Of a DNA stretch of 64,000 nucleotides, positions 1 to 64,000 are shown in pieces. The position numbers and the translations under genes are program-made. Source of the DNA: Acidimicrobiia bacterium (lineage in GTDB: Bacteria > Actinomycetota > Acidimicrobiia > Acidimicrobiales > SKKL01); NCBI GenBank assembly GCA_016649895.1, contig JAENWR010000005.1, positions 1 to 64,000 on the forward strand, read 5' to 3'. The stretch's first letter is position 1, and each line of letters opens with the position of its first letter. The notes below the pieces were generated by a model, which saw nothing but the letters and a program-made list of their open reading frames with translations, was not told the origin of the DNA and searched no databases.

Positions 1-326
1 CATATCTAGGTACTACCACCCCAGCCGACAGATCGCGAGCTTCTGACCAGGACAAACGCGCTGGTCACAGGGCTATTTGGAAGAAATTCCCAAGCGGGTC
101 CAAGATCACCTCAACGGAATAGCCCGGAAACTCCCGCTAGGCCCGTGAAGAGGCCAGATCTTCGGACGAATCGCGAGATTTCGGACGGCTTGCCTTGAGA
201 AGGGACTGTTGGGGCCAGCTCGGGCTTGGGCGTCTCGTCCCGCGCCGGCAGGACGGGGAGTCTCATGCAAGTCCAGTCGAGCCGAAGAGAATCTACGTAT
301 GACCAAGAAATCGGTACGCTTGCGGG

Positions 327-554
327 GTGGAGCGCATCACCGTGTCGTTGGATGCCGAACAAGCGGCGACCCTGCGCGCCTTGGCGGCTGCTCATGACAC
401 CACCGTGAGCGCCGTCGTGAGAGCCGCCGCCGACGCCCTCGCCGCCGAGCACACCGCCGCAGGCTCGATCCGGCGTCGAATCCGACCCGACGCTCGAGGC
501 GGTGCGCGCCCCGGGGCCGGTCGGCCTCGAAGTGACGCCGGCAGGGCGGCCTGA
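327..554 (+). CDS. Ribbon-helix-helix (CopG/Arc-like) DNA-binding protein, putative antitoxin
   Basis: N-terminus MERITVSLDAEQAATLRALAAAHDTTVSAVVRAA is a beta-strand/helix-helix pattern typical of RHH antitoxins. Its stop overlaps the next start (ATGA at 552-556). Confidence 0.5.
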   Translation: MERITVSLDAEQAATLRALAAAHDTTVSAVVRAAADALAAEHTAAGSIRRRIRPDARGGARPGAGRPRSDAGRAA

Positions 555-1318
555 TGAGCGGCTTCGTCACACTCCGGCTCGACGGGTCGGTCACTGTCGC
601 CAACTTCGCCAAGGCCACCTCGAACTTCGCCAAGGTGCTCACCGAGCTGTCGAAAGAACGGGACGCCAGCTCCAAGATCGAATGGGTCATCAGCGGCTTG
701 GAGTACGGCAGCGCCATCCTCACGGCCGCGCCGCAACCGTTCTCCGACGACGACGCCGAGCTGGTCCCGACCCTCGTTTCGGACTTCATCACCGTCGCTC
801 GTCAGGTGAGCGAACACCCAGCGCACCTCGACCGGCCGGTGCTACGCCTCGTGCGCAGTATCAGTGAGGTCGCCGTCGACCAGGACCACGAGGTGGTTTT
901 CGAGACGGCCGACGAGGAGGTGGCGTTCGTTCACCGCAACCAGGGAGGCCCCACCCCGGTTCGGCCGAAGCCGGTTCTCGGGACGATTCGAGGGCGCGTT
1001 CAGACACTGCAACAGCGCAAGGGGCTTCGATTCGTTCTCTACGACCTGGTCCACGACAAGGCCGTCACCTGCTACCTCACGGAGGACCAGGAAGGCTTGA
1101 TGCGCGACGCGTGGGGCCGGATGGTCGAAGTCACCGGCATGATCACGCGCGACGAGATCACCGATCGCCCGAGGGCGATCCGTCGCGTCGCCGACGTCCA
1201 GGTGCTCGAGGACGGCGCCGATGCCTTCGCCTTCCGACGTGCTCGCGGCGCGGTCACCCCCGCCCCGGGGTCGCCGGCCTCCGAGGTGTTGATCCGCCGA
1301 GTTCGCGATGCCGTCTGA
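554..1318 (+). CDS. Hypothetical 254-aa protein, middle gene of RHH-X-PIN operon
   Basis: Long ORF with non-repetitive composition and no recognised motif. It is translationally coupled on both sides: ATGA overlap with the upstream RHH gene and an 11-nt overlap with the downstream PIN gene. Confidence 0.45.
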   Translation: MSGFVTLRLDGSVTVANFAKATSNFAKVLTELSKERDASSKIEWVISGLEYGSAILTAAPQPFSDDDAELVPTLVSDFITVARQVSEHPAHLDRPVLRLVRSISEVAVDQDHEVVFETADEEVAFVHRNQGGPTPVRPKPVLGTIRGRVQTLQQRKGLRFVLYDLVHDKAVTCYLTEDQEGLMRDAWGRMVEVTGMITRDEITDRPRAIRRVADVQVLEDGADAFAFRRARGAVTPAPGSPASEVLIRRVRDAV

Positions 1319-1796
1319 CCAACCGATGGAGTACCTCGACGCGAACGTGCTCCTCGCCTACATCAGCGGTGAGGCCGACCGAGTCGACATCGTCGAGCAA
1401 CTGCTCAGCGAGGCGGCTGAGGGGAAGCGGACCCTGGTGACGTCGACGCTGTCGATCGTCGAGGTGGCCTACGCAGTCAGCGACCTCGGGATCGATCTGA
1501 GCGAGGAGAGCGAGCAGGCGATCGATGAGCTGTGGGCGCCACCCTCTCCCATCCTCCTCATCGAGCCTTCCGTAGCGGTGATGCGTCGCGCTCGCGGGTT
1601 CCTGCGGCAGGCGAAGAGCGCTGGGCGGAAGCTGAAGCCCGCCGACTCGATCCACCTTGCATCGGCAGCGATGACCGCAGCCGTCGGCACGCTGCTCACC
1701 TACGAGACGGAGAACACCAGGACCTACTGGGCCGAGGTCACGGCGCTCGTCGTCGCCGAGCCCGACATCGACCAGCGACGCTTGCCCTGGGCATAG
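1308..1796 (+). CDS. PIN-domain ribonuclease (VapC-like toxin)
   Basis: N-terminal YLDANVLLAYI, acidic residues spaced as in the PIN fold (D..E..D), ~160 aa. Confidence 0.7.
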   Translation: MPSDQPMEYLDANVLLAYISGEADRVDIVEQLLSEAAEGKRTLVTSTLSIVEVAYAVSDLGIDLSEESEQAIDELWAPPSPILLIEPSVAVMRRARGFLRQAKSAGRKLKPADSIHLASAAMTAAVGTLLTYETENTRTYWAEVTALVVAEPDIDQRRLPWA

Positions 1797-1981
1797 AGCA
1801 ACCCCTCCGCGGCGCGAACTCTGCGCCAAGCTGAGAGCGTTTGACGGCTTCCGTCGTGCCACATTCGTGCCACAACGGGATCATTTTCGGTCGTACTGGA
1901 CGGACGGGCTGGTACAGGAAAACCGCCTCTGACCTGCTGGTTTATGCATTTGGCCAGGTCAGCAAATCGGGCCTGATCGAT

Positions 1982-2044
1982 TTCCCAAGCTGAGAATGCG
2001 GGTTCGATTCCCGTCATCCGCTCTCCACATCGGTCCAGGTCAGC
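1982..2044 (+). repeat. tRNA 3'-end-like direct repeat, copy 1 (att-like scar)
   Basis: TTCCCAAGCTGAGAATGCGGGTTCGATTCCCGTCATCCGCTC contains the T-arm GCGGG-TTCGATT-CCCGT and an acceptor 3' strand. The anticodon-loop-like TTCCCAA would give anticodon CCC. No complementary 5' acceptor strand is present upstream, so it is a fragment and not a gene. The flank TCCACATCGGTCCAGGTCAGC is shared with copy 3. Confidence 0.6.
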
Positions 2045-2259
2045 CCGAAACGTCCGCCGATCAAGCCGACAGCACCGGCCCATGCTCGCCACACGCATCC
2101 CTGTCGCCGAGCTGGTTCGGGCAGCGCCAGGCCTGGCCGTCGTACTCGTGAACCGGGCATTGCCCGGTCCCCGATGCGAGCCGCTCTCGGATGTCGTCGA
2201 TGGCGCGTTTCTTGCGCTTACTCGGGGCGCGGTCCGAGGCGAGCTGAGCGAAGGCGAGG

Positions 2260-3098
2260 TCAAGGTGCTGATCGCTCCAGCGGATCCATCGGGTGATGAG
2301 CGCCAGCGGGTCGCCCGCCGTGGCGGGGTTCGACGAGGTACGCAGCTACATCGACAACGAAGTCCGGATCGCCGAGGTGAGCAGCGAGGCGCGCTCGGAA
2401 CTCGCCGGGGTGAAGCTCGGCGTGGAACAGGTAGTGCGCTGCGGCCTGCCCCAAGAGTTCGTCATCGAGGGCGAGCTGGCGGTGCGCGACGTCGAGGTCG
2501 TTGAGGTCGCGTCCCTTGCTCCGTTGCGCGAGCGCTCGGAACTTCGTAGCGATGAGCTCGACCGGCTGGAAGGTGAGGAGGTCGGAGCCTCCGCTCCACC
2601 AGTCGCTGTGCGCTTCCAACCGTCGCCGATCGAGGGGTGGACGGCGGGGACCTCGTCAAGGTTGATCTCGATCTTGAGGCGCCGTTCCTGCCCGCGATGG
2701 TCGACGTATCCGAGGTGTTCGGTGAGCCGAGTTCGGGTTGTCTTCGCGTTCTTGGCGACGCTGAGCTCGACGGACTCGGCGACCTCGCGCAACCCGATGC
2801 GCAGCGTCCGCATGTCGTTGGCTTCGATCGAGAGGTCGTAGGCGACATAGTCGAGGTCTTCGCTGAAGCGGAGCGCCTTCGGAAGGAACAGCTTGTGGAG
2901 GCAGGTGCCACCTCGCCAGGCGAGTCGGTCGCGCAACGTCGGGTGCTCCGAGACCTCGATTGCGACCCTCGTCATGATGAGGTCCTGCTCGACCTGGTCG
3001 AAGTCCGCCCAGGGATGGTCGACCTGCCAGGCGCCAAGGGCATCGGCGGAGATCACAACTCGTCCGCCTCCACAGTCGCATTGACGATGACACCCCAA
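2260..3098 (-). pseudogene. AbiEii/AbiGii-family nucleotidyltransferase toxin (type IV TA), frameshifted
   Basis: The N-terminal ORF (3098 down to ~2600) has GGTCLHKLFLPKALRFSEDLDYV (NTase hG[GS]...D.D motif). The C-terminal ORF (2619 down to 2260, other frame) has ATKFRALAQRSKGRDLNDL (AbiEii C-terminal motif). A 1-nt frameshift separates the two halves. Confidence 0.65.
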
Positions 3099-3898
3099 CG
3101 CTCGTCGTGAGGCCCCAGACGGGCGCCCTCGGCGGCGAGCAACGAGGGTCGGCCCTGATCGGGCTGCGCAAGCTCCCGAAGCGCGGCGAGGTCGAGATCG
3201 TTGCGCACGAGCTCGAGGAGCCAGCCGAGACGCCGGGCATCGGGTCGTGATCGCCTCCCGGCAAGGTCGGCAAGCCGCTGGCCGTCGAGATCGGGGAGCT
3301 CGGCAAGGATCGTCGCTACGTTTGACAACCCGCTGCCGACTCTGGGCCGGCTGGCGAGGTCGACCGCGCAGAGGTCGGGGGTGGCGACCTTCATCATCGT
3401 TCGGGGTCCAGCGACTCGACGGACGGCATCAACGTCGATCTTGGCCGACGTGTGGAACCGCAGTCGCACACGTTCGATGTCGCGGTCCCGCACCCTCCGG
3501 TCGGTGACGACCTGGAACTCCTGGGGAGCCTGGTGAGCAGCGCCCCACCATTGCGCGGCCGATGCGAAGGCGATGTAGTAGTCGACGCCGAGCTGGCGCA
3601 TCATCGGGTCGATGAAGTGGGTGGCGGGGGTGACACCCCAGGATCGGTGCTCGGGGGGCACGACGACGTAGAGGCCTCGCACCGGGGAGAACAGCCTCTT
3701 GCGGTCGACTGCGTACTTCGCCGCGCCGTACACGGCGTTCGTCGTCGCGCCCGTCCGCTCCACGAGGTCAGCCACGGTGAACGAGCTCCTGCCCTCGGAC
3801 AGCAGCTCGTCCCACAGGGCGGTAAAATTCACCTGACTCACGAATCTTAGGATAAACCGGAGAAACAGCCTGAGTGCCGAAACTAGGGATTTCTCCAA
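3053..3898 (-). CDS. AbiEi-family antitoxin / transcriptional regulator (type IV TA)
   Basis: FTVADLVERTG...NAVYGAAKYAVDRKRLFSPVRGLYVVVP matches the AbiEi N-terminal wHTH pattern. Lies upstream of and overlapping the AbiEii gene. The true start is probably an internal GTG near 3835. Confidence 0.65.
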   Translation of the reverse strand: MEKSLVSALRLFLRFILRFVSQVNFTALWDELLSEGRSSFTVADLVERTGATTNAVYGAAKYAVDRKRLFSPVRGLYVVVPPEHRSWGVTPATHFIDPMMRQLGVDYYIAFASAAQWWGAAHQAPQEFQVVTDRRVRDRDIERVRLRFHTSAKIDVDAVRRVAGPRTMMKVATPDLCAVDLASRPRVGSGLSNVATILAELPDLDGQRLADLAGRRSRPDARRLGWLLELVRNDLDLAALRELAQPDQGRPSLLAAEGARLGPHDERWGVIVNATVEADEL

Positions 3899-4084
3899 GA
3901 TTCAGACATCGTACCTCCCGAGTTCAGGCCCCTCTTCAGGAAGCGCCTTGAGCGCGCTGTCGGCGTGGCACCAGCGCCTGCTCCACACCGAGCTGGTCCT
4001 CCCGCGATCGCGTGACGATCGGAACGCTGCACTTATTGCGTTTACTGGTAGGGTCAGCGTCTCGACGAGTATGGAGGTTCCGGC

Positions 4085-4519
4085 GTGAGCGACGTGCGAG
4101 AGGTTCGGCCCGGAGCGGTCGGCCCCGAGGAGCTCCAGGCGTTCGAGCGCGTGCTGGAAGGCATGTCGCCGATCGGCCAGACGCCCCGTCTCATCGGACC
4201 GGGGGGAGTGGAGATCGTGCTGCCGGAAGGGATCTACGCCCTGCTCGTCTCGATCGTCGACAACCTCAAGGCGGGCAACGGGGTCTCGGTCATCCCCATC
4301 CATGCCGAGCTCACCACCGTCGAGGCGGCTCAGCTGTTGAACGTGAGCCGTCCCTTCCTCATCAAACAGATCGAGGCGGGTGTGCTTGCCCATCACATGG
4401 TCGGGACGCATCGACGCTTGCGGCTGGCAGATGTGCTGGCCTATCGCGACCGGATCGACGCCGAGGCCGACGAGGCGCTCGATGCCATGGTGGCTGAGGC
4501 TGAGGACCTCGGTCTCTAG
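4085..4519 (+). CDS. Excisionase-family helix-turn-helix DNA-binding protein (putative antitoxin)
   Basis: LTTVEAAQLLNVSRPFLIKQIEAGVLAHHMVGTHRRLRLADVLAY resembles Xis/MerR-type HTH. Sits 20 nt upstream of the PIN fragment. Confidence 0.55.
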   Translation: MSDVREVRPGAVGPEELQAFERVLEGMSPIGQTPRLIGPGGVEIVLPEGIYALLVSIVDNLKAGNGVSVIPIHAELTTVEAAQLLNVSRPFLIKQIEAGVLAHHMVGTHRRLRLADVLAYRDRIDAEADEALDAMVAEAEDLGL

Positions 4520-4539
4520 GACAAGAGCTGCCCGGTCTC

Positions 4540-4770
4540 GTGGCGGGGTACGTCGTCGTCCTCGACGCGAACGTCCTGTACGGGATCGACGTCACCGACT
4601 TGATGGCCACGATGGCCAGGCAACGCTTGTTCCGCCCCCACTGGTCGCCAGAGATCCTCGACGAGGTGACCCGCAACCTCGGCCCGGCGGCCCGATCTCG
4701 AGCCCGCGGCCATCGGGCGTCGCATCGACCACCTGAACCGTGCGTTGCCCTTACGCGAGACCACGGTTGA
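4540..4770 (+). pseudogene. PIN-domain protein, N-terminal fragment (truncated/diverged C-terminus)
   Basis: N-terminus VVLDANVLYGIDVTDLMA is a PIN start. After ~45 aa the reading degenerates, and it ends ~50 bp before tRNA-like repeat copy 2. Confidence 0.4.
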
Positions 4771-4819
4771 CCTGGGGAAACACACGAACCCTCAGGTCAG
4801 GGAACTCCGTCCGCTGAGC

Positions 4820-4861
4820 TTCCCAAGCTGAGAATGCGGGTTCGATTCCCGTCATCCGCTC
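4820..4861 (+). repeat. tRNA 3'-end-like direct repeat, copy 2 (att-like scar)
   Basis: Identical 42-nt core TTCCCAAGCTGAGAATGCGGGTTCGATTCCCGTCATCCGCTC. Flanks differ from copies 1 and 3. Confidence 0.6.
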
Positions 4862-4966
4862 CCTGCCCTCGACGGGAAGTTGGTCGGCGCGCCGACAACG
4901 CGCACCGTGACCCAAAGGCGTCCAGGGCCCGTCGTATCGATATACCGGGCAGCCGTCCTCGCTTTT

Positions 4967-4998
4967 GTCCGGTGTCCGGTAGCTGCCGGACACCGGAC
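4967..4998. promoter_or_regulatory. Perfect 13-bp inverted repeat GTCCGGTGTCCGG-N6-CCGGACACCGGAC, candidate operator
   Basis: Perfect palindrome ending 17 nt upstream of the GTG start (5016) of the downstream HTH-like gene. Confidence 0.4.
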
Positions 4999-5015
4999 GA
5001 GGTACCCTGACTGGC

Positions 5016-6104
5016 GTGCCACGACTTCGCACTCCACCGGACCGGCAACACGAGGCCGCCATCGAGGAACTGGTCACCCTCGCGTCCAGCATGCGGGGTC
5101 TCCACATCGTGCGGTCCGCCGAGGACCACGTCAACGTCACCGTGGGGCAGCACAGCTGGCCGGCCAAAGTCATCGCCAGGGATGCCGTGTCACTACGTGA
5201 TGCCCAGCACCTCGTCGAGAACGAGGCCCGGGGTTCGAAGATCGTCGTGGCCAACCAGGTCTCCACGGAAGCGAAGGACTTCCTCGCCGAGCGGAACGAG
5301 GCGAACCGCACCTTCGGGTGGAGCTGGCTCGATCGGCGAGGCGAGCTGGTGCTCAACCATCCGAAGGCCTCGGGGGTGATCCAGTTCGATCTCGATGCGA
5401 TCGACCGCAACCCGGCCCGACCTGGTGGCTGGGGGCTCGCCTCTCCCCGATCCAGCGGCGCCATCCGAGGGCGCGCCGGCATGAGCTACGCCGCTGCGGT
5501 CCTCCTCGACCCGACCGAACGACCATCGATCCGCGCCGTCGCCGAACAGGCGGGGATGTCCCACGGTGCGATCGGCGAGGCCGCCAAACTCATGCGAGAC
5601 GCCGGGCTCATCCGCCGCAATGGCGAACCCGAGATCCCCGACCTCTTCGATGCGCTCGCCGATGCCTGGGGGCCGACGCTCATCGCACCAGTCGACACCG
5701 TGCCAACCCGCGAGGACGCCGACCGATTGCGTGCCAACGTCGACGACCTCAGCGACCTCGGGTGGGGGCTGGGCGGCGACGAGGCCGCACTGTCCTGGGG
5801 TGCGCCCATGTTCTTGAGCGGGTTCCGGCCCTGGATCTGGGTACCGACCGAGGCCGACGCCCGCCGGGCCACCCGCGCCCTCCAACCAGCGAAGTGGGAC
5901 GACAGCCGAGTGGTGTTCGCGGTCGCTCCCACCTTGCTCGTCTCCCGGACTCGTGTCCCGTCACCGGGGATCGCCGAACCCGCGTTCATCCCCACCGTCC
6001 ACCCGCTCTTCCTCGCGCTCGACCTCGCCCGCGACCCGGGGCGCGGCCGGGAGATCCTCGACGGATGGAACCCCAAGCAACCGGAGATCCACCGTGTTTG
6101 GTGA
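5016..6104 (+). CDS. Hypothetical protein with predicted HTH segment (putative regulator/antitoxin)
   Basis: 362-aa ORF. The segment SIRAVAEQAGMSHGAIGEAAKLMRDAGLIRRNG is HTH-like. Its stop overlaps the start of the downstream NTase gene. Confidence 0.45.
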   Translation: MPRLRTPPDRQHEAAIEELVTLASSMRGLHIVRSAEDHVNVTVGQHSWPAKVIARDAVSLRDAQHLVENEARGSKIVVANQVSTEAKDFLAERNEANRTFGWSWLDRRGELVLNHPKASGVIQFDLDAIDRNPARPGGWGLASPRSSGAIRGRAGMSYAAAVLLDPTERPSIRAVAEQAGMSHGAIGEAAKLMRDAGLIRRNGEPEIPDLFDALADAWGPTLIAPVDTVPTREDADRLRANVDDLSDLGWGLGGDEAALSWGAPMFLSGFRPWIWVPTEADARRATRALQPAKWDDSRVVFAVAPTLLVSRTRVPSPGIAEPAFIPTVHPLFLALDLARDPGRGREILDGWNPKQPEIHRVW

Positions 6105-6840
6105 CCCACCGCTCATCATGCTTCCCGATCACAGCCGGTCGCTGCTGGAGGCAACCCGGACGGTGCTCGCGACTGCCGACCTTCCACCTGTTGTGCTCAT
6201 CGGTGGCCTCGCGGTCACCATGCGAACCAGCGCGATGGGCGCCGCCCATCGCGCGACAGTCGACATCGACCTGGTGACCATCGACGCTGAGCCCGAGACC
6301 ATCGAGGTGCTCGCCGACGCGCACGGATCGAGCCGGCAACCCCTGATGATCGACGGCATCAAGGTCGACCTCATCCCGACCAGCCCGATCACCGACGACG
6401 ACCTCGACGGCCTGGATGACGGAGACCGGCTGTTCGTGGCCGGGCACCGCTGGGCCTTCGAGGGCGGCACACCCTCGCGCCTCGCCATCTCCGCAGCGGA
6501 ACCGCTCCACGCCACCGTCGCCACCACCCACGCCCTCGTCGCCACCAAGTGCCATGCCATCGGCTACCCCACCAGCCGGCGCCGAGCCACCAAACACGCC
6601 TCCGACCTGCTCGACCTCTTCCGCCTCGTCGAGCTCTACAACGTCAGAAGCGAGCTCAGTCGCGACCTCCGTGCAGGACCGCCCGGCCTCGCCCGAATCA
6701 TCGCCGACATCGTCCACTACGAGGTCATCGCCAAGATCGACACCGCGGCACGACAGATGTCGTCCATGGCTCCCGCTCCGATCACCGCCAACAGCGTGCT
6801 CGATGTCGTCGGCGACTTCGTCGACGAGCTCCGAGGCTGA
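6094..6840 (+). CDS. Nucleotidyltransferase-fold protein (AbiEii/MNT-like), putative toxin
   Basis: LIGGLAVTMRT...HRATVDIDLVT fits NTase hG[GS]x9-13Dh[DE]h. C-terminal ATKHASDLLDLFRL resembles the AbiEii-like K..D..DL motif. Alternative ATG start at 6118. Confidence 0.5.
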   Translation: MFGDPPLIMLPDHSRSLLEATRTVLATADLPPVVLIGGLAVTMRTSAMGAAHRATVDIDLVTIDAEPETIEVLADAHGSSRQPLMIDGIKVDLIPTSPITDDDLDGLDDGDRLFVAGHRWAFEGGTPSRLAISAAEPLHATVATTHALVATKCHAIGYPTSRRRATKHASDLLDLFRLVELYNVRSELSRDLRAGPPGLARIIADIVHYEVIAKIDTAARQMSSMAPAPITANSVLDVVGDFVDELRG

Positions 6841-6897
6841 TCGTCGAGAAGCTGAGTACCCGGCCACGAGGCGGCGTGACCCTAGCTGTACGACACC

Positions 6898-6961
6898 TTC
6901 CCAAGCTGAGAATGCGGGTTCGATTTCGTGTCACCCGCTCTCCGCATCGGCCCAGGTCAGC
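6898..6961 (+). repeat. tRNA 3'-end-like direct repeat, copy 3 (diverged)
   Basis: TTCCCAAGCTGAGAATGCGGGTTCGATT is identical, then diverged (TCGTGTCACCCGCTC). The flank TCCGCATCGGCCCAGGTCAGC resembles the copy-1 flank. Confidence 0.55.
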
Positions 6962-7452
6962 GGCGGTTTTCTGGCTTCCGCCACCTCGTCGCAGTCCTGG
7001 GGTCGAAGATACCCCGCCTCTGCGTCGATGTCCCACCGGTAGCACTCCGCCTCATAGACCCCACCGTCGCTGAGCGGATCCTGCGACTGGTCCGTTCTCA
7101 CCCGGATGACCTGCCCGTCAATCTCGTAGGTGTACTTCACCAGAGCGCCCTCGTCCGTCGGGGACGAGACCTCAAGCCGGGCGGACTCGCCAGCAGCGAA
7201 CGCTGCTGCTGCGCACGGCACGCTCCCATATCCGTGGACGAGCCACGCTCTCGTCCTGATCGAGGACGGCAAAGTTGCCCAGATCGGGAACCTCCACACC
7301 CCATGACAGTCCAGGTCCGCCTGCACGGTTGCTGCAATGGCCCTGGACACAGAGGGCCAGGTCGGGGATCTGCCAGGACAGCACGGACGCCCGGGCACCC
7401 AACCCCATCGCGACGCCTCCAGGGAACCTTCTCCGTTGCAGGCCCAGGTCAT
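6931..7452 (-). CDS. Hypothetical protein
   Basis: 173-aa ORF with no recognised motif. It overlaps repeat copy 3. Confidence 0.25.
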   Translation of the reverse strand: MTWACNGEGSLEASRWGWVPGRPCCPGRSPTWPSVSRAIAATVQADLDCHGVWRFPIWATLPSSIRTRAWLVHGYGSVPCAAAAFAAGESARLEVSSPTDEGALVKYTYEIDGQVIRVRTDQSQDPLSDGGVYEAECYRWDIDAEAGYLRPQDCDEVAEARKPPLTWADAESG

Positions 7453-7477
7453 GCCCGGTTTCCTGCGACCTGGGCCT

Positions 7478-8695
7478 TCACCGTTCAGCGCCCGGAATCG
7501 GGGGCGTGACCCTAACGTGACCTGACGGATCGACCGGCGTACCGTCGCCCAGCTCCTGCACTACAAGGGGCAGGAGGTTCAAGAGGACGTCCTCACGAGC
7601 AGCGAAGCCTCCGTCTCGCTCGACGATCAGGTCGAGCCCCACAAGTTCGTTGAGGTCTCGGGTGAGGGTCTTCGGCCCACAGGCGGCGTAGGCGGCGGCG
7701 AGATCCGGCGTGAGCCGAGGGAGATCCTTCTTGGCGACGACGCCGCGACCCAGGAGGGTGTTGGCGATCAGGCTTCGCCGTTGGCGCATCTCCACGTCGC
7801 GGCCGGTCACCTGTTCGGCGACGTGCTCGCGCCAGGTGAGCCGGACCTGGCGGTCGTAGACGAACTGGAGCTGGCCGGTCAGTCCGGACACGAACCCTTC
7901 AGCGCAGTACTCCAGGAACCGGCTGACATCGCCTCCAGACTCACTGGCGTAGCGGAGTTGGCGGTAGTAGTCGTCGCGGGTGTCGTTGCAGTGGTTGGAG
8001 ATGAGGTGGGCGGCCGATGTCGGCACACCCGAGGTCACGAGTACGAGGTACTCGCAGAGACGAGCGGTGCGGCCGTTGCCGTCGCCGAACGGATGGATCC
8101 ACGCGAGGTAGAGGTGCGCCATCGAGGCGCGGATGACCGCGGTCGGCAGGCGCATGTGCCGCTCGCCGGCGAAGCCCGAGCCGTTCAGCCAGTCACACAT
8201 CCGCGCGAGGAGGGCTTCGCACTCAGCAGCGTCCGGCGCGCGGTAGGGCCCGACGACCACGGGATCGGTTCGAAGCTGTCCCGGCATCACATGGACGTCG
8301 AGGTCCTCCAGACCCTCGAGGACCATCCGGTTGAAGTCGGCGATCAGCTCCGGAGTGAGCACTGGGGAGTGCCCGTCTCTGATCTCCCCGAGCACCCAGT
8401 TGTACGCGGTGATGACGTTCTCCACTTCTCGCACCTGATACTCGGGAGAGGCGGAGACGGTGCGGCGCTCGACGATCGCCCGCACTGTGTCCTCAGAGAG
8501 GGTGTTGCCCTCGATCGCCGTGGTCGCGTGCGCTCCCTTGGCGAGGCTCACGATGTGCAGCTGGTCGGCGTACGTCTTCGGCAGGGGTACGCGAGCGAGG
8601 TGGCTGCACTTTGATCTCGCCTCGCCCAGGAGCATCCAGAACGACGCGCTCATCCGCTTGAGGTCGACGTCGAACGTGATCCAGGGATGCTCCAC
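7478..8695 (-). CDS. Fic/Doc-family protein with N-terminal inhibitory motif (class II-like)
   Basis: Fic motif HPFGDGNGRTARL. An upstream TTAIEGN fits the inhibitory [ST]xxxE[GN] helix. C-terminal wHTH-like extension. Confidence 0.8.
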   Translation of the reverse strand: MEHPWITFDVDLKRMSASFWMLLGEARSKCSHLARVPLPKTYADQLHIVSLAKGAHATTAIEGNTLSEDTVRAIVERRTVSASPEYQVREVENVITAYNWVLGEIRDGHSPVLTPELIADFNRMVLEGLEDLDVHVMPGQLRTDPVVVGPYRAPDAAECEALLARMCDWLNGSGFAGERHMRLPTAVIRASMAHLYLAWIHPFGDGNGRTARLCEYLVLVTSGVPTSAAHLISNHCNDTRDDYYRQLRYASESGGDVSRFLEYCAEGFVSGLTGQLQFVYDRQVRLTWREHVAEQVTGRDVEMRQRRSLIANTLLGRGVVAKKDLPRLTPDLAAAYAACGPKTLTRDLNELVGLDLIVERDGGFAAREDVLLNLLPLVVQELGDGTPVDPSGHVRVTPPIPGAER

Positions 8696-8914
8696 GTCGG
8701 GATCCTAACTTGTCCGTGATTCTGTCCACGTTGCTAGGCCCTCTGAACAGCGTGAATACGAACTACAGATATATGACTTGTCCATCTACTCGTCCGAGGA
8801 TGTGTCCCCAGACTTGTCTCGGGTTGAGTCCAGGAGCTGGTCGAGGGCCTCGACCTGGTCCTCGTTGGCCCAAGGGTGGTTCGCCCACCATGCGTTGACG
8901 GCGTCAGGTGCAAT

Positions 8915-9071
8915 CACAGTACGTCGGGCTCCACGGTTGCATTGACGATCACGCTCCATCGTTCGCCGAGGTCGCCTCGACGTGACCCCCTCGGTGCGAG
9001 CAGCGTCGGCTGACCATGGTCTGGCTGCGCCGCATCGTGTAGTTCGCCGAGATCGAGGTCGGGCCGGCGGC
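8915..9071 (-). pseudogene. AbiEi-family antitoxin, C-terminal remnant
   Basis: Translation ...DLDLGELHDAAQPDHGQPTLLAPRGSRRGDLGERWSVIVNATVEPDVL* aligns residue-for-residue with the C-terminus of AbiEi 3053..3898 (…DLDLAALRELAQPDQGRPSLL…DERWGVIVNATVEADEL*). An in-frame TAG lies ~52 codons upstream, and no start codon is present. Confidence 0.5.
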
Positions 9072-9113
9072 CCGGCGTGGTGCGCTACTCGACGAGTAGA
9101 GCCAATCCTCGAT

Positions 9114-9650
9114 TCAGCGCATCGCCTCTTCGACGAGTGCCTTCAGCTCGTGGTCGGGGCTGACATGGCGCTTGTACAGCGGGCTCATCGGAGTCCTCGC
9201 CAGCCGCACCGAGAGGGTGACCAGATCTGCGTCGGCGCCGCGCTTCTCGCGGTGGACGTTGGCGAGGAAGGTCAGCTCGGTCATGACGCCCAGGAGGCTG
9301 CGACTGATCGTCTTGGCGTAGTGGCCGACGCCCATCGAGCGGATCTCGTCGTCGACGAACCTCGGATCGACGCCGTGCGCGCCGAGCACCTGTCGCAGCT
9401 CGTCGGGAAACCGTCGAGCCAGCGTGGCGGCTGGCGCCAAGGGCACGAACACCGGGAGCAGCGTGCACTCGTTCACGAGTAGCGCCACCTGGGGCTTCCA
9501 GAACACCGCGGTGGCGTACCAGTTGCCGAGCGCCGTAGTCGGCTCGACGGGCTCGGCCACCGGTTGCTTCACCCGGTCGAGGAGCTTCTTCGTTGCGTGG
9601 AGGGTGAAGCCGGGATGCGCGCCCACGGATAGAGCCTCCCACGGTGTCAA
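9114..9650 (-). CDS. Hypothetical protein (possibly the decayed N-terminal part of the AbiEi-like gene)
   Basis: 178-aa ORF. Weak LG..Y.A.A resemblance to the AbiEi middle region. Its frame differs from the remnant at 8915..9071. Confidence 0.3.
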   Translation of the reverse strand: MTPWEALSVGAHPGFTLHATKKLLDRVKQPVAEPVEPTTALGNWYATAVFWKPQVALLVNECTLLPVFVPLAPAATLARRFPDELRQVLGAHGVDPRFVDDEIRSMGVGHYAKTISRSLLGVMTELTFLANVHREKRGADADLVTLSVRLARTPMSPLYKRHVSPDHELKALVEEAMR

Positions 9651-10005
9651 CCGGTCAGGTCGAGGCCGAGCTGCAGGAGGTCGCTGTCGCCTTCTCCAAC
9701 ACGAGGGCAGCGAGACGCCGTCGTCACCCTGGAGAGGCCAGGAGATCTACGACCACATCGAGGCCAACCTGCACTACGAGGTCTTCCTGTTCCTGGGAAA
9801 GCTCGAGCCGGCCATGCACGTGCTGCGCAAGCAGGCGCTGGCGCCCTGACGGCCGGCTCCACCGGAATCGAGGCCGCGCAGCTTCGAATCGGCGACGACC
9901 TGTACCGGCTCGACGGCACGTGGGCCGACCCTTCGGCCATCGCCGAACACGCCCGACGGCTCCGCGCCGCCTGGCCCGCCTGACGGCCGCGAGGGGTCTG
10001 GCAAC

Positions 10006-10497
10006 ATGGGTGGCCAGCACCACTGCGGGCGCAGGAGGTCAACACGGGTGGTCGATGTCGACGCCACCACCGGCCGGAGGGTCGCCGGAGCTCTCGCGTC
10101 GCGCCTCGTCATCTACGGACTGCCGTTGCTCCTCGTCGTGGTCGCAGCCCTCGATCTGAACGTGTGGCCGGCCACGGGATGGCGCCTGTTCTCGGGCGTG
10201 CGCCAAGAGACCCAGGTGACGTGGATCGTCGACGCGGTCGACGAGTCCGGCGGTGTGCGCCGCTACGACCCCGCCACCGCCGGGCCCCGCCGATCGACGT
10301 GGCGGCACTCGCTCGATCATTCGGTCGACGATCCCGCCCACCAGGAGTCCCTCTGCCACGACTGGCTCTCAGAGGCACGAGCCTCGTCCCCGTCCATCCG
10401 CCAGCTCCGGGTGCGACGAGCCGTGGTGACGGTGCCACGCGACGAGGCGGGGCGGGCGCAGGTGGACTGGGAGCGGGTGGTGGTGACGTGCTCGTGA
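10006..10497 (+). CDS. Hypothetical membrane-anchored protein
   Basis: Hydrophobic segment LVIYGLPLLLVVVAALDL followed by a ~110-aa soluble region. Stop overlaps the HTTM gene start (ATGA). Confidence 0.4.
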   Translation: MGGQHHCGRRRSTRVVDVDATTGRRVAGALASRLVIYGLPLLLVVVAALDLNVWPATGWRLFSGVRQETQVTWIVDAVDESGGVRRYDPATAGPRRSTWRHSLDHSVDDPAHQESLCHDWLSEARASSPSIRQLRVRRAVVTVPRDEAGRAQVDWERVVVTCS

Positions 10498-11369
10498 TGC
10501 GGTGGATCGACCGACGCCTCTTCGCACCGACGCCGCGGGCGCACACCGAGCTGCTCCAGTTGGCCCTCGCGCTGGTCATGGGGACGCGCCTTGCCACCTC
10601 GCGCTACTGGGAGCTCAGCGACATGCCGAGCGTTCTCTTCGCACCGCCGTGGTTCCTGTCGGGGCTGTCTGAGCCCCCGTCGGCCGCGGTGCTGGCCGCC
10701 GTCCAGGCCGTGGGCCTCGCGGGTGGGCTGTTCGTGCTGATCAGCCGGGGCCGCTCACGTCCCGCGTTCGTCGTCACCTGGTGCGCCCTGGTGGTCCTGG
10801 CCGGGGTGCAGACCAGCGGCGGCAAGATCCTCCACAACGATGTCCTGCTCCTCCTGGCCGCCGCACCCTTCCTCCTCCCCTGCCGGTCGGTGCGCACGAG
10901 CGGCGACGGGCCGGCGCGGGTCGAGGGGTGGCAGCGCCGAACGGCCATGGTCCTGGTGGCACTCGGCTACATGTGCTCCGGCCTCATGAAGCTGCGGCAC
11001 TCCGGCCTCGAATGGGTCTTCGGCGAGAACCTCCGCTGGGTCCTGTACGCCGGCGCCAACCGCGAGGGCAGCATCCTGCCGACGATCGCTCGGGCCATCG
11101 CCGGGCAGCTCTGGCTCACCGTCGTGATCGCTGGGGCCACGATCGCCACCGAGGTGCTGTTCCCACTGGCGCTCGTGTGGCGCCGAGCTCGCGTCCTGCT
11201 CGCCGCGGGGGCCGTCGCCCTGCACGTAGCGGTGTTCCTGCTACTCGGCCTGGACTACTGGACCTGGGTCGCGTCGGTGGTGATCCTCTTCGTGCTCGAC
11301 CCTTCGCGCGTCTACTCGGGGCGCTCCCAGCGCACCACGTCGGTGATGGCTCCGGTGTCGACCTCGTAG
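10497..11369 (+). CDS. HTTM-domain integral membrane protein
   Basis: Multiple TM helices. The pattern resembles the HTTM (gamma-carboxylase-like) membrane domain. Confidence 0.5.
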   Translation: MRWIDRRLFAPTPRAHTELLQLALALVMGTRLATSRYWELSDMPSVLFAPPWFLSGLSEPPSAAVLAAVQAVGLAGGLFVLISRGRSRPAFVVTWCALVVLAGVQTSGGKILHNDVLLLLAAAPFLLPCRSVRTSGDGPARVEGWQRRTAMVLVALGYMCSGLMKLRHSGLEWVFGENLRWVLYAGANREGSILPTIARAIAGQLWLTVVIAGATIATEVLFPLALVWRRARVLLAAGAVALHVAVFLLLGLDYWTWVASVVILFVLDPSRVYSGRSQRTTSVMAPVSTS

Positions 11370-11800
11370 ACGAAGCCGGCGATCACCTTCAGGGGGTGCA
11401 GGTACGGCGTGTTGGTGAGGACCTCGATGTCCTCGTGGAGCGCGGCGGAGTGATCGTCGAAGCCCAGGAAGCCGAGGTCGGCGCCGGTGAGGTCGTGCAG
11501 CTCGAGGTCGGTGACCCCGAGGAGGCCGCACTTGGTGTGCTGCATGACCACGACGGTGTCGACACCCAGCACGTGGCACGACAAGGCGAGGCTGCGCTGC
11601 ACGTCGAGCGTGACCCGGCCACCCGCGTTGCGGATGACGTGGGCGTCGCCCAGGTGCAACCCGAGCACGGCGAAGGTGTCGATGCGCGCGTCCATGCAGG
11701 TGACGATGGCGAGGTGGCGGCCAGGGTGGGCACCGGCGACCGCGGCACGTGCCGCGGCGTAGTTCCGGTTGGCGGCGAGGAGCTCTGCGATCTGTGTCAT
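11312..11800 (-). CDS. Beta-class carbonic anhydrase
   Basis: CMDARID and HTKCG zinc-ligand motifs. Confidence 0.8.
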   Translation of the reverse strand: MTQIAELLAANRNYAAARAAVAGAHPGRHLAIVTCMDARIDTFAVLGLHLGDAHVIRNAGGRVTLDVQRSLALSCHVLGVDTVVVMQHTKCGLLGVTDLELHDLTGADLGFLGFDDHSAALHEDIEVLTNTPYLHPLKVIAGFVYEVDTGAITDVVRWERPE

Positions 11801-11831
11801 GTCGCTTCGACTTCTAGGCGGCCAGCGGCGG

Positions 11832-12245
11832 TCACCGCAAACCCCGCTCGCGCAGGTCGCCGACCGACATCGCGATCTGCCCACCCGAGGTCACGACGTC
11901 CTCCACCACGAGGAGCTGACGGCCGTCGATGTCGGCCCCTTCGGCCAACCGTTCGGTGCCGTAGCGCTTGGCCTCCTTGCGGACGAACACGGCGGGGATT
12001 CCGGTGTGGAGCGACAGGGCGGTGGCGATCGGCACCCCACCCAGCTCGAGGCCCGCCAGCAGCTCGGTGCCGGCAGGGACGAGCGGTCCGAGGGCTGCCG
12101 CCACCCGGGAAAGCAGCCCCGGGTCGGACTCGAAGCGGTACTTGTCGAAGTACTCGGTGGCGACCGCCCCCGACCGGAGGGTGAACCGGCCCGAGATGCG
12201 GGCGCTGCCGTCGATCGCGAACGCAAGTGTGGAATCACTGGTCAT
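11832..12245 (-). CDS. Phosphoribosyltransferase (orotate PRTase-like)
   Basis: PRPP-binding motif LLVVEDVVTSGGQ. Confidence 0.55.
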   Translation of the reverse strand: MTSDSTLAFAIDGSARISGRFTLRSGAVATEYFDKYRFESDPGLLSRVAAALGPLVPAGTELLAGLELGGVPIATALSLHTGIPAVFVRKEAKRYGTERLAEGADIDGRQLLVVEDVVTSGGQIAMSVGDLRERGLR

Positions 12246-12817
12246 GGGGCCGAGTCTGACGGATCCGACCCAGGCGCGTCGGCCGGTTCCGGCCAGGTCT
12301 CCATGTCGTCGAGAGCACGCTCCACATCAGCCACGGTGTCGGCTGGGTTGGGGCGGGTCCCCACCACCACCACATCCACCTCATCGTCGGCGGGCGGCTC
12401 CAGAGTGGCCAGTTGATCGTCGAGCAGCGATGCCGGCATGAACTCGTGCGCACGGTCGGTGACCCGGCCGAGCAGGACCCCGGCGGACACGTCGAGCAAC
12501 ACGAACCGCACTGGCCCCGCCGTGCGCAGGCGCTCTCGATAGCGCCGCCGCAACGCCGAGCATGCGATGACGGCCGGGTCGCCGCTGCGACAGTGATCGG
12601 CGATGACCCGGGCGATCGCATCGAGCCACGGCTCTCGGGCGTCGTCGTCGAGCGGGAGGCCGGCCCTCATCCGCGCCACGTTCTCCGGCGGGTGGAGTAG
12701 GTCGCCCTCGACGAACTCCGCACGCCGTCGTCGGGCCAGGGCCCGGCCGATCGTCGACTTGCCGGCACCCGACACCCCCATGACCACGACCACGCCGAGG
12801 GCTCGATCCGGATCCAT
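12242..12817 (-). CDS. gntK: Gluconokinase
   Basis: P-loop GVSGAGKSTIG followed by FVEGDLLHP, typical of GntK. Confidence 0.7.
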   Translation of the reverse strand: MDPDRALGVVVVMGVSGAGKSTIGRALARRRRAEFVEGDLLHPPENVARMRAGLPLDDDAREPWLDAIARVIADHCRSGDPAVIACSALRRRYRERLRTAGPVRFVLLDVSAGVLLGRVTDRAHEFMPASLLDDQLATLEPPADDEVDVVVVGTRPNPADTVADVERALDDMETWPEPADAPGSDPSDSAP

Positions 12818-12916
12818 GACGACGATGGTCGCGTCGGCGCGTCACGGGCGCCACCCGCGTGCGCGAACCGCGAGAAGTTCACAACGGAGAGTGGTCGTCG
12901 GCGCGGCTAACATCCG

Positions 12917-14695
12917 GTGTCGACGCAGCGCCGGAGGCCGCCCCACCTCCTTGGTCGCCGCGGGGGAGTTGCGATGCTCGATCCGTACGAGACGACGACC
13001 GACCCGGTCCTCGCGCGGGCGGCGGAGCACCTCCGACTCGCTCTCGACGCCGGGGAGCTGGGCACGTGGCGCTGGGTCATGGCCACCAAGACCGTCGAGT
13101 GGGACGAGCGCCTCGAGGCCTTGTTCGGCATGGCTCCCGACGAGTTCGACGGCCAGTTCGACACCTGGATCGCGCGCATCCATCCCGACGACCGCGCCGC
13201 GGTGGCCGACGGCGTTCAACAGTCGGTCGCGACCGCGCAGCCCTACACCGTCCACCACCGGGTGCTCCTGCCCGACGGGTCGATCCGCTGGATCGAGGGC
13301 AGGGGCCAACCCACCTTCGACGAGGCCGGCGAGGTCGACGGCACCATCGGGTGTGCGCACGACGTCACCGACCGCATGCGCACCGATGCGGTGCAGCACG
13401 ACCAGATCGCCCGCATGGCCGAACTGGCCGAGATCGAGCGGCTGCATCGTGAGCGACTCGAGTTCCTCCTCCAGATCAACGACGCCCTCGCCTCCACCAC
13501 CGACCGTCGCCAGATCATGCGACGGGTCACCGCCGCCGCCGTCCCGCGCCTCGGCGAGTGGTGCATCATCCACGTCGTCATCGAGCCAGGCACCGTCCCG
13601 GAGGTGGAGGCGGCGCACACCGATCCCGAGATGCTCAGCACCGCCCGCCGTCTCGCCAAGGGCCTTGCGTACGATCCCGACGCTCGGGTGGGTGCCGCTG
13701 CCGTCATCCGCACGGGCCAGCGTCAGTTCTACCCATCGATCGCCGTCGACCAGATCCCCGGGGTCAACGACCTGGCGCGCGAGCTGCTCGCCCGGGTGGG
13801 GTTGCACAGCACCATCATCGTGCCGCTCATCAGACACGGGCGCACGTACGGAGCGATGACGTTCGCCCGCACCGGGAACAGCCGCTCGTACACCCACGAT
13901 GACCTCGCCCTCGCCGACGCGGTGGGCGGCCGCATCGCGGCGGCGCTCGAGAACGCGCGGCTCATCGAGCAGCAGACCCAGATCGCCCGCGTCCTCCAGG
14001 CGAGCCTGCTGCCGGCCGAACTACCCGACCTCCCCGGCTTCGAGGTGGCGGTGCGCTACACGGCGAGTGGCGAGGGCAGCGAGGTAGGCGGCGACTTCTA
14101 CGACATCTTCGGCCTGGCCGGCCACTCGTGGGGCATCGCCATCGGCGACGTGTGCGGCAAGGGTCCCGAGGCCGCGGCGCTCACCGGGCTGGCGCGCCAC
14201 ACCATTCGGGCATCCGCCTGGCGTGGCGACCAACCCGACGCCGTGCTGACCCGCCTGAACGAGGCGGTGCACCGTTCCGACAGCGGCTCGTTCTGCACCG
14301 CGCTGTTCGGCGTGCTCATCCCCGCTCAGCGGACCTTCACCGCCGCGGCCGGGGGCCACCCGCTGCCCATCCTCGTGCACCCCGACGGCCGAGCCGAGGC
14401 GGTCCTCCAACCCGGCATGCTGCTCGGCGCCTTCCCCGTGCAGCGATCGACCGTGCACAGCATCGAGCTGCCCCCGGGTGCGATGCTCGTCCTCTACACC
14501 GACGGCGTCACCGACGTGCCCCCGCCGAACGAGCTGAGCCCGGCCGACTTCCTCGAGATCGTGCAGCGCTGCGCCCGCGAAGCCGACAACGCAGAGCACA
14601 TGGTGACCCTGCTCGACGGCACCCTCGACGCCCTGCGCCCCGCGGTGAACCGCACCGACGACATCGCGCTGATGGTGCTCCGCTCGGTCGACTGA
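12917..14695 (+). CDS. PAS/GAF-domain PP2C-family (SpoIIE/RsbU-like) serine phosphatase
   Basis: N-terminal PAS-like region, a GAF-like middle, and a C-terminal PP2C region (GGDFYD...GDVCGKG...LYTDG). Alternative start at 12974. Confidence 0.75.
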   Translation: MSTQRRRPPHLLGRRGGVAMLDPYETTTDPVLARAAEHLRLALDAGELGTWRWVMATKTVEWDERLEALFGMAPDEFDGQFDTWIARIHPDDRAAVADGVQQSVATAQPYTVHHRVLLPDGSIRWIEGRGQPTFDEAGEVDGTIGCAHDVTDRMRTDAVQHDQIARMAELAEIERLHRERLEFLLQINDALASTTDRRQIMRRVTAAAVPRLGEWCIIHVVIEPGTVPEVEAAHTDPEMLSTARRLAKGLAYDPDARVGAAAVIRTGQRQFYPSIAVDQIPGVNDLARELLARVGLHSTIIVPLIRHGRTYGAMTFARTGNSRSYTHDDLALADAVGGRIAAALENARLIEQQTQIARVLQASLLPAELPDLPGFEVAVRYTASGEGSEVGGDFYDIFGLAGHSWGIAIGDVCGKGPEAAALTGLARHTIRASAWRGDQPDAVLTRLNEAVHRSDSGSFCTALFGVLIPAQRTFTAAAGGHPLPILVHPDGRAEAVLQPGMLLGAFPVQRSTVHSIELPPGAMLVLYTDGVTDVPPPNELSPADFLEIVQRCAREADNAEHMVTLLDGTLDALRPAVNRTDDIALMVLRSVD

Positions 14696-15052
14696 CTATC
14701 GAGCCGACACCGGGGTGGTCGCCGTGGCCGACCCACCTGGTCCGGTCACCTCGAGCGTGTCGACGAGAGCCGTGCTCTCGCGCAGCGGCCGGCGCACCAC
14801 GGCTGAGCCACTCGGGCCGGTGAGGGTCGCGATGGTGGCGTCGTTCGACGACCACACGAAGCGTGACCTGGCGCTGGCGCGGACACGTGCCGGTGCCCCC
14901 GATCACGGCGCGGAGCCCGGCGATGGTGGGCGAGTCGGGAACGGTGACCGGGGGTGAGGTCGAGGTCGGCGTGGACGGTTCGGGCGGCACCGTCGGGTCG
15001 GTAGGCCGAGTCAGGTGGCACATCACCCGGGCATCGCCGAAGGGTTGAGTTC

Positions 15053-15709
15053 TCAGCAGGCGAGCTCGAACGAGACAACGACTTGATCGCCGGTGTCGTC
15101 GTTGATCAGCTCGACGCCGGTGCCTGTCACGTTGCCGCCATCGCGGTCGACGAGGTCGGACTCGTTCATGCCGGCGAGCGGGAGGTAGCTGAGCGTGGTC
15201 GAGTTGATGTCGAGGGGGTCGCCGAGGGTGATCGACACGGAGTCGCCGACGATGACGGCACCTTCCTCCTCTGCGAACCGGGTGACATCGAGCATGATGG
15301 CCTCGCCGTCGGCGTCGGTGCCCACTCCTTGAGCGGTGTACTCCATCGTCATCCCGCCGGCCACCTGCTCCTCGAGGTAGCAGCGGGTCTCCAGCTCGAT
15401 GGTCTCGTCGGCGAGCGTCAGGGAGCCGGCGCCGCCAGTCGTGAGACCCGCGATGTCGGTGTCGCCGACCACTTCGCCGCCCTCAGAACCAGTGGCGTCG
15501 TCGGTGTTGGCGTCGTCGGTCTTCTCGTCATCGGTGTTCCCGTCGTCGGTCTTCTCGTCGTCGGTGTTCTCAGCGACGCCAGCATCAGCGTTCGCCGGAG
15601 CGTCGTCAGCCGATTCGGAATCGTCTCCGCAGGCCGCCACCCCCATCACCAGCGCGAGTGCGAACAGGACCTTCAGGAACTTGGAGGGCACGCCCATACC
15701 TTCGATCAT
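15053..15709 (-). CDS. Lipoprotein with acidic tandem repeats
   Basis: Signal peptide plus lipobox (LVMGVAAC). Repeats NTDDEKTDDG/NTDDEKTDDA. Confidence 0.55.
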   Translation of the reverse strand: MIEGMGVPSKFLKVLFALALVMGVAACGDDSESADDAPANADAGVAENTDDEKTDDGNTDDEKTDDANTDDATGSEGGEVVGDTDIAGLTTGGAGSLTLADETIELETRCYLEEQVAGGMTMEYTAQGVGTDADGEAIMLDVTRFAEEEGAVIVGDSVSITLGDPLDINSTTLSYLPLAGMNESDLVDRDGGNVTGTGVELINDDTGDQVVVSFELAC

Positions 15710-15872
15710 CGTCGTGTGTAGTCGTTCGACGGTACGCAGACGTGTGCGAACGAGGTCAAGGCGCGCGGTGACCCGGCAACATGTAGCCCCGATCCAGAAC
15801 CCCAGGCCGCGAAATCGCCCAACCCGCTACCCTCGACGCGATGGGCGGGGTACGAGACCATCGGGCGACCAC

Positions 15873-16436
15873 ATGACCGGTGTCTACCTGTTCGCGCTCT
15901 CGGCCGGGCTACCACTCGTGCTCTGGACCCTCTTCGGCGGGGGTGACGACGGCGGCGACGGCGAGGGGGGTGACGGGGCCGACGGCGGCTCCGATGGCAT
16001 CGGTGCGCTGATGATGCGGCTCCTGCCGCTCAGCACCATCGCCCTGGCCTCCTCCGCGTTCGGCCTGACCGGCGTGGCGCTCTCCTGGGTCGGCACCGCC
16101 GCCGCCCTGACCCTCCTGCTCGCCGTGTGCACCGCGGTCGTCGCGGGTGCCCTCAACACGGCGCTGTTCTCCTTCATCCGGCGATCCAGCTCCTCCACCT
16201 CGGTGTCCGAGCTCCAGCTCGCGGGTGCCACCGGGCGGGTCACGCTCCCCATCGGTCCCGACCGGCGCGGTCGCGTCGCCATCAGCGCCGCCGGACAGGA
16301 GATGTACCTCTCCGCCCAGACGATGCCGACCACCACCGGAGCCGTCGACGAGCTCGAGGTCGGCGCCCCCGTCCTGGTGGTCGAGGTGCGCGACGGTATC
16401 GCCCGAGTCGTCCGCCTCGACCCCGAACTGACCTGA
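15873..16436 (+). CDS. NfeD-family membrane protein
   Basis: Two to three N-terminal TM helices then a short beta-rich C-terminal domain. Immediately upstream of the SPFH/flotillin gene. Confidence 0.6.
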   Translation: MTGVYLFALSAGLPLVLWTLFGGGDDGGDGEGGDGADGGSDGIGALMMRLLPLSTIALASSAFGLTGVALSWVGTAAALTLLLAVCTAVVAGALNTALFSFIRRSSSSTSVSELQLAGATGRVTLPIGPDRRGRVAISAAGQEMYLSAQTMPTTTGAVDELEVGAPVLVVEVRDGIARVVRLDPELT

Positions 16437-16467
16437 TGCACACCCCACACACAGGAGCACCCGAACC

Positions 16468-17781
16468 ATGACCGGCCTCATCCTCGGCATCATCCTGGCC
16501 TTCATCATCCTGGTGGTCATCACCACGGTGAAGAGCCTGATCATCATCTGCCCGCCCAACCGGGTGGCGGTCATCTCCGGCCGATCGCGGCAGCTCAGCG
16601 ATGGCCGCACGGTGGGCTACCGCGCCATCCGCGGCGGCCGCACCCTGCGCGTCCCGCTGCTCGAGAAGGTCTCCTGGATGGAGCTCAACACCATCCCCAT
16701 CGAGGTCGGCGTGTCCAACGCGTACTCGAAGGGCGCCATCCCACTGAACGTGATGGGCGTGGCCAACGTGAAGGTCTCGAGCATCGAGGGTCTGCTGCAG
16801 AACTCGGTCGAGCGCTTCCTCGACGTGCCGCAGATGGAGATCGCCGCCATCGCCAAGGAGACCCTCGAGGCCAACCTCCGCGGTGTCCTCGCCACCCTCA
16901 CCCCCGAAGAGGTGAACGACGACCGGCTGAAGTTCGCGCAGACGCTCATGGACGAGGCCGATGACGACATCAAGACGCTCGGCCTCGAGCTCGACGTGCT
17001 GAAGATCCAGAACGTCACCGACGAGGTCGGGTACCTCGACGCGGTCGGCCGTCGCCAGACCGCCGAGGTGCTGAAGAACGCGCGGGTCGCCGAAGCCATG
17101 CGCAAGGCCGAGGCCGAAGAGCAAGAAGCACTGTCACGCCAGCGTGCCGAGATCGCCGTCGCCCACGCCGACCTCCAGATCGTCGAGCAGCAGAACGCCC
17201 TGCGCGTGCGCCAAGCCGAGCTCGAAGCTCTGGCCGGCGCGGCTGAGGCCGAAGCCAAGGTGGCCGGCGAGAAGGCGCGCGTCGTGGCCGAGCAGACGCT
17301 CGAGGCCGAGCGCGTGATGCTCGAGACCCGGCGCCTCGAGGCCGACGTCGTGGCACCCGCCCGCGCCGACCTCGAAGCCAAGCAGCTCGCCGCCAAGGGC
17401 GACGCGGCCAAGATCATCGAGGAGGGCAACGCCCAGGTCGAGGTGTTCCGCCGCCTCGTCGACCAGTACCGGGCCGCGGGCGACGACGCCCAGCAGATCT
17501 TCGTGCTGCAGATGCTCCCCGACATCATCGACAAGATCGTGTCCACCGTTGCCGCGGTCGACATCGACAAGGTCACCATCATCGACAGTGGTGGCCAGGG
17601 CAGCGGCGTGCCGGGGTTCATGGGCCAACTGCCAGGTGCGGTCATCAACCTCGCCGAGCAGATCGAGAACGCAACGGGCGTCGACCTGTTCAAGTCGATG
17701 CGCGACAAGGCGCCGGCCCAGCCGGCCACCCCCCGTGCCATCGACGCCGCCAGCGACGAGACGAACCCCCCACCGAGCTGA
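16468..17781 (+). CDS. SPFH/band-7 (flotillin-like) protein
   Basis: N-terminal TM, SPFH domain, long Ala/Glu-rich coiled-coil repeats. Confidence 0.8.
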   Translation: MTGLILGIILAFIILVVITTVKSLIIICPPNRVAVISGRSRQLSDGRTVGYRAIRGGRTLRVPLLEKVSWMELNTIPIEVGVSNAYSKGAIPLNVMGVANVKVSSIEGLLQNSVERFLDVPQMEIAAIAKETLEANLRGVLATLTPEEVNDDRLKFAQTLMDEADDDIKTLGLELDVLKIQNVTDEVGYLDAVGRRQTAEVLKNARVAEAMRKAEAEEQEALSRQRAEIAVAHADLQIVEQQNALRVRQAELEALAGAAEAEAKVAGEKARVVAEQTLEAERVMLETRRLEADVVAPARADLEAKQLAAKGDAAKIIEEGNAQVEVFRRLVDQYRAAGDDAQQIFVLQMLPDIIDKIVSTVAAVDIDKVTIIDSGGQGSGVPGFMGQLPGAVINLAEQIENATGVDLFKSMRDKAPAQPATPRAIDAASDETNPPPS

Positions 17782-17857
17782 ATCCCCCAGATCCGGGTGC
17801 GGTGGCCAACGACCTCCGTTCGCCAACGCACCCGGAACGAGCCGGTCACGAGCGGGA

Positions 17858-18259
17858 TCAGTCATCGAGCTCGCTCAGGTCGGAGGGGACATCGACCGCG
17901 TACTGCTGGAGCACCTCGAGCGGCACGATCTCGAGCACCTTGGCGTTGGTGGCGGCGAGCACCACGGGGGCGGCGGCGCCGTCGGCATGGGCCCGCAGCC
18001 AGTTGCGGGCGGTGACGCACCACCGGTCACCCGGGTTCAACCCCGGGAACCGGTACGCGGGCATCGGCGAGCTGAGGTCGTTGCCGATGCGGCGCTGGTG
18101 GTCGAGGAACTCCGCGCTGACCACCGCACAGATGGTGTGGCTCCCGAGATCTTCCGGCCCGGTGCTGCAACAGCCATCGCGGAAGAACCCGGTGACGGGG
18201 TCGGTGCCACACGGCTCGAGGTCGGCCCCGAGGACGTTGCGTTCGCTTCGTTCGCTCAC
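17858..18259 (-). CDS. DUF2237-family protein
   Basis: LEPCGTDPVTGFFRDGCCSTGPEDLGSHTICAV...FPGLNPGDRWC matches the conserved DUF2237 pattern. Start taken at an internal GTG. Confidence 0.5.
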   Translation of the reverse strand: MSERSERNVLGADLEPCGTDPVTGFFRDGCCSTGPEDLGSHTICAVVSAEFLDHQRRIGNDLSSPMPAYRFPGLNPGDRWCVTARNWLRAHADGAAAPVVLAATNAKVLEIVPLEVLQQYAVDVPSDLSELDD

Positions 18260-18380
18260 CAAGCCAGTGTGGCGCACGTACCGACCGCAGCCACTGCTGC
18301 CCCTCGACCGGAGCCGGTTCAGCGCCTGGCGGGTGAGGAGCCGACGTGGGCGGCGACCGCCATGATCACCCTCATGTCGC

Positions 18381-18725
18381 TCATTCCGATCCGCCCGGAA
18401 GCTCCTCCAGCGCGTCCAGAATGGCCGGAGCTCGCTCGGTCGCCACCTCCCACACCAGACGATCATCGATCGCGGCGTACCCGAGGATCAGCACATTGCC
18501 GAACGCCACGATCCGAGCCAGGTCGGGTACTCGCTCGGCGAGCTCTTCATCGACCCGACGCAAGGAGTTGAGAGCCTCACCCACGATCGTGAACTGCCGC
18601 TCGACCGCCGATCGCAACTGCACGTCCGCCTCATAGTCAGCCCAGGAGCGGCCGGTGACGAACTCCATCACTAGCGACACTGCTCTGTGAGCGTCCCAGA
18701 CGTACGCTCGCGGATCAGGCGGCAT
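18381..18725 (-). CDS. HepT-like (DUF86) toxin of HepT/MntA TA pair
   Basis: C-terminal IVAFGNVLILGYAAIDDRLVWEV matches the DUF86 RX4HXY-like region. Overlaps the upstream MNT gene. Confidence 0.6.
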   Translation of the reverse strand: MPPDPRAYVWDAHRAVSLVMEFVTGRSWADYEADVQLRSAVERQFTIVGEALNSLRRVDEELAERVPDLARIVAFGNVLILGYAAIDDRLVWEVATERAPAILDALEELPGGSE

Positions 18726-19023
18726 AGAGCTCCGTCCGACTGGCCTCGACCGATGCTGCAAAGTACGGGTTTCGCAGGGCAGATGGATCGACCAAGTCGA
18801 CCGGGATGCCGAGGAGCGCCTCCAGTCCCTCCTTCAGCCCGAAGAATGCATCGAAGCGCGAAATCCCCTCCGGCGGATCGAGCTCGACGAGGAAGTCGAC
18901 ATCGTTGGCTCGCCCGTTTGAGTCGCTACTCGCGGCCGATCCGAACACGTCGAGACGACGAACGCCGAAGCGGCGACACAGCACCTCGATCTCGTCGACC
19001 TGGCCGGCAACCTCCTCGATCAT
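18715..19023 (-). CDS. MntA-like minimal nucleotidyltransferase antitoxin
   Basis: VFGSAASSDSNGRANDVDFLVEL is the GS...DhD NTase motif. ~100 aa. Confidence 0.7.
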   Translation of the reverse strand: MIEEVAGQVDEIEVLCRRFGVRRLDVFGSAASSDSNGRANDVDFLVELDPPEGISRFDAFFGLKEGLEALLGIPVDLVDPSALRNPYFAASVEASRTELYAA

Positions 19024-19508
19024 CGGACTCCTCTCCCTCGGTGGGACGCAATACCTCATCGTCGCACAGCGGGCCCAGATCCCGACCGTCCAGGACCGTA
19101 GAACTTCTGAACCGCTCCGTGGGCGGCAGAGGCCACCCGGTCGGCACGGGGACCGGGATCGTCGGACAGGTCGCCTTCGTTGGACCCCATGTCAGTACGG
19201 GACCAGCTGCGCTGCTACCGGAGAGCTGGACGTGCCGGTGGTGGAGGGCGAGATGCAACTGCAGCTCCCGATGGTCGCGATGACCCTGCTGCCCGCGGAC
19301 GAGTACGAGTTCAGGGTCGAGGCGCTCAGGGACCGGCTCGTCCCGATCGAGGGCGTCGGCGACGAGGCGCTGATGGCCTTCGTCGGCGATCCCGACACCG
19401 CCGCGGCTGACCTGGCCGAGCTGGGGAGCCTCATCTTCGACCGGCTCTGATCCGCCGGGAGGGCCCGAACCTGTCACAGGCGAGGCATAGGGTGAGCGAG
19501 CACACCAG

Positions 19509-22500
19509 TTGCCCGAAGGATCGGTCGCCGTGACCACCACCCCGAGCATCGTCGAGCTCGACGACGAGCTCCTCGACGAGCTGTACGACTCAGGATCTGT
19601 CGCCCGAGGACGGCGCTATGCCGACGAGGACCGGGTCAAGCTGCTCAGCTCGGAACCCGGGGCGATCAAGGCTGCGTGTCGCGGTTCGGGCCGCATCTCC
19701 TACCTGCTCTGGATCCGGTGGAACGACCGGTACGACTTCGTCGACGTCGACGACACCTGCACCTGCCCACTCGGAGGCGGGTGCAAGCACTGCGTCGCAG
19801 CCATCCTCACGGCCCGTCGAGAGGTGGCCCGTCTCACGGCGTCGGGCGGTCGCTCCGGCCCTGTAGCCGACTGGCGGCGTGCGCTGGCCGAGCTGGACAC
19901 AGCCGATGACGATGTCGCCATCTCCCAGACAGGCCTGGCCCTGCAGGTCGCCGTGCAACGACCCACGCCGAGCCGCTACGTCGCCAACACGGGTCCTCGC
20001 ATCACCGTTCGGCCGATGCGGCGAGGGCAGTCCGGAAGGTGGATCAAGACCGGTGCCTCGTGGCGCGACCTCGCATCCCCCTATGGCCACACCCTCGCCG
20101 ACATCGATACCGTCCAAAAGGGCGCTCTGCGAGCGCTCATGACGAGCGGTCGGGTCAACTTCCAGTACGCGGGCACGAACGCCGTGCCACTCACCCAGTT
20201 CGGCTCGGATCTCTGGTACCAGCTCGCGCGGGCTGTCGAGGTCGGTGTCGAGCTGATCGGTGAGCGAACCGGCGAAACCGTCGAGCTGTCTCCCACCATG
20301 GCCCAGGTCGGTGTCGACCTCAGGGCGGACGACACCGGGGCCGTCACCGTCTCCACCGCGTTCACCCTCGACGACGAGCTGATCGGAGTCGACGACGACC
20401 GCAGCGGCCTCCTCGGCACCCCACCCCACGGCCTGTGGCTCACGAGGTCCAGCCGGCTGCACCTCGTCCCCCTCAACGCACCGCTGCACCCCGCTCTCGC
20501 CCGGCTCGTCACGACCGGCGCGCTCAGCGTCCCGGCCCACGACGTCGATGAGCTGCTCGACCGCTACCAGCCGGCGCTCGCCCGCTACGCGACGGTGGAG
20601 TCCTCCGACAGCAGCGTCACCATCGCCACCAGCTCGTTCGACGGACTCGTCGTCACCGTCGAACGCACCGCGCTCGACACCGCATCCCTGCGCTGGTCGG
20701 CCCGATACCGCCGCGGGACGCAACGCACCGACCATCCCCTCCACCGTCCGAGCGGCCGCAGTCGCGACCGGGTCGCCGAGGGGGCAGCGGTCGGCTCGCT
20801 CGAGTTGCCCACCCACCTGATCCCCGACCTCGTCGGCCCCGACGGTTCACCTCGCGACCTCGACGTGTCGGGGCCGACGGTCATCACCCTGCTCACCGAG
20901 GTCGTCCCATGGCTGGAAGCCAAGTGCGGCATCGGCGTCGAGCTCGCCGGTGACCAGCCGGAGCTGCGCGAGGCAATCGAGGATCCGCTCATCTCGCTCA
21001 AGGTCACCGACGGCGATACCCAGAGAGATGGCAACGACTGGTTCGACCTCGACGCGGAGGTGAGCGTCGACGGCCAGACCGTCGACTTCGTCAGCCTCTT
21101 CGCGGCCCTCGACCGGGGCGACGACGCACTCATCTTGCCCTCGGGCACCTGGCTGCGCCTCGACCGACCCGAGCTCGCCAAGCTGCGCTCGCTCATCGAC
21201 GAGGCCCGGGGTCTCGCAGAACCCACCGGCCGAGGAGTCGCCCGGCTCAACCGGTTCCAGACCAGCTGGTGGGACGACCTGGCGCGGCTCGGCGTCGTCG
21301 CCGAGCAGTCGCAGCGGTGGGTCGACAGCATCGGCCAGATGTCGGCGCTCACCGCTCCTGAGGCGGTCGAGCCACCGCCCGGACTCGATGCCACGCTGCG
21401 CCCCTACCAACAGGAGGGCCTCGACTGGCTGGCGTTCCTGCACGGCCATCGCCTGGGCGGGATCCTCGCCGACGACATGGGCCTCGGCAAGACCGTCCAG
21501 GCCCTGGCCCTCTGCCTCCACGTGCTCCGCGACGATCCCGACGCCCGGTTCCTGGTCGTCGCTCCCACCAGCGTCGTGGACAACTGGGCGCGGGAGGCAG
21601 CCCACTTCGCCCCGAGCCTTGTCGTGCGCACCATCGGTGCGACCACAGCCCGGCGGGGCACCACGCTCGCAGAGGAGACCGCCGGCGCCAGCATCGTCGT
21701 CACCTCGTATGCGCTGTTCCGCCTCGAGTACGAGGCCTATGCCCAGCACGAATGGGAGCTCCTCCTGCTCGACGAGGCCCAGTTCGTGAAGAACCACCAG
21801 GGAAAGACCTACCAGTGCGTGCGTCGCATCGGCGCCACCACCAAGATCGCCATCACCGGAACCCCGCTCGAGAACACACTCATGGACCTGTGGTCGCTGC
21901 TGTCGATCACAGCACCCGGACTGTTCCCCGACCCGCAGCGGTTCAGCGACACCTACCGCAAGCCGATCGAGAACGGCGTCGCGCCCGACCTCCTCGCCAC
22001 CCTCCGGGGCCGCATCGCCCCGCTCATGCTCCGCCGCACCAAGGACGCGGTGCTCACCGAGCTGCCACCCAAGACCGAACAGACCGTCGAGGTCGAGCTC
22101 AGCGCTCGCCACGCCCGGATCTACCAGACCCAACTCCAACGCCAGCGCCAGAAGGTCCTCGGCCTCGTCGGCGACGTCCAGAAGCACCGGTTCGAGATCC
22201 TCAAGTCGCTCACCATCCTCCGCCAGCTCGCCCTCGACCCCGCACTCATCGACGATCAGCACCACGACGTCGGTTCCGCCAAGCTCGACCGGCTGCTCGA
22301 CGACCTCACCCAGGTGATCGCCGAAGGCCACCGGGCCCTCGTCTTCAGCCAGTTCACCCGGTACCTGGCACGGGTCCGCACGCGTCTCGACGCCGCCGGC
22401 ATCGCCCACAGCTACCTCGACGGGCGGACCCGCCGACGCGACGAGGCCATCGCCCGATTCACCGATGGTGGGGTACCGGTGTTCGTCATCAGCCTCAAGG

Positions 22501-22784
22501 CCGGCGGGTTCGGCCTCAACCTCACCGAGGCCGATTACTGCTTCGTCCTCGACCCGTGGTGGAACCCCGCCACCGAGACCCAAGCCGTCGACCGGACCCA
22601 CCGGATCGGCCAGGAGAACCCAGTGATGGTGTACCGCTACGTCTCGACCGGCACCATCGAGGAGAAGGTCATGGAGCTCAAGGCCCGGAAGGCCGCACTG
22701 TTCGACAGCGTGGTCGGCGCCGAGGGTGCCATGGCCGGTCCCCTCACCGCGAACGACATCCGAGGCCTCCTCGACCTCGCCTGA
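19509..22784 (+). CDS. SNF2-family helicase with N-terminal SWIM zinc finger (HelZ-like)
   Basis: SWIM CTCPLGGGCKHC. SNF2 motifs LADDMGLGKT, DEAQFVKN, and a helicase-C region. Confidence 0.85.
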   Translation: MPEGSVAVTTTPSIVELDDELLDELYDSGSVARGRRYADEDRVKLLSSEPGAIKAACRGSGRISYLLWIRWNDRYDFVDVDDTCTCPLGGGCKHCVAAILTARREVARLTASGGRSGPVADWRRALAELDTADDDVAISQTGLALQVAVQRPTPSRYVANTGPRITVRPMRRGQSGRWIKTGASWRDLASPYGHTLADIDTVQKGALRALMTSGRVNFQYAGTNAVPLTQFGSDLWYQLARAVEVGVELIGERTGETVELSPTMAQVGVDLRADDTGAVTVSTAFTLDDELIGVDDDRSGLLGTPPHGLWLTRSSRLHLVPLNAPLHPALARLVTTGALSVPAHDVDELLDRYQPALARYATVESSDSSVTIATSSFDGLVVTVERTALDTASLRWSARYRRGTQRTDHPLHRPSGRSRDRVAEGAAVGSLELPTHLIPDLVGPDGSPRDLDVSGPTVITLLTEVVPWLEAKCGIGVELAGDQPELREAIEDPLISLKVTDGDTQRDGNDWFDLDAEVSVDGQTVDFVSLFAALDRGDDALILPSGTWLRLDRPELAKLRSLIDEARGLAEPTGRGVARLNRFQTSWWDDLARLGVVAEQSQRWVDSIGQMSALTAPEAVEPPPGLDATLRPYQQEGLDWLAFLHGHRLGGILADDMGLGKTVQALALCLHVLRDDPDARFLVVAPTSVVDNWAREAAHFAPSLVVRTIGATTARRGTTLAEETAGASIVVTSYALFRLEYEAYAQHEWELLLLDEAQFVKNHQGKTYQCVRRIGATTKIAITGTPLENTLMDLWSLLSITAPGLFPDPQRFSDTYRKPIENGVAPDLLATLRGRIAPLMLRRTKDAVLTELPPKTEQTVEVELSARHARIYQTQLQRQRQKVLGLVGDVQKHRFEILKSLTILRQLALDPALIDDQHHDVGSAKLDRLLDDLTQVIAEGHRALVFSQFTRYLARVRTRLDAAGIAHSYLDGRTRRRDEAIARFTDGGVPVFVISLKAGGFGLNLTEADYCFVLDPWWNPATETQAVDRTHRIGQENPVMVYRYVSTGTIEEKVMELKARKAALFDSVVGAEGAMAGPLTANDIRGLLDLA

Positions 22785-22856
22785 GGTTTGGCAGTCCCCT
22801 CGCACGGGCAGGCAGCCGCCGCCCAGCGGGCCGAACCACGAGGGGACCGCGCTGCG

Positions 22857-23662
22857 ATGGCTGACATCATCGATCTCACCGACACGCTCGACGAGGCCAT
22901 CGGCCACGCCATCGTCACCGGCGCCGACTCCGGGATCGGGAAGGCGGCCGCCGTGCAGCTCGCCGCCGCCGGCTTCGACGTGGGCATCACGTGGCACACC
23001 GACGCCGAGGGGGCCGAGGAGACCGCCCGCGAGATCCAGGTCCACGGACGGCGGGCGCTGCTGCGCCAGGTCGACCTCACGGTCCTCCCTGACGCCGCCG
23101 ACGTGATCGACGACCTGGCCCTCGAGCTGGGGGTCTCACCGTGCTCGTCAACAACGCGGGCACCGGCGTCAGCTCGCCGTTCGTCGACCAGACCTTCGAC
23201 GAGTGGCGCCACACCCTCACCGTGAACCTCGATGCCCCGTTCCTGCTCGCACAGCGGGCGGCCCGGCACATGATCGCGAACCACACTGCTGGGCGCATCA
23301 TCAACGTCACCAGCGTCCACGAGCACGTGCCGCTCCCCCGCTCGGCTGCCTACTGCGCGTCGAAGGGAGGCCTGGGCCTGCTCACCAAGGTGATGGCACT
23401 CGAGCTCGCCGAGCACGGCATCACCGTCAACGCGGTGGCGCCCGGTGAGGTGGCCACGCCGATGGCCGGTCAGCACGGCGTCGACCCGAGCACCGTCGAC
23501 CGGCCTGCCATTCCCGCCGGGCGTCCGGCGTCGGCCCACGAGATCGCCAACGCGATCGTGTACCTCGCCGAGCCCGGAGCCGACTACATCACGGGCACCT
23601 CGGTGGTGATCGACGGCGGGATGATGCTGATGGCCGCTGCCGCCAACCAGCTGGTGCACTGA
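22857..23662 (+). pseudogene. SDR-family oxidoreductase, 1-nt frameshift in G5 run near 23129-23133
   Basis: The N-terminal half has TGADSGIGKA (Rossmann). The C-terminal half, in another frame, has LVNNAG...YCASK. Restoring a sixth G gives ELGGLTVLVNNAG. Confidence 0.6.
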
Positions 23663-23746
23663 CTCCGAGGAGCGCACACGACGCACCGGCGCGTGGCGTG
23701 GTGGAGGAAGACGGGCCGAGACCCGAGCCGGGGTAGGCGCCCACGG

Positions 23747-24103
23747 CTACATCGGCGTCTGTTGGTGCACGGCGAGCTTCCACTCGCCGTCGCGTTGCAC
23801 GTAGGTGCTCGACACGAGTGCCTGGTACTCGGCGTCGAAGTCGCGGCGGGCCTGCACCCGGTAGGTGAGCATCGCGACGTCGGGCCCCAGCTCGACCACC
23901 TGCGGATTGCGGATCTTGAACCACGACCACGGGGCGCCATCCATGCCGTCGATCGCCTTGTCGTGTGAGAGCAGCCCCACCTGGGGCAGCAGCATCACCG
24001 CATCGGGGGTGAGCCGCTCGGTGTAGAACCTGCGCCCCGCCCCGTTGCTGAGCGCCTCCCACCCGGCGGTCTCCAGTTCGAGAAGTGTCTGGTTCAGCTC
24101 CAT
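23747..24103 (-). CDS. SnoaL/NTF2-like (DUF4440-like) protein
   Basis: Size and the pattern W..L.....F......DAVM....G are typical of NTF2-like proteins. Confidence 0.45.
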   Translation of the reverse strand: MELNQTLLELETAGWEALSNGAGRRFYTERLTPDAVMLLPQVGLLSHDKAIDGMDGAPWSWFKIRNPQVVELGPDVAMLTYRVQARRDFDAEYQALVSSTYVQRDGEWKLAVHQQTPM

Positions 24104-24183
24104 CGGTCCATCCTGCCGCGGTCGCCGACGCCGTGCCGCGAACGACGTGGGCGCCGGGTCCTGCCACCGGTAGCGTCTCGCCC

Positions 24184-24681
24184 ATGGCCGACCCGACCTT
24201 CGAGATCGTCTGCGAGATCGAGCCCGCCACCCGGCCCGACCTCACCAAGGTGCGCAACTTCTCGGCGGGTCCAGGGCCGAGCGGGCGAGCCATGCGGGCC
24301 GGCGTCACCAGCGACATGCGACCGCTGCCGGCGTGGAAAGCCGAGGCCGACTTCGTCTTCGCCCAGGTGTCGTACTCGCTCGACGAGCTGGCGGCGTGGC
24401 GAGGGTCGATCGACTTCGACGGGCCGATCTACGCGGGGGTGATGGTGCTGGCCAGCGCGGCCATGGGGCGCAAGCTCGGCGCCCAGGTCCCCCAGCTCGC
24501 CCCGCCCGACGAGTGGGTCGACGCCGTCGAGCGCGACCCGGCGGCCGGGGTCGAGCTCGCCTGCCAGCACGTGCTCGACATCCGTGATCACGGCGGCTTC
24601 GCCGGGGTGCACCTGGTGCCGGTGTCGCGCTATCGCGAAGCCGCGGCACGGCTCGAGCCCCACATCCGCCGGGCCCGCTGA
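24184..24681 (+). CDS. Methylenetetrahydrofolate reductase-like protein (short form)
   Basis: FDGPIYAGVMVLASAAMGRKLGAQVPQLAPPDEWV...GFAGVHLVPVS resembles the MetF C-terminal half. FEIVCEIEPAT resembles the MetF N-terminus. The central part appears to be missing. Confidence 0.4.
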   Translation: MADPTFEIVCEIEPATRPDLTKVRNFSAGPGPSGRAMRAGVTSDMRPLPAWKAEADFVFAQVSYSLDELAAWRGSIDFDGPIYAGVMVLASAAMGRKLGAQVPQLAPPDEWVDAVERDPAAGVELACQHVLDIRDHGGFAGVHLVPVSRYREAAARLEPHIRRAR

Positions 24682-24689
24682 GTCGCATC

Positions 24690-25295
24690 GTGCCCCCCGT
24701 GTCGTGGCCGGAGGTGATCCTGGCCTCGGCGTCGCCGCGACGCCTCGAACTCCTGCGCCAGATCGGGATCGAGCCGACGGTCGAGCCAGCCGACGTCGAT
24801 GAGACGCTCGACCCCGGTGCCGATCTGGCGGTCGCAGTCGTCGAACTGGCACGAGCCAAAGCCGATGCGGTCGCCCGGTCTCGCCTGCTGCTCAGCGACC
24901 GGCCGATCGAGGCGGTCGTGATCGGTGCCGACACCCTGGTGGTGGTCGACGGGGAGCCGCTCGGCAAGCCTGCCTCTCCCGCCGACGCGGCCGCCATGCT
25001 CCGGCGGCTGTCGGGCCGGTCGCACCAGGTGATGACAGGCGTCGCTGTCGTCCACCTGACATCCGGGCGGACGCTCGACGCGGTCGCCACCACCGATGTG
25101 CACGTGCGCGCCATCACCGACGACGAGATCGACGCCTACATCGCCACCGGTGAACCGTTCGACAAGGCCGGTGCCTACGCCATCCAGGGTCGGGCAGCCG
25201 TGTTCGTCGAGGGGATCAGCGGCGACCACTCCAACGTGGTGGGCCTTCCCCTCCCGCTCGTCGACCGACTCCTCCGCACGTTGCGACAGGCCTGA
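24690..25295 (+). CDS. maf: Maf-family nucleoside triphosphate pyrophosphatase
   Basis: ILASASPRRLELL...VIGADTLVVVDGE...YAIQG matches Maf/YhdE. Confidence 0.8.
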   Translation: MPPVSWPEVILASASPRRLELLRQIGIEPTVEPADVDETLDPGADLAVAVVELARAKADAVARSRLLLSDRPIEAVVIGADTLVVVDGEPLGKPASPADAAAMLRRLSGRSHQVMTGVAVVHLTSGRTLDAVATTDVHVRAITDDEIDAYIATGEPFDKAGAYAIQGRAAVFVEGISGDHSNVVGLPLPLVDRLLRTLRQA

Positions 25296-25362
25296 CGCCG
25301 CTGGTCGTGGAAGGTCCGGATCTGGCCACCGGCTCGGAGGTGCCACCGGTACCCTCGCCAGG

Positions 25363-26273
25363 GTGATCGCCACCCTCGGAGACCTGGTCGACGACATCGT
25401 CGTGTGGCCGTCCGGCCCGGTCCAGCCGGGGACCGACACGCCTGCTCGCGTCCAGCGGCGCCGGGGCGGCAGTGCCGCCAACGTCGCATCGATGGTGGCC
25501 CGGCGCGGCGGGGCATCCCGCTTCATCGGCTGCGTCGGCGCCGACGTCCGGGCCGACCAGCTCACCGACGAGCTGCGGCTCGACGGCGTCGACGTGCGGG
25601 TCGACCGCCACCCCCACGCCGCCACCGGCAGCATCGTCGTGCTGGTGTCCCCCGACGGCGAACGCAGCTTCCTCACCGATCGAGGTGCGTCCACCGGGTT
25701 GATGGCACCGCGCACCAGCTGGCTCGACGGCGTCACCGCCCTGCACATCCCCATCTACTCGTTCACCGTCGAGCCCCTCTCGGTCACGGCGGTGGCCCTG
25801 GCGGTGATGGCGAACGAACGTGGTGTTCCCCTCAGCATCGACGCCTCGTCGGTCGCCGCGCTCATCGATCTCGGCACCGACGCGGTGCACGCGATGCTGG
25901 GGGCGCTGCGTCCCGCGGTGCTCTTCGCCAACCACGACGAGGCGACGCTTCTGCGCCTCGGCCCCGACCGCCCCGCCGCCGGGGCCGGTCTCACGGCGCT
26001 GCGCAACGGCTCCCAACCGACCCTCATCGTCGACGCCGACGGCGGCGTCACCCGCGTCGAGGTGCCGCCCGTCGATCACGTGGTCGACACCACCGACACC
26101 ACCGGCGCCGGCGACGCCTTCGCCGCCGGGTGGCTGCTGGCGCGCCAGCGCGGGGCCGCACCAGCCGATGCCGCGGCCGAAGGGCACGCCCTCGCCGCTC
26201 AGGTGCTCGGCGTACCCGGAGCCGACCTGCCCATCGACGCGCTCGTCGCCGACCGTTCCGAGGATCCCGCGCC

Positions 26274-26277
<4 letters not shown>
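25363..26277 (+). CDS. psuK: PfkB-family kinase, probable pseudouridine kinase
   Basis: Ribokinase-like fold with C-terminal DTTGAGDAF. Directly upstream of psuG and overlapping it by 4 nt. Confidence 0.6.
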
Positions 26278-27184
<907 letters not shown>

Positions 27185-27188
<4 letters not shown>

Positions 27189-28180
27189 CCGCCGGGCCAA
27201 TCGACGACGGCACGCCCTCGACCACGACCGAGGTGGTGGCCGAACCGGCCGAGGTCGTCGATCCGGGCGGTCGCTTGGCGCGCCTTCCACGCACCGCATC
27301 GGGAACCCATTCCGGAGCGTTCACTGCTCCCGACTGGGGGCTGCTGCTCTCGTGTGCCCTCATCTGGGGAGCGTCGTTCTACTTCATGGAGATCGGGTTG
27401 AGGGCGCTCGAACCCGGGGTCATCACGTTCCTGCGGGTGGTGTTCGGTGCCCTGGCCCTCGGCGTGCTCCCCGCCTCGCGAACGGCGGTCGATCGTGAGG
27501 ACTGGCCGCGGCTCGTGCTGCTCGGCGGGATATGGATGGCACTGCCGTTCACCATGTTCCCGTTGGCTCAGCAGTGGATCAACAGCTCGCTCACCGGGAT
27601 GCTCAACGCCGCGATGCCCGTGATGACCGCGCTCGTCACGCTGGCGATGGCCCGCCGCCTGCCGGCGCGCACCCAGGCGACCGGACTCGCCGTCGGGCTC
27701 GCCGGCATCGTCGCCATCGGCTGGGACGGACTGAACGAGGGCGGGTCGAGCGCCCTCGGCGTAGGCCTCGTGCTCGTCGCCGTGTCGAGCTACGCCGTGT
27801 CGATCAACCTCGCCGTGCCCCTCCAACAGCGCTACGGCTCGTTGCCCATCCTCGTGCGCATCCAACTGGTGGCGATGGTGCTGACCTCGCCGTTCGCCGT
27901 CGCCGGCCTTGGCGCCTCGTCGTTCGAGATCGGGCCCGTGATGTCGGTGGTGGCCCTCGGGGTTTTCGGCACCGGCCTGGCCTTCGCCGCCATGGGCACC
28001 CTCGTCGGCCGGGTCGGCGCCACCCGCGGCTCGATCTCCACCTACCTGGTGCCCATCGTCTCGATCTCGCTCGGCGCCGTCCTGCTCGACGAGGCGATGC
28101 ACGCGGCAGCGCTGTTCGGCACCGCCCTGGTGCTGGCCGGCGCGTGGCTCGTCACCCGAGCCGATCGGGGCGACAGCTGA
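27185..28180 (+). CDS. DMT-superfamily (EamA-like) transporter
   Basis: Ten predicted TM helices in a two-fold EamA arrangement. GTGA overlap with the psuG stop. Confidence 0.6.
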
Positions 28181-28429
28181 CCAGCGACTCTTGCTTCCCG
28201 ATCCGGCCAGTGTGGGTCGAGTGGGTCGGCCAACCGGAGTCGGCGTCGTTCGGCCGCGTCGCACAGATCGGCCACGATGGTCAGTTCGTCGCCGAGGGCG
28301 GCGAACTCATCTGCACCCTGCGGTCTTCAGCAGTGCTGAGAGCCGGTGGCGTTCAGTGGCCTCGACTGGAATCAAGTCGAGAGCGTCACCGTGACCGAGA
28401 TCGTCGACAACCACTGACCAGAATGGAGG

Positions 28430-28600
28430 CTCGGATGGCCAGGACGCCGACCGCTCAGCATCGATACGAACCGGATCTCGTGTTCCCTCCAGGGGAGACG
28501 CTCGTCGAGCGTGCTCGCCCAACGTGGCATGACTCAGGCCGAGCTCGCCGCTCGAACCGGCCTTTCGGCCAAGCACGTAGAGCAGCTCACCGAGGCCTGA
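28430..28600 (+). pseudogene. XRE-family HTH gene remnant
   Basis: One frame reads LAQRGMTQAELAARTGLSAKHVEQLTEA* (a classic XRE HTH), but the frame is broken upstream. Confidence 0.3.
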
Positions 28601-28671
28601 TTGCTCAATGGAAACTTGAGTTTAGGATTCAGTGATCGGATAAAACTCTAGTTACGATGTAGGCTCGCCCG

Positions 28672-29268
28672 GTGCCCGTCGACCGACGCGACCTTCGCCG
28701 CCGCCTCTTCAACCTCGCGGCCCAGCAGGGCGGCTACTTCACAGCGGCACAGGCCAGGAGCCTCGGTTACTCCTACCAGGCGCAGGCCCACCACGTCGGT
28801 GCCAGCAACTGGCACCGGAGCGACCGCGGACTCTTCCGCCTGGCCGAGTGGGTGCCCGGGCTGCACGATGACCTGATTCGCTGGACCCTCTGGTCCAAGG
28901 ACCGTGCGGCGGTCTCCCACGAGACGGGACTGGCCGTGCATGGCATCGGTGAGTTCGAGTCTCCTCGGATCCACCTCACGGTCCCGCCCGGGTTCTCGAT
29001 GCGCGACGACGCCGTCGTCATCCACCATGCCGAACTCGCCGATGGCGACATCGTCGAACAGGCCGGGTTCCGCACGACCTCCGTGCTCCGATCGCTCGTC
29101 GACGTGGCCGCCGCCGGCGCGGATGAGGAACAACTGGCGAGGGCGATCAAGGAAGCGACCGACGACGGGCATCTCACCCTCCGCCAACTACGTGCCCGTG
29201 CCGAGCAGGTCGACGTCAAGGGTGCCCTCTACATCGAGCGAGCCATCCAGCGGATCGCGGCGGCGTGA
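28672..29268 (+). CDS. AbiEi-like antitoxin-domain protein (solo, no AbiEii partner)
   Basis: GYFTAAQARSLGYS...GLFRLAEWVP matches the AbiEi N-terminal wHTH signature. Preceded by a low-GC promoter-like stretch. Confidence 0.55.
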   Translation: MPVDRRDLRRRLFNLAAQQGGYFTAAQARSLGYSYQAQAHHVGASNWHRSDRGLFRLAEWVPGLHDDLIRWTLWSKDRAAVSHETGLAVHGIGEFESPRIHLTVPPGFSMRDDAVVIHHAELADGDIVEQAGFRTTSVLRSLVDVAAAGADEEQLARAIKEATDDGHLTLRQLRARAEQVDVKGALYIERAIQRIAAA

Positions 29269-29735
29269 GCGACGAGTTGAGGGCCGCCTGTCGTGCGCTT
29301 GCGGACACGATGTGTCCTCATCGGTTCCTACGGTCGCTCTTACAAGCCCACACGGTGTTCGGCTGGGAGCTCGGCACGTTCGGCCTGCCGGGCGACCCCA
29401 GCGGCTTCTTCCGCATGCCCGGCTACGGCGCCTTCCTCGCCGAGCGCGACCCCGCGGTGCGCGCGTTCCAGGAGAGCGGCGAGGGCCCCGAGGGGTTCGG
29501 CGACGCCGTCGCCATCCTCCAGCCCCTCACCGCCGATGCCGCCGAGCCGTCCCCGCACTGGAGCACCACCTTCGCCGTGGCCGATGCCGACGCGGCCTTC
29601 GCCCGCGCCGTCGAGTTCGGTTCTCAGGTGGTGGTCGAGCCGTTCGACACCCCCTACACCCGCCAGTCGATGGTCCGCGACCCCCAGGGCGCCACCTTCA
29701 CCCTGAGCGAGTACCGCCCCGACGCGAACCGCTGA
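29265..29735 (+). CDS. VOC (glyoxalase/bleomycin-resistance) family protein
   Basis: C-terminal HWSTTFAVADADAAFARAVEFGSQVVVEPFDTPYTRQSMVRDPQGATFTLSEY is a VOC beta-alpha-beta-beta-beta module. GTGA overlap with the upstream gene. Confidence 0.55.
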   Translation: MSDELRAACRALADTMCPHRFLRSLLQAHTVFGWELGTFGLPGDPSGFFRMPGYGAFLAERDPAVRAFQESGEGPEGFGDAVAILQPLTADAAEPSPHWSTTFAVADADAAFARAVEFGSQVVVEPFDTPYTRQSMVRDPQGATFTLSEYRPDANR

Positions 29736-30043
29736 CCCCTCAGCCGCTGAGGAGCGACGCGAGGGCCCAGATGGCGGCGATGCCCCCGATGCCGGCGTAG
29801 AGGAGCGACCGTCCGAGCGGTGGCCGCTCGAGGTCGCCCTCCTTGCGGCTCTCGGGCGGCCGGACGAGCGCCAGGACGTTGCCCACGAGCAGGGCGGCGC
29901 CCAGCGCCAGGAGGATCCACTCGAGCAGGTCGTCACCGAGGAGCACGACGGCGACAGTAGCCACGCAGGTGGGGTTCTCCCCACCCCGGCGACGCCAGCA
30001 TGCGCCATGGTCGGCCGTGCACCCTGGCCGTACGGTTGACGCA

Positions 30044-31311
30044 GTGCTCACCACCCTGCTCAGCCCCTGGCGCGATCGGCGCACGTGGTTCGCCCTCGTG
30101 CAGCTGGCGACGACCCTCCCGATGGCCACCGCGTCGTTCACCGCCATGATCGCACTGCTCGCCACCTCGGCCGCGCTGCTCATCGTATTGCCCCTGGCGT
30201 TGCCCGTGGCCTGGATCCTGTTCTTCGTTGCCCACCTGCTGGCCGACATCGAGCGAAGCCGGCTGGCCGCGTTGGCGGGGCTCGACCTCGCCGACCCCGT
30301 CCCGACGTCGACGGCCAGCGGACGGTTCCTCTGGCTCCGGCGACTCGCCGAACGAGCCCAGAGCGGAGCCCGATGGAAGGAGATCGGCTACCTGATCCTC
30401 ATCTTCCCGGTCGGCATGTTCCTCGGCACCGCCACCGTCGTCGCCTGGTCGGGGTCGGTTGCCCTCATCTTCCTTCCCGCCTACATGGGGGCACTACCGG
30501 GCGACACCGCCCGGTTCGGGCTGTTCGACGTGGGGATGGGACCGGCAGTGGTCATCGCCTCGCTCCTCGGCATGCTCGGGCTCGTCCTCCTTGCCCCCTG
30601 CGTGACGTGGACCGCTGCCGGCCTGCACCGCCGGATGGCTGCCGCCTTCCTCGGTCCCGACCGCGGCGCCGAGCTGGGTGCGCAGGTGGAGCGGCTCGAG
30701 TCGAGCCGGGTGGCGGCGGTCGACTCCGCGAGGCCGAACGACGCCGCATCGAGCGCGACCTGCACGACGGGGCCCAGCAGCGGCTCGTCGCCCTCGCCGT
30801 GCAGCTCGGCGCCGCCCAGGAGCGCCTCGAACACGATCCAGAGGGTGGCCGCGCCATGGTGGCCGACGCCCACAACGAGGCGAAGGCGGCGCTGGTCGAG
30901 CTGCGCGACCTGGTGCGCGGCATCCACCCCGTGATCCTCGAGGACCGCGGCCTCGATGCCGCGCTGTCGGCCGTGGTGGCCCGCTCGCCCGTGCCCGTCG
31001 ACCTCAAGGTCGACGTGGCCGTGAGGCCCCCGGCAGCCATCGAGAGCGCCGCGTACTTCATCGTCAGCGAGGCGCTCACCAACGTGGCCCGCCACTCGAG
31101 GGCGTCGAAGGCGAAGGTCGACATCGTCCGCTCGGGCGACACGCTCGTGGTCGAGGTGTCCGACGACGGCCATGGGGGAGCCGACCCTTCGACGGGCACC
31201 GGCCTCGCCGGGCTTCGCCAGCGGGTGGACGGGCTGGGCGGGCGCATGCACGTGCTCAGCCCCACTGGCGGCCCCACGTCTGTCATCGTGGAGCTCTCGT
31301 GCAGATCGTGA
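30044..31311 (+). pseudogene. Sensor histidine kinase (HisKA_3 type), 1-nt frameshift near 30730
   Basis: The N-terminal multi-TM sensor region and the C-terminal region (ERRRIERDLHDGAQQRL, HisKA_3, plus HATPase GTGLAGLRQRV) lie in different frames. Adding one G after GCG near 30730 joins them. Confidence 0.7.
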
Positions 31312-31952
31312 TCGCCGAGGACTCGGTCCTGCTCCGCGCCGGGCTCACCGGGCTGCTGGTCGATGCCGGCCACGAAGTGGTGGCGGCGGTCGGCGATGCC
31401 GACGCGCACGTCGAAGTGGCCGAGCGCCACCAACCCGACCTGTGCGTCACCGACGTCCGGATGCCCCCCACCCACTCCGACGCCGGACTCCGTGCCGCGC
31501 GCCAGATCCGCGAGCGGTGGCCGGCCACGGGCATCCTCGTGCTGTCGCAGTACGTCGAGGAGCGCTACGCCACCGAGCTCCTGTCCACCGACACCCGCGG
31601 CTTGGGCTACCTGTTGAAGGACCGCATCGCCGATGTGCGCGAGTTCATCGACGCGGTCGAGCGCGTCGGCGGCGGTGGCACCGCACTCGACCCCGAGGTC
31701 GTCTCGCAGCTCCTCGCCCGGTCGCGCCAGCGAGACCCGCTCGAGCGGCTCTCGCCGCGAGAGCGCGAGGTGCTCGGCCTGATGGCCGAGGGCCGCACCA
31801 ACACCGCCATCGCCCGCCAGCTCGTCGTGAGCGACGGTGCGGTCGAGAAGCACATCAGCAACATCTTCACCAAGCTCGACCTGTGCCCCCCACCGAGGGC
31901 GACCACCGGCGCGTCCTCGCCGTCCTCCGTTGGATCGAGAGCTGATCGATGA
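31299..31952 (+). CDS. NarL/FixJ-family response regulator
   Basis: Receiver domain (VIAEDSVLLRAGL...DLCVTDVRMP) plus a LuxR-type HTH (ERLSPREREVLGLMAEGRTNTAIA). Confidence 0.8.
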   Translation: MQIVIAEDSVLLRAGLTGLLVDAGHEVVAAVGDADAHVEVAERHQPDLCVTDVRMPPTHSDAGLRAARQIRERWPATGILVLSQYVEERYATELLSTDTRGLGYLLKDRIADVREFIDAVERVGGGGTALDPEVVSQLLARSRQRDPLERLSPREREVLGLMAEGRTNTAIARQLVVSDGAVEKHISNIFTKLDLCPPPRATTGASSPSSVGSRADR

Positions 31953-32805
31953 CCACCACACTGCGCCCACCGAGCGACCCTCCCCCCACCGACCCGCCCC
32001 CTGGCGCCAGCCCGGCCCGGCGGCGCGGCCGATCGGTGCGGTCGGCCTGGTTGGTCGGCGGCAGCATCCTCACCGTGGCGATCCTCCTCCTGGCCGGTGT
32101 GCAGATCGTGTCGCGCCTGGCCCACCAGGTGACCACGATCCACCGGACCTTCGCCACCAGCGAGCTCGACGGTGTCCGGATCCTCGAGGTGCGCAACAGG
32201 ATGGGGTCCACCGCCATAGTGGGCACCAGTGGCGAATCGATCGACCTCACCGCGCGCGTCAGTCGCGGGCTGCTACCCACCCAGCACGAGCAGCGCATCG
32301 TGGGCGACCGGCTCGTGCTCACCGCCGACTGTCCCATCGCCCTGAACGACTTCTGCCAGGTCGACTACGACATCGAGGTGCCCGAGGGCATCGAGGTGGT
32401 GGTGCGTGGCGAGCGCGGGCGCACCACCGTCACCGACGTCGAGGGCCCCGTCGACATCGACAGCAAGCATGCTGCCGTCACCCTGACGCGAGTCGGAGAT
32501 CCCCTTCAGATCGACCTCGAGCACGGGTCGCTGCGGGCGGCCCAGCTCACCTCGGAGACGGCTGCCGTCCGGTCGCAGCACGGGAGCATCGCGCTCGAGT
32601 TCGCTGCTGCCCCCAGCGGGTGAACGTCGACTCACGGTTCGGGTCGGTCGACATCTCGGTCCCCGACACAGGTGAGACCTACGCAGTGTCGGTCAGCACC
32701 GAGTTCGGCGACTCCACCAACCGACTGCGCACCGACCCCACCAGCGGGTCGACCATCGACGTCGCCAGCAAGTTCGGTCGCGTCACCCTGGGCTACGCCC
32801 CCTAG
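31949..32805 (+). pseudogene. DUF4097 (LiaF-like/putative adhesin) membrane-anchored protein, 1-nt frameshift in C5 run near 32610-32614
   Basis: N-terminal TM then beta-rich repeats. The two halves are in different frames. Adding a sixth C gives a continuous ...EFAAAPQRVNVDSRFGSVDISVPD. Confidence 0.5.
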
Positions 32806-32904
32806 GTGAGGGTGGGGCAATCCCCACCCGCCAGACGCCGGGCGGCTCCATCGACCCGCTGAAGCCGATTCCGTACCGTCGCATGGGAGAGCTCGCAACG
32901 GCGG

Positions 32905-33729
32905 GTGAACCCCCCATGGAGGCGACACGATGACCATCACGACCGACCCGTCCGCAACCCCGACGCACGACCGAAGGGCACCCGGCGCACCCCGTCCGCA
33001 CCCCGTCCGCCCGCCGCCCGCACGGTGCTGGCCACCAAGCGCTACGGGCAGGGCGATGCCGCCGTGGTCGCCCTCGATCGGGTCAGCGTCGAGCTGGCCG
33101 CCGGTCGCTTCACCGCGATCATGGGTCCATCGGGCTCGGGCAAGTCGACGTTGATGCACTGCCTCGCCGGCCTCGACGAGCTCACCTCGGGAGAGGTGTG
33201 GCTGGGCGACGCCCAGCTCGGCGAGCTCTCGGACCGAGCCCTCACCCGTCTGCGCCGCGATCGCGTCGGGTTCGTGTTCCAGGCGTTCAACCTGATCCCC
33301 ACGCTCACCGCCTACGAGAACATGACGCTGCCGATGGAGCTGGCCCGCCGCGCACCCGACAAGGAGTGGCTGGCCGAGGTCGTGAAGGTGGTGGGCCTCG
33401 GCGACCGCCTGGGCCATCGCCCGAGCGAGCTGTCGGGTGGCCAGCAGCAACGCGTCGCGGTCGCCAGGGCCCTCGCCAGCCGCCCCGACGTGATCTTCGC
33501 CGACGAACCCACCGGCAACCTCGACTCCACCAGTGGTGGGGCGGTGCTGGGCTTCCTACGCCACGCCGTCGATGCCCTCGGGCAGACGATCGTGATGGTC
33601 ACCCACGACGCCGTGGCGGCCGCCTACGCCGACTCGGTGCTGTTCCTCGCCGACGGCCGCGTGGTCGACGAGCTGCACTCCCCCACCGCCGACTCCGTCC
33701 TCGACCGCATGAAGCGACTGGGGAGCTGA
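32905..33729 (+). CDS. ABC transporter ATP-binding protein (MacB/FtsE-like)
   Basis: Walker [10 protein letters not shown], signature LSGGQQQRV, Walker [12 protein letters not shown]. Start uncertain (possible GTG near 33015). Confidence 0.8.
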
Positions 33730-33731
33730 CC

Positions 33732-36272
33732 ATGCTGCGCACCACCTTGAAGAACCTACGGAGCCACCTCCGCCGGCTGGTGTCGACCAGCCTCGCCGTC
33801 GTCCTCGGCGTCGGCTTCCTCGCCGCCACCCTGTTCATCGGCGACACCATGCGCGGCTCGTTCGACCAGGCGTTCACCGAGGCCAACGACGGCCTCGCCG
33901 TGGCCGTCCGCAGCCAGGTGCAGTTCGGCGACACCGACATCGTCAGCCAGAACGGCACGGTCGACATCACCCTCGCCGATGAGATCCGCCAGCTCGACGG
34001 TGTCGACGCCGTGCAGATCTCGATCGAGGGCACGGCCCAGATCGTCGGCGCCAACGGCGATCCGATCGGCGGCGGGGGGCCGCCCACGCTCGGTCGCAAC
34101 TGGATCGACGATCCACGCCTCAACCCCTACGAGCTGGCCGAGGGGCGAGCACCCGTCGCGCCCGACGAGGTGGTCATCGACCGAGGCGCAGCCGAGGCCG
34201 GCGACCTGGCGGTGGGCGACACCACCACGATCCGCAGTCCTGAGCCGGTGCCGGTCGAGATCGTCGGAATCGTCACCTTCGGCGATCAGGACAGCCTCGG
34301 GCCGAGCACCTACGCGGCGTTCACGACCGAGCGGGCCCAGGAGCTGTTCGTCGGCGACGCCGGCGCGGCCGACCGCCTGCTCGTGGCGGCCGAGACCGAC
34401 GTCGACCACGACGACCTCGCCGCCCAAGTGGCCGCCCTCCTCCCGGACGACCTCGAGACGCTCACGGCTGCCGAGGTCGCCGCCGACCAGTTGGCCGACA
34501 TCGAGGGCGACTTCATCGGGTTCTTCGAGACGATGCTGCTCGGCTTCGCCGGTATCGCCCTGCTCGTGGCCACCTTCAGCATCCACAACACGTTCTCGAT
34601 CCTGGTGGCGCAACGCACCCGCGAGTCGGCCCTGCTGCGCGCCATCGGTGCCAGCCGGGCCCAGGTGCTCGGGGCGGTCGCCCTCGAAGCCGCCGTCATC
34701 GGCGTCGTCGCCACGACGGTCGGGCTCGCCGTCGGCGTGGGCCTCGCCCAGCTCGCCATGGCCGCCATGGACGCCGCCGGCTTCGGCATGGCGGGTTCGA
34801 TCGTGCTCTCGAGCGGGGCGGTGCTCGCCGCGGCTGCGATCGGCGTCGGTGTCACGCTGGTGGCATCGCTGGCGCCGTCATTGGCGGCCTCCCGCGTGCC
34901 CCCCCTGGCCGCGATCCGCGACGTGGCGACCGAACGGACGTCGGCATCGAAGGGCCGGGTCATCGCCGGAGCTGTGCTGCTCGTCGGCGCCGGCCTCGCA
35001 CTGCTCACCGCGCCCAGCGCCGGCGATGGTGCACCGGCCCGCGCCGGGCTGGCCGCCGCAGTGGTCCTCGTGGCCGCGGTGATGCTGGGCCCGGTGGCGG
35101 CCCGTCCCCTGGCGGGCGCGCTCGGCCGACCGATCGCCGCGCTGCGTGGCCACACCGGGCTCCTCGCCCGACGCAACGCCATGCGCAACCCCCGCCGCAC
35201 GTCAGGCACCGCCAGCGCCCTCACCCTCGGCGTCGCAGTGGTGGCCCTCTTCACCGTGTTCGCCAGCTCGATCACCACCTCGATCGACGACACCGTCGAC
35301 CGGTCCTTCGGCGGTGACCTCGTCGTCTCCACCGGCTTCGGTGAAGCGGCGCTCAGCGGTGACCTCGCCGCCGCGATCGGCGAGCTCCCCGAGGTGGCCG
35401 CCGCCATACCTCTCGGTAGCGCCGTGGCCGAGGTGAACGGAGAGGTCGTCTATCCGACCCCCACCGATCCCGCAGGCCTGGAAGGAGTCCTCGACCTCGA
35501 CGTGCAGGAGGGATCGCTCGACGACGTCGGCATCGACGGGATGGCCGTGGGCACGCGCCGCGCCGACGACGAGGGCTGGTCGCTGGGCGACGCCGTCACC
35601 CTCGACCTCGCCGACGGCACCCAGGAGGTGCTCCGCGTCGGGGCGCTCTACAACAGCATCGACCTGGTCGGCGACATGCTGGTGCACCGCGACATGTGGA
35701 GCGCGCACACCGCGCAGATCACCGACGTGGCCGTGCTCATCGACGTGGCCGACGGGGTCGATCTCACCGCCGCCAACGTCGCGGTGACGGGGGTGTCCGA
35801 ACGGTTCGCGGCGCCCGCCCCGCAAGACCGCGACGAGTTCGTCGAGACCGCTGCGGGCCAGGTCAACCAGGTGCTGGGCGTGGTCTACGGCCTGCTGGCC
35901 GTCGCTGTGCTGATCGCGCTCATGGGCATCGCCAACACGGTGTCGCTGTCGGTGCACGAACGCACCCGCGAGCTCGGCCTCCTGCGTGCCGTCGGCCAGA
36001 CCCGGTCGCAGCTGCGGGCGATGGTGCGCTGGGAATCGGTGATCGTGGCGGTGTTCGGCGCGGTGAGCGGCGTGGTGGTCGGTGTGCTCATCGGCTGGGG
36101 CGTGCTGCGCGCCATCGCCGAAGCAGAAGGCGTGGCGACGCCGCTGACCCTGCCGGCGACGTCGCTGGCCATCGTCGTGGCGGTGGGTGCCGTGGCCGGA
36201 GTGCTCGCTGCCGTGCGGCCAGCACGGCGGGCCGCACGTCTCGACGTGCTCCAGGCCATCGCCACCGACTAG
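33732..36272 (+). CDS. ABC transporter permease with duplicated FtsX domains (MacB/BceB-like, 846 aa)
   Basis: Two FtsX-type 4-TM bundles, each preceded by a large extracytoplasmic domain. Confidence 0.8.
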   Translation: MLRTTLKNLRSHLRRLVSTSLAVVLGVGFLAATLFIGDTMRGSFDQAFTEANDGLAVAVRSQVQFGDTDIVSQNGTVDITLADEIRQLDGVDAVQISIEGTAQIVGANGDPIGGGGPPTLGRNWIDDPRLNPYELAEGRAPVAPDEVVIDRGAAEAGDLAVGDTTTIRSPEPVPVEIVGIVTFGDQDSLGPSTYAAFTTERAQELFVGDAGAADRLLVAAETDVDHDDLAAQVAALLPDDLETLTAAEVAADQLADIEGDFIGFFETMLLGFAGIALLVATFSIHNTFSILVAQRTRESALLRAIGASRAQVLGAVALEAAVIGVVATTVGLAVGVGLAQLAMAAMDAAGFGMAGSIVLSSGAVLAAAAIGVGVTLVASLAPSLAASRVPPLAAIRDVATERTSASKGRVIAGAVLLVGAGLALLTAPSAGDGAPARAGLAAAVVLVAAVMLGPVAARPLAGALGRPIAALRGHTGLLARRNAMRNPRRTSGTASALTLGVAVVALFTVFASSITTSIDDTVDRSFGGDLVVSTGFGEAALSGDLAAAIGELPEVAAAIPLGSAVAEVNGEVVYPTPTDPAGLEGVLDLDVQEGSLDDVGIDGMAVGTRRADDEGWSLGDAVTLDLADGTQEVLRVGALYNSIDLVGDMLVHRDMWSAHTAQITDVAVLIDVADGVDLTAANVAVTGVSERFAAPAPQDRDEFVETAAGQVNQVLGVVYGLLAVAVLIALMGIANTVSLSVHERTRELGLLRAVGQTRSQLRAMVRWESVIVAVFGAVSGVVVGVLIGWGVLRAIAEAEGVATPLTLPATSLAIVVAVGAVAGVLAAVRPARRAARLDVLQAIATD

Positions 36273-36276
36273 CGCG

Positions 36277-36525
36277 TCACGCCCCCTCGGGGATGGCGTC
36301 CCACCACTGGCACCACCAGTCGGCGCCGACGAGGACGCGCAGCTTCGGGTGCCAGCAGTACGAGATCTCGGCCGTGTTCTCCAGGTAGTAGCGGCAGCTG
36401 TCGCACTTCTCGTTGCCGGAGGGGTGGCCCTTCAGCACGGCGTTCTCGGAGAGGTGACGCAGCTCGATCGAGAGCTTCTCGTCGATCTCCTTCGGCTCCG
36501 GATCGGGAATCACGTAGTCAGACAT
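36277..36525 (-). CDS. Small Cys-rich hypothetical protein
   Basis: 82 aa. CDSCRYY...YCWHP...WWCQWW suggests a metal-binding mini-protein. Confidence 0.35.
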   Translation of the reverse strand: MSDYVIPDPEPKEIDEKLSIELRHLSENAVLKGHPSGNEKCDSCRYYLENTAEISYCWHPKLRVLVGADWWCQWWDAIPEGA

Positions 36526-36545
36526 GGGCCCGAACATACCTGGGA

Positions 36546-37349
36546 TCAACCGTCGAGAAGCTCCTGGTCGATCTCGCCAGCCGCCACCCGGGCGACGTCG
36601 GCCGCATCGATGTCGGCGCGCACCGACACCAGGGTGACGGTGTCGGTGCCGTCGGTGCGCTCGACGTGCTGGAGCGACGGTGCTCCCGATGTGGCGTCGA
36701 AGCAGAAGCGGGCGTTCTGCCCGTAGGGCGGAGCGAGGACGGCCCGCGCCAGCCGCAGCGCGAAGCACTCGCCCTCCTGCGCCACGCGGTAGAGCGGCAG
36801 CTCGCCCTCGACATAGCCGCGCAGCGCCGTCATCTCGGCCGCGACCCCGGCATCGAAGGCGGCGCCGCCGTCGGCCGCACCGCCGGCAGCCTCTTGCTGC
36901 TGGCAGTGCACCAACCCGTCGAGCTGCTCGTCGCACACCACCGCAAGGCCGTCGACGGTTCCCTCCACCGACGCTCCAGTGGAGACGACGCGGTCGGGAG
37001 GGAGTTGGGCCACCACGATCGGCAGCTCCATCACTGCGCCCGAGCTGGTGGTGCGCTCGAGGAGCGAGCCCGACAGGAAGGTGGCCGTGCGGCCGCGCTC
37101 CCAGGCGACGAGGAACGCTGCGGCGGCCTCGGCCGTCTCCGGCGCCTCCTCGTCGAGGACCGGATCATCGGCCTCCTGGTCGTCGTCGCTACCCCGGCTG
37201 GTGAACCACCCGAGCGCGGCGCCGATGAGCAGGCCGGCGACGAGCCCTCCCACGATGAGCGACCGGCGGCTGGGACCACCCGGCGCACTCGCCGGCTCGT
37301 CGGATCGCTCCGCCTCGTCGTCGACGGCGCCTTCGTGCAGGTCGGACAT
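36546..37349 (-). CDS. Hypothetical membrane-anchored protein
   Basis: Single TM (LIVGGLVAGLLIGAALGWF) after an acidic N-terminus. No recognised motif. Confidence 0.35.
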   Translation of the reverse strand: MSDLHEGAVDDEAERSDEPASAPGGPSRRSLIVGGLVAGLLIGAALGWFTSRGSDDDQEADDPVLDEEAPETAEAAAAFLVAWERGRTATFLSGSLLERTTSSGAVMELPIVVAQLPPDRVVSTGASVEGTVDGLAVVCDEQLDGLVHCQQQEAAGGAADGGAAFDAGVAAEMTALRGYVEGELPLYRVAQEGECFALRLARAVLAPPYGQNARFCFDATSGAPSLQHVERTDGTDTVTLVSVRADIDAADVARVAAGEIDQELLDG

Positions 37350-37438
37350 CGCGCCGAACCTACATCGTGGCCGAGCGCGGATAGCGTCCGACCCACGCAT
37401 GCGCCGGCGGGGGCCGACAGGAAGGGGGACTTTCGTCG

Positions 37439-38368
37439 ATGAGCACCACCAACGGCACCGCAACCTCGGGCACCGCCCGCAACGGCGAGGTCGAGCTGTT
37501 CTACGAGACGTTCGGCGATCCGGCCGACGTGCCGCTGCTGCTCGTCAACGGCCTCGGATCTCAGTGCACCGCCTACGTCGACGCCTTGTGCCAGGAGTAT
37601 GTCGACGCCGGCTTCTTCGCCATCCGCTTCGACAACCGCGACGTCGGCCTCTCCACCAAGTTCGCCGACGTCCAGCCCGACCTCGGCAAGGTCGTCGCCG
37701 CCATGCGGGCCGGTGAGTCGCCCGACGTGCCCTACCTCCTCACCGACATGGCCGCCGACGGCGTCGCCGTGCTCGACGCCCTCGGCATCGACCGGGCCCA
37801 CGTGTTCGGCGTGTCGATGGGCGGCATGATCGTCCAGACGATGGCCATCGAGCACCCCGAGCGGCTCATCTCGCTCACCTCGGTGATGTCGACCTCGGGC
37901 GACCGCACGGTGGGGCAGGCCTCGGCCGAAGCGTCGAAGCTCCTGTTCACGCCGGCGGGCCCCACCCGTGACGACGCCATCGCCCGAGCGATCCTCGGTG
38001 CCCGCACCTACGGCTCGCCCGACCACATCGATGCCGAGGCCCTGGCAGCACGCGCCGGCGCCGCCTACGACCGCTGCTTCCACCCCGAAGGGGTGGGCCG
38101 TCAGCTCATGGCCATCAATGCCTCGGGCGACCGGTCAGCGGCACTCGAGTCGGTGACCACGCCCACCCTCGTCATCCACGGCGACCAGGACCGCCTCATC
38201 GACATGAGCGGCGGCGTCCGCACCGCCGAGCTGGTCCCCGGCGCCAAGCTGGTGGTCCTCAAGGGAATGGGCCACGATCATCCGCCCGCCTACTGGGACC
38301 GCATCGTCGAGCTGGTCACCGACCACGCCGCTGCCGCCCAGGTGGAGGCCGAGCCCGATCCCATCTGA
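37439..38368 (+). CDS. Alpha/beta-hydrolase fold protein
   Basis: Nucleophile elbow GVSMGG and HGDQDRLID. ~310 aa. Confidence 0.7.
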   Translation: MSTTNGTATSGTARNGEVELFYETFGDPADVPLLLVNGLGSQCTAYVDALCQEYVDAGFFAIRFDNRDVGLSTKFADVQPDLGKVVAAMRAGESPDVPYLLTDMAADGVAVLDALGIDRAHVFGVSMGGMIVQTMAIEHPERLISLTSVMSTSGDRTVGQASAEASKLLFTPAGPTRDDAIARAILGARTYGSPDHIDAEALAARAGAAYDRCFHPEGVGRQLMAINASGDRSAALESVTTPTLVIHGDQDRLIDMSGGVRTAELVPGAKLVVLKGMGHDHPPAYWDRIVELVTDHAAAAQVEAEPDPI

Positions 38369-38388
38369 TCAGCTGAGCTCACGCTTGG

Positions 38389-38676
38389 TCAGCTGAGCCT
38401 CAGGAAGAGCTTCTCGAGCTCCTCGACGCTGAGCCCGGTGTCGTCGGCGGCGGCCGCGGGGTCGTCATCGAGGTTGGCGCAGTGCCGCATGCCGGCGGCG
38501 ACCAGCCGGTAGCCGACGCGGTCGAGGGCGGCCTTGGCCGCGGCGAGTTGGGTGACCACCGCCTTGCAGTCCTGGCCCTCTTCGAGCATGCGCTGCAGGC
38601 CGCGGATCTGGCCTTCGAGGCGACGGAGGCGCATCTGCACGTCGTCGGCGACGTCGTCAGGGAACTTCACGGGCAC
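38389..38676 (-). CDS. CsoR/RcnR-family metal-sensing transcriptional repressor
   Basis: C-H-C signature: DCKAVVTQLAAAKAALDRVGYRLVAAGMRHC. Confidence 0.65.
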   Translation of the reverse strand: MPVKFPDDVADDVQMRLRRLEGQIRGLQRMLEEGQDCKAVVTQLAAAKAALDRVGYRLVAAGMRHCANLDDDPAAAADDTGLSVEELEKLFLRLS

Positions 38677-38711
38677 CTCGATGGTGGTGGGCGGACCCGC
38701 CCAGGATACCC

Positions 38712-39626
38712 CTACAGGTATGGAGTCGGGGCGGCACCGTCGACCGGTGGCGGCCCGTAGCGGAGGCCGACGAAGTCGGTGCCGATCAGCTGGGTCGCCC
38801 CGGCGGTCGCGGGGACGACGACGGTGTCGCCGACGCCAACCGCGAGGTCGCCCACGACGGCCGACCCGCCGACACCGAGCACGGCGGTCCACCGCTGTCC
38901 GGGGTCGACTCGTACCGGCGCCGCCGCCGTGGCGGCGACCCGGTCGATGACGAAGTACGGGCAGGCCACCAGGCGCTCAACACCTTCGTCGCCTTCGTCG
39001 ACGACGATGGGCGGGGCCGTCGGTGGCGCCGGCCCGAGGTCGGCGCACGACAGGCCAGCCTCGAGGTGGAGCTCGCGGCCCTCCCGGCCCCAGTCGAAGA
39101 GGCGGTAGGTGGTGTCGGAGGCCTGCTGCAGCTCGAAGAGCGACAGTCCGCCGCCGATGGCGTGGACCGTGCCCGCAGGCACGAACACGGCGTCGCCCAC
39201 CGACAACTCGGTGAACGCGAGGATCTCGGTGATGGAGCCGTCGAGAGCGCGAGCCGCCACCTCGTCGACGGTGACCTCCCGGGTGAACCCGAGGTACACA
39301 CCAGCGCCGGGTTCGGCCGCCAGCACTACCCACGCCTCGGTCTTGGCGTCGCCGTCGGTCGGGTGCACCTGCACCGACAGGTTCTGCGCACAGTCGAGGC
39401 GTTTGGCCAGCAGGTCGAGCGGCCCGCCGAAGGCCTCAGGATCAGCGGCCACCACCTCGGTGAGCACGTGACCCGCGTTGATCCCAGAACGGACGGTGGC
39501 CGGACCGTTCGGGTGGGTCGACAGGTCCCACGCCTCGCCGATGCCGGCGCCCAGCCGCCGACCCCCCCACACGCGCGGCGCCAGCGACGGTTCGAGGAGG
39601 AACGGGCCGAGGGACATCACCCGCAT
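38712..39626 (-). CDS. manA: Mannose-6-phosphate isomerase, class I
   Basis: PRVWGG...QVHPTD...VHAIGGG cupin motifs. Confidence 0.7.
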   Translation of the reverse strand: MRVMSLGPFLLEPSLAPRVWGGRRLGAGIGEAWDLSTHPNGPATVRSGINAGHVLTEVVAADPEAFGGPLDLLAKRLDCAQNLSVQVHPTDGDAKTEAWVVLAAEPGAGVYLGFTREVTVDEVAARALDGSITEILAFTELSVGDAVFVPAGTVHAIGGGLSLFELQQASDTTYRLFDWGREGRELHLEAGLSCADLGPAPPTAPPIVVDEGDEGVERLVACPYFVIDRVAATAAAPVRVDPGQRWTAVLGVGGSAVVGDLAVGVGDTVVVPATAGATQLIGTDFVGLRYGPPPVDGAAPTPYL

Positions 39627-39631
39627 CGTAG

Positions 39632-40351
39632 GTGGCCCAACCTCGGCCGCCGTTCGGCCAACATGGCTCTGTGACCACCACCACAGAGGCGATGCGAGGT
39701 GAGCTCCTGGCGAGGTGGCACCGTGTCGTCGATGACGCCCTATGGGCGACACCCGCCGCACTCGGCCTGGGAGCCGACCTCGTCGATCGGTACTCCGAGC
39801 GGCATCGCCACTACCACGACGCGAGCCACCTCGTCGCAGTGCTCACCGCGCTCGACGAGCTGGCCGCCCCCCACGAGCCGTCGGTCGAGGTCCGTCTCGC
39901 TGCGTGGTTCCACGACGCTATCTACAGCGGCACCGCCGGTGTCGACGAGGAGCGCAGTGCGGAGCTCGCTGCGCAGCGATTGAGCGAGGTGGGCGCCGAC
40001 GATCGATCCATCGAGCAGGTGCGGGCCATGGTCCTGGCCACCGCCGGCCACATCGCCAGCGACGCCGACGCCGACGACGGCGCCGGCCCCGACCTCGACA
40101 CGGCGCTGCTGCTCGACGCCGACTTGTCGATCCTCGGTGCGCCGGGCACCACCTACGACGCCTACGCCCGCGGTGTTCGCGCCGAACACGCCCACGTGTC
40201 CGACGAGCGCTTCGCCACCGGCCGCATCGCGGCGCTGCGGACGCTCCTCGGGCGGCCGCGGCTCTTCCACACCGATGCCGGCCGACAGCGCTTCGACGCA
40301 ACGGCCCGCGCGAACCTCCGGCGCGAGCTCGCGGCGCTCGAACGCTCCTGA
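39632..40351 (+). CDS. HD-domain metal-dependent phosphohydrolase
   Basis: HYHDASH and WFHDAIY motifs. Confidence 0.6.
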   Translation: MAQPRPPFGQHGSVTTTTEAMRGELLARWHRVVDDALWATPAALGLGADLVDRYSERHRHYHDASHLVAVLTALDELAAPHEPSVEVRLAAWFHDAIYSGTAGVDEERSAELAAQRLSEVGADDRSIEQVRAMVLATAGHIASDADADDGAGPDLDTALLLDADLSILGAPGTTYDAYARGVRAEHAHVSDERFATGRIAALRTLLGRPRLFHTDAGRQRFDATARANLRRELAALERS

Positions 40352-40504
40352 CGACGGATCAGGAGGTCGGGGGTTCGAGTGCCTCCAAGCGCGCCAGTTG
40401 TGCCGGGTCATCGGGTTCGTGACCTGAACCGCAGCAAGTAGCGGAACCCCTCTGTGCAACCCCTCGGCAATCCCGACGGGCCCCTGCACGAGAGGGAGGT
40501 CCTC

Positions 40505-40606
40505 ATGCGAGGCCATCTACAACACCGCGGCGGCGACACCTGGCGGATCAAGGTCTACCTGGGCCGCTCCGCCGACGGCCGCGAGCGCTACCTGGAACGA
40601 CTCTAG
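40505..40606 (+). pseudogene. Tyrosine-integrase N-terminal (arm-binding) remnant
   Basis: MRGHLQHRGGDTWRIKVYLGRSADGRERYLERL* matches the N-terminal domain of actinobacterial phage-type integrases and is followed directly by a stop. Confidence 0.45.
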
Positions 40607-40913
40607 AATCGTGAACGACCTCCGCGGCAGCATCGACGACTGGAACACCAAGTCCTGCGTGCTCAACTCCTCGAACCTGCGTAGGGGAGCGTCGGTCGAG
40701 CGTCGCTGAGTCTCGCTGGTCAGCACGAACGAACTCCTAGACCGCACCCGGTAGGTGGGTGATCGTGCTCGAACCAGATCGCCGTAGCAGCGACCCACCG
40801 GTCGGCCTCATGCTCCTTCTGACCGAGTGCGTGCCCCTGCCGGACGCAATCGGTGCGCAGGTCGGTGTACACCTCGACGAGGTACGCCACGCCGCCGCCC
40901 CCAGCCGGAAGGC

Positions 40914-41309
40914 TCACCCTTCATCCCCCACGAGCAGCTCGACCGGCCCGCCGTCGGGATACTGGACGACGATGTGCATCTCACCACCGGTGGCGGCGAC
41001 GAAGCGCTTGAGGGTGGACAGGAGCATGTCGCTGCGGCGTTCGAGCCGGGAGACCTCGGACTGATCCATGTCGAGCAGCTCGGCCACCGTGGACTGAGTG
41101 AGGGCTCGGGCTTCCCGGAGCCGGCGGAGGGTGGCCTGACGGCTGTTGATCTCCGCCAGCACGGAGTCGTAGCGAGCCTTTGCCCGGGGCTTGGTTTCCA
41201 GCAGGGCCTTGAAGCGCTCGTGCGCGTTTTCGGCCTGGGCCCACTCATCGTCGGTGATCGTGGGCTCGGCGACCTTGGCGTTGTCGGTGGGGATGTTGCG
41301 AGTACTCAT
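40914..41309 (-). CDS. XRE-family HTH antitoxin (HigA-like)
   Basis: ALTQSTVAELLDMDQSEVSRLE is an XRE HTH. Overlaps the upstream toxin gene by 4 nt. Confidence 0.6.
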   Translation of the reverse strand: MSTRNIPTDNAKVAEPTITDDEWAQAENAHERFKALLETKPRAKARYDSVLAEINSRQATLRRLREARALTQSTVAELLDMDQSEVSRLERRSDMLLSTLKRFVAATGGEMHIVVQYPDGGPVELLVGDEG

Positions 41310-41743
41310 CGGTTGCCTCGTTTCACGGTCGGTGAGGTGCCGGGGTGCTGTCGGCAGTAGTTGTCGAGTCGGGCTTCTACTTCGGTGAGGTTCGCCGGGT
41401 ACCAGTTGTTGCCCAGGACGGTCTTGTCGCCAGCAAGTAGGACGACGGCGACCTCCCCTCCGTCGGACGCTCGACAGATGGCATAAAGGACTCGGAGCAC
41501 TGGCGGTCTGTCGGCGTAGGGAGCGGCCTCCGAGGGTGGGGTGCGCCGAAGGGCGTGCATGTCGTAGCGGGAGGTGACAACGGGGTGGGACTCCTCGCGA
41601 CGCTCGTCGTCGAGGTCCCGACCGTGGGTTTCCAGCGCCGTCAGCAATGCCATCACCTCGCCGAATATCTCCTCGTCGGCTTCTGCGAGCGCCAACAGCC
41701 ACCGCTCGAACAACGGGTGGTACCGGAGGTCCATGTGATGCAT
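41306..41743 (-). CDS. Gp49/HigB-like RelE-superfamily toxin
   Basis: YDMHALRRTPP...RVLYAICRASDGGEVAVVLLAGDKT fits the lyELR...yRvlY...vvlL.ggdK pattern of phage Gp49/HigB toxins. A low-GC promoter-like stretch lies upstream. Confidence 0.5.
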   Translation of the reverse strand: MHHMDLRYHPLFERWLLALAEADEEIFGEVMALLTALETHGRDLDDERREESHPVVTSRYDMHALRRTPPSEAAPYADRPPVLRVLYAICRASDGGEVAVVLLAGDKTVLGNNWYPANLTEVEARLDNYCRQHPGTSPTVKRGNR

Positions 41744-42381
41744 CGTAACACATATGAGGTCGAACACATTCTTGACAATCCCTCTGCCAATCCACCAGCC
41801 GTGACTGAGCCGGAATCGGAGGCACTCGCCGGAACACGCACCCGACGTGACCTGCTGCAACGGGATCTGACAACACCGACCGGACCCGTCGGAAGCGCCT
41901 ACGGATCAGAAGGTGCCTCAATCCTTCCTCGCCGCGAACCTTCGAGCTCGGTGGGTCGATCCCGAGCTCGTCAAGATCCGCTTCCATCTCGCCGACGGCA
42001 TTGCGACCTGTACCGCGAGGGTGCGGGTCGTCCCGGTCGCCGCCGAGGATTCGAGGTCGACGAGCTGGCGGGCCACGTTGAACATTGCGACCCAGTTCGG
42101 TCGAAGGGTCGGCATCGATCCGACAAAGGCCTCCAGCTCGGCCCGATTCGATTCGCCAGTGAGAAGTAGAAGCGGTCCCCCATCGGCCTGACACTCAGGA
42201 CTCCCGCTTGTGAAAGGGTCTCGCTGGTCGGAGCCGGACACGTGTAGAGCTCGCCATCGACCACCTCCAGATAGAAGAGGGCGAGGGCATGGAGTAGTTC
42301 GCCGAGGAGCAGGAGACCGCTGCCCTCGACCACGAGCAGCCCAACGCTCTGGCCGGGCTCGGCGTGGAGCTCCCCGAGCGT

Positions 42382-42927
42382 CTATGGGAGCCGGCGGGCC
42401 CGGGCCACGAGCCAGATGCTGGTCACCGCCGCCACGACGACCGCCATCGCTCCCACTCGCAGGCCGATACCACCCACCGGACCGACGCCCACCAGCATCA
42501 GCGCCAGACCGCCCGCCGACGCGCTCACCGTTCCCACCAGGGCCAGGTCGACGACCCAGGCCACCCGAGCGTCCGGTGACGAGACCGCCGCAGGACGCAC
42601 CTCGAACGACCGGCACGCCAGCTCGAACCCGAGCCAGAGCAGAGCTCCCACCAACAGCGCCTCGGACCTCACCGCGTCGGCATCGGCCGCCACGCCCAAC
42701 GCACCGATCGCCGCCACGAGCGCGACGGCGAGCCCCAGGGTGGCGATCGCTCCGAACCCGGTCACCAGACCGGCGACGAGCAGCACCACGCCGGCCACCG
42801 CCGAGGCGACGGCCACGCCGAGGTCGCCCGAGCCCAGGGCCACGACGACGCACACCGCGGCCCCGCAGGCCGTCGACCCCGCGGCCAAGACCACGGCACG
42901 ACGAGGGGTGCGGCTCAACGTGCCCAT
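42382..42927 (-). CDS. Hypothetical polytopic membrane protein
   Basis: Four to five hydrophobic helices. Last gene of the MoxR operon. Confidence 0.35.
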   Translation of the reverse strand: MGTLSRTPRRAVVLAAGSTACGAAVCVVVALGSGDLGVAVASAVAGVVLLVAGLVTGFGAIATLGLAVALVAAIGALGVAADADAVRSEALLVGALLWLGFELACRSFEVRPAAVSSPDARVAWVVDLALVGTVSASAGGLALMLVGVGPVGGIGLRVGAMAVVVAAVTSIWLVARARRLP

Positions 42928-44183
42928 CGTGACACCGCCTCGCGGTAGGCGAGCAGGCCGTCGAGCACCGGGTCAACCGGCGCATCCGGCAGCCACTCGG
43001 CCACGCCGATGCCGTGCTGGCGCAACGTTGTGCGGTTCATCTCGCGCTCGAGGCTCCACAGACGCCGAGCGACCCGAGATCGTGGCCTCTCCCCCGGGGG
43101 CGCCACGTTGCGCGGGGCCACCTCGAGCACGACGACGTCGAGACCGCGCCCCCGCATTTGCACCAAGGTGGACAGGCCTCGGGGATCGAGCAGAGGGCTG
43201 AGCGCCACCACCAGGCTGCGCCGAGGGAGGGCCCGCACCGGGATCACCTCGAGCGGCTTGTCGGCAACGCTGGCCCACACCTCGGTGTCGACCAACGCCT
43301 CGGCGATTCGGTACAGCTGCACCATGCCGCTAGCCGGTCGCACCCAGCGGAACACCCCGCCGAGGTCGACGAGACCCACCCGGTCGTTGGCCGCGAGGTG
43401 CCGGTCGGCGAGCGCCTTGGCGGCCTCCACCGTGCGCCGCAGCGTGTCGTCGCGACCGCTGCCAAGCGAGGTGAACGAGTCGAGGAAGAGCACCACCTCG
43501 CCACTGCGCTCGGGATGGCGCTCATCGACCCACAGCTCGCCGCGCCGCGCCGACACCCGCCAGTTGACGGACCGCGCACGGTCGCCGGGCACGAACGGGC
43601 GCATGTCGGCGAACTCGAGCCCGTCGGCGCGGTGGCGCGACGCATGGGCCCCGGGCACCGACCGCATGGAGCGGGGTGACAGCAGCCGTCGCAGCCGAGC
43701 CTCCTCCGGAAGCGCGCGAATGCGTGCCACCTCGGCCCTGGCCTCGGACTCGAACAGGCCCAGGCGGTCGGTGACGTGCGCCGACAGCACGAACGGGCCG
43801 ATGGCGCCCCACCGCTCGACCGACATCGTCCACGTGGCCGACACCTCTCCGTCGACGAGCAGCTCGTCGACGTCGAGATCATCCTCGATCGACGTGACGC
43901 CCTCGGGCGGCACCAGTCGCAAGCGGGCGCGCCGACCCAGTTCGTTTGACCGGACGACCGCCGTGACGACGATCTCGTCGCCGGCCAGCACCCGATCGGG
44001 CGACACGGTCAGCGCGGCGACGGCCGAGGGTCGACCACCGACCGCGAGACCGATCGCCACGGTGACGAGGAACGGCGCCACCATGACGGCGGGCTCTGCC
44101 CGCGTGGTGGCGACGGCGAGCACCAGCCCGATGGCGGCCAGCACCGCAGACCCCACCAGGCGCAGCCGCGCCCGCGACCTCAC
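42915..44183 (-). CDS. DUF58 (VWA-like) protein of MoxR operon
   Basis: Two N-terminal TM helices plus DUF58-like motifs (RVSARRGELWVDERHPERSGEVVLFLD). GTGA overlap with the moxR stop. Confidence 0.6.
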   Translation of the reverse strand: MRSRARLRLVGSAVLAAIGLVLAVATTRAEPAVMVAPFLVTVAIGLAVGGRPSAVAALTVSPDRVLAGDEIVVTAVVRSNELGRRARLRLVPPEGVTSIEDDLDVDELLVDGEVSATWTMSVERWGAIGPFVLSAHVTDRLGLFESEARAEVARIRALPEEARLRRLLSPRSMRSVPGAHASRHRADGLEFADMRPFVPGDRARSVNWRVSARRGELWVDERHPERSGEVVLFLDSFTSLGSGRDDTLRRTVEAAKALADRHLAANDRVGLVDLGGVFRWVRPASGMVQLYRIAEALVDTEVWASVADKPLEVIPVRALPRRSLVVALSPLLDPRGLSTLVQMRGRGLDVVVLEVAPRNVAPPGERPRSRVARRLWSLEREMNRTTLRQHGIGVAEWLPDAPVDPVLDGLLAYREAVSRWAR

Positions 44184-45172
44184 CGGGGGGGCACGCCGGC
44201 CGAGTCCTCGGCTGCCGGTGTGGGCACCCGATCGACGATGGCCGCGACCACGTCGTCGCCGGTGAGCCCCCGCACCCACAGCTCCGGACGCAGGATAAGC
44301 CGGTGGGCCAGCGCCGGCACGGCGACGGCCTGCACGTCCTCGGGGGTGACGAAGTCGCGACCCGACATGGCGGCGACGGCACGCGCCAGCTTCACCAGGG
44401 CCAGCGACCCGCGGGGACTGCTGCCGGTCTGGAGCTGGGGGTCGGCGCGGGTGGCCTCGACCAGTGCCACCACGTAGTCGAGGATCGACGGCGCCACGTG
44501 CACGTCCTCGAGCGCGGCCTGCATCGCCACAAGCGTGGGGCGATCGAGCACCTGCGCGAGCACCGGCTCGTCCTGGCGTCGCTCGATGCGCCGACGCAGC
44601 ACCTCGATCTCCCCCGCCGTGTCGGGGTAACCGAGCCGAACCCGCAGGAGGAAGCGGTCCATCTGGGCCTCGGGCAGCGGGTAGGTGCCCTCGAACTCCA
44701 CCGGGTTCTGGGTGGCCAGCACGAGGAACGGGCGGGGCAGCGGGTGGGTGGTGCCGTCGATGGTGACCTGGCGCTCGGCCATGGCCTCGAGCAGAGCAGC
44801 CTGGGTCTTGGGCGGGGCCCGGTTGATCTCGTCGCCGAGGAGGAGGTTGGTGAAGATCGGACCGCTGCGGAAGACGAAGTCGCTCTGCGACGGATCCCAG
44901 ATCGACGAGCCGGTGACGTCGGACGGCATGAGGTCGGGTGTGAACTGGACCCTGGCCATGTCGACCCCGGTCACCTGTGCGAACGAACGGGCGAGCAGCG
45001 TCTTCGCCAGCCCGGGCAGATCCTCGATGAGCACGTGGCCCTCGGCGAGCCAGCCGGCCAGCACCAGCTCGACCGCAGCGCGCTTGCCGATGATCGCCCG
45101 CTCGACCTCCTCGACCACCGACGCCCCGAGGCGGGCCACCTCCGCCACCGACAGGGTCGACGTCTCGTTCAT
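44180..45172 (-). CDS. MoxR-family AAA+ ATPase
   Basis: Walker A LIEDLPGLAKT, Walker B LLGDEINRAPPKTQ, sensor motifs. ~330 aa. Confidence 0.85.
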   Translation of the reverse strand: MNETSTLSVAEVARLGASVVEEVERAIIGKRAAVELVLAGWLAEGHVLIEDLPGLAKTLLARSFAQVTGVDMARVQFTPDLMPSDVTGSSIWDPSQSDFVFRSGPIFTNLLLGDEINRAPPKTQAALLEAMAERQVTIDGTTHPLPRPFLVLATQNPVEFEGTYPLPEAQMDRFLLRVRLGYPDTAGEIEVLRRRIERRQDEPVLAQVLDRPTLVAMQAALEDVHVAPSILDYVVALVEATRADPQLQTGSSPRGSLALVKLARAVAAMSGRDFVTPEDVQAVAVPALAHRLILRPELWVRGLTGDDVVAAIVDRVPTPAAEDSAGVPPR

Positions 45173-45585
45173 GGTGCCTCCAGGCGGTCGAGCAGGTGGT
45201 CGACGGCGCCGATGACGGCAGCCGAGGGATCAGTTGGAGAACCGGGTGGTGCCGGGCCGCCCAGCAGGAAGGTCCACTCGGGCCCGAGCAGGTCGGCGGC
45301 CCGCGGATCGTCGGGCGACACCCCCAGGCGGTTCGCGACCCGTGCCTCGACCAAGGGCTCGAGACGCCGGGCGAGGCGAGCGCGCGGACGCTGGCCACCC
45401 ATGCCCGCCTCGAGCAGCACCGCCTCCCACTCGACCAAGCCGGCCGGCCGCCGAGGGGGTGCATCCGACCGACGACGCTCGAAGAGCGCGGGGGCGCGCT
45501 CTCCGGCTCCGGGGTTGCCCGAGGCGAGGACCGACACGATGCAGAGGACGAGCACCGAGCCGACGGCGACGACGGCAAGGGTCAT
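45169..45585 (-). CDS. Hypothetical membrane protein of MoxR operon
   Basis: N-terminal TM. Translationally coupled to its neighbours. Confidence 0.35.
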   Translation of the reverse strand: MTLAVVAVGSVLVLCIVSVLASGNPGAGERAPALFERRRSDAPPRRPAGLVEWEAVLLEAGMGGQRPRARLARRLEPLVEARVANRLGVSPDDPRAADLLGPEWTFLLGGPAPPGSPTDPSAAVIGAVDHLLDRLEAP

Positions 45586-46481
45586 GTGCCGCTCACCCCG
45601 AGCCGCAGCTCGTCGCGCACCGCGTCGAGGGCGTCGATGGCCTCGGTCTGGTGGTGGCCCTCGATGCGGTGCGGTGAGAACTTGGCTCGCTCGAACACCT
45701 CGGCGAGGCGCCGGACGGCCGGACCGCTGGCATCGAGGGCGCCGAGGATGCGGGCGAGGTACGGGAACGGCGCCTCGGACTCGTGGCGCGGCATCCCCAC
45801 CGCGCCGAGCGCGACCTCGAGTCGTGCCCAGGCGCTGATGACGGCACGGCGGGGATCGGGGTCGGCACGCAGCGCGGCGATGGCGTCGTCGAGCAGCCCG
45901 CCGAGCAGATCGCGGTCGTCGGCCGACGAGCGTTCACCGCTCGGCGGGTCGGGGGCGTCGTTGGTGCCGCGCCGCGGCCAGAGGACGGCGGCGGCCAGCG
46001 CCACGATCACCAGCCCGAGCACGACACCAGCGGCGACACTCGCACCGGAGGTCTCGCGCGGCTCGCTCGACTCCCTATCGAGCGGTGGCGGTGGCGCGGC
46101 ACCCGGCAGCGGCGGCTCCGCGGTGGTGTCGGGAACGTTCCACAGGTCGGGCAGCACGTTGGCGGCCACCACGGCGACGGCCACCACCACGACGACACCG
46201 ATCAGCTGCTTCTGCCGCGACGGGGCACGTCGTTCGCCGGTGCCACCCCCGAGGAGCTGGCCGATGACCACCACCACCAAGAGGACGAACCCGACCACGC
46301 TGAGGGCGGTGATGACCACGTCGACCAAGGCCGCCGAACCCCGCACGCCCACGCCGGGCGCCGGGTCGTCGCCCGCACCCACGCCCGAGGCCAGCACCGC
46401 CACGGCAACGATGACGGCCACCGCTCCGAGCGAGGCGACGGCCGTGCGCACCGTGCCACCTCCCCCCGGGTGCGGCGCCAT
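45582..46481 (-). CDS. DUF4129-like membrane protein of MoxR operon
   Basis: Several TM helices and the C-terminal pattern ...RRLAEVFERAKFSPH typical of DUF4129. Confidence 0.45.
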   Translation of the reverse strand: MAPHPGGGGTVRTAVASLGAVAVIVAVAVLASGVGAGDDPAPGVGVRGSAALVDVVITALSVVGFVLLVVVVIGQLLGGGTGERRAPSRQKQLIGVVVVVAVAVVAANVLPDLWNVPDTTAEPPLPGAAPPPPLDRESSEPRETSGASVAAGVVLGLVIVALAAAVLWPRRGTNDAPDPPSGERSSADDRDLLGGLLDDAIAALRADPDPRRAVISAWARLEVALGAVGMPRHESEAPFPYLARILGALDASGPAVRRLAEVFERAKFSPHRIEGHHQTEAIDALDAVRDELRLGVSGT

Positions 46482-46484
46482 GGA

Positions 46485-47327
46485 CTAGGGCAGGACGGCG
46501 TCGGTGGGGAGGGCGACGATGCCGGTGGCACCGATGGCCCGCAACGCACCGAGCTTGGCCCAGAGGTCGGCCCGTTCGACCACCAGGTGGGCGGCGACCA
46601 GGTCGTCGCGCTCCGACAGCGGCAGCACGGTGGGCGAGGCCAGACCCGGGAACAGGTCGGTGAGCTGGTCGAGGCGATCGGGTGGCAGGTGCAGGAGGAG
46701 GTACTGCCGACGGCGGGCGTCGAGAGCGGCCCCGATGCGCAGCTCGAGGTCGGAGAGCGCATCACCGCTGTCGGCCGAGCGCACGAAGCGGGCCTGGCAG
46801 CGCTGCATCTCGGCCACCACGCGCAGCCGGTTGCGGGCGAGGCTGGCACCGGTCTCGCGGAGGTCGACGATGGCGTCGGCGAGGCCGGCGGCGCACACAC
46901 CTTCGAGCGCACCGCCCATGGGCACCACGGTGACGTCGATGTCGCGCTCGGCGAACCAGCGGCGGGTCATCTCCGGCATGTGGGTGGCGACCACGCCGCC
47001 GGCGAACTCGGCGGCGTCGCGGCGGGGATCGTCGTCGCGGGCGGCCAGCACCAGGTCGGAGCGGGCGAACCCGAGGTCGGCCGCCGGCCAATCACCCAGC
47101 TCGAACTCGAGCGCGATGTCGGTGGAGATGAACGCGGCGGTGAGCCGACCGGCATGCAACCAGGCGGCGGCGTCTCTCGGGCGCATCTCGATGAACTCGA
47201 TGCCCTCGATGGTGGCCCGGGCGTCGGCGCCACGGAACGCGCTGACCGAGAACCCGGCGTTGTCGAGCAACGTGAGGACCTCGTCGCGCAGCCGACCACG
47301 CGACGGCAGACCCACCCGTGTGGTCAC
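46485..47327 (-). CDS. hisG: ATP phosphoribosyltransferase (long form)
   Basis: LRVGLPSRGRL start and PRTase type IV motifs. Directly downstream of hisE. Confidence 0.8.
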   Translation of the reverse strand: MTTRVGLPSRGRLRDEVLTLLDNAGFSVSAFRGADARATIEGIEFIEMRPRDAAAWLHAGRLTAAFISTDIALEFELGDWPAADLGFARSDLVLAARDDDPRRDAAEFAGGVVATHMPEMTRRWFAERDIDVTVVPMGGALEGVCAAGLADAIVDLRETGASLARNRLRVVAEMQRCQARFVRSADSGDALSDLELRIGAALDARRRQYLLLHLPPDRLDQLTDLFPGLASPTVLPLSERDDLVAAHLVVERADLWAKLGALRAIGATGIVALPTDAVLP

Positions 47328-47602
47328 TTGCGACGCTCCTGGAGCACGGCGAGCACGTCGGCCCACGCGACGCCGGCCCCGATGAGGCCCACGAGCACGT
47401 GGTAGACGAGGTCGGCGGCCTCTTCGGCGATGCGCTCGTGTGAGAGCTCGGCGCGGCCCAGCTCGAGGCAGAGCTCGAAGGCCTCCTCCATCACCTTGCG
47501 TTGCAGGCGCTCCGGGTCGGCGAGCAGCTCGGATGTGTACGAGCCCGCCTGGGGCTCGGCCCGGCGCGACCGCAGGACATCTTCGAGTTCGGAGAGAGGC
47601 AC
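47324..47602 (-). CDS. hisE: Phosphoribosyl-ATP pyrophosphatase
   Basis: EEAFELCLELGRAE...EEAADLVYHVLV is the MazG-like HisE signature. Confidence 0.85.
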   Translation of the reverse strand: MPLSELEDVLRSRRAEPQAGSYTSELLADPERLQRKVMEEAFELCLELGRAELSHERIAEEAADLVYHVLVGLIGAGVAWADVLAVLQERRK

Positions 47603-47667
47603 GCCCGAACGCTAGTGCGTGGCGGCGAGCAGCTGGCCGCCAAGCAATCGGCCGCTACCCTGACCTC

Positions 47668-48489
47668 GTGCCGCTCCACCCCCCTTCTCAGGCTCGCTCC
47701 GGGACCGGTCAGCTGTCAGTCAGCCACTCTCCAGCGCTCGTCGAGTCGGGCGTAGCCGACGCCGTCATCACCAGCCGCTGGGGTGGTGTCTCCGAGGGTG
47801 CCTACGAGAGCCTCAACCTGGGTCTCCACGTCGGCGACGATGCCGATGCCGTCGTCGCGAACCGCACTCGCGCCGCGGCGGCCATCGGGCTCGACCTGGG
47901 GCAACTGGTGTTCTGCCGCCAATCGCACGGAGCGGAGGTGGCGGTCGTGGGGGTCGGCGACCGCGGCCGCGGGACTCGCTCCGAGGACGACGCTCTGGCC
48001 GGAACAGATGCATTGGTCACGTCTGATCCCGATGTCGGGCTCGTCGTCATGGTGGCCGACTGCGTACCCGTGGTGTTGCTCGACCCGGAGGCACGGGTGC
48101 TCGCCTGCGTCCACGCCGGCTGGCGCGGCACCGTCGCCCGTGTCTGTCGTGCCACGGTGGCCACGATGGGTTCGCTCGGCGCCGAGCCAGCCCGGATGCT
48201 CGCCTGGCTGGGGCCAGCGATCGCTCCGGAGCGGTACGAGGTGGGTGACGATGTCGCCGACGCGGCGCGGGAAGCGTTCCCTGACACCAGCCAGCTGGTT
48301 CGGCACCGTCAGCCGGGTAGGTGGAGCTTCGATCTCTGGGCGGCCAACGAGCACGACCTGCGCAGTGCCGGGCTCGAGCCGGGGCGAATCACCACGACTC
48401 GCATCGACACCGCCTCCGGTCCCTACTTCAGCGATCGAGCGGTCCGACCATGTGGACGCTTCGCCGCCCTCGCGAGGCTGCGTCGATGA
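47668..48489 (+). CDS. pgeF: YfiH/PgeF-family (DUF152) laccase-domain protein
   Basis: Conserved ADCVPV and HAGWRG motifs. Confidence 0.65.
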   Translation: MPLHPPSQARSGTGQLSVSHSPALVESGVADAVITSRWGGVSEGAYESLNLGLHVGDDADAVVANRTRAAAAIGLDLGQLVFCRQSHGAEVAVVGVGDRGRGTRSEDDALAGTDALVTSDPDVGLVVMVADCVPVVLLDPEARVLACVHAGWRGTVARVCRATVATMGSLGAEPARMLAWLGPAIAPERYEVGDDVADAAREAFPDTSQLVRHRQPGRWSFDLWAANEHDLRSAGLEPGRITTTRIDTASGPYFSDRAVRPCGRFAALARLRR

Positions 48490-49853
48490 CCGCGACTGAA
48501 CGCTCCGCCTTCGATCCCACCACGGTTGAGGCGTTCCACTACGTCGGCCTCGACGTCCGCCGGAATCGCCACAGCCTGACGTTGCGGTGCCGGTACGCCC
48601 TCGACAAGCTCGGATTCGAGGAACAGATCGACATCCTCGTGCCGCCTCACGACTCACCCGCCGATGACACTGCGATCGGCGCAGCGGCCCGCCTGGTCTA
48701 TCTCCTCGCCGGCGTGTCGTACTTCAAGGCGGCAGCACCCCTGGTCATCGAGGTGCCCGATGGGCTCAACCCCAGCGAACGCGAGCTCGTCAGCGCCAAC
48801 TACCACCACGGCCTCGGGGAGTACGCGTTCCGCAACCAGATCGACCTCAGCCGACTGTCGATCGAGGCGCCGGACGCGAGAGCCGTTCCGCTCACAGCCC
48901 CGACGGGCGAACGCGGGCCCCTCGTCGCGTTCGGGGGGGGCATCGACTCGATCGTCACGGTGGAAGGGCTACGACGCCACACCGATGACCTGGCGCTGCT
49001 CGTCGTGTCGCGGTCCGGGGACCGCTTCGAGGCCATCGAGCGCGCAGCTGCCGAGACCGGCCTGCCGGTCCTGCGGGGCGAGCGGGCGCTCGACCCGAAG
49101 ATCCTGCGTTCATCGGAGCTGGGTTTCCGCAACGGACACGTTCCCATCACCGGCATCCTGTCGGCGGTGGCGGTGCTCACCGCGCTGGTGGCAGGGCGCG
49201 ACTCGGTTGTCATGTCGAACGAGAGCTCGGCGTCGTCGGGCAACGTCGAGTGGAACGGCCAGATCGTCAACCACCAGTGGTCGAAGACCCTGGAGTTCGA
49301 GGATCTCTTCCGTGCCGCGATCCGGTCATCGATCCCCGGCGCGCCGGACTACTTCTCGTGGCTGCGGTCGCGGAGCGAGCTGTGGGTGGCCGAGTCCTTC
49401 GCCCGGCTCGACCGATACCACCCGGTCTTCCGCAGCTGCAACCGTGCCTTCCACCAGGACCCCGCGCACCGCCTCGATCGCTGGTGCGGGCAGTGCGACA
49501 AGTGCGCGTTCGTCGATCTGATCCTCTCCCCGTTCGTGGAGGCCGCCACCCTCCGCTCGATCTTCGACGGGCGCGAGCCGCTCGACGACCCCGCCCAGGA
49601 GCACCGGTTCCTGACGCTGCTCGGCCTCACCCCCGACGCCAAGCCCTTCGAGTGCGTGGGAGATGTCGACGAGTGCCGCGCCGCCGTCGTCCTCGCCGCG
49701 CAGCGCGACGATCGGGCTGGCTCCGTCCTGCTCGGCCGCCTCGCCGCCGAGGCCTCGACCCGGCAAGCAGATGTCGATCCAAACCGCCTCCTCGCTCCGT
49801 TGGGACCGCACCGCGTCCCGGCTCGCTATGCGCCACCAGATCTCCTGGTCTGA
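48486..49853 (+). CDS. Conserved hypothetical protein, candidate MurL-like epimerase partner of the MurD paralog
   Basis: 455 aa with no recognisable classical motif. ATGA-coupled to pgeF upstream and overlaps the Mur-ligase gene downstream by 26 nt. Confidence 0.4.
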   Translation: MTATERSAFDPTTVEAFHYVGLDVRRNRHSLTLRCRYALDKLGFEEQIDILVPPHDSPADDTAIGAAARLVYLLAGVSYFKAAAPLVIEVPDGLNPSERELVSANYHHGLGEYAFRNQIDLSRLSIEAPDARAVPLTAPTGERGPLVAFGGGIDSIVTVEGLRRHTDDLALLVVSRSGDRFEAIERAAAETGLPVLRGERALDPKILRSSELGFRNGHVPITGILSAVAVLTALVAGRDSVVMSNESSASSGNVEWNGQIVNHQWSKTLEFEDLFRAAIRSSIPGAPDYFSWLRSRSELWVAESFARLDRYHPVFRSCNRAFHQDPAHRLDRWCGQCDKCAFVDLILSPFVEAATLRSIFDGREPLDDPAQEHRFLTLLGLTPDAKPFECVGDVDECRAAVVLAAQRDDRAGSVLLGRLAAEASTRQADVDPNRLLAPLGPHRVPARYAPPDLLV

Positions 49854-51138
49854 GCTTCAGGGCCGAAGGGTCGGGGTGTGGGGACTCGGCTCGGAAGGCC
49901 GGAGCGCCGTGGCCCGACTTCGGGTCATGGGCGTCGATCCCGTCGTCGTCGACGACCGCCCCGGCGAGGTGGGCGACATCGAGGTCGTGGCCACCGATGC
50001 TGGAGGGCTCGAGGCGCTGGCCGCGGTCGACGTGGTCGTCAAGACCCCGGGCCTCAGCCGGTACCGCGACGACGTGGCTCAGCTCGAGGCCAAGGGGATA
50101 CCGGTGGTCGGCGGGCTGGGACTGTGGCTGGCCGAGGCCGACCTCTCGCGGGTCGCGTGCGTCACCGGCACCAAGGGCAAGAGCACCACGGTGACGATCC
50201 TCGCCCACCTCGCCACCGGGCTGGGACGGCGGGTCTTCGCCGGCGGCAACCTGGGCTCACCGCCCTACGACCCGGCGGTATCCGACGACTACGACCTCTT
50301 CGTCATCGAGACCTCGAGCTACCAGGCCGCCGACGTGGCGGTGTCGCCGCCGGTGGTCGCGGTGACCTCGCTGCACCCCGATCACATCCCCTGGCACGTC
50401 ACCGTCGAGAACTACTACCGGGACAAGCTGTCGCTGTGCACCCAGCCGGGGGCCCGGACCACGGTTGCCGCCGGCACCGACGCCGGGTTGCGCAGCCGCG
50501 CCGATCAGCTCGGCCCCGACGTGCAGTGGGTCGATCCGGACACCTGGGGCCGAACCTGGGCCGCCGATCTCGGGCTCAAGGGAACCCACAACCTCGTCAA
50601 CGCCGGGATCGCCCGGTCGTGCCTGGTGGCGCTGGGGATCGACGAGGCCGCCGAGCCCAACATCGCCGAGGTGTGCGGGGGCTTCGAGCACCTGGAGTCC
50701 CGGCTGGAACCCGTCGCCACCGTCGACGGAGTCGACTTCGTGGACGACTCCCTCTCCACCAACGTGTTGTCCACCCTGGCCGCGGTCGAGGCCTTCCCCG
50801 GCCGCCCGGTCGTGCTCATCGCCGGGGGACTCGACCGGGGCATCGACTTCGAGGAGCTGGCCGAGGGACTGGCGGAACGGAACACGCCGACCCTGGTGCT
50901 CACCGCCTACCAGACCGGTCCGGCCATCCACGAGGCCATGGTCCGCCACGCCACGCCGAACCTCACGAGCGTGGCCTGCGAGTCGCTCGATGAAGCCATG
51001 GAGGTGGCGTGGCCGTGGGCGAAGGAGCGAACAGCCGTGGTCCTGCTGTCGCCTGCCGCCGCCAGCTTCGACGCCTTCGACGACTACCGCCACCGAGCCC
51101 GGGTGTTCCGCGAAGCAGTGGCCAGGGTGAGTCGCTGA
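49828..51138 (+). CDS. Mur ligase, MurD-like (candidate MurD2, UDP-MurNAc-L-Ala:L-Glu ligase)
   Basis: N-terminal Rossmann GVWGLGSEG, P-loop VTGTKGKST, and DLFVIETSSYQ (Mur ligase middle domain). The Mur-ligase assignment is firm; the D2 subtype is an inference. Confidence 0.7.
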   Translation: MRHQISWSELQGRRVGVWGLGSEGRSAVARLRVMGVDPVVVDDRPGEVGDIEVVATDAGGLEALAAVDVVVKTPGLSRYRDDVAQLEAKGIPVVGGLGLWLAEADLSRVACVTGTKGKSTTVTILAHLATGLGRRVFAGGNLGSPPYDPAVSDDYDLFVIETSSYQAADVAVSPPVVAVTSLHPDHIPWHVTVENYYRDKLSLCTQPGARTTVAAGTDAGLRSRADQLGPDVQWVDPDTWGRTWAADLGLKGTHNLVNAGIARSCLVALGIDEAAEPNIAEVCGGFEHLESRLEPVATVDGVDFVDDSLSTNVLSTLAAVEAFPGRPVVLIAGGLDRGIDFEELAEGLAERNTPTLVLTAYQTGPAIHEAMVRHATPNLTSVACESLDEAMEVAWPWAKERTAVVLLSPAAASFDAFDDYRHRARVFREAVARVSR

Positions 51139-51916
51139 CCGAGGCGGCTGGATTCCCGGCAGGGGTGGGCACGCCCGAACGCTCGAGGTCAGATCCGACC
51201 ACCTGAAGGGCGACCGCCAGCTCGCATCCCAGCCGCGATCCGGCCTCGCGGGCGAAGCCCTCGAGCATCCCCCGCGCATCGAACTCCTGGCCGAAACCCT
51301 CGATGTAGGCACGATGCGCCTCGAGTGAGGCCACACCCGCATCGAGGTAGCCGGTGACGTCGACGCCGTGGGTGGGCGAGGTGGTCGCCGAGATGCCCAC
51401 CCACTGCACGCCGTTCCACGGCTCGAGCCCGTCGTCGAGCAGGTCGGTGAAGATCCAGCGATTGCCAGCGTCGCGAGCGGCATCGAGCGTGGCAAGGCCG
51501 ACGTGGCGGTGGTCGGCCATGTTGAGCATGTTGCCGCCGAAGGTGAGCTCGTGGTTGATGGTGAGGACCACGTCGGGACGGTGACGACGGATCGCCGCGG
51601 CGATCTCGCGGCGCAACGGCAGGCCGTACTCCACGACCCCGTCGTGGTGGTCGAGGAACTCGACGACGTCGACACCGACGACTGCCGCCGACTCGCGCTC
51701 CTCGACCTCGCGGAGCGGCCCCGCTTCGCTCGGGTCCATGCCATCGATGCCCGCCTCGCCTCGGGTGGCGAGCAGGTAGGCCACGTCCTTGCCCGCTGTG
51801 GTCCAGCGCGCCACCGCCATGGCGATGCCGTACTCGATGTCGTCGGGGTGGGCGACCACCACCAGCGCCCGCTCCCAATCCTCCGGAAGGTGCCCGAGAT
51901 CGGCCATGGCGCGCAC
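50963..51916 (-). CDS. LmbE/PIG-L-family deacetylase (MshB/Mca-like)
   Basis: N-terminal VVAHPDDIEYG and HRHV motifs. Its 3' end overlaps the Mur-ligase gene by ~175 nt, so the C-terminus may be over-extended. Confidence 0.6.
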   Translation of the reverse strand: MRAMADLGHLPEDWERALVVVAHPDDIEYGIAMAVARWTTAGKDVAYLLATRGEAGIDGMDPSEAGPLREVEERESAAVVGVDVVEFLDHHDGVVEYGLPLRREIAAAIRRHRPDVVLTINHELTFGGNMLNMADHRHVGLATLDAARDAGNRWIFTDLLDDGLEPWNGVQWVGISATTSPTHGVDVTGYLDAGVASLEAHRAYIEGFGQEFDARGMLEGFAREAGSRLGCELAVALQVVGSDLERSGVPTPAGNPAASVSDSPWPLLRGTPGLGGGSRRRRRSWRRQATAGPRLFAPSPTATPPPWLHRATRRPRS

Positions 51917-51947
51917 GGTACCGGCTTGTCGAGGGTGACGACGGGCG

Positions 51948-52526
51948 CTACGTCCCGTCGAGGTAGGCCCGCCCCCGGGGTGACAGGCGGTAGCCGACCT
52001 CGAGGCTTTCGGTGAGGCCCAGGTTCTTCAGCTTGCGCACGTCGAGCTTGAACGGCGCGGTCTCGCGCCCGACCGTCGCCGCCAGGTCGGCGGCGCGCAC
52101 CGCAGGGTGCTCGGCGATCAACGCCAGCGTGGCTCGGGTCCAGGGACCGTGCGAGGACGCCCGATCGAGGCGGTCGAGCTGCCCGTCGATGTCTGCCCGG
52201 TCCTGGTCGCCGAGGTCGTCGTCGGCCGCCAGCTCGGCGCGCGGGTCGGGTTCGTCGACGAGGTGGAACTCCACCCGGTAGAGCGGGCGCGTCGGGTCGC
52301 CCGGTACCGCCGAGAGGAGCTCCTCGACGCTCGGGTACCCGGCCCGATGCGCGTCAGCGGCGGTCACTCCATCGGGATTGACGACGTCGACGGCATCGGC
52401 TTCGATGATCCCGTGGAGGGTGCGGTACCGGTTGCCGAGCACCGCCTGGCGCCGGGCCCAGCGCCGGAAGGTGACGGTGACGGTGCCCGCTCGGATCTCG
52501 TCGCGGTGGCGTGCGTCGAACTGCAC
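51948..52526 (-). CDS. ASCH-like domain protein with C-terminal wHTH-like region
   Basis: N-terminal beta-barrel-like VQFDARHRDEIRAGTVTVTFRRW. GTG start two nt below the CoA-transferase stop. Confidence 0.35.
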   Translation of the reverse strand: MQFDARHRDEIRAGTVTVTFRRWARRQAVLGNRYRTLHGIIEADAVDVVNPDGVTAADAHRAGYPSVEELLSAVPGDPTRPLYRVEFHLVDEPDPRAELAADDDLGDQDRADIDGQLDRLDRASSHGPWTRATLALIAEHPAVRAADLAATVGRETAPFKLDVRKLKNLGLTESLEVGYRLSPRGRAYLDGT

Positions 52527-52528
52527 CG

Positions 52529-53737
52529 TCAGCCGATGATCCCGTCGGTCCGCAGCTGAGCGATCCGGTCGGCGTCGACGCCGAGCTCGGAGAGGACCAC
52601 GTCGGTGTGCTCGCCCACCTCGGGGCCCGGGGCCGTGACCTCGAGCGGGGTGTCCGACAGGGTGAACGGCGCCGCCAGCGTGCGGAAGGTGCCCGCCACC
52701 GGGTGGGTCACCTCGGGGTACATCGCCATCTCGGCCGCCTGCGGATCGTTCACCAGGTCGGGCAGCTCGGCCACCTTGGCCCAGATGATGCCCGTGCTGT
52801 CGAGGGGCCCCGCCCACTCCTCGGCAGTGCGCGAGGCGAACACCTCGTCGATGATGGCGATGAGCTCGACGTTGTTGGCGAAGCGATCGGCCGGTGTGGC
52901 GAAGCGCTCGTCGTCGATGAGGTCGGGCCGGTCGAGGGCGGTGCAGAAGCGGTCCCACAGGCCCTGGTTGAACGTCGACAGGTTGATCCACGCGCCGTCG
53001 GCGCACTGGAAGCGCGTGTTCATCGGGCTGAACGCCTGGTGGCGTGCCCGCTTGTTGGGCTGTTGCTCGTCGACGAGCGCTGCCGCCATGTCGCAGCCGA
53101 TGGTCCAGGCGGCCGTGCGGATGAGGGCGGTCTCCACCACCTGGCCCTGCCCGGTGCGATCACGGACGCGCAGAGCAGCGAGGATGCCCGACAGGAGCGC
53201 GAGTCCGGTGGGATGGTCGCCCTGCCCGGGGCGGAAGGCCGGTGGCGGCTCACCCGGTTCGCCGATGAGGCTCATGATGGCGCCGCGACCGAAGAACGCC
53301 GTGAGGTCGAACGCGATGCGGTCGGCATCGTCGCCGGTGCTCCCGTAGCCGGTGACCAGCGCGTAGATGAGGGCCGGGTGCTCGGTTCGCAGCTGCTCGG
53401 CGGCCAGGCCGAACCGCGCCAGCCGGCCGGGCAACAGGTTGGTGATGAGCACGTCGGCCTTGCCCGCCAGCTCGCGGACGAGCCCGCCGCCCTTCGGGTC
53501 GTTGAGGTCGATGGCGAGCGACCGCTTGCCCCGGTTGTCGAGGTGGAAGGGGAAGTCGGTGCGGGGCGCGCCGTCGGGAAGCACCGGCTGGCGGAGCTTG
53601 CCGCGCATCGAGTCGCCGCCGAGCGGCTCGACCTTGATGACGTTGGCCCCCATGTCGGCGAGGATGGCGCCCGCGCTGGGCCCGGCCACCCAGTTGGCCA
53701 GCTCCAGCACGGTGATGTCGTCGAGTGCCCCGGTCAT
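52529..53737 (-). CDS. CaiB/BaiF family III CoA-transferase
   Basis: ITVLELANWVAGP...NVIKVEP and central Asp region. Confidence 0.8.
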   Translation of the reverse strand: MTGALDDITVLELANWVAGPSAGAILADMGANVIKVEPLGGDSMRGKLRQPVLPDGAPRTDFPFHLDNRGKRSLAIDLNDPKGGGLVRELAGKADVLITNLLPGRLARFGLAAEQLRTEHPALIYALVTGYGSTGDDADRIAFDLTAFFGRGAIMSLIGEPGEPPPAFRPGQGDHPTGLALLSGILAALRVRDRTGQGQVVETALIRTAAWTIGCDMAAALVDEQQPNKRARHQAFSPMNTRFQCADGAWINLSTFNQGLWDRFCTALDRPDLIDDERFATPADRFANNVELIAIIDEVFASRTAEEWAGPLDSTGIIWAKVAELPDLVNDPQAAEMAMYPEVTHPVAGTFRTLAAPFTLSDTPLEVTAPGPEVGEHTDVVLSELGVDADRIAQLRTDGIIG

Positions 53738-53767
53738 CGAACCCCCCTGTAGATCGGTGGGCCGAAC

Positions 53768-54217
53768 CTACCCGGCGGCGGCCGGTCCGCTCCTGTCGCG
53801 ACGCGCCACGACGCGCCACGCGCCGACCGCGACCAGCCCGGCGACCACGCCGATCACCTGGCCGACGAGGTTGCCGGACGCGTCCACGACGCTGGCGGAA
53901 CGGCCCGATGTGAGCACCACCTGGGACACCTCGAGTGCTCCTCCGCCGAGGAGGAGGAGGAGCTGACCGACCGCGAACGACCGCCACGACCACACGGCGA
54001 ACGTGACCAGGAGCGCCAGCGCGGTGTACACGAGCACGTGCACCACGATGTCAGGGTCGGGCAGGCGGTCCTTCAGCTGCCCACCGAGCCAGGTGGGAAG
54101 TGCCCGCTCGGTGCGGTACGACACCGAGGCGAGCAGGGCCGGGGCGCGGTCGGACAGCATGATCGGAGCGAGGGAGATCGCCGCGCCCACACCGAGGGCG
54201 ACGACGTACCGGCGCAC
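53768..54217 (-). CDS. VanZ-like membrane protein
   Basis: Four TM helices of VanZ size. Start chosen at an internal GTG. Confidence 0.35.
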   Translation of the reverse strand: MRRYVVALGVGAAISLAPIMLSDRAPALLASVSYRTERALPTWLGGQLKDRLPDPDIVVHVLVYTALALLVTFAVWSWRSFAVGQLLLLLGGGALEVSQVVLTSGRSASVVDASGNLVGQVIGVVAGLVAVGAWRVVARRDRSGPAAAG

Positions 54218-54270
54218 CCCGGTGAAGGGGCGGCCGCCGGGACCGAACGGGGTGGGCGGAGCGCTCGTGC

Positions 54271-55575
<1,305 letters not shown>

Positions 55576-55645
55576 GGGACCATCAGATCAGCAACCCGGC
55601 ACTCAACGCAATGACAGTTCAGAGATACTGAACTAATCTCGACCG

Positions 55646-56542
55646 GTGGCCACATCTCACACACCCGCGCCGCTGCCGCTGCCCAACCTCACGGTGCAGC
55701 AACTCGAGTACCTGGTGGCAGTCAGCCGGGCCGACACCTGGGCCGACGCGGCCGCTGCGGTCGGCGTCTCCCCCTCGGCCCTCTCCCAGGGCCTCGCCGA
55801 GCTCGAGCGACGGGTGGGGGTGCGGATCTTCGAGCGAGAGGGTCGTCGGCGCGTCATCGCCGCCAGTGCCCGCCAGGTGCTCGCCCACGCCGAGGCGGTC
55901 GTCGCCCGCACCCACGACCTCGCCCGCTGGAGCGCCGCGGTGCGCACCGGTTCGTCGGGGCAGGTTCGCCTCGGGATGATCGACGCCGCCGCCCTCCACC
56001 ACTGCGCCGATGCCCTGCGCCGGTTCCGGCGCGACCGGGCACAGGTCGACCTGCACCTCACCGTGGGTCCCTCGGCCGGCCTGCTCGCCGACCTGTCGAG
56101 GGCGGCCCTCGACCTGGTGGTGTGCGTGGCACCGCCGGCGCCGGTCGACAACGTCACCCTCACCGATCTCCTCGTCGAACCCCTCCGCGCCTACGCCCCG
56201 CCCGGCGCCGACCTGACCCGGCCGCCGGCCACGTGGGGGCCGTGGGTCACCTTCCCCCAGGGCTCGCACTCGCGGCACCTCATCGCCACCGCCGTGGCAC
56301 GGGCCGGCGCACCGTTCCACGTGGTGGCCGAGTCGCACCAACCCGAGGTGCTGCGCGAGATGGTGCGCCTCGGCCTCGGCTGGACCGTGCTACCGGTGGT
56401 GCAAGCCGAATCGGGCGACGAGCCGATGGTGCCGGCGCGGGTTCGACCGCTCGCCGAACGCACGCTGGTGCTCGCCCGCCGGGCCGACACCGTGCACGAC
56501 CCGGCTGCCGCCGAGCTCGCCGCAGCGCTGGCTGCGACCTGA
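55646..56542 (+). CDS. LysR-family transcriptional regulator
   Basis: N-terminal HTH LTVQQLEYLVAVSRADTWADAAAAVGVSPSALSQGLAELE plus a LysR substrate-binding domain. Confidence 0.8.
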   Translation: MATSHTPAPLPLPNLTVQQLEYLVAVSRADTWADAAAAVGVSPSALSQGLAELERRVGVRIFEREGRRRVIAASARQVLAHAEAVVARTHDLARWSAAVRTGSSGQVRLGMIDAAALHHCADALRRFRRDRAQVDLHLTVGPSAGLLADLSRAALDLVVCVAPPAPVDNVTLTDLLVEPLRAYAPPGADLTRPPATWGPWVTFPQGSHSRHLIATAVARAGAPFHVVAESHQPEVLREMVRLGLGWTVLPVVQAESGDEPMVPARVRPLAERTLVLARRADTVHDPAAAELAAALAAT

Positions 56543-56593
56543 TCGGCCGGCGCGTCCCCACCCCGCCACCGATCTGCGGAATCCACGCCCCGG

Positions 56594-57619
56594 ATGCGGG
56601 GCGGCGATGACGCAGAACCCCACGCTCGCGTAGCGTGGCCCACGGCCCCGGCATCGGGGCCGTGTCGCGGAGGTGCACCCATCGATCCGGTCCTCGAAGT
56701 CGACGGCATCAGCAAGCGGTTCGGCGAGCTCCAGGCCGTCGACAGCGTCACGTTCCGCGTCGCGCCCGGGGAGACCTACGGCCTGCTCGGACCCAACGGC
56801 GCCGGGAAGTCCACCTGCATCTCGATGATCGCCGCCCTCCTCACCCCCGATGCCGGCACGATCCGGGTGCTGGGACAGGAGATGACCACCTCGAGCACCG
56901 CCGGTCGGGCCCAGATCGGTCTCGTGCCCCAGGAGGTGGCGGTCTACCCCGACCTGACCGCTCGCGAGAACCTGCGGTTCTTCGGCCGGCTCTACGACAT
57001 CACCGGCGGCGCCCTCAACACACGGGTCGACCAGATCCTCGACGTCATCGGCCTCACCGAGCGCGCCGACGATCGGTCGAGCGAGTTCTCGGGGGGCATG
57101 AACCGCCGGCTCAACATCGGCATCGGGCTGCTCCACCAGCCACAGCTGCTCATCCTCGACGAACCGACCGTGGGCGTCGATCCGCAGTCGCGCAACGCCA
57201 TCCTCGACTCGGTCGAGCAGCTCTCGGCCGAGGGCATGGCCGTGCTCTACACGACGCACTACATGGAGGAGGCCGAGCGGCTCTGCGACCGCATCGGCAT
57301 CATCGACGCCGGCAAGCTGAAGGCCGAGGGGACGCGGCGCGAGCTCACCACCTCGGTGGGCGAGCGCGATCGCGTGCAGGTGGGCGTCAGCGGATCGCTC
57401 GAACCCGCGCTCGACGCCGTGCGCCACCTCGACGGGGTGACCTCGGCATCGACGACCGACGACGGCATCACGCTCATCACCGACGACGCCGGACCCATCC
57501 TCGCCCGCGTGCTCGACGCCATCACGGGTGCCGGCGGCTCGGTCACCACGGTCGAGGTGTCCCAGCCCGACCTCGAAGCGGTGTTCCTCCACCTCACCGG
57601 CAAGGCACTGCGGGACTGA
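56594..57619 (+). CDS. ABC transporter ATP-binding protein (ABC-2/DrrA-like)
   Basis: Walker A GPNGAGKST, signature FSGGMNRRLN, Walker B LLILDEPTVGVD. There is no in-frame start between 56594 and the conserved N-terminus, so the start is uncertain. Confidence 0.75.
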   Translation: MRGGDDAEPHARVAWPTAPASGPCRGGAPIDPVLEVDGISKRFGELQAVDSVTFRVAPGETYGLLGPNGAGKSTCISMIAALLTPDAGTIRVLGQEMTTSSTAGRAQIGLVPQEVAVYPDLTARENLRFFGRLYDITGGALNTRVDQILDVIGLTERADDRSSEFSGGMNRRLNIGIGLLHQPQLLILDEPTVGVDPQSRNAILDSVEQLSAEGMAVLYTTHYMEEAERLCDRIGIIDAGKLKAEGTRRELTTSVGERDRVQVGVSGSLEPALDAVRHLDGVTSASTTDDGITLITDDAGPILARVLDAITGAGGSVTTVEVSQPDLEAVFLHLTGKALRD

Positions 57620-57620
57620 C

Positions 57621-58802
57621 GTGGCGGCGACCTGGCTCATCACCATCAAGGAGCTCCGCACGCAGTTGCGACGCGGAACCGTGCTGATCCTCGGCTTCGT
57701 CGCGCCCCTCACGCTCGCCTTCATCATGAACCTGGTGTTCGGAGGACTGAACGATCCCGACGCGCCGGTGACCTTCGACGTGGGAGTGGTCGACCACGAC
57801 GGTGGCGAGATGGCCGATGGGTTCGTCGCGACGCTGCACGACATCACCGCCTCCGGTCTGGTCGACCTCACCACCTACGACGACGAGCCCGCCGCTCGCG
57901 ACGCGGTCGATGCCGGCGACATCGGTGCACTGTGGGTGATCCCCGAGGGCTTCTCCACCGCAGTCTCATCGGGACGCGACACCTCGCTCACCGTCGTCGG
58001 CGACGTCGACTCCCCCACCACTGCGTCGGTCGCCAGGTCCATCGCCGATCGCTACGCCACGGGCGTCGGCACCTCGACCCTCGCGGCGCTCGTGGCGGTC
58101 GACACCGGTGTGGCCGAACCCAGCGAGATCGGCGAGGTCGCTGACGAGGTCGCCGGCGCCGCGCCCATCGCCAGGCTCGACCGGATCGAGAGCGACACCA
58201 GCGTGCTCGATCCCACCACCAGCCTCACCGCGGGCATGGCCATCTTCTTCGTGTACTTCACCGCGGGGATCCCCCTCCTCAGCATCCTCGAGGAACGCAC
58301 CGGAGGCACCCTCGCCCGGCTGCTCGCCGCGCCGATCCCGGCGGCATCCATCCGCGCCGGCAAGACGATCGCGTCGATCCTCCTCGGCACGGTGTCGCTC
58401 GCATGCCTCATGGTGGCATCCAGCGTCCTGATGGGCGCCGACTGGGGCCCACCGCTCCCCGCGCTCCTCCTGGCACTGGCGGCGGTGATCGCCGCGACCG
58501 GGGTGATGTCGGTCGCCGGTTCGGCGGCCCGCTCGGCCGAGCAGGCCGGCAACGTGCAGAGCATCGTCGCCATCGTGCTCGGCATCCTCGGCGGCTCGTT
58601 CGTCCCGATCCCCGGAGGCAACACCGGCGTGCTCGGCACCCTGCAGAAGCTCACCCCCAACGGCTGGTTCCTCGACGGGCTCGGCGCGTTGCAGAACGGC
58701 GACACGTCTGAGGCAGCGAGGACCATCGTCGTCCTTCTGGCCATCGGTGTCGCCGCCGGAGCCGTCGGGCTGCAGCTCTCACGAACGGCACTGCGGCGAT
58801 GA
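57621..58802 (+). CDS. ABC-2 family permease
   Basis: N-terminal TM, extracytoplasmic loop, five C-terminal TM helices. GTG start 2 nt after the ATPase stop. Confidence 0.65.
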   Translation: MAATWLITIKELRTQLRRGTVLILGFVAPLTLAFIMNLVFGGLNDPDAPVTFDVGVVDHDGGEMADGFVATLHDITASGLVDLTTYDDEPAARDAVDAGDIGALWVIPEGFSTAVSSGRDTSLTVVGDVDSPTTASVARSIADRYATGVGTSTLAALVAVDTGVAEPSEIGEVADEVAGAAPIARLDRIESDTSVLDPTTSLTAGMAIFFVYFTAGIPLLSILEERTGGTLARLLAAPIPAASIRAGKTIASILLGTVSLACLMVASSVLMGADWGPPLPALLLALAAVIAATGVMSVAGSAARSAEQAGNVQSIVAIVLGILGGSFVPIPGGNTGVLGTLQKLTPNGWFLDGLGALQNGDTSEAARTIVVLLAIGVAAGAVGLQLSRTALRR

Positions 58803-59980
58803 GCAACACGGGGAAGGTGTGGGCCGTCGGCGCGATGAACAGTCGGCGGTTCCTGCGCGAGCGGTCGAACCTGTTCTTCGCCTTCGTCTTCCCGCTGGCG
58901 CTCATCCTCATCATCGGATTGCAGTTCGGCGGTGACGCGGCGCCCCGGCTCGGCGTGGTCGACCCCGGTGGGGACATCGCCGGGATCGTCAGTGAGCAGC
59001 TGGCAGCCGCCCAGCTCGACATCACCATCGTGCGCTCCGACGACGCCGGGTCGCTCGTCGAGCGGGTCGAGTCGACCGATCTCGACGCCGCGATCGTGTT
59101 CCCACCCGACCTCGACGACACCATCGCCCGAGGCGACGAGGCCACCATCGGCTTCACCACCGCCAACACGACGGCGGGGCAGCAACTGGCCACGCTGGTC
59201 GACGACATCCTCGCCCGCGCCCTGGCCGTGCCCACCGTGGAGCAGCTCGCCGTCGAGCGTGGAGCCGATCCGGCTCAGGCGGCGGCAGCCGCGGCGCGGC
59301 TCGAACCCACACTCGCCCGCATCGAGGTGGCCACCGTCACCACCGGCGATCGCCTCTTCCCCTCCGACATCGAGGGCTACGACGTCGCAGCCCCCTCGAC
59401 GCTCGTGCTGTTCGTCTTCGTCAACGGGCTCGCCGGCTCCTACGCCCTCATCCAATCGCGCCAGCTCGGCATCAGCTCGCGGATGATGTCGACCCCCACC
59501 TCGGTGCGCAGCATCATCTTCGGCGAAGCGCTCGGGCGGCTCTCGATCGGTCTCATCCAGGGCGGCTACATCCTGCTGGCCACCCTCGTCGTGTTCGGGG
59601 TGAACTGGGGTGACCCCCTCGGAGCCACCATCATCTTGGTGATGGTGGCCGCCGTCTCCGCCGGGGCGTCGATGTGCTTCGGCGTGCTCTTCTCGAATCC
59701 CGAGCAGGCCAGCGGCATCGGGGTGGTGGTGGCGCTCGGCTTCGGCGCGCTCGGCGGAGCGATGATGCCGATCGAGCTGTTCAGCGACACCCTCGAGACG
59801 ATCGCTCGGTTCACCCCCCACTTCTGGGCCATCGACGCCTTCGCCGAGCTGGTGCGCCACGACGCGTCGATCACCGACATCGGCACGCAGCTCGGCGTCC
59901 TCGGCCTCTTCGCGGTCGGGTTCCTGCTCTTCGCCGCCTGGCGCATGCGGATCGTGCTCACCCGCCCCGGCCGTGCTTGA
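58799..59980 (+). CDS. ABC-2 family permease (second subunit)
   Basis: Same topology as the first permease. 4-nt overlap with it. Confidence 0.65.
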   Translation: MSNTGKVWAVGAMNSRRFLRERSNLFFAFVFPLALILIIGLQFGGDAAPRLGVVDPGGDIAGIVSEQLAAAQLDITIVRSDDAGSLVERVESTDLDAAIVFPPDLDDTIARGDEATIGFTTANTTAGQQLATLVDDILARALAVPTVEQLAVERGADPAQAAAAAARLEPTLARIEVATVTTGDRLFPSDIEGYDVAAPSTLVLFVFVNGLAGSYALIQSRQLGISSRMMSTPTSVRSIIFGEALGRLSIGLIQGGYILLATLVVFGVNWGDPLGATIILVMVAAVSAGASMCFGVLFSNPEQASGIGVVVALGFGALGGAMMPIELFSDTLETIARFTPHFWAIDAFAELVRHDASITDIGTQLGVLGLFAVGFLLFAAWRMRIVLTRPGRA

Positions 59981-60042
59981 TCCCGCCGACGATCGGCCGA
60001 TGGAGGACGCAGCAGAAGTCGACGAGCCGAGGAACCACCGAG

Positions 60043-60771
60043 ATGCGATCGGGACGACAACTTCGGACCAGGGGGTGCCCCGCTCTGTTCGTCGCGTCCG
60101 TGCTGCTCATCCTCGGTGCGTGCGGCAGCGAGGGGCGGCCGGAGTACGCACGTGAGACGTATGTGGCGGCGATGGTGGCCGAGGTCCCCGACGATCCCGC
60201 CATGCACTGCCTAGCGCCGACGCTGGTCGATGCGTTCGGTGCCGAGGAGCTGTCGCTCGCTGGCATCACACCGACCGCCTTCGCCGCCGCGGAGCGACTC
60301 GGCGGCCTCGTTGTCGAGCCCGCGGAGGGCAGCGTCGGGCGCCTCGAGGAGGCCCTGGGTGAATGCATCGACCTCGAGGCACAGCTGGAGCAGGAGCTGC
60401 CCGACGAGCTGGCGTCGGTGCAGTGCATCCAGAAGGCGCTCGACGTCGACCGGTTCGCCGAGTCGACAGCCGAGTCGATGCTGCTGACGCGCTTCGAGGC
60501 GCTCGACATGAAGTTCGCCGCCGTGTTGTTCGCCGACGCCTCCCCCGCCTGTGTGGAGGAAGCCCTGCTCACCCGCGCCACCGAGACCGGTCAGGTCAAC
60601 GAGGAAGAGGCCCAGTGCCTTGGCGCTCACATGGACGACTCGACCACGAAGGACTACTTCGTGGAGATCATGGCCGACCGGCCGGCCGACGAGAGCGACG
60701 CCCTCGACCTGGTGGCCGCCGTGCTCGCATGCGGCATGCCGATGGACACGTCGCTCGTCGACCAGGAGTGA
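60043..60771 (+). CDS. Putative lipoprotein
   Basis: Signal peptide with lipobox LILGAC. Paired cysteines. Confidence 0.45.
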   Translation: MRSGRQLRTRGCPALFVASVLLILGACGSEGRPEYARETYVAAMVAEVPDDPAMHCLAPTLVDAFGAEELSLAGITPTAFAAAERLGGLVVEPAEGSVGRLEEALGECIDLEAQLEQELPDELASVQCIQKALDVDRFAESTAESMLLTRFEALDMKFAAVLFADASPACVEEALLTRATETGQVNEEEAQCLGAHMDDSTTKDYFVEIMADRPADESDALDLVAAVLACGMPMDTSLVDQE

Positions 60772-60774
60772 GGG

Positions 60775-63156
60775 TCAGACCCCCTTCGCCATGTTGGCGA
60801 AGCGGGTGTAGTGGTCGAGGAACGCGAGCCGCGTGATGCCGGTGGGACCGTTGCGGTGCTTCGACACGATGATCTCGGCGGTGCCCCGATCGGCCGAGTC
60901 GGCGTTGTAGATCTCGTCGCGGTACAGGAACATCACCACGTCGGCGTCCTGCTCGATCGAGCCGGACTCGCGCAGGTCGGCCAGCACCGGCCGCTTGTCC
61001 TGGCGCATCTCGAGGCCGCGCGACAGCTGCGAGAGCGCCACCACCGGCGTCTCGAGCTCGCGGGCCAGGATCTTGAGGCCGCGGCTGATCTCGGATACCT
61101 CGACCTGGCGGTTCTCGGCCGATCCTCGACCGGTCATGAGCTGCAGGTAGTCGACGACCACGAGACCGAGGTCGCCGACCCGGCTCTTGAGGCGGCGGGC
61201 CTTCGACCGCATCTCCATGACCGTGACGTTGGGGTTGTCGTCGATCCACAGCGGTGCCTCGGCGAGTCGGCCGGTGGCGTGGGCGATCTTGTTCCAGTCG
61301 GCTTCGACGAGCTTGCCGTTGCGCACCCGTGAGGAGTCGACCCGAGCCTCGGAGCAGACGATGCGCTGGGTGAGCTCGAGGCGACTCATCTCGAGCCCGA
61401 AGAACAACACCGGCTTCTGGCTCTCGAGCGCGGCGTGGGTGGCCATGCCGAGGGCGAAGGCGGTGTTGTGGGTGGGGATGAGCGACTCGCCTGCCAGGTA
61501 GAGGTGCGACGGTGCATCGACGGTGATGCAGCCGACGGGAACGGTGCTCGCCGGGAGGATGGCGACGATGGCGCGGACGCCGTCGGCGCCAGGTGCGTGG
61601 TCGGAGGCGGCGCCAACCGACGCCGCCTTGCGCCCGACCCGGAACGGCAGCTCGTTCGGTTGCCACCGGAACGACCATGCCTCGCGCTCGTCGCCGTCGG
61701 CCATCGAGTCGATGTGGGGCCGGATCGGCCCCGGCCGGCCGCCGAGGGAGCAGACGAGCTCACGCACCTGGCAGAGCACCTCGAGGTGGGCGAGCGCGAT
61801 CTCGACATCGGCGCCGCGATCGCCGTCGGCCACGTCGACGATCCGGCCATCGGTGTCCATGAAGCCCTGCAGCAGCGCCAACCGCTGCTTGTGGGAACTG
61901 CGGAGGTACTGAACCGGAACGAGGGGCGGAGATCCTCCGAGGAGCCCGAGGCGCTGCAACTCGCGGGCGAGGACCCGACCGCCGGTGCCATACCCAGCCA
62001 GCTCGAACTCGGCGCGGAAGTGGGCGGTGTCGTGGGCGCCGGTGAGGTCGTGAGGGGTGGTGCCGCACCCGCCCGCCAGCCAGCACCCGAGCACGTAGGG
62101 GTCGACCGCCAGCTCCGCCTCGGGCAGATCGAGGGCATCGGCGACCGGAACGCTCCAGCGCGCCGAGCCGGCGAGCTCCACTCCCCCATCGAGCAGGTGC
62201 TGGGTGGTGCGCACCACGAGGTGCCCGGCCGGATCGTCAGGGGCAGCGTGGTCGATGACGGCCCACTGGTGCTCGGCGTCGGCCACCAGCGCAGACCCGT
62301 CGTCGAACACCACCTCGTAGCAGGTGCGGTCCTCGTAGATCGGTGATCGGTAGGTGACGGTGGCGGGCTGGCCCCGCTCATCGAGCACGTGGCTGCCAAC
62401 CCGCAGGTCGGCCATGGTGGTCCACCCCGACGGCGTGGGGATGGGTGTGTCGAGGGCGAGGGCCTTCCCCATGGCCGGACGAGCGCCGATGACGTAGAGG
62501 GCGTTGGGCTGCAGACCGGAGAGGAGCTCGTCGAGGTCGTGGTAGCCGGTGGGCACGCCGGTGATGGACTCGCCCCGCTCGTAGAGGGCCTCGAGTCGGT
62601 CGAGGTTGTCGGCGAGGAGCTCACGTATGGGTGCCATCGAATCGGTGACCCGCCGTTGGGCGACGTCGAACACGAGCTGCTCGGCGTGGTCGATGACCTT
62701 GGTGACGTCGTCGGGGATGTCGTAGCCCAGCTCGGCGATGTCGCCGGCCACACCGATGAGCCGGCGCAGGAGTGCGTGCTCTTCGATGATGCGGGCATAG
62801 CGCCCGGCGTTGGAGATGGCCGGGGTGGCCGCCTGCATCGAGACGAGCTTGGCCGGACCGCCGATGGCATCGAGCAGATCGGCCCGCTGCAGCTCGGCCG
62901 AGACCGTCACCGGGTCGACTGGCTCTCCCGCCGAGAACAACGAGGTGATGGCGTCGAAGATGTGGCCGTGCGACGGCTTGTAGAAGTCGTCGACACGCAC
63001 GACCTCGACCGCATCGGCGATCGCCTCGCGCGAGAGGAGCATCGCTCCGAGGAGCGACTCCTCGACGTCGAGGTTGTGCGGGGGGGTCCGGGCGCCGGAG
63101 CGGCGCGGGGAGAGCTCGTCTGCGGGAAGCGCCATGAGATGGCCATCCTGAGGCAC
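60775..63156 (-). CDS. dnaB: Replicative DNA helicase DnaB interrupted by a 333-aa intein
   Basis: N-extein ends GARPAMGK (Walker A). C-extein resumes TAFALGMATHAAL...; RecA-like motifs follow. The intein spans ALALDT...SLIPTHN. Confidence 0.9.
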   Translation of the reverse strand: MPQDGHLMALPADELSPRRSGARTPPHNLDVEESLLGAMLLSREAIADAVEVVRVDDFYKPSHGHIFDAITSLFSAGEPVDPVTVSAELQRADLLDAIGGPAKLVSMQAATPAISNAGRYARIIEEHALLRRLIGVAGDIAELGYDIPDDVTKVIDHAEQLVFDVAQRRVTDSMAPIRELLADNLDRLEALYERGESITGVPTGYHDLDELLSGLQPNALYVIGARPAMGKALALDTPIPTPSGWTTMADLRVGSHVLDERGQPATVTYRSPIYEDRTCYEVVFDDGSALVADAEHQWAVIDHAAPDDPAGHLVVRTTQHLLDGGVELAGSARWSVPVADALDLPEAELAVDPYVLGCWLAGGCGTTPHDLTGAHDTAHFRAEFELAGYGTGGRVLARELQRLGLLGGSPPLVPVQYLRSSHKQRLALLQGFMDTDGRIVDVADGDRGADVEIALAHLEVLCQVRELVCSLGGRPGPIRPHIDSMADGDEREAWSFRWQPNELPFRVGRKAASVGAASDHAPGADGVRAIVAILPASTVPVGCITVDAPSHLYLAGESLIPTHNTAFALGMATHAALESQKPVLFFGLEMSRLELTQRIVCSEARVDSSRVRNGKLVEADWNKIAHATGRLAEAPLWIDDNPNVTVMEMRSKARRLKSRVGDLGLVVVDYLQLMTGRGSAENRQVEVSEISRGLKILARELETPVVALSQLSRGLEMRQDKRPVLADLRESGSIEQDADVVMFLYRDEIYNADSADRGTAEIIVSKHRNGPTGITRLAFLDHYTRFANMAKGV
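61465..62463 (-). mobile_element. DnaB intein (class-3-like: Ala1, Trp-Cys-Thr triad) with LAGLIDADG homing-endonuclease motifs
   Basis: The first residue is Ala. Block B has H-Q-W (Trp at B:12). Block F has VPVGCITVD (Cys). Block G is IPTHN then +1 Thr. LAGLIDADG-like motifs LGCWLAGGCG and LLQGFMDTDGRI. Confidence 0.75.
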
Positions 63157-63398
63157 GGGGGCTGTGGATCGCTAGAGCCGACAGCCGGTGGACGACGACG
63201 GCGAAGCTGTGGACGAACCCCCCACTGTTGTGGACGACCGAGCCAGAGCGGAGGATGCCGCCGGGGCCCGCCCGTGTGGGGGCGCGCGGGGTGAGGGGAA
63301 GGTGCCCACGGCGCTAGGGAGGACGGCGCCGCTTCTGTGGGGGGAGGGGCGTGCGGGACCGGGCGACGCGATGCCGACCCGATCCCGCGGAGCCGCTG

Positions 63399-63845
63399 CT
63401 ACAGCGGCACGACCTCGATGGTGATGGGGAACTCGACCTCGGCGTGGAGCTTGGCCGGCACGCTGTGGGTGCCGGTGGTCTTGATGGGCTCCTCGAGGTG
63501 CAGCTGACGACGCTCGATCTCGATGCCGGTCTGGGCGGTGATGGCGTCGGCGACGTCGGCACTGGTGACCGACCCGAACAGCTTGCCCTCGCCCCCGGCC
63601 TTGGCCGAGATGGTGATGACCGTCGGCACCAGGGTGCTGGCGATCTCCTGGGCCGCGCTGCGCAGCGCCGAGTCCTTCACGTCACGGGAGCGACGCATGG
63701 CGCCAGCCTGCTTCTCGGCCCTGGGGCTCGACACGAACGCCAGCCCCTTGGGGATGAGGAAGTTGCGGCCGTAGCCGTCGGCGACCTCGACGATGTCGCC
63801 CTTCTTGCCGAGGCGCTCGATGTCGGAACGCAGGATCAGCTTCAT
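63399..63845 (-). CDS. rplI: 50S ribosomal protein L9
   Basis: MKLILRSDIERLGKKGDIVEVADGYGRNFLIPKGLA is the canonical L9 N-terminus. Confidence 0.9.
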   Translation of the reverse strand: MKLILRSDIERLGKKGDIVEVADGYGRNFLIPKGLAFVSSPRAEKQAGAMRRSRDVKDSALRSAAQEIASTLVPTVITISAKAGGEGKLFGSVTSADVADAITAQTGIEIERRQLHLEEPIKTTGTHSVPAKLHAEVEFPITIEVVPL

Positions 63846-64000
63846 TCCTGCTCACCACCCGTGGTCTCGAGCTGGAGCTCCTCGGTGCCCTCCTCGACAT
63901 CGCCAGTGGTGGGCGGCGGTGCGGTGGGGCGCGGCGGCGGCCCATCGGCCCGACCACCACGCTCGCCACGCTCGCCTCGGCCGCCCCTCTGGGTGGTGAC
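63842..64000 (-). CDS. Partial CDS (3' end) upstream of rplI with Gly/Arg/Pro-rich tail, identity unclear (rpsR or ssb-like position)
   Basis: Frame ending in ATGA overlap with the rplI start. The tail ...RGGRGERGERGGRADGPPPRP...EELQLETTGGEQE* does not match a typical S18 or SSB C-terminus. Confidence 0.25.
   Translation of the reverse strand, partial: VTTQRGGRGERGERGGRADGPPPRPTAPPPTTGDVEEGTEELQLETTGGEQE

Follow-up and report, generated by a model that had tools for sequence, protein, structure and literature searches.

The window, a 64,000-nucleotide stretch of the Acidimicrobiia contig JAENWR010000005.1, harbors near its start three ORFs encoding a ribbon-helix-helix (RHH) protein, a protein here designated X, and a PIN-domain protein (Table 1). 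As the first-pass annotation had described, all three lie on the plus strand at these coordinates, all overlap, and X and PIN share 11 nt, an overlap predicted to give translational coupling of PIN to X. The RHH/X junction, previously read as a shared ATGA, is instead cTGATGa, in which the stop codon TGA (552-554) and the start codon ATG (554-556) have one base in common. The module was also thought to be bounded by tRNA-derived repeats; however, these repeats enclose the neighboring AbiEi/AbiEii module, and the operon lies just upstream of the first one. No tRNA genes were found in the window, and an Rfam scan of positions 1-6000 returned nothing meaningful. Scans of positions 1-2400 resulted in no intrinsic terminator and no σ70-type promoter, the latter searched with an E. 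coli-type consensus.

Table 1. Features of the RHH-X-PIN locus and its surroundings.
Feature	Position	Strand	Description
Conserved upstream element	288-320	+	33 nt; putative promoter/operator
RHH gene	327-554	+	ORF, GTG start, 75 aa
X gene	554-1318	+	ORF, ATG start, 254 aa
X N-terminal domain (residues 1-126)	554-931	+	Acidic α+β, order β-α-β-β-α-α-β-β
X OB-fold β-barrel (residues 141-217)	974-1204	+	Most conserved part of the family
X C-terminal helix (residues 243-254)	1280-1315	+	Motif E-x-x-[IV]-R-R-x-R-D-A
X/PIN overlap	1308-1318	+	PIN ATG inside X Asp-Ala codons (cgc-GAT-Gcc)
PIN gene	1308-1796	+	ORF, ATG start, 162 aa
tRNA-3'-end repeats	2000-2027 and 4838-4865		Flank the AbiEi/AbiEii module
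AbiEi/AbiEii module	2346-3898	-	Neighbor of the RHH-X-PIN operon, between the repeats

The RHH protein matches Pfam RHH_1 (E=3.7e-6, 27.1 bits against a cut-off of 20.5), with a CopG-type domain at residues 1-42 and a pI of 11.5. In the alignment, its basic tail IRRRIxPDARGGARPGAGRP is invariant across homologues, of which only seven were detected, all close; the single PADLOC match (E=0.017) is noise. The part of the tail IRRRIxPDA is loosely similar to the tail of X. Given this likeness, the RHH protein could contact PIN, and a role as a second PIN-binding tail is kept as a low-probability lead; the GRP-rich invariant part looks more like a DNA-binding arm.

The 33-nt element is the sole upstream stretch common to the window and loci L002, L130, and L054; farther upstream, the sequences are unrelated, and the RHH gene and the element travel as a unit between unrelated flanks. 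Within it lie the palindrome TACGTA (294-299) and a -10-like hexamer, TACGCT (315-320), 6 nt ahead of the RHH GTG, and a TANNNT hexamer precedes the GTG by 6-8 nt at all four loci. The position of the hexamer suggests a leaderless transcript. Judged from these motifs and the RHH domain, the gene product is a putative operon repressor, and the arrangement is consistent with repression of the operon promoter.

Fold and conservation of X and PIN

Searches of Pfam, NCBIfam, PADLOC, PHROGs, and PDB sequences gave X no match better than noise, in line with the earlier remark that the middle protein has no recognizable domain. These searches also linked X neither to a DNA-binding family nor, by sequence, to any VapB. 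In the AlphaFold2 model (mc41a06a4d235), the block forming the N-terminal domain has a pLDDT of 80-96. This domain is possibly ferredoxin-like, as Foldseek paired it with the dimeric ferredoxin-like structure 2op5 with a probability of about 0.9 but an E value of about 0.03. It carries a charge of -11 and an invariant W44, and dimerization and sensing are candidate roles. Three homologues with N-terminal extensions (P0131, P0174, and P0208) were considered as fusions to DNA-binding domains; the extensions are low-complexity and look like mis-called starts.

The second region of X is a five-stranded β-barrel of OB topology, abundant in invariant Arg and aromatic residues. Its nearest structures include aaRS anticodon-binding domains and SSB/RPA, although sequence identity to OB domains of this kind (SSB, RPA, PriB, and class IIb aaRS anticodon-binding domains) is only 10-22%, and X has no Pfam SSB or tRNA_anti-codon match. 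It further differs from them in that the X barrel sits between a novel N-terminal domain and a basic tail, and in that its gene is always paired with PIN.

The C-terminal segment is modeled as a helix at residues 243-253 with a low pLDDT of about 50, and both alignments (A1 and A2) show E244, R248, R251, and D252 as invariant or nearly so. The PIN start codon embedded in this tail, and probably the PIN ribosome-binding site, account for part of its conservation. Its Arg codons vary synonymously between loci (CGC/AGG/AGA), so selection also acts at the protein level and not on the DNA alone. The helix is a candidate PIN-binding and inhibiting tail.

The PIN protein matches the Pfam PIN family (E=2.1e-10, 41.7 bits against a cut-off of 23.6), and its AlphaFold2 model has a pLDDT of 89.5. 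The top Foldseek matches in the PDB were FitB (2bsq), Shigella VapC (5ecw/3tnd), Rickettsia VapC2 (3zvk), and M. tuberculosis VapC11 (6a7v). The acidic active site of VapBC toxins (D-E-D-D/E) is present: D11, E52, and D113 are kept in 78 of 78 sequences, and position 133, E133 in the window, is D or E in 71. The protein is longer than usual and forms its own sequence family. We classify it as a putative VapC-type nuclease and toxin.

Distribution, pairing, and decay of the X-PIN module

An exhaustive HMM search resulted in 2,181 X clusters at 50% identity, compared with which the 22 matches of a word-indexed homologue search are an underestimate. The X-PIN pair is patchily spread over more than 10 phyla, is multi-copy in some genomes, and occurs in some phage contigs; no X homologues were found in PLSDB plasmids or GenBank phages. 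The family has probably escaped annotation since it is almost confined to uncultured lineages. No neighbor is conserved. Transposases and restriction-modification genes are enriched in the flanks, and elsewhere the module lies near TA genes, Fic, ImmA-like proteins, and a phage terminase. The mobile origin initially proposed for the module fits its placement in mobile or defence-type DNA.

The genome loci were collected with a degenerate DNA pattern for X, and the sample is therefore biased toward an intact OB motif. Both genes were intact and adjacent at 71 of the 97 evaluable loci. All 78 full pairs overlap, by 8 nt (46 pairs), 11 nt (28), 14 nt (3), or 17 nt (1), and in each of them the PIN ATG lies within the R-D-A codons of X. 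From the opposite direction, scans seeded with PIN found X upstream of every PIN of at least 100 bits with room upstream, at nine of nine metagenome loci and four of four IMG/VR loci; many weaker PINs, as well as the PIN homologues P0041, P0046, and P0054, have distant X relatives upstream.

The remaining 26 loci were damaged: 16 retained an intact X with a broken or absent PIN, and 10 had both genes broken, whereas a broken X beside an intact PIN was found at none of the 97. This decay is one-sided (Fisher p=4.2e-7), a statistic drawn from loci found through the X motif, in which orphan PINs may be missed; many of these loci are long-read MAGs, whose frameshifts may stem from faulty assembly. 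Locus L054 illustrates the pattern, as X is kept, PIN is frameshifted, and the RHH gene is internally deleted.

A non-toxic, two-subunit housekeeping enzyme of RNA processing, whose TA-like features would be coincidental, was weighed against these data. It agrees with the good folding and the conservation of both proteins, with the presence of PIN domains among RNA maturation enzymes, and with the size of X, which exceeds that of usual antitoxins. Nevertheless, the patchy, multi-copy distribution, the lack of a conserved neighborhood, the frequent pseudogenization, the transposase and restriction-modification neighbors, the phage-contig copies, and the VapC toxins as closest PIN structures leave this explanation very improbable. 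X is functionally linked to the PIN gene and is not a housekeeping gene.

The order RHH-X-PIN, with identical junctions, recurs at L002, L130, and the decayed L054. Because of this recurrence and the overlap in every full pair, the gene arrangement is not due to chance. The RHH gene is confined to loci whose X is 70-100% identical to that of the window (the window itself, L002/L121, L130, and the remnant in L054). Relatives whose X is 53% identical or less (L128, L129, L001, and L005-L007) lack an RHH gene ahead of X, and so do all other inspected genome loci, which number 90 or more. Small ORFs abutting X at loci without RHH were considered as hidden antitoxins; they look like translations of non-coding sequence rather than members of the RHH or HTH families. 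What is conserved is a two-gene module in which X always precedes a VapC-type PIN, and not the three-component RHH-X-PIN system proposed at first. Given the clade restriction of RHH, X was not inserted into a VapBC pair; rather, RHH was added to X-PIN.

The same distribution bears on whether RHH is itself the VapB-type antitoxin, paired with PIN in the canonical way, and X an inserted chaperone, specificity factor, or second antitoxin. The inserted third component was the earlier leading idea, and it agrees with the translational coupling of the three genes in the window, the loose likeness of the RHH tail to that of X, and the rank of RHH-PIN among the commonest TA pairings (PMC2701414). However, RHH is missing outside its narrow clade and its family has just seven detectable members, whereas PIN without X was never found, either among the X-motif loci or, at 100 bits or more, in the PIN-seeded scans, and the PIN start is embedded in X and not in RHH. 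We consider such a pair quite unlikely.

Proposed function and relation to known systems

The PIN/VapC proteins are the most abundant TA toxins, and their known partners are small DNA-binding proteins. VapB and FitA reach into the active site of PIN with an Arg on their C-terminal tails. X-PIN resembles VapBC and FitAB in several respects: its toxin fold is closest to FitB/VapC and retains the four acidic residues, the partner is encoded just ahead of the toxin by an overlapping gene, X-PIN is mobile, frequently decayed, and present in multiple copies, and X bears a conserved Arg-rich C-terminal segment that may be analogous to the VapB and FitA tails. It differs in the partner itself, as VapBC and FitAB antitoxins are AbrB, RHH, Phd, or HTH proteins of 70-100 aa, whereas X is none of these and, in 254 aa, joins an α+β domain to an OB fold and a C-terminal tail.

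Our preferred reading, which we hold to be probable, is that X-PIN is an autonomous, horizontally mobile TA-like module in which X inhibits PIN, and that RHH was added as a repressor in the Acidimicrobiia clade of the window. The one-sided decay and the obligate linkage to PIN favor the large modular antitoxin, which was among the roles first offered for X. PIN would act as a VapC-type ribonuclease toxin, and X, translated just ahead of it from the same mRNA, would be its cognate protein inhibitor. The C-terminal helix of X (E..IRR.RDA), possibly together with the OB barrel, may dock on the acidic active-site face of PIN and block it, for which the Arg-bearing VapB and FitA tails serve as a model. 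The RHH protein, with its basic GRP-containing tail, would repress the short promoter/operator, which would drive a probably leaderless tricistronic transcript; its role may be analogous to that of ω in ω-ε-ζ or PaaR in PaaR-PaaA-ParE. Several features speak against this proposal. Well folded and of this size, X departs from the usual small and partly disordered antitoxin; X and PIN are both acidic overall (pI 5.6 and 4.5); and most X-PIN loci have no recognized DNA-binding component that could provide autoregulation.

The tricistronic layout had been taken for an undescribed kind of TA architecture, but regulator-antitoxin-toxin operons have precedents in omega-epsilon-zeta, paaR-paaA-parE, and pasABC (PMC4803016); the novelty is the X family. 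The window clade shares the order regulator, antitoxin, toxin with ω-ε-ζ of pSM19035 and PaaR-PaaA-ParE of E. coli O157:H7. A small DNA-binding protein, of the RHH type in the case of ω as well, is encoded first, and the middle protein has no classical DNA-binding domain (PMC4803016). Unlike those systems, the window clade uses a PIN nuclease as its putative toxin and had no Pfam or NCBIfam match to ε/ζ or PaaA/ParE, and the putatively repressing RHH regulator is an optional add-on, with three co-oriented genes in one operon found only in the clade of at least 70% X identity. Unrelated upstream neutralizing partners of PIN are also described among the non-canonical pairings with COG2442/DUF433, COG2880, and MerR-like proteins (PMC2701414), and the NetFlax nodes PanA, SpnP2, and SynP1 likewise join a PIN fold to an unrelated upstream partner (PMC10440598). 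However, the descriptions of these partners include no OB-fold protein of about 250 aa.

The invariant Arg and aromatic residues of the OB fold could serve nucleic-acid rather than toxin binding. X may then be a nucleic-acid sensor or targeting subunit and not only an inhibitor, and X-PIN an abortive-infection or defence-type nuclease, which we regard as possible but unlikely. The OB barrel would bind ssDNA, RNA, or tRNA, such as phage replication intermediates or a tRNA substrate, and thereby release, activate, or direct PIN; under such a scheme X could still keep PIN inactive in the resting state. It agrees with the OB barrel being the most conserved region, with residues typical of nucleic-acid-binding faces, with its closest structures, and with neighborhoods that carry restriction-modification, transposase, and defence/TA genes, including copies in phage contigs. 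Additionally, VapC toxins typically cleave tRNA or rRNA (PMC10440598). On the other hand, neither X nor PIN matched a defence model in PADLOC-DB v2, OB folds mediate protein-protein contacts too, and the one-sided decay requires only a protective X and does not show sensing.

Slightly more doubtful still is the specific proposal that X-PIN is a widespread, undescribed module of the defence type, carried by uncultured Chloroflexota, Actinomycetota, and Acidobacteriota and by their phages, with X as an OB-fold sensor antitoxin. Phage- or stress-derived ssDNA, RNA, or tRNA on the OB barrel would free the C-terminal helix from the active site of PIN and unleash the nuclease, and individual clades would bolt on their own controls, the RHH repressor in the window clade and, in Solirubrobacterales, a structured hairpin in the leader.

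Defining the X family would extend the TA network by a new antitoxin or partner domain and supply annotation pipelines with a model for thousands of "hypothetical proteins". Should nucleic acid bind to the OB fold, X-PIN would be a simple system coupling toxin release to ligand sensing. The clade-specific RHH gene provides a natural example of a bipartite module gaining a separate regulator and turning tripartite.

Conservation of the X-PIN pair

The conserved unit is X-PIN, the middle protein with a predicted OB fold and its VapC-type putative toxin, and not RHH-X-PIN. The three co-oriented ORFs of the window were all found where the first-pass annotation had placed them (table below), in a module with a GC content of 67.8%, the window having 69.9% overall. 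Proteins identical to theirs are on record from an Acidimicrobiia MAG. The 11-nt X/PIN overlap agreed with the sequence, but the junction of X with RHH, the small upstream DNA-binding gene, proved to be TGATG, with stop and start overlapping by one base, instead of a shared ATGA. A neighbourhood check did not bear out the three-gene order as the conserved one: X-PIN was kept, and RHH accompanied it in the closest relatives only.

Coordinates of the features (window positions unless a locus or residues are named)
Feature	Position	Strand	Details
33-nt upstream element	288-320		palindrome TACGTA and TANNNT hexamer
RHH	327-554	+	GTG start, 75 aa; Pfam RHH_1 E=3.7e-6, over the curated cut-off
X	554-1318	+	ATG start, 254 aa
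PIN	1308-1796	+	ATG start, 162 aa; Pfam PIN E=2.1e-10
28-nt tRNA 3'-end-like direct repeats	2000-2027, 4838-4865	+	0 and 3 mismatches; chance expectation none
AbiEii/AbiEi type IV TA pair	2346-3098 and 3053-3898	-	between the repeats
X, N-terminal part	residues 1-126		acidic α+β domain, β-α-β-β-α-α-β-β order (predicted model)
X, C-terminal helix	residues 243-253		low-confidence helix with E244-x-x-I-R248-R-x-R251-D252-A (predicted model)
Solirubrobacterales leader	L019 1926-2091; L072 2041-2206; L083 5837-6002; L079 4663-4828 (-)		also in L081, L022, L080 and L055

In all contexts retrieved via X or PIN, a same-family PIN gene lay directly 3' of X. Scripted HMM classification of the 97 X-seeded genome loci with both genes evaluable resulted in 71 loci with X and PIN intact, 13 with X intact and PIN fragmented, three with X intact and PIN not detectable, and ten with X broken and PIN broken or absent; none had a broken X with an intact PIN. 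Decay was therefore counted as one-sided, with 16 loci of intact X and damaged or absent PIN versus 0 of the reverse (Fisher exact p=4.2e-7), a count from which orphan PINs could escape through X-seeded sampling and in which long-read MAG frameshifts may be assembly errors. A PIN that does harm in the absence of X would be expected to leave such a pattern. Since the genome loci had been X-seeded, a PIN-seeded scan of JGI metagenome contigs and IMG/VR was added. Where the sequence extended far enough 5', X preceded every PIN match that scored 100 bits or more (9 of 9 in JGI metagenome contigs, 4 of 4 in IMG/VR), and many weaker PIN relatives had distant X relatives in this position. One decaying cassette copy, L054 3611-4805 (JACOTK010000214.1), carries an intact X 91% identical to that of the window and a frameshifted PIN; an internal deletion in its RHH leaves the opening 15 codons fused to X in the same frame, and the fusion is annotated as a 281-aa protein (P0002).

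The two genes overlap in each of the 78 full pairs, 46 of them sharing 8 nt, 28 sharing 11 nt, three 14 nt and one 17 nt, and in every case the PIN ATG is formed in the Asp-Ala codons of the terminal R-D-A of X (cgcGATGcc; window 1308-1318). The last X residues are under dual constraint, on protein and on translation initiation, because the PIN start codon is embedded in invariant Arg-Asp-Ala codons. The tail motif is under protein-level selection, as its Arg codons differ synonymously among loci; the embedded ATG adds a DNA-level constraint, and the ribosome-binding site probably adds another.

The X family and the two proteins

For X, searches of Pfam, NCBIfam, PADLOC and PHROGs yielded noise at most, and ten diverse members examined had no Pfam family; relatives named by their source are called 'hypothetical protein'. 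Only 22 relatives were obtained via word-indexed search. An exhaustive profile search of 1.84 billion cluster representatives gave 2,181 matches at E≤1e-3, 1,137 at E≤1e-10 and 501 at E≤1e-30, the best matches listed being nearly all 245-285 aa and aligned over full length. The OB-motif region, written as a degenerate DNA pattern and run over GTDB species genomes, retrieved at least 119 X loci, almost throughout in MAGs. The loci listed include Chloroflexota (Dehalococcoidia, SAR202, Anaerolineae, Chloroflexia, Thermomicrobiales, Limnocylindria), Actinomycetota (Acidimicrobiales, Solirubrobacterales, Gaiellales, Streptosporangiaceae), Acidobacteriota, Deinococcota, Gemmatimonadota, Nitrospinota, Nitrospirales, Planctomycetota, Dormibacterota and Methylomirabilota. 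The family has probably never been annotated because no homologue occurs in PLSDB plasmids or GenBank phages.

The AlphaFold2 model of PIN (pLDDT 89.5) was nearest to FitB, to VapC of Shigella, Rickettsia and Salmonella, and to VapC11, VapC15 and VapC20 of M. tuberculosis. PIN should be an active enzyme, a prediction made because D11, E52 and D113 are invariant (78/78) and position 133 is mostly D or E (71/78). The model of X (pLDDT 79.6, pTM 0.77) has three parts, the N-terminal domain, which can tentatively be called ferredoxin-like, the OB barrel and the C-terminal helix; the positions most conserved in the family alignment are those of the OB barrel and of this C-terminal tail.

We favour, as the probable function of X, that of cognate inhibitor of a VapC-type toxin, acting through coupled synthesis and active-site occlusion, with autoregulation by RHH in the window clade. 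Translation of X and PIN would be coupled on a single mRNA, the basic helix at the C-terminus of X, possibly with the OB barrel, would cover the acidic PIN active site, and loss or titration of X would free the nuclease; in the window clade, RHH would autoregulate the operon. In the main alternative, which we consider rather unlikely, though compatible with inhibition of PIN by X, the OB fold would bind nucleic acid, and X would serve a defence-type nuclease as its sensing or targeting subunit.

Control elements and genomic context

Only the window and its closest relatives have an RHH ORF whose end meets the start of X: it is present in L002, L003, L004 and L121 (X 70% identical) and L130 (85%), with a remnant in L054, and absent at 53% (L128, L129), at 35-43% (L001, L005-L007) and from all other genome loci, where the small ORFs upstream of X resemble translated non-coding DNA. 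That RHH is the real antitoxin is very unlikely, as it is missing from nearly all X-PIN loci. We interpret it as a putative dedicated repressor, recruited to an X-PIN pair without a classical DNA-binding antitoxin domain. The RHH family has seven detectable members only. The protein is very basic (pI 11.5), and its C-terminal IRRRIxPDARGGARPGAGRP is invariant among homologues, exceeding the RHH domain in conservation; we take the GRP-rich part to resemble AT-hook-like DNA-binding arms, as a lead only.

The RHH-X-PIN cassettes of the window, L002, L130 and L054 are flanked by unrelated sequence, and the four become alike from about 40 nt ahead of the RHH GTG, where the 33-nt element lies. The hexamer lies 6-8 nt ahead of the GTG in all four and is presumably a -10 box, by analogy with actinobacterial promoters; we infer that the element drives a leaderless mRNA. 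An E. coli-type consensus scan of window 1-2400 gave no promoter. The Solirubrobacterales X-PIN loci, without RHH, have in common a conserved leader about 150 nt long; in it, about 90 nt ahead of the start of X, a 12-bp GC-rich hairpin with a few compensatory changes is followed by a T-rich tract. The leader has no Rfam entry and could be a terminator, attenuator or another control element.

X-PIN has variable and mobile surroundings. Of the 125 ORFs examined in the flanks of 63 loci, no single family accounted for more than eight; the commonest were transposases (DDE_Tnp_1 8, DDE_Tnp_1_6 4, DUF772 4, IS1595 3) and restriction-modification families (Eco57I 4, MmeI 3, N6_Mtase 2, Mrr 2). VapBC, Phd-PIN, Fic, GASH, ImmA-like and helicase genes adjoin individual loci. 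In a phage contig (L211, IMGVR_UViG_3300002498_000055), X-PIN (4205-5507) lies 3.3 kb upstream of a large terminase gene, with DUF5131 and HNH genes close by, and in another IMG/VR viral contig (L215) it adjoins RecT and SRAP genes. Two copies occur in one MAG (L017 and L108) and on one contig (L084 and L116, both broken). In an Iamiaceae MAG (L002), the gene for tRNA-Thr(CGT) (L002 4411-4486), a typical island integration site, is found 290 bp upstream of RHH-X-PIN. A housekeeping RNA-processing heterodimer is thus a highly improbable identity for X-PIN, whose distribution is patchy, multi-copy, mobile and often pseudogenised.

In a Dehalococcoidia genome, a far more divergent second X-like/PIN-like pair (L043 6261-7561, plus strand; X 53 bits, PIN 62 bits) shares an 8-kb stretch with the main pair, which occupies the minus strand at about 1541-2831 in plus coordinates.

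In the window, the tRNA-derived repeats that had been said to bound a TA-rich patch with the operon inside do exist, but they flank the neighbouring AbiEii/AbiEi pair and not the operon. The pair and its repeats have the look of an islet inserted into a tRNA-derived att site; the 64 kb contain no intact tRNA gene. A weak Rfam match to ASpks sRNA at 2256-2338 on the minus strand (23.4 bits, gathering score 52, E=0.46) is most likely due to chance.

Relation to known systems

By VapC criteria, PIN is a putative VapC-type toxin; X is not the small DNA-binding antitoxin that defines VapB, so X-PIN would work like VapBC but is not to be filed as one. The architecture had not been recognised as a described TA family. 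This stands for the OB-fold partner, unmentioned in the PIN-partner surveys of Makarova 2009 (PMC2701414) and NetFlax (PMC10440598), but not for the three-gene layout: with ω in ω-ε-ζ and PaaR in PaaR-PaaA-ParE as regulators (PMC4803016), both systems share the regulator-antitoxin-toxin order of the window's tricistronic form, without homology to it. Full-text literature searches gave no relevant account of an OB-fold antitoxin with PIN. That PIN toxins have many partners is already expected by TA specialists; the X family is large, phylogenetically broad, structurally unlike known antitoxins and directly testable.

Follow-up and report, generated by a model that had tools for sequence, protein, structure and literature searches.

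Why should the 3' part of a tRNA gene stand three times among TA genes? We consider this for the window, by which we mean the whole 64-kb stretch of DNA that was analysed. A 42-nt repeat has exactly three + strand copies there, by a repeat search and by a search allowing 3 mismatches, and 0/100 shuffles of the sequence gave a match to it. Copy 1 (1982..2023) and copy 2 (4820..4861) match nt 31-72 of tRNA-Gly(CCC) perfectly and are 42/42 identical to each other. Around copy 2 the tRNA identity spans 4817-4862 (nt 28-73). Copy 3 (6898..6940) is tRNA for its first 28 nt and then diverges in its 3' T-stem/acceptor part (TTTCGTGTCACCCGCTC), with about 4 changes, a 1-nt insertion among them. The 42-mer begins with the anticodon loop's first base and ends on the first C of CCA, taking in the anticodon loop TTCCCAA, the 3' anticodon stem GCTGA, the variable loop GAAT, the T arm GCGGG/TTCGATT/CCCGT, the acceptor 3' strand CATCCGC, the discriminator T and that C. 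The 42-mer occurs at 56 places in other actinobacterial genomes, and 51 of them are inside intact tRNA-Gly(CCC) genes, which confirms its identity. The remaining 5 are fragments, 3 of them in assemblies that also have an intact copy. A first-pass annotation had proposed the three direct copies, their Gly-like parse with anticodon CCC and the lack of a 5' acceptor strand, and all of this holds. ARAGORN finds no tRNA gene in the window, and Rfam gives nothing there at gathering score or at E<=10. When the whole tRNA is compared with the window by blastn, matches begin only at tRNA position 28-31. The 5' half is missing from every copy.

We argue that the repeats are probably attachment-site scars at a tRNA-Gly(CCC) gene, and that the window holds element remnants in tandem, partly decayed and lacking an integrase. 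Occupied sites support the scars. Elsewhere the same fragment stands downstream of the intact gene with integrase-bearing elements between them. The intact tRNA of Herbihabitans is followed by Phage_integrase, RepSA, an FtsK-like protein and GntR, and the fragment comes 9.9 kb downstream. On Iamiaceae contig 097 the intact tRNA is followed by Phage_integrase and a TrwC relaxase, with the fragment 8.5 kb downstream. It is a tyrosine integrase with transfer and replication genes that lies between tRNA and fragment at such sites. Four loci (L013, L021, L027 and L041) have integrase genes or remnants directly 3' of the tRNA or fragment. The remnant in L027 follows a fragment, so this is a tandem array too. 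Two temperate actinophages, Gordonia phage GAL1 and Propionibacterium phage Anatole, have the same stretch of 42 nt, and an annotated site-specific integrase is about 140 nt away from it; in IMG/VR the 42-mer finds no exact match.

The flanks are another line of support, since around the copies in the window they match the flanks at the element ends in relatives' loci. We call the junctions at copies 1, 2 and 3 J1, J2 and J3. J1 has an element-side (P-type) left arm at 1856..1981 (+ strand) that aligns with the fragment junctions of L005, L020, L027 and L046. In this arm GTGCCACA stands twice as a direct repeat, at 1856-1863 and 1867-1874, and is followed by an inverted pair TGACCTG (1930-1936) / CCAGGTCAGC (1954-1963). 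J1 is 89% identical to the L027 junction over 89 nt (blastn). Paired direct repeats of this type are present in L005, L020 and L046, where they differ between elements and match within each. The left arm of J2 (4768..4819, + strand) is truncated. Its inverted pair TGACCTGG (4768-4775) / CAGGTCAG (4793-4800) is there and the upstream direct repeats are not; J2 is 85% identical to the L020 junction over 95 nt (blastn). The junctions of L020 and L027 have this inverted pair too, and as in J1 and J2 the spacing is 19-20 nt. J3 has no element-type left arm.

To the right, copy 1 is followed by TCCACATCGGTCCAGGTCAGC (2024..2044, + strand), where L048 and L020 match at 97% identity across 64 nt. TCCACATCGGTCCAGGTCAGC is the 5' half of a CCAGGTCA hairpin whose 3' half is absent, and this hairpin stands after tRNA-Gly or its fragments in relatives. 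Copy 3 is followed by CTCCGCATCGGCCCAGGTCAGC (6941..7002, + strand), which extends into a long hairpin (CCCAGG ... CCTGGG) with a fold of -29 kcal/mol and z = -2.7. The first-pass annotation had noticed that copies 1 and 3 have the extended right flank TCC(A/G)CATCGG(T/C)CCAGGTCAGC in common, and repeat families D4 and D11 bear this out. The motif also comes after tRNA-Gly in L015, L048 and L052. Just one complete CCAGGTC...GACCTGG hairpin occurs in the window, at 7441..7476 (+ strand). In L015, L021 and L007 hairpins of this type come immediately after tRNA-Gly or a fragment of it. The one here may be what remains of a further junction, or it may be the terminator of the Fic gene.

There is also a decayed fourth junction, J0, at 44..95 (+ strand). 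It has an element-type left arm with the inverted pair TGACCAGG (44-51) / CTGGTCA (61-67). TTCCCAAGC (87-95) comes 19 nt beyond the arm and amounts to the first 9 nt of the core, the remainder of which has been deleted or has degenerated as far as about 137. Generic local alignment does not find J0 significant. The pattern TGACC-N-GGTCA-N-TTCCCAA matches 44-93 as well as J1 and J2 and is found in 0/100 shuffles. J0 has 19-20 nt between GGTCA and the core, which is the spacing of J1 and J2 as well. J0 shows that the array extends to the left edge of the window.

The att-bounded segments are 1.9-2.8 kb each. Pfam and PADLOC agree with the earlier claim that they carry TA-like modules without an integrase, and neither phmmer nor tblastn finds an integrase in the 64-kb window. 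Segment A is a three-gene operon (327..1796, + strand) of an RHH gene (327-554; Pfam RHH_1 at 3.7e-6), a 254-aa protein (554-1318) with no match in Pfam, PADLOC or NCBIfam, and a PIN toxin (1308-1796; Pfam PIN at 2.1e-10). Segment B has an AbiEii nucleotidyltransferase toxin pseudogene (2260..3098, - strand; PADLOC AbiEii at 4.8e-30) with a frameshift near 2630. Its Pfam profile is split, with positions 8-112 in the ORF 2346-3098 and 130-201 in another frame at 2260-2619, and two independent Logan assemblies give the identical sequence. The AbiEi antitoxin/regulator at 3053..3898 (- strand) is apparently intact (Pfam AbiEi_1 7.9e-22; PADLOC AbiEi 1.7e-65). An HTH_17/excisionase-family DNA-binding protein is encoded at 4085..4519 (+ strand; Pfam HTH_17 3.5e-9; NCBIfam TIGR01764 1e-12). 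It is presumably the antitoxin of the adjoining PIN_3, or conceivably a remnant of the element's excisionase. PIN_3 itself is a toxin pseudogene (4540..4770, + strand). Three-frame translation puts a frameshift near 4680, the 3' end is cut where the J2 arm starts, and the Pfam match covers only profile positions 2-60 of 115. Segment C (5016..6840, + strand; gene calls from Logan contig L060) has a 362-aa protein with a weak MarR-type HTH (5016-6104) and an overlapping AbiEii-like nucleotidyltransferase (6094-6840; Pfam AbiEii 8.1e-6; PADLOC AbiEii 1.3e-5). It has a recognisable element arm on neither side.

The array is best read as sitting in a TA/defence islet that has low GC and measures about 9.5 kb. 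Over positions 1-9500 GC is 64-67%. Past that point it is 70-72%, and the genes there are of ordinary metabolic and housekeeping types. Pfam and PADLOC assign the rest of the islet (7478..9650, - strand) to a Fic/SoFic-like gene (7478-8695), an AbiE-like remnant (8849-9061) and a DUF6933/PDC-S63 gene (9114-9650). The AbiE-like remnant resembles 2988-3200 within the window.

How could such an array have formed? Tyrosine-integrase elements of Actinomycetota, among them AICEs, relaxase-bearing integrative elements and temperate phages, would carry tRNA nt 31-72 (anticodon loop to 3' end) in their attP. A crossover that was probably in or near the anticodon loop would leave a restored tRNA at one of the element's ends. 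The old 3' part would be displaced to the other end and remain there as a direct repeat. Later elements that enter the regenerated gene or a displaced copy would then be stacked in tandem (accretion). Deletions would have taken the integrase, excision, replication and transfer genes, and left short att-bounded segments with TA and abortive-infection modules only. Such genes may be the likeliest to outlast deletion, either since their loss is penalised or since they protect from phages. Being att-bounded without any of those gene classes, the segments would be CIME-like remnants that kept their att sites. The CCAGGTCA and GTGCCAnn motifs are putative integrase-binding sites. The intact tRNA would be upstream of the window.

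It must be noted that several observations do not sit easily with this history. No intact tRNA-Gly(CCC) or resident integrase is seen within the 64-kb window, so the array has no anchor. In the simplest model the newest element is beside the tRNA, which predicts more decay rightward. J3 agrees with this, but decay is greatest in J0, the leftmost junction, and J1 and J2 are perfect, so one has to invoke integration at an internal copy or a single deletion at J0. Under random decay it is a striking coincidence that three successive segments were all reduced to TA modules. The copy 3 region has 0 changes in 28 nt and then about 6 in 38 nt, which is contrary to uniform neutral decay. Finally, the 91%-identical relative L059 matches the window over 894-1818 and diverges after; it has TA module A with no link to the J1 arm. 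Cargo and arms have therefore had separate histories.

One can imagine that the segments are instead active integrase-less mini-elements, TA/defence cassettes with functional att arms that an AICE or IME integrase encoded elsewhere moves in trans. The tRNA-Gly site would then be an integron-style cassette array and not a graveyard. The cores of J1 and J2 are perfect 42-mers, the left arm of J1 is full and has both types of repeat, and three consecutive segments are small and hold TA modules only. In other bacteria, att-flanked elements without an integrase are documented to be mobilised in cis and in trans (PMC5704250). We consider this unlikely all the same. Both segment B toxins are pseudogenes, one of them cut into by the J2 arm. 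The J2 arm has no direct repeats, J3 has no arm and the right-hand hairpin of J1 is halved. The same cassettes are in 0/5 fragment loci fetched from other genomes, and one relative has module A but lacks the arm. The Logan contigs of three sequencing runs do end at or near the junctions, but such breaks are expected from 42-nt repeats with 31-mers. The first-pass annotation had left a choice between decayed integrative elements and repeated capture of TA cassettes. Decay fits better, because AbiEii is frameshifted, PIN_3 is frameshifted and cut by a junction arm, one arm is truncated and one missing, and two junctions (J0 and J3) are degenerate.

A local duplication without integrases is very improbable. 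Unequal crossing-over or replication slippage would have copied the tRNA 3' end with its downstream flank, and the TA genes would have inserted later. That the flank of copies 1 and 3 also comes after intact tRNA-Gly genes in relatives fits this. However, all copies begin within 3 nt of the first base of the anticodon loop, which is a classic attP boundary. Their left flanks are element-specific arms also found in integrase-bearing elements, and the segments between copies are mutually unrelated. It is harder still to believe that the 3' halves are functional RNAs serving as decoys or regulators for the neighbouring toxins. Characterised relatives of AbiEii/MenT-type nucleotidyltransferase and PIN toxins act on tRNAs, the fragments adjoin genes of both types, and two copies are perfectly conserved. 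Yet an acceptor helix cannot form without the 5' strand, no promoter-like or terminator-like signals or Rfam match were found, the copy beside the only apparently intact nucleotidyltransferase is degenerate in its acceptor part, and the same fragment and arms bound elements with integrases and relaxases elsewhere. A dispersed REP/MITE-like repeat that resembles a tRNA by chance has nothing in its favour except short inverted repeats in the flanks and can be dismissed, as the three copies in 64 kb are clustered within 5 kb in one orientation, 51/56 matches elsewhere are intact tRNA genes, and the exact flank motif CCAGGTCAGC occurs only once outside the array.

Our preferred reading, scars of decayed elements, has close parallels. 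CIMEs, short for cis-mobilizable elements, and the accretion model are described in PMC5704250 (Pavlovic 2004 and Bellanger 2011 as reviewed there). Like those arrays, the window has direct att repeats around segments without integration and transfer genes, stacked at the 3' end of a target gene, and a history of integration, decay and further integration fits it. The described cases are in Firmicutes and usually beside a functional ICE (PMC5704250), whereas the window has no visible functional partner or integrase, its mobilisation is putative, and at least three remnants stand in a row, each down to TA modules. The tDNA-plus-fragment signature of Islander and its anticodon-centred attP class (class A; PMC4383910) also apply, with a directly oriented, repeated 3' fragment from the anticodon loop to the discriminator/CCA. 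Islander requires an integrase in each island and a cognate intact tDNA in the replicon, and by its criteria it reports arrays of three or more as rare (4) (PMC4383910). It would filter out our segments because the window has neither. AICEs are from the same host phylum, target tRNA 3' ends with an att of about 42-44 bp, and are known in tandem with a 44-bp att between them and as remnants (PMC2440964). A bona fide AICE with similar att arm motifs is at the identical tRNA-Gly(CCC) site in Herbihabitans. The window differs in having no AICE modules (int, xis, rep, tra, kor), and its arms are closest to the Iamiaceae elements with TrwC relaxase, not to AICEs. The tRNA-Gly phages (Gordonia GAL1; Propionibacterium Anatole, B22 and B3) have the 42-nt stretch, 88-93% identical, beside a site-specific integrase. 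That integrase is left of the core, whereas it is right of it in the relatives with matching arms, and the window has no phage genes. The array is of a known kind, and its pattern is well known and fairly ordinary.

The repeat sequence TTCCCAAGCTGAGAATGCGGGTTCGATT has exactly three matches in the 64-kb window when repeat finding is combined with a search allowing up to 3 mismatches. They begin at 1982, 4820 and 6898, all on the plus strand, and 0/100 dinucleotide shuffles gave a match, so the three copies are real. Copies 1 (1982-2023) and 2 (4820-4861) are identical at 42/42 nt. Copy 3 (6898-6940) is the same as these for its first 28 nt and then reads TTTCGTGTCACCCGCTC against TTCCCGTCATCCGCTC, one extra base included. 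The next 21 nt, TCC(A/G)CATCGG(T/C)CCAGGTCAGC, are common to copies 1 and 3 (repeat families D4 and D11). A full-length tRNA aligned to the window with blastn gives matches whose first tRNA position is 28-31 and whose last is 72-73. Since the matches start only there, all three copies are 3' fragments. ARAGORN finds 0 tRNA genes in the window and Rfam has no match to it, either at gathering thresholds or at E<=10; the copies do not have the complete cloverleaf and both acceptor strands of a functional tRNA gene. Neither the tRNA nor the individual junctions found an additional significant copy in the window as blastn-short or nhmmer queries, and the signal search found no consensus promoters or terminators. 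The first-pass annotation had described three tRNA fragments, two of them with an extended common right flank, and on each of these points it was right.

The distribution of the exact 42-mer was examined across one genome per species. It was found in 56 places, and the records are all labelled Actinomycetota save a few bins labelled otherwise. The lineages include Acidimicrobiia, Iamiaceae, Ilumatobacteraceae, Pseudonocardiaceae, Nocardioidaceae and Propionibacteriales. At 51/56 places the 42-mer lies within an intact tRNA-Gly(CCC) gene. It corresponds to tRNA nt 31-72: it opens with the first base of the anticodon loop, takes in the variable loop, T arm, acceptor 3' strand and discriminator U, and stops at the first C of CCA. 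This is the parse that had been proposed from the repeat itself, and it is correct. The remaining 5/56 places are fragments (comparison loci L005, L020, L024, L027 and L046). The assemblies of L005, L020/L027 and L046 also contain an intact copy; the scan gave none for L024. The 42-mer has no exact counterpart in IMG/VR, and plasmid matches were set aside as tRNA-like matches only. A separate observation concerns two loci with an intact tRNA-Gly(CCC), where the last 11-18 nt of the tRNA (…GTCATCCGCTC…) are duplicated directly 3' of it. The copies are 55 nt apart in L038 (3828-3897) and in tandem just 3' of the tRNA at 1582 in L006. This suggests a second class of event at the T-stem/acceptor junction of this tRNA.

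Mobile elements use the same site in other genomes. In Herbihabitans rhizosphaerae the intact tRNA-Gly gene and a fragment are 9.9 kb apart on one contig. A Phage_integrase protein comes directly after the tRNA, and the interval also has a RepSA initiator (1e-102), a GntR regulator and an FtsK/SpoIIIE-like protein, the last a weak match below the Pfam cut-off (E 3e-4). Integrase, RepSA, FtsK-like protein and GntR together are the gene set of an AICE, the pSAM2-type actinobacterial integrative element (PMC2440964). In an Iamiaceae MAG, 8.5 kb separate the tRNA from the fragment, and this interval encodes a Phage_integrase (2.5e-20) and a TrwC relaxase (3.8e-75). When the integrases of these two elements are used as phmmer queries, integrase genes or remnants are found immediately 3' of the tRNA or fragment at L013, L021, L027 and L041. 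The Iamiaceae locus L020 likewise has an integrase at this site (6063-7298). The remnant in L027 comes after the fragment, so tandem arrays occur there too. The 42-nt stretch is also present, at 88-93% identity, in Gordonia phage GAL1 and in phages of Propionibacterium freudenreichii such as Anatole; an annotated site-specific integrase gene lies about 140 nt from it. An intact tDNA with a displaced fragment is the signature by which Islander defines tDNA islands, and those that begin with the anticodon loop form its attP class A (PMC4383910). The window copies are identical or near-identical to the 3' part of a real tRNA, and they are end fragments that start at the anticodon loop.

The junctions around copies 1, 2 and 3 (J1, J2 and J3) were aligned with five fragment junctions of other genomes. 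In the left arm, the element-side flank 5' of the core, there is an inverted pair TGACCTGG...CCAGGTCAG that ends 19-20 nt before the core. It is found at J1 (1930-1963) and J2 (4768-4800) as well as at L020 and L027. Two direct repeats one helical turn apart lie some 110-125 nt 5' of the att core. In alignment A1 they are GTGCCACA at 1856 and 1867 for J1, GTGCCATT twice for L005 and GTGACCCT twice for L020. These pairs, in L005, L020, L046 and the window at 1856-1874, are the same within an element and different between elements. Such a pattern would be expected if they are arm-type sites, each set co-evolving with its own integrase. At 1815-1872 there is a tRNA-like alignment with a score matched or exceeded in 1/300 shuffles, which was rejected as a further fragment since the stretch is better explained by the paired direct repeats of the J1 arm. 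The right flank has a CCCAGGTCA...GACCTGGG hairpin at many loci. J1 retains only its 5' half and J3 has a longer variant; the sole complete hairpin of this type in the window is at 7441-7476.

A fourth junction, J0, was found at 44-93 with the pattern TGACC-N-GGTCA-N-TTCCCAA (0/100 shuffles). It has the arm and the first 9 core nt at the correct spacing, and the remaining core is deleted or degenerate. It must be noted that J0 is not significant by generic alignment and was accepted solely on this structured arm-plus-core pattern. Counting J0, the array extends as far as the window's left edge and comprises at least 4 junctions and 3 segments.

The cargo between these junctions consists of TA/Abi modules only. 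Segment A (~138-1855) has an RHH gene, a gene for a 254-aa protein and a PIN gene (1308-1796). The middle gene (554-1318) overlaps the PIN start by 11 nt, and neither Pfam, PADLOC nor NCBIfam gives a hit for its product. Such an RHH-X-PIN three-gene arrangement is unusual. In segment B (2045-4767) the minus strand encodes AbiEii and AbiEi, and the plus strand encodes HTH_17 (an excisionase-family domain) and PIN_3. AbiEii is split over two frames near 2630, which is not a local assembly error because the sequence is the same in two independent Logan assemblies. PIN_3 has a frameshift near 4680 and the gene stops at the start of the J2 arm. In segment C (4862-6897) an AbiEii-like nucleotidyltransferase (6094-6840) is encoded together with a 362-aa protein. 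The gene for the 362-aa protein is closely preceded by a near-perfect palindrome, CCGGTGTCCGG-TAGCTG-CCGGACACCGG (4967-4998), that may be an operator through which this TA-like pair regulates itself. No integrase or integrase remnant is found anywhere in the 64-kb window, so the window does not have the integrase of a tDNA island. The earlier description of the segments as TA-like and without an integrase stands.

GC content is 64-67% in the first 9.5 kb and 70-72% just beyond, and the whole window is at 69.9%. A Fic gene (7478-8695, minus strand; PADLOC SoFic model, 1e-52) and a DUF6933 gene (9114-9650, minus strand; candidate defence family PDC-S63) share the low-GC stretch of the array, so the islet extends past copy 3 to ~9.5 kb. 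Upstream of the Fic gene, a 214-nt stretch at 8849-9061 is 68% identical to the AbiEi/AbiEii junction of segment B (2988-3200). No long ORF spans it, and a second AbiE locus that has decayed is its apparent origin. Past ~10 kb the genes are ordinary: carbonic anhydrase, kinase, SpoIIE phosphatase, SNF2 helicase, SDR, PfkB, FtsX and others. A further protein with an AbiEi_4 N-terminal domain is encoded at 28672-29268, far from the array and in an ordinary chromosomal context. The right end of the window (60775-63845) has ribosomal protein L9 and a 793-aa DnaB, which probably contains an intein because it has two DnaB_C stretches. In L050, L033 and L031 (Acidimicrobiia/Actinomycetota) an intact tRNA-Gly(CCC) is 1-4 kb from the 3' end of dnaB; the window fragments are 54 kb away. 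These three relatives prompted the idea that the whole 54 kb up to dnaB is one giant island, which was rejected since the genes past ~10 kb are ordinary chromosomal ones and GC is normal. L019 was considered as an empty site and rejected, its kinase homologue near tRNA-Gly being in the opposite relative orientation.

Exact-protein look-ups returned Logan contigs of 1.5-4.4 kb that are identical to the window, and the metagenome scan returned one relative of 1.5 kb. In the relative L059 (91% identity), module A leaves the window sequence at 1818, a short way 5' of the J1 arm, and continues into other DNA. This implies separate histories for cargo and arms. Breaks in the independent Logan assemblies of SRR13106731 and SRR13106733 fall at or beside J0, J1 and J2: contig L001 starts at window position 112, L002 ends at 2011 and L060 ends at 4832. 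The breaks at J1 and J2 are as expected when a 42-nt repeat is assembled with 31-mers. Beside J0 there is no repeat to account for the break, which may reflect strain variation.

We argue that the segments are probably decayed integrative elements, one of the two readings that the first-pass annotation had suggested. The same tRNA part and arms bound integrase-bearing elements elsewhere, and the arms in the window match theirs. A CIME is an element with att sites and no genes for integration or transfer. Segment B lies between two perfect 42-mers in direct orientation, and segments A and C are flanked by a perfect copy on one side and a degenerate copy on the other. The segments have no integration or transfer genes, and no residual ICE or IME gene is left in them that would prove their descent. 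Decay is indicated by the pseudogenes and truncated arms. The locus behaves as an integration hotspot at a tRNA gene where CIME-like remnants have accreted, a further instance of a well-known type of structure. Tandem AICEs and AICE remnants (PMC2440964) resemble the array. In the history we propose, an attP carrying tRNA nt 31-72 would have recombined with the chromosomal tRNA gene through tyrosine integrases, probably with the crossover within the anticodon loop. Every integration would have regenerated the tRNA and displaced one 3' copy, so that repeated events would build a tandem array. The int, xis, rep and tra genes would then have been lost through deletions, and the TA/Abi modules may have been retained since they are addictive or protective. 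This is the same as the three-step accretion history that ends in CIMEs (PMC5704250).

The decay does not follow a simple course. Its gradient is not monotonic, as J0 is the leftmost junction and the most decayed. Uniform decay does not predict the pattern of copy 3, which is unchanged over 28 nt and altered at many positions after that. No arms can be recognised for segment C. Together with the separate histories seen in L059, these points leave some room for segments that are still mobile. They would then be integrase-less TA/defence mini-cassettes that kept the GTGCCAnn direct repeats and the CCAGGTCA inverted pairs as arm sites and are shuffled in trans by AICE or IME integrases. The pseudogenes and truncated arms count against this, and we consider this reading quite improbable. 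The array is not itself an AICE: int/xis, RepSA/RepAM, FtsK-like TraSA and Kor/GntR modules are all absent from the window, unlike in the Herbihabitans element at the same tRNA-Gly site, where all AICE modules are present. It is not an integron cassette array either: the repeats are not attC sites but pieces of a tRNA, and an integrase is missing. A dispersed REP/MITE repeat is excluded by three clustered, co-oriented copies of a sequence that elsewhere is a tRNA gene.

Window positions 1-9.5 kb are a TA/defence islet that an uncultured Acidimicrobiia-like actinobacterium has acquired horizontally, at an integration hotspot formed by tRNA-Gly(CCC). The value of this is mainly for annotation, and an islet at repeated att sites accounts for the assembly breaks there. 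It also provides a model of the att site for one family of integrative elements in actinobacteria, Acidimicrobiia included, with a 42-bp core, CCAGGTCA-type inverted sites and element-specific paired direct repeats. The array is a clear case of element decay that spared only addiction and defence modules. It raises a new biological question only if the segments are still mobile. If the mini-cassettes did exist, the Acidimicrobiia tRNA-Gly(CCC) site would hold addiction and defence modules in an exchangeable array, much as an integron does with its cassettes.
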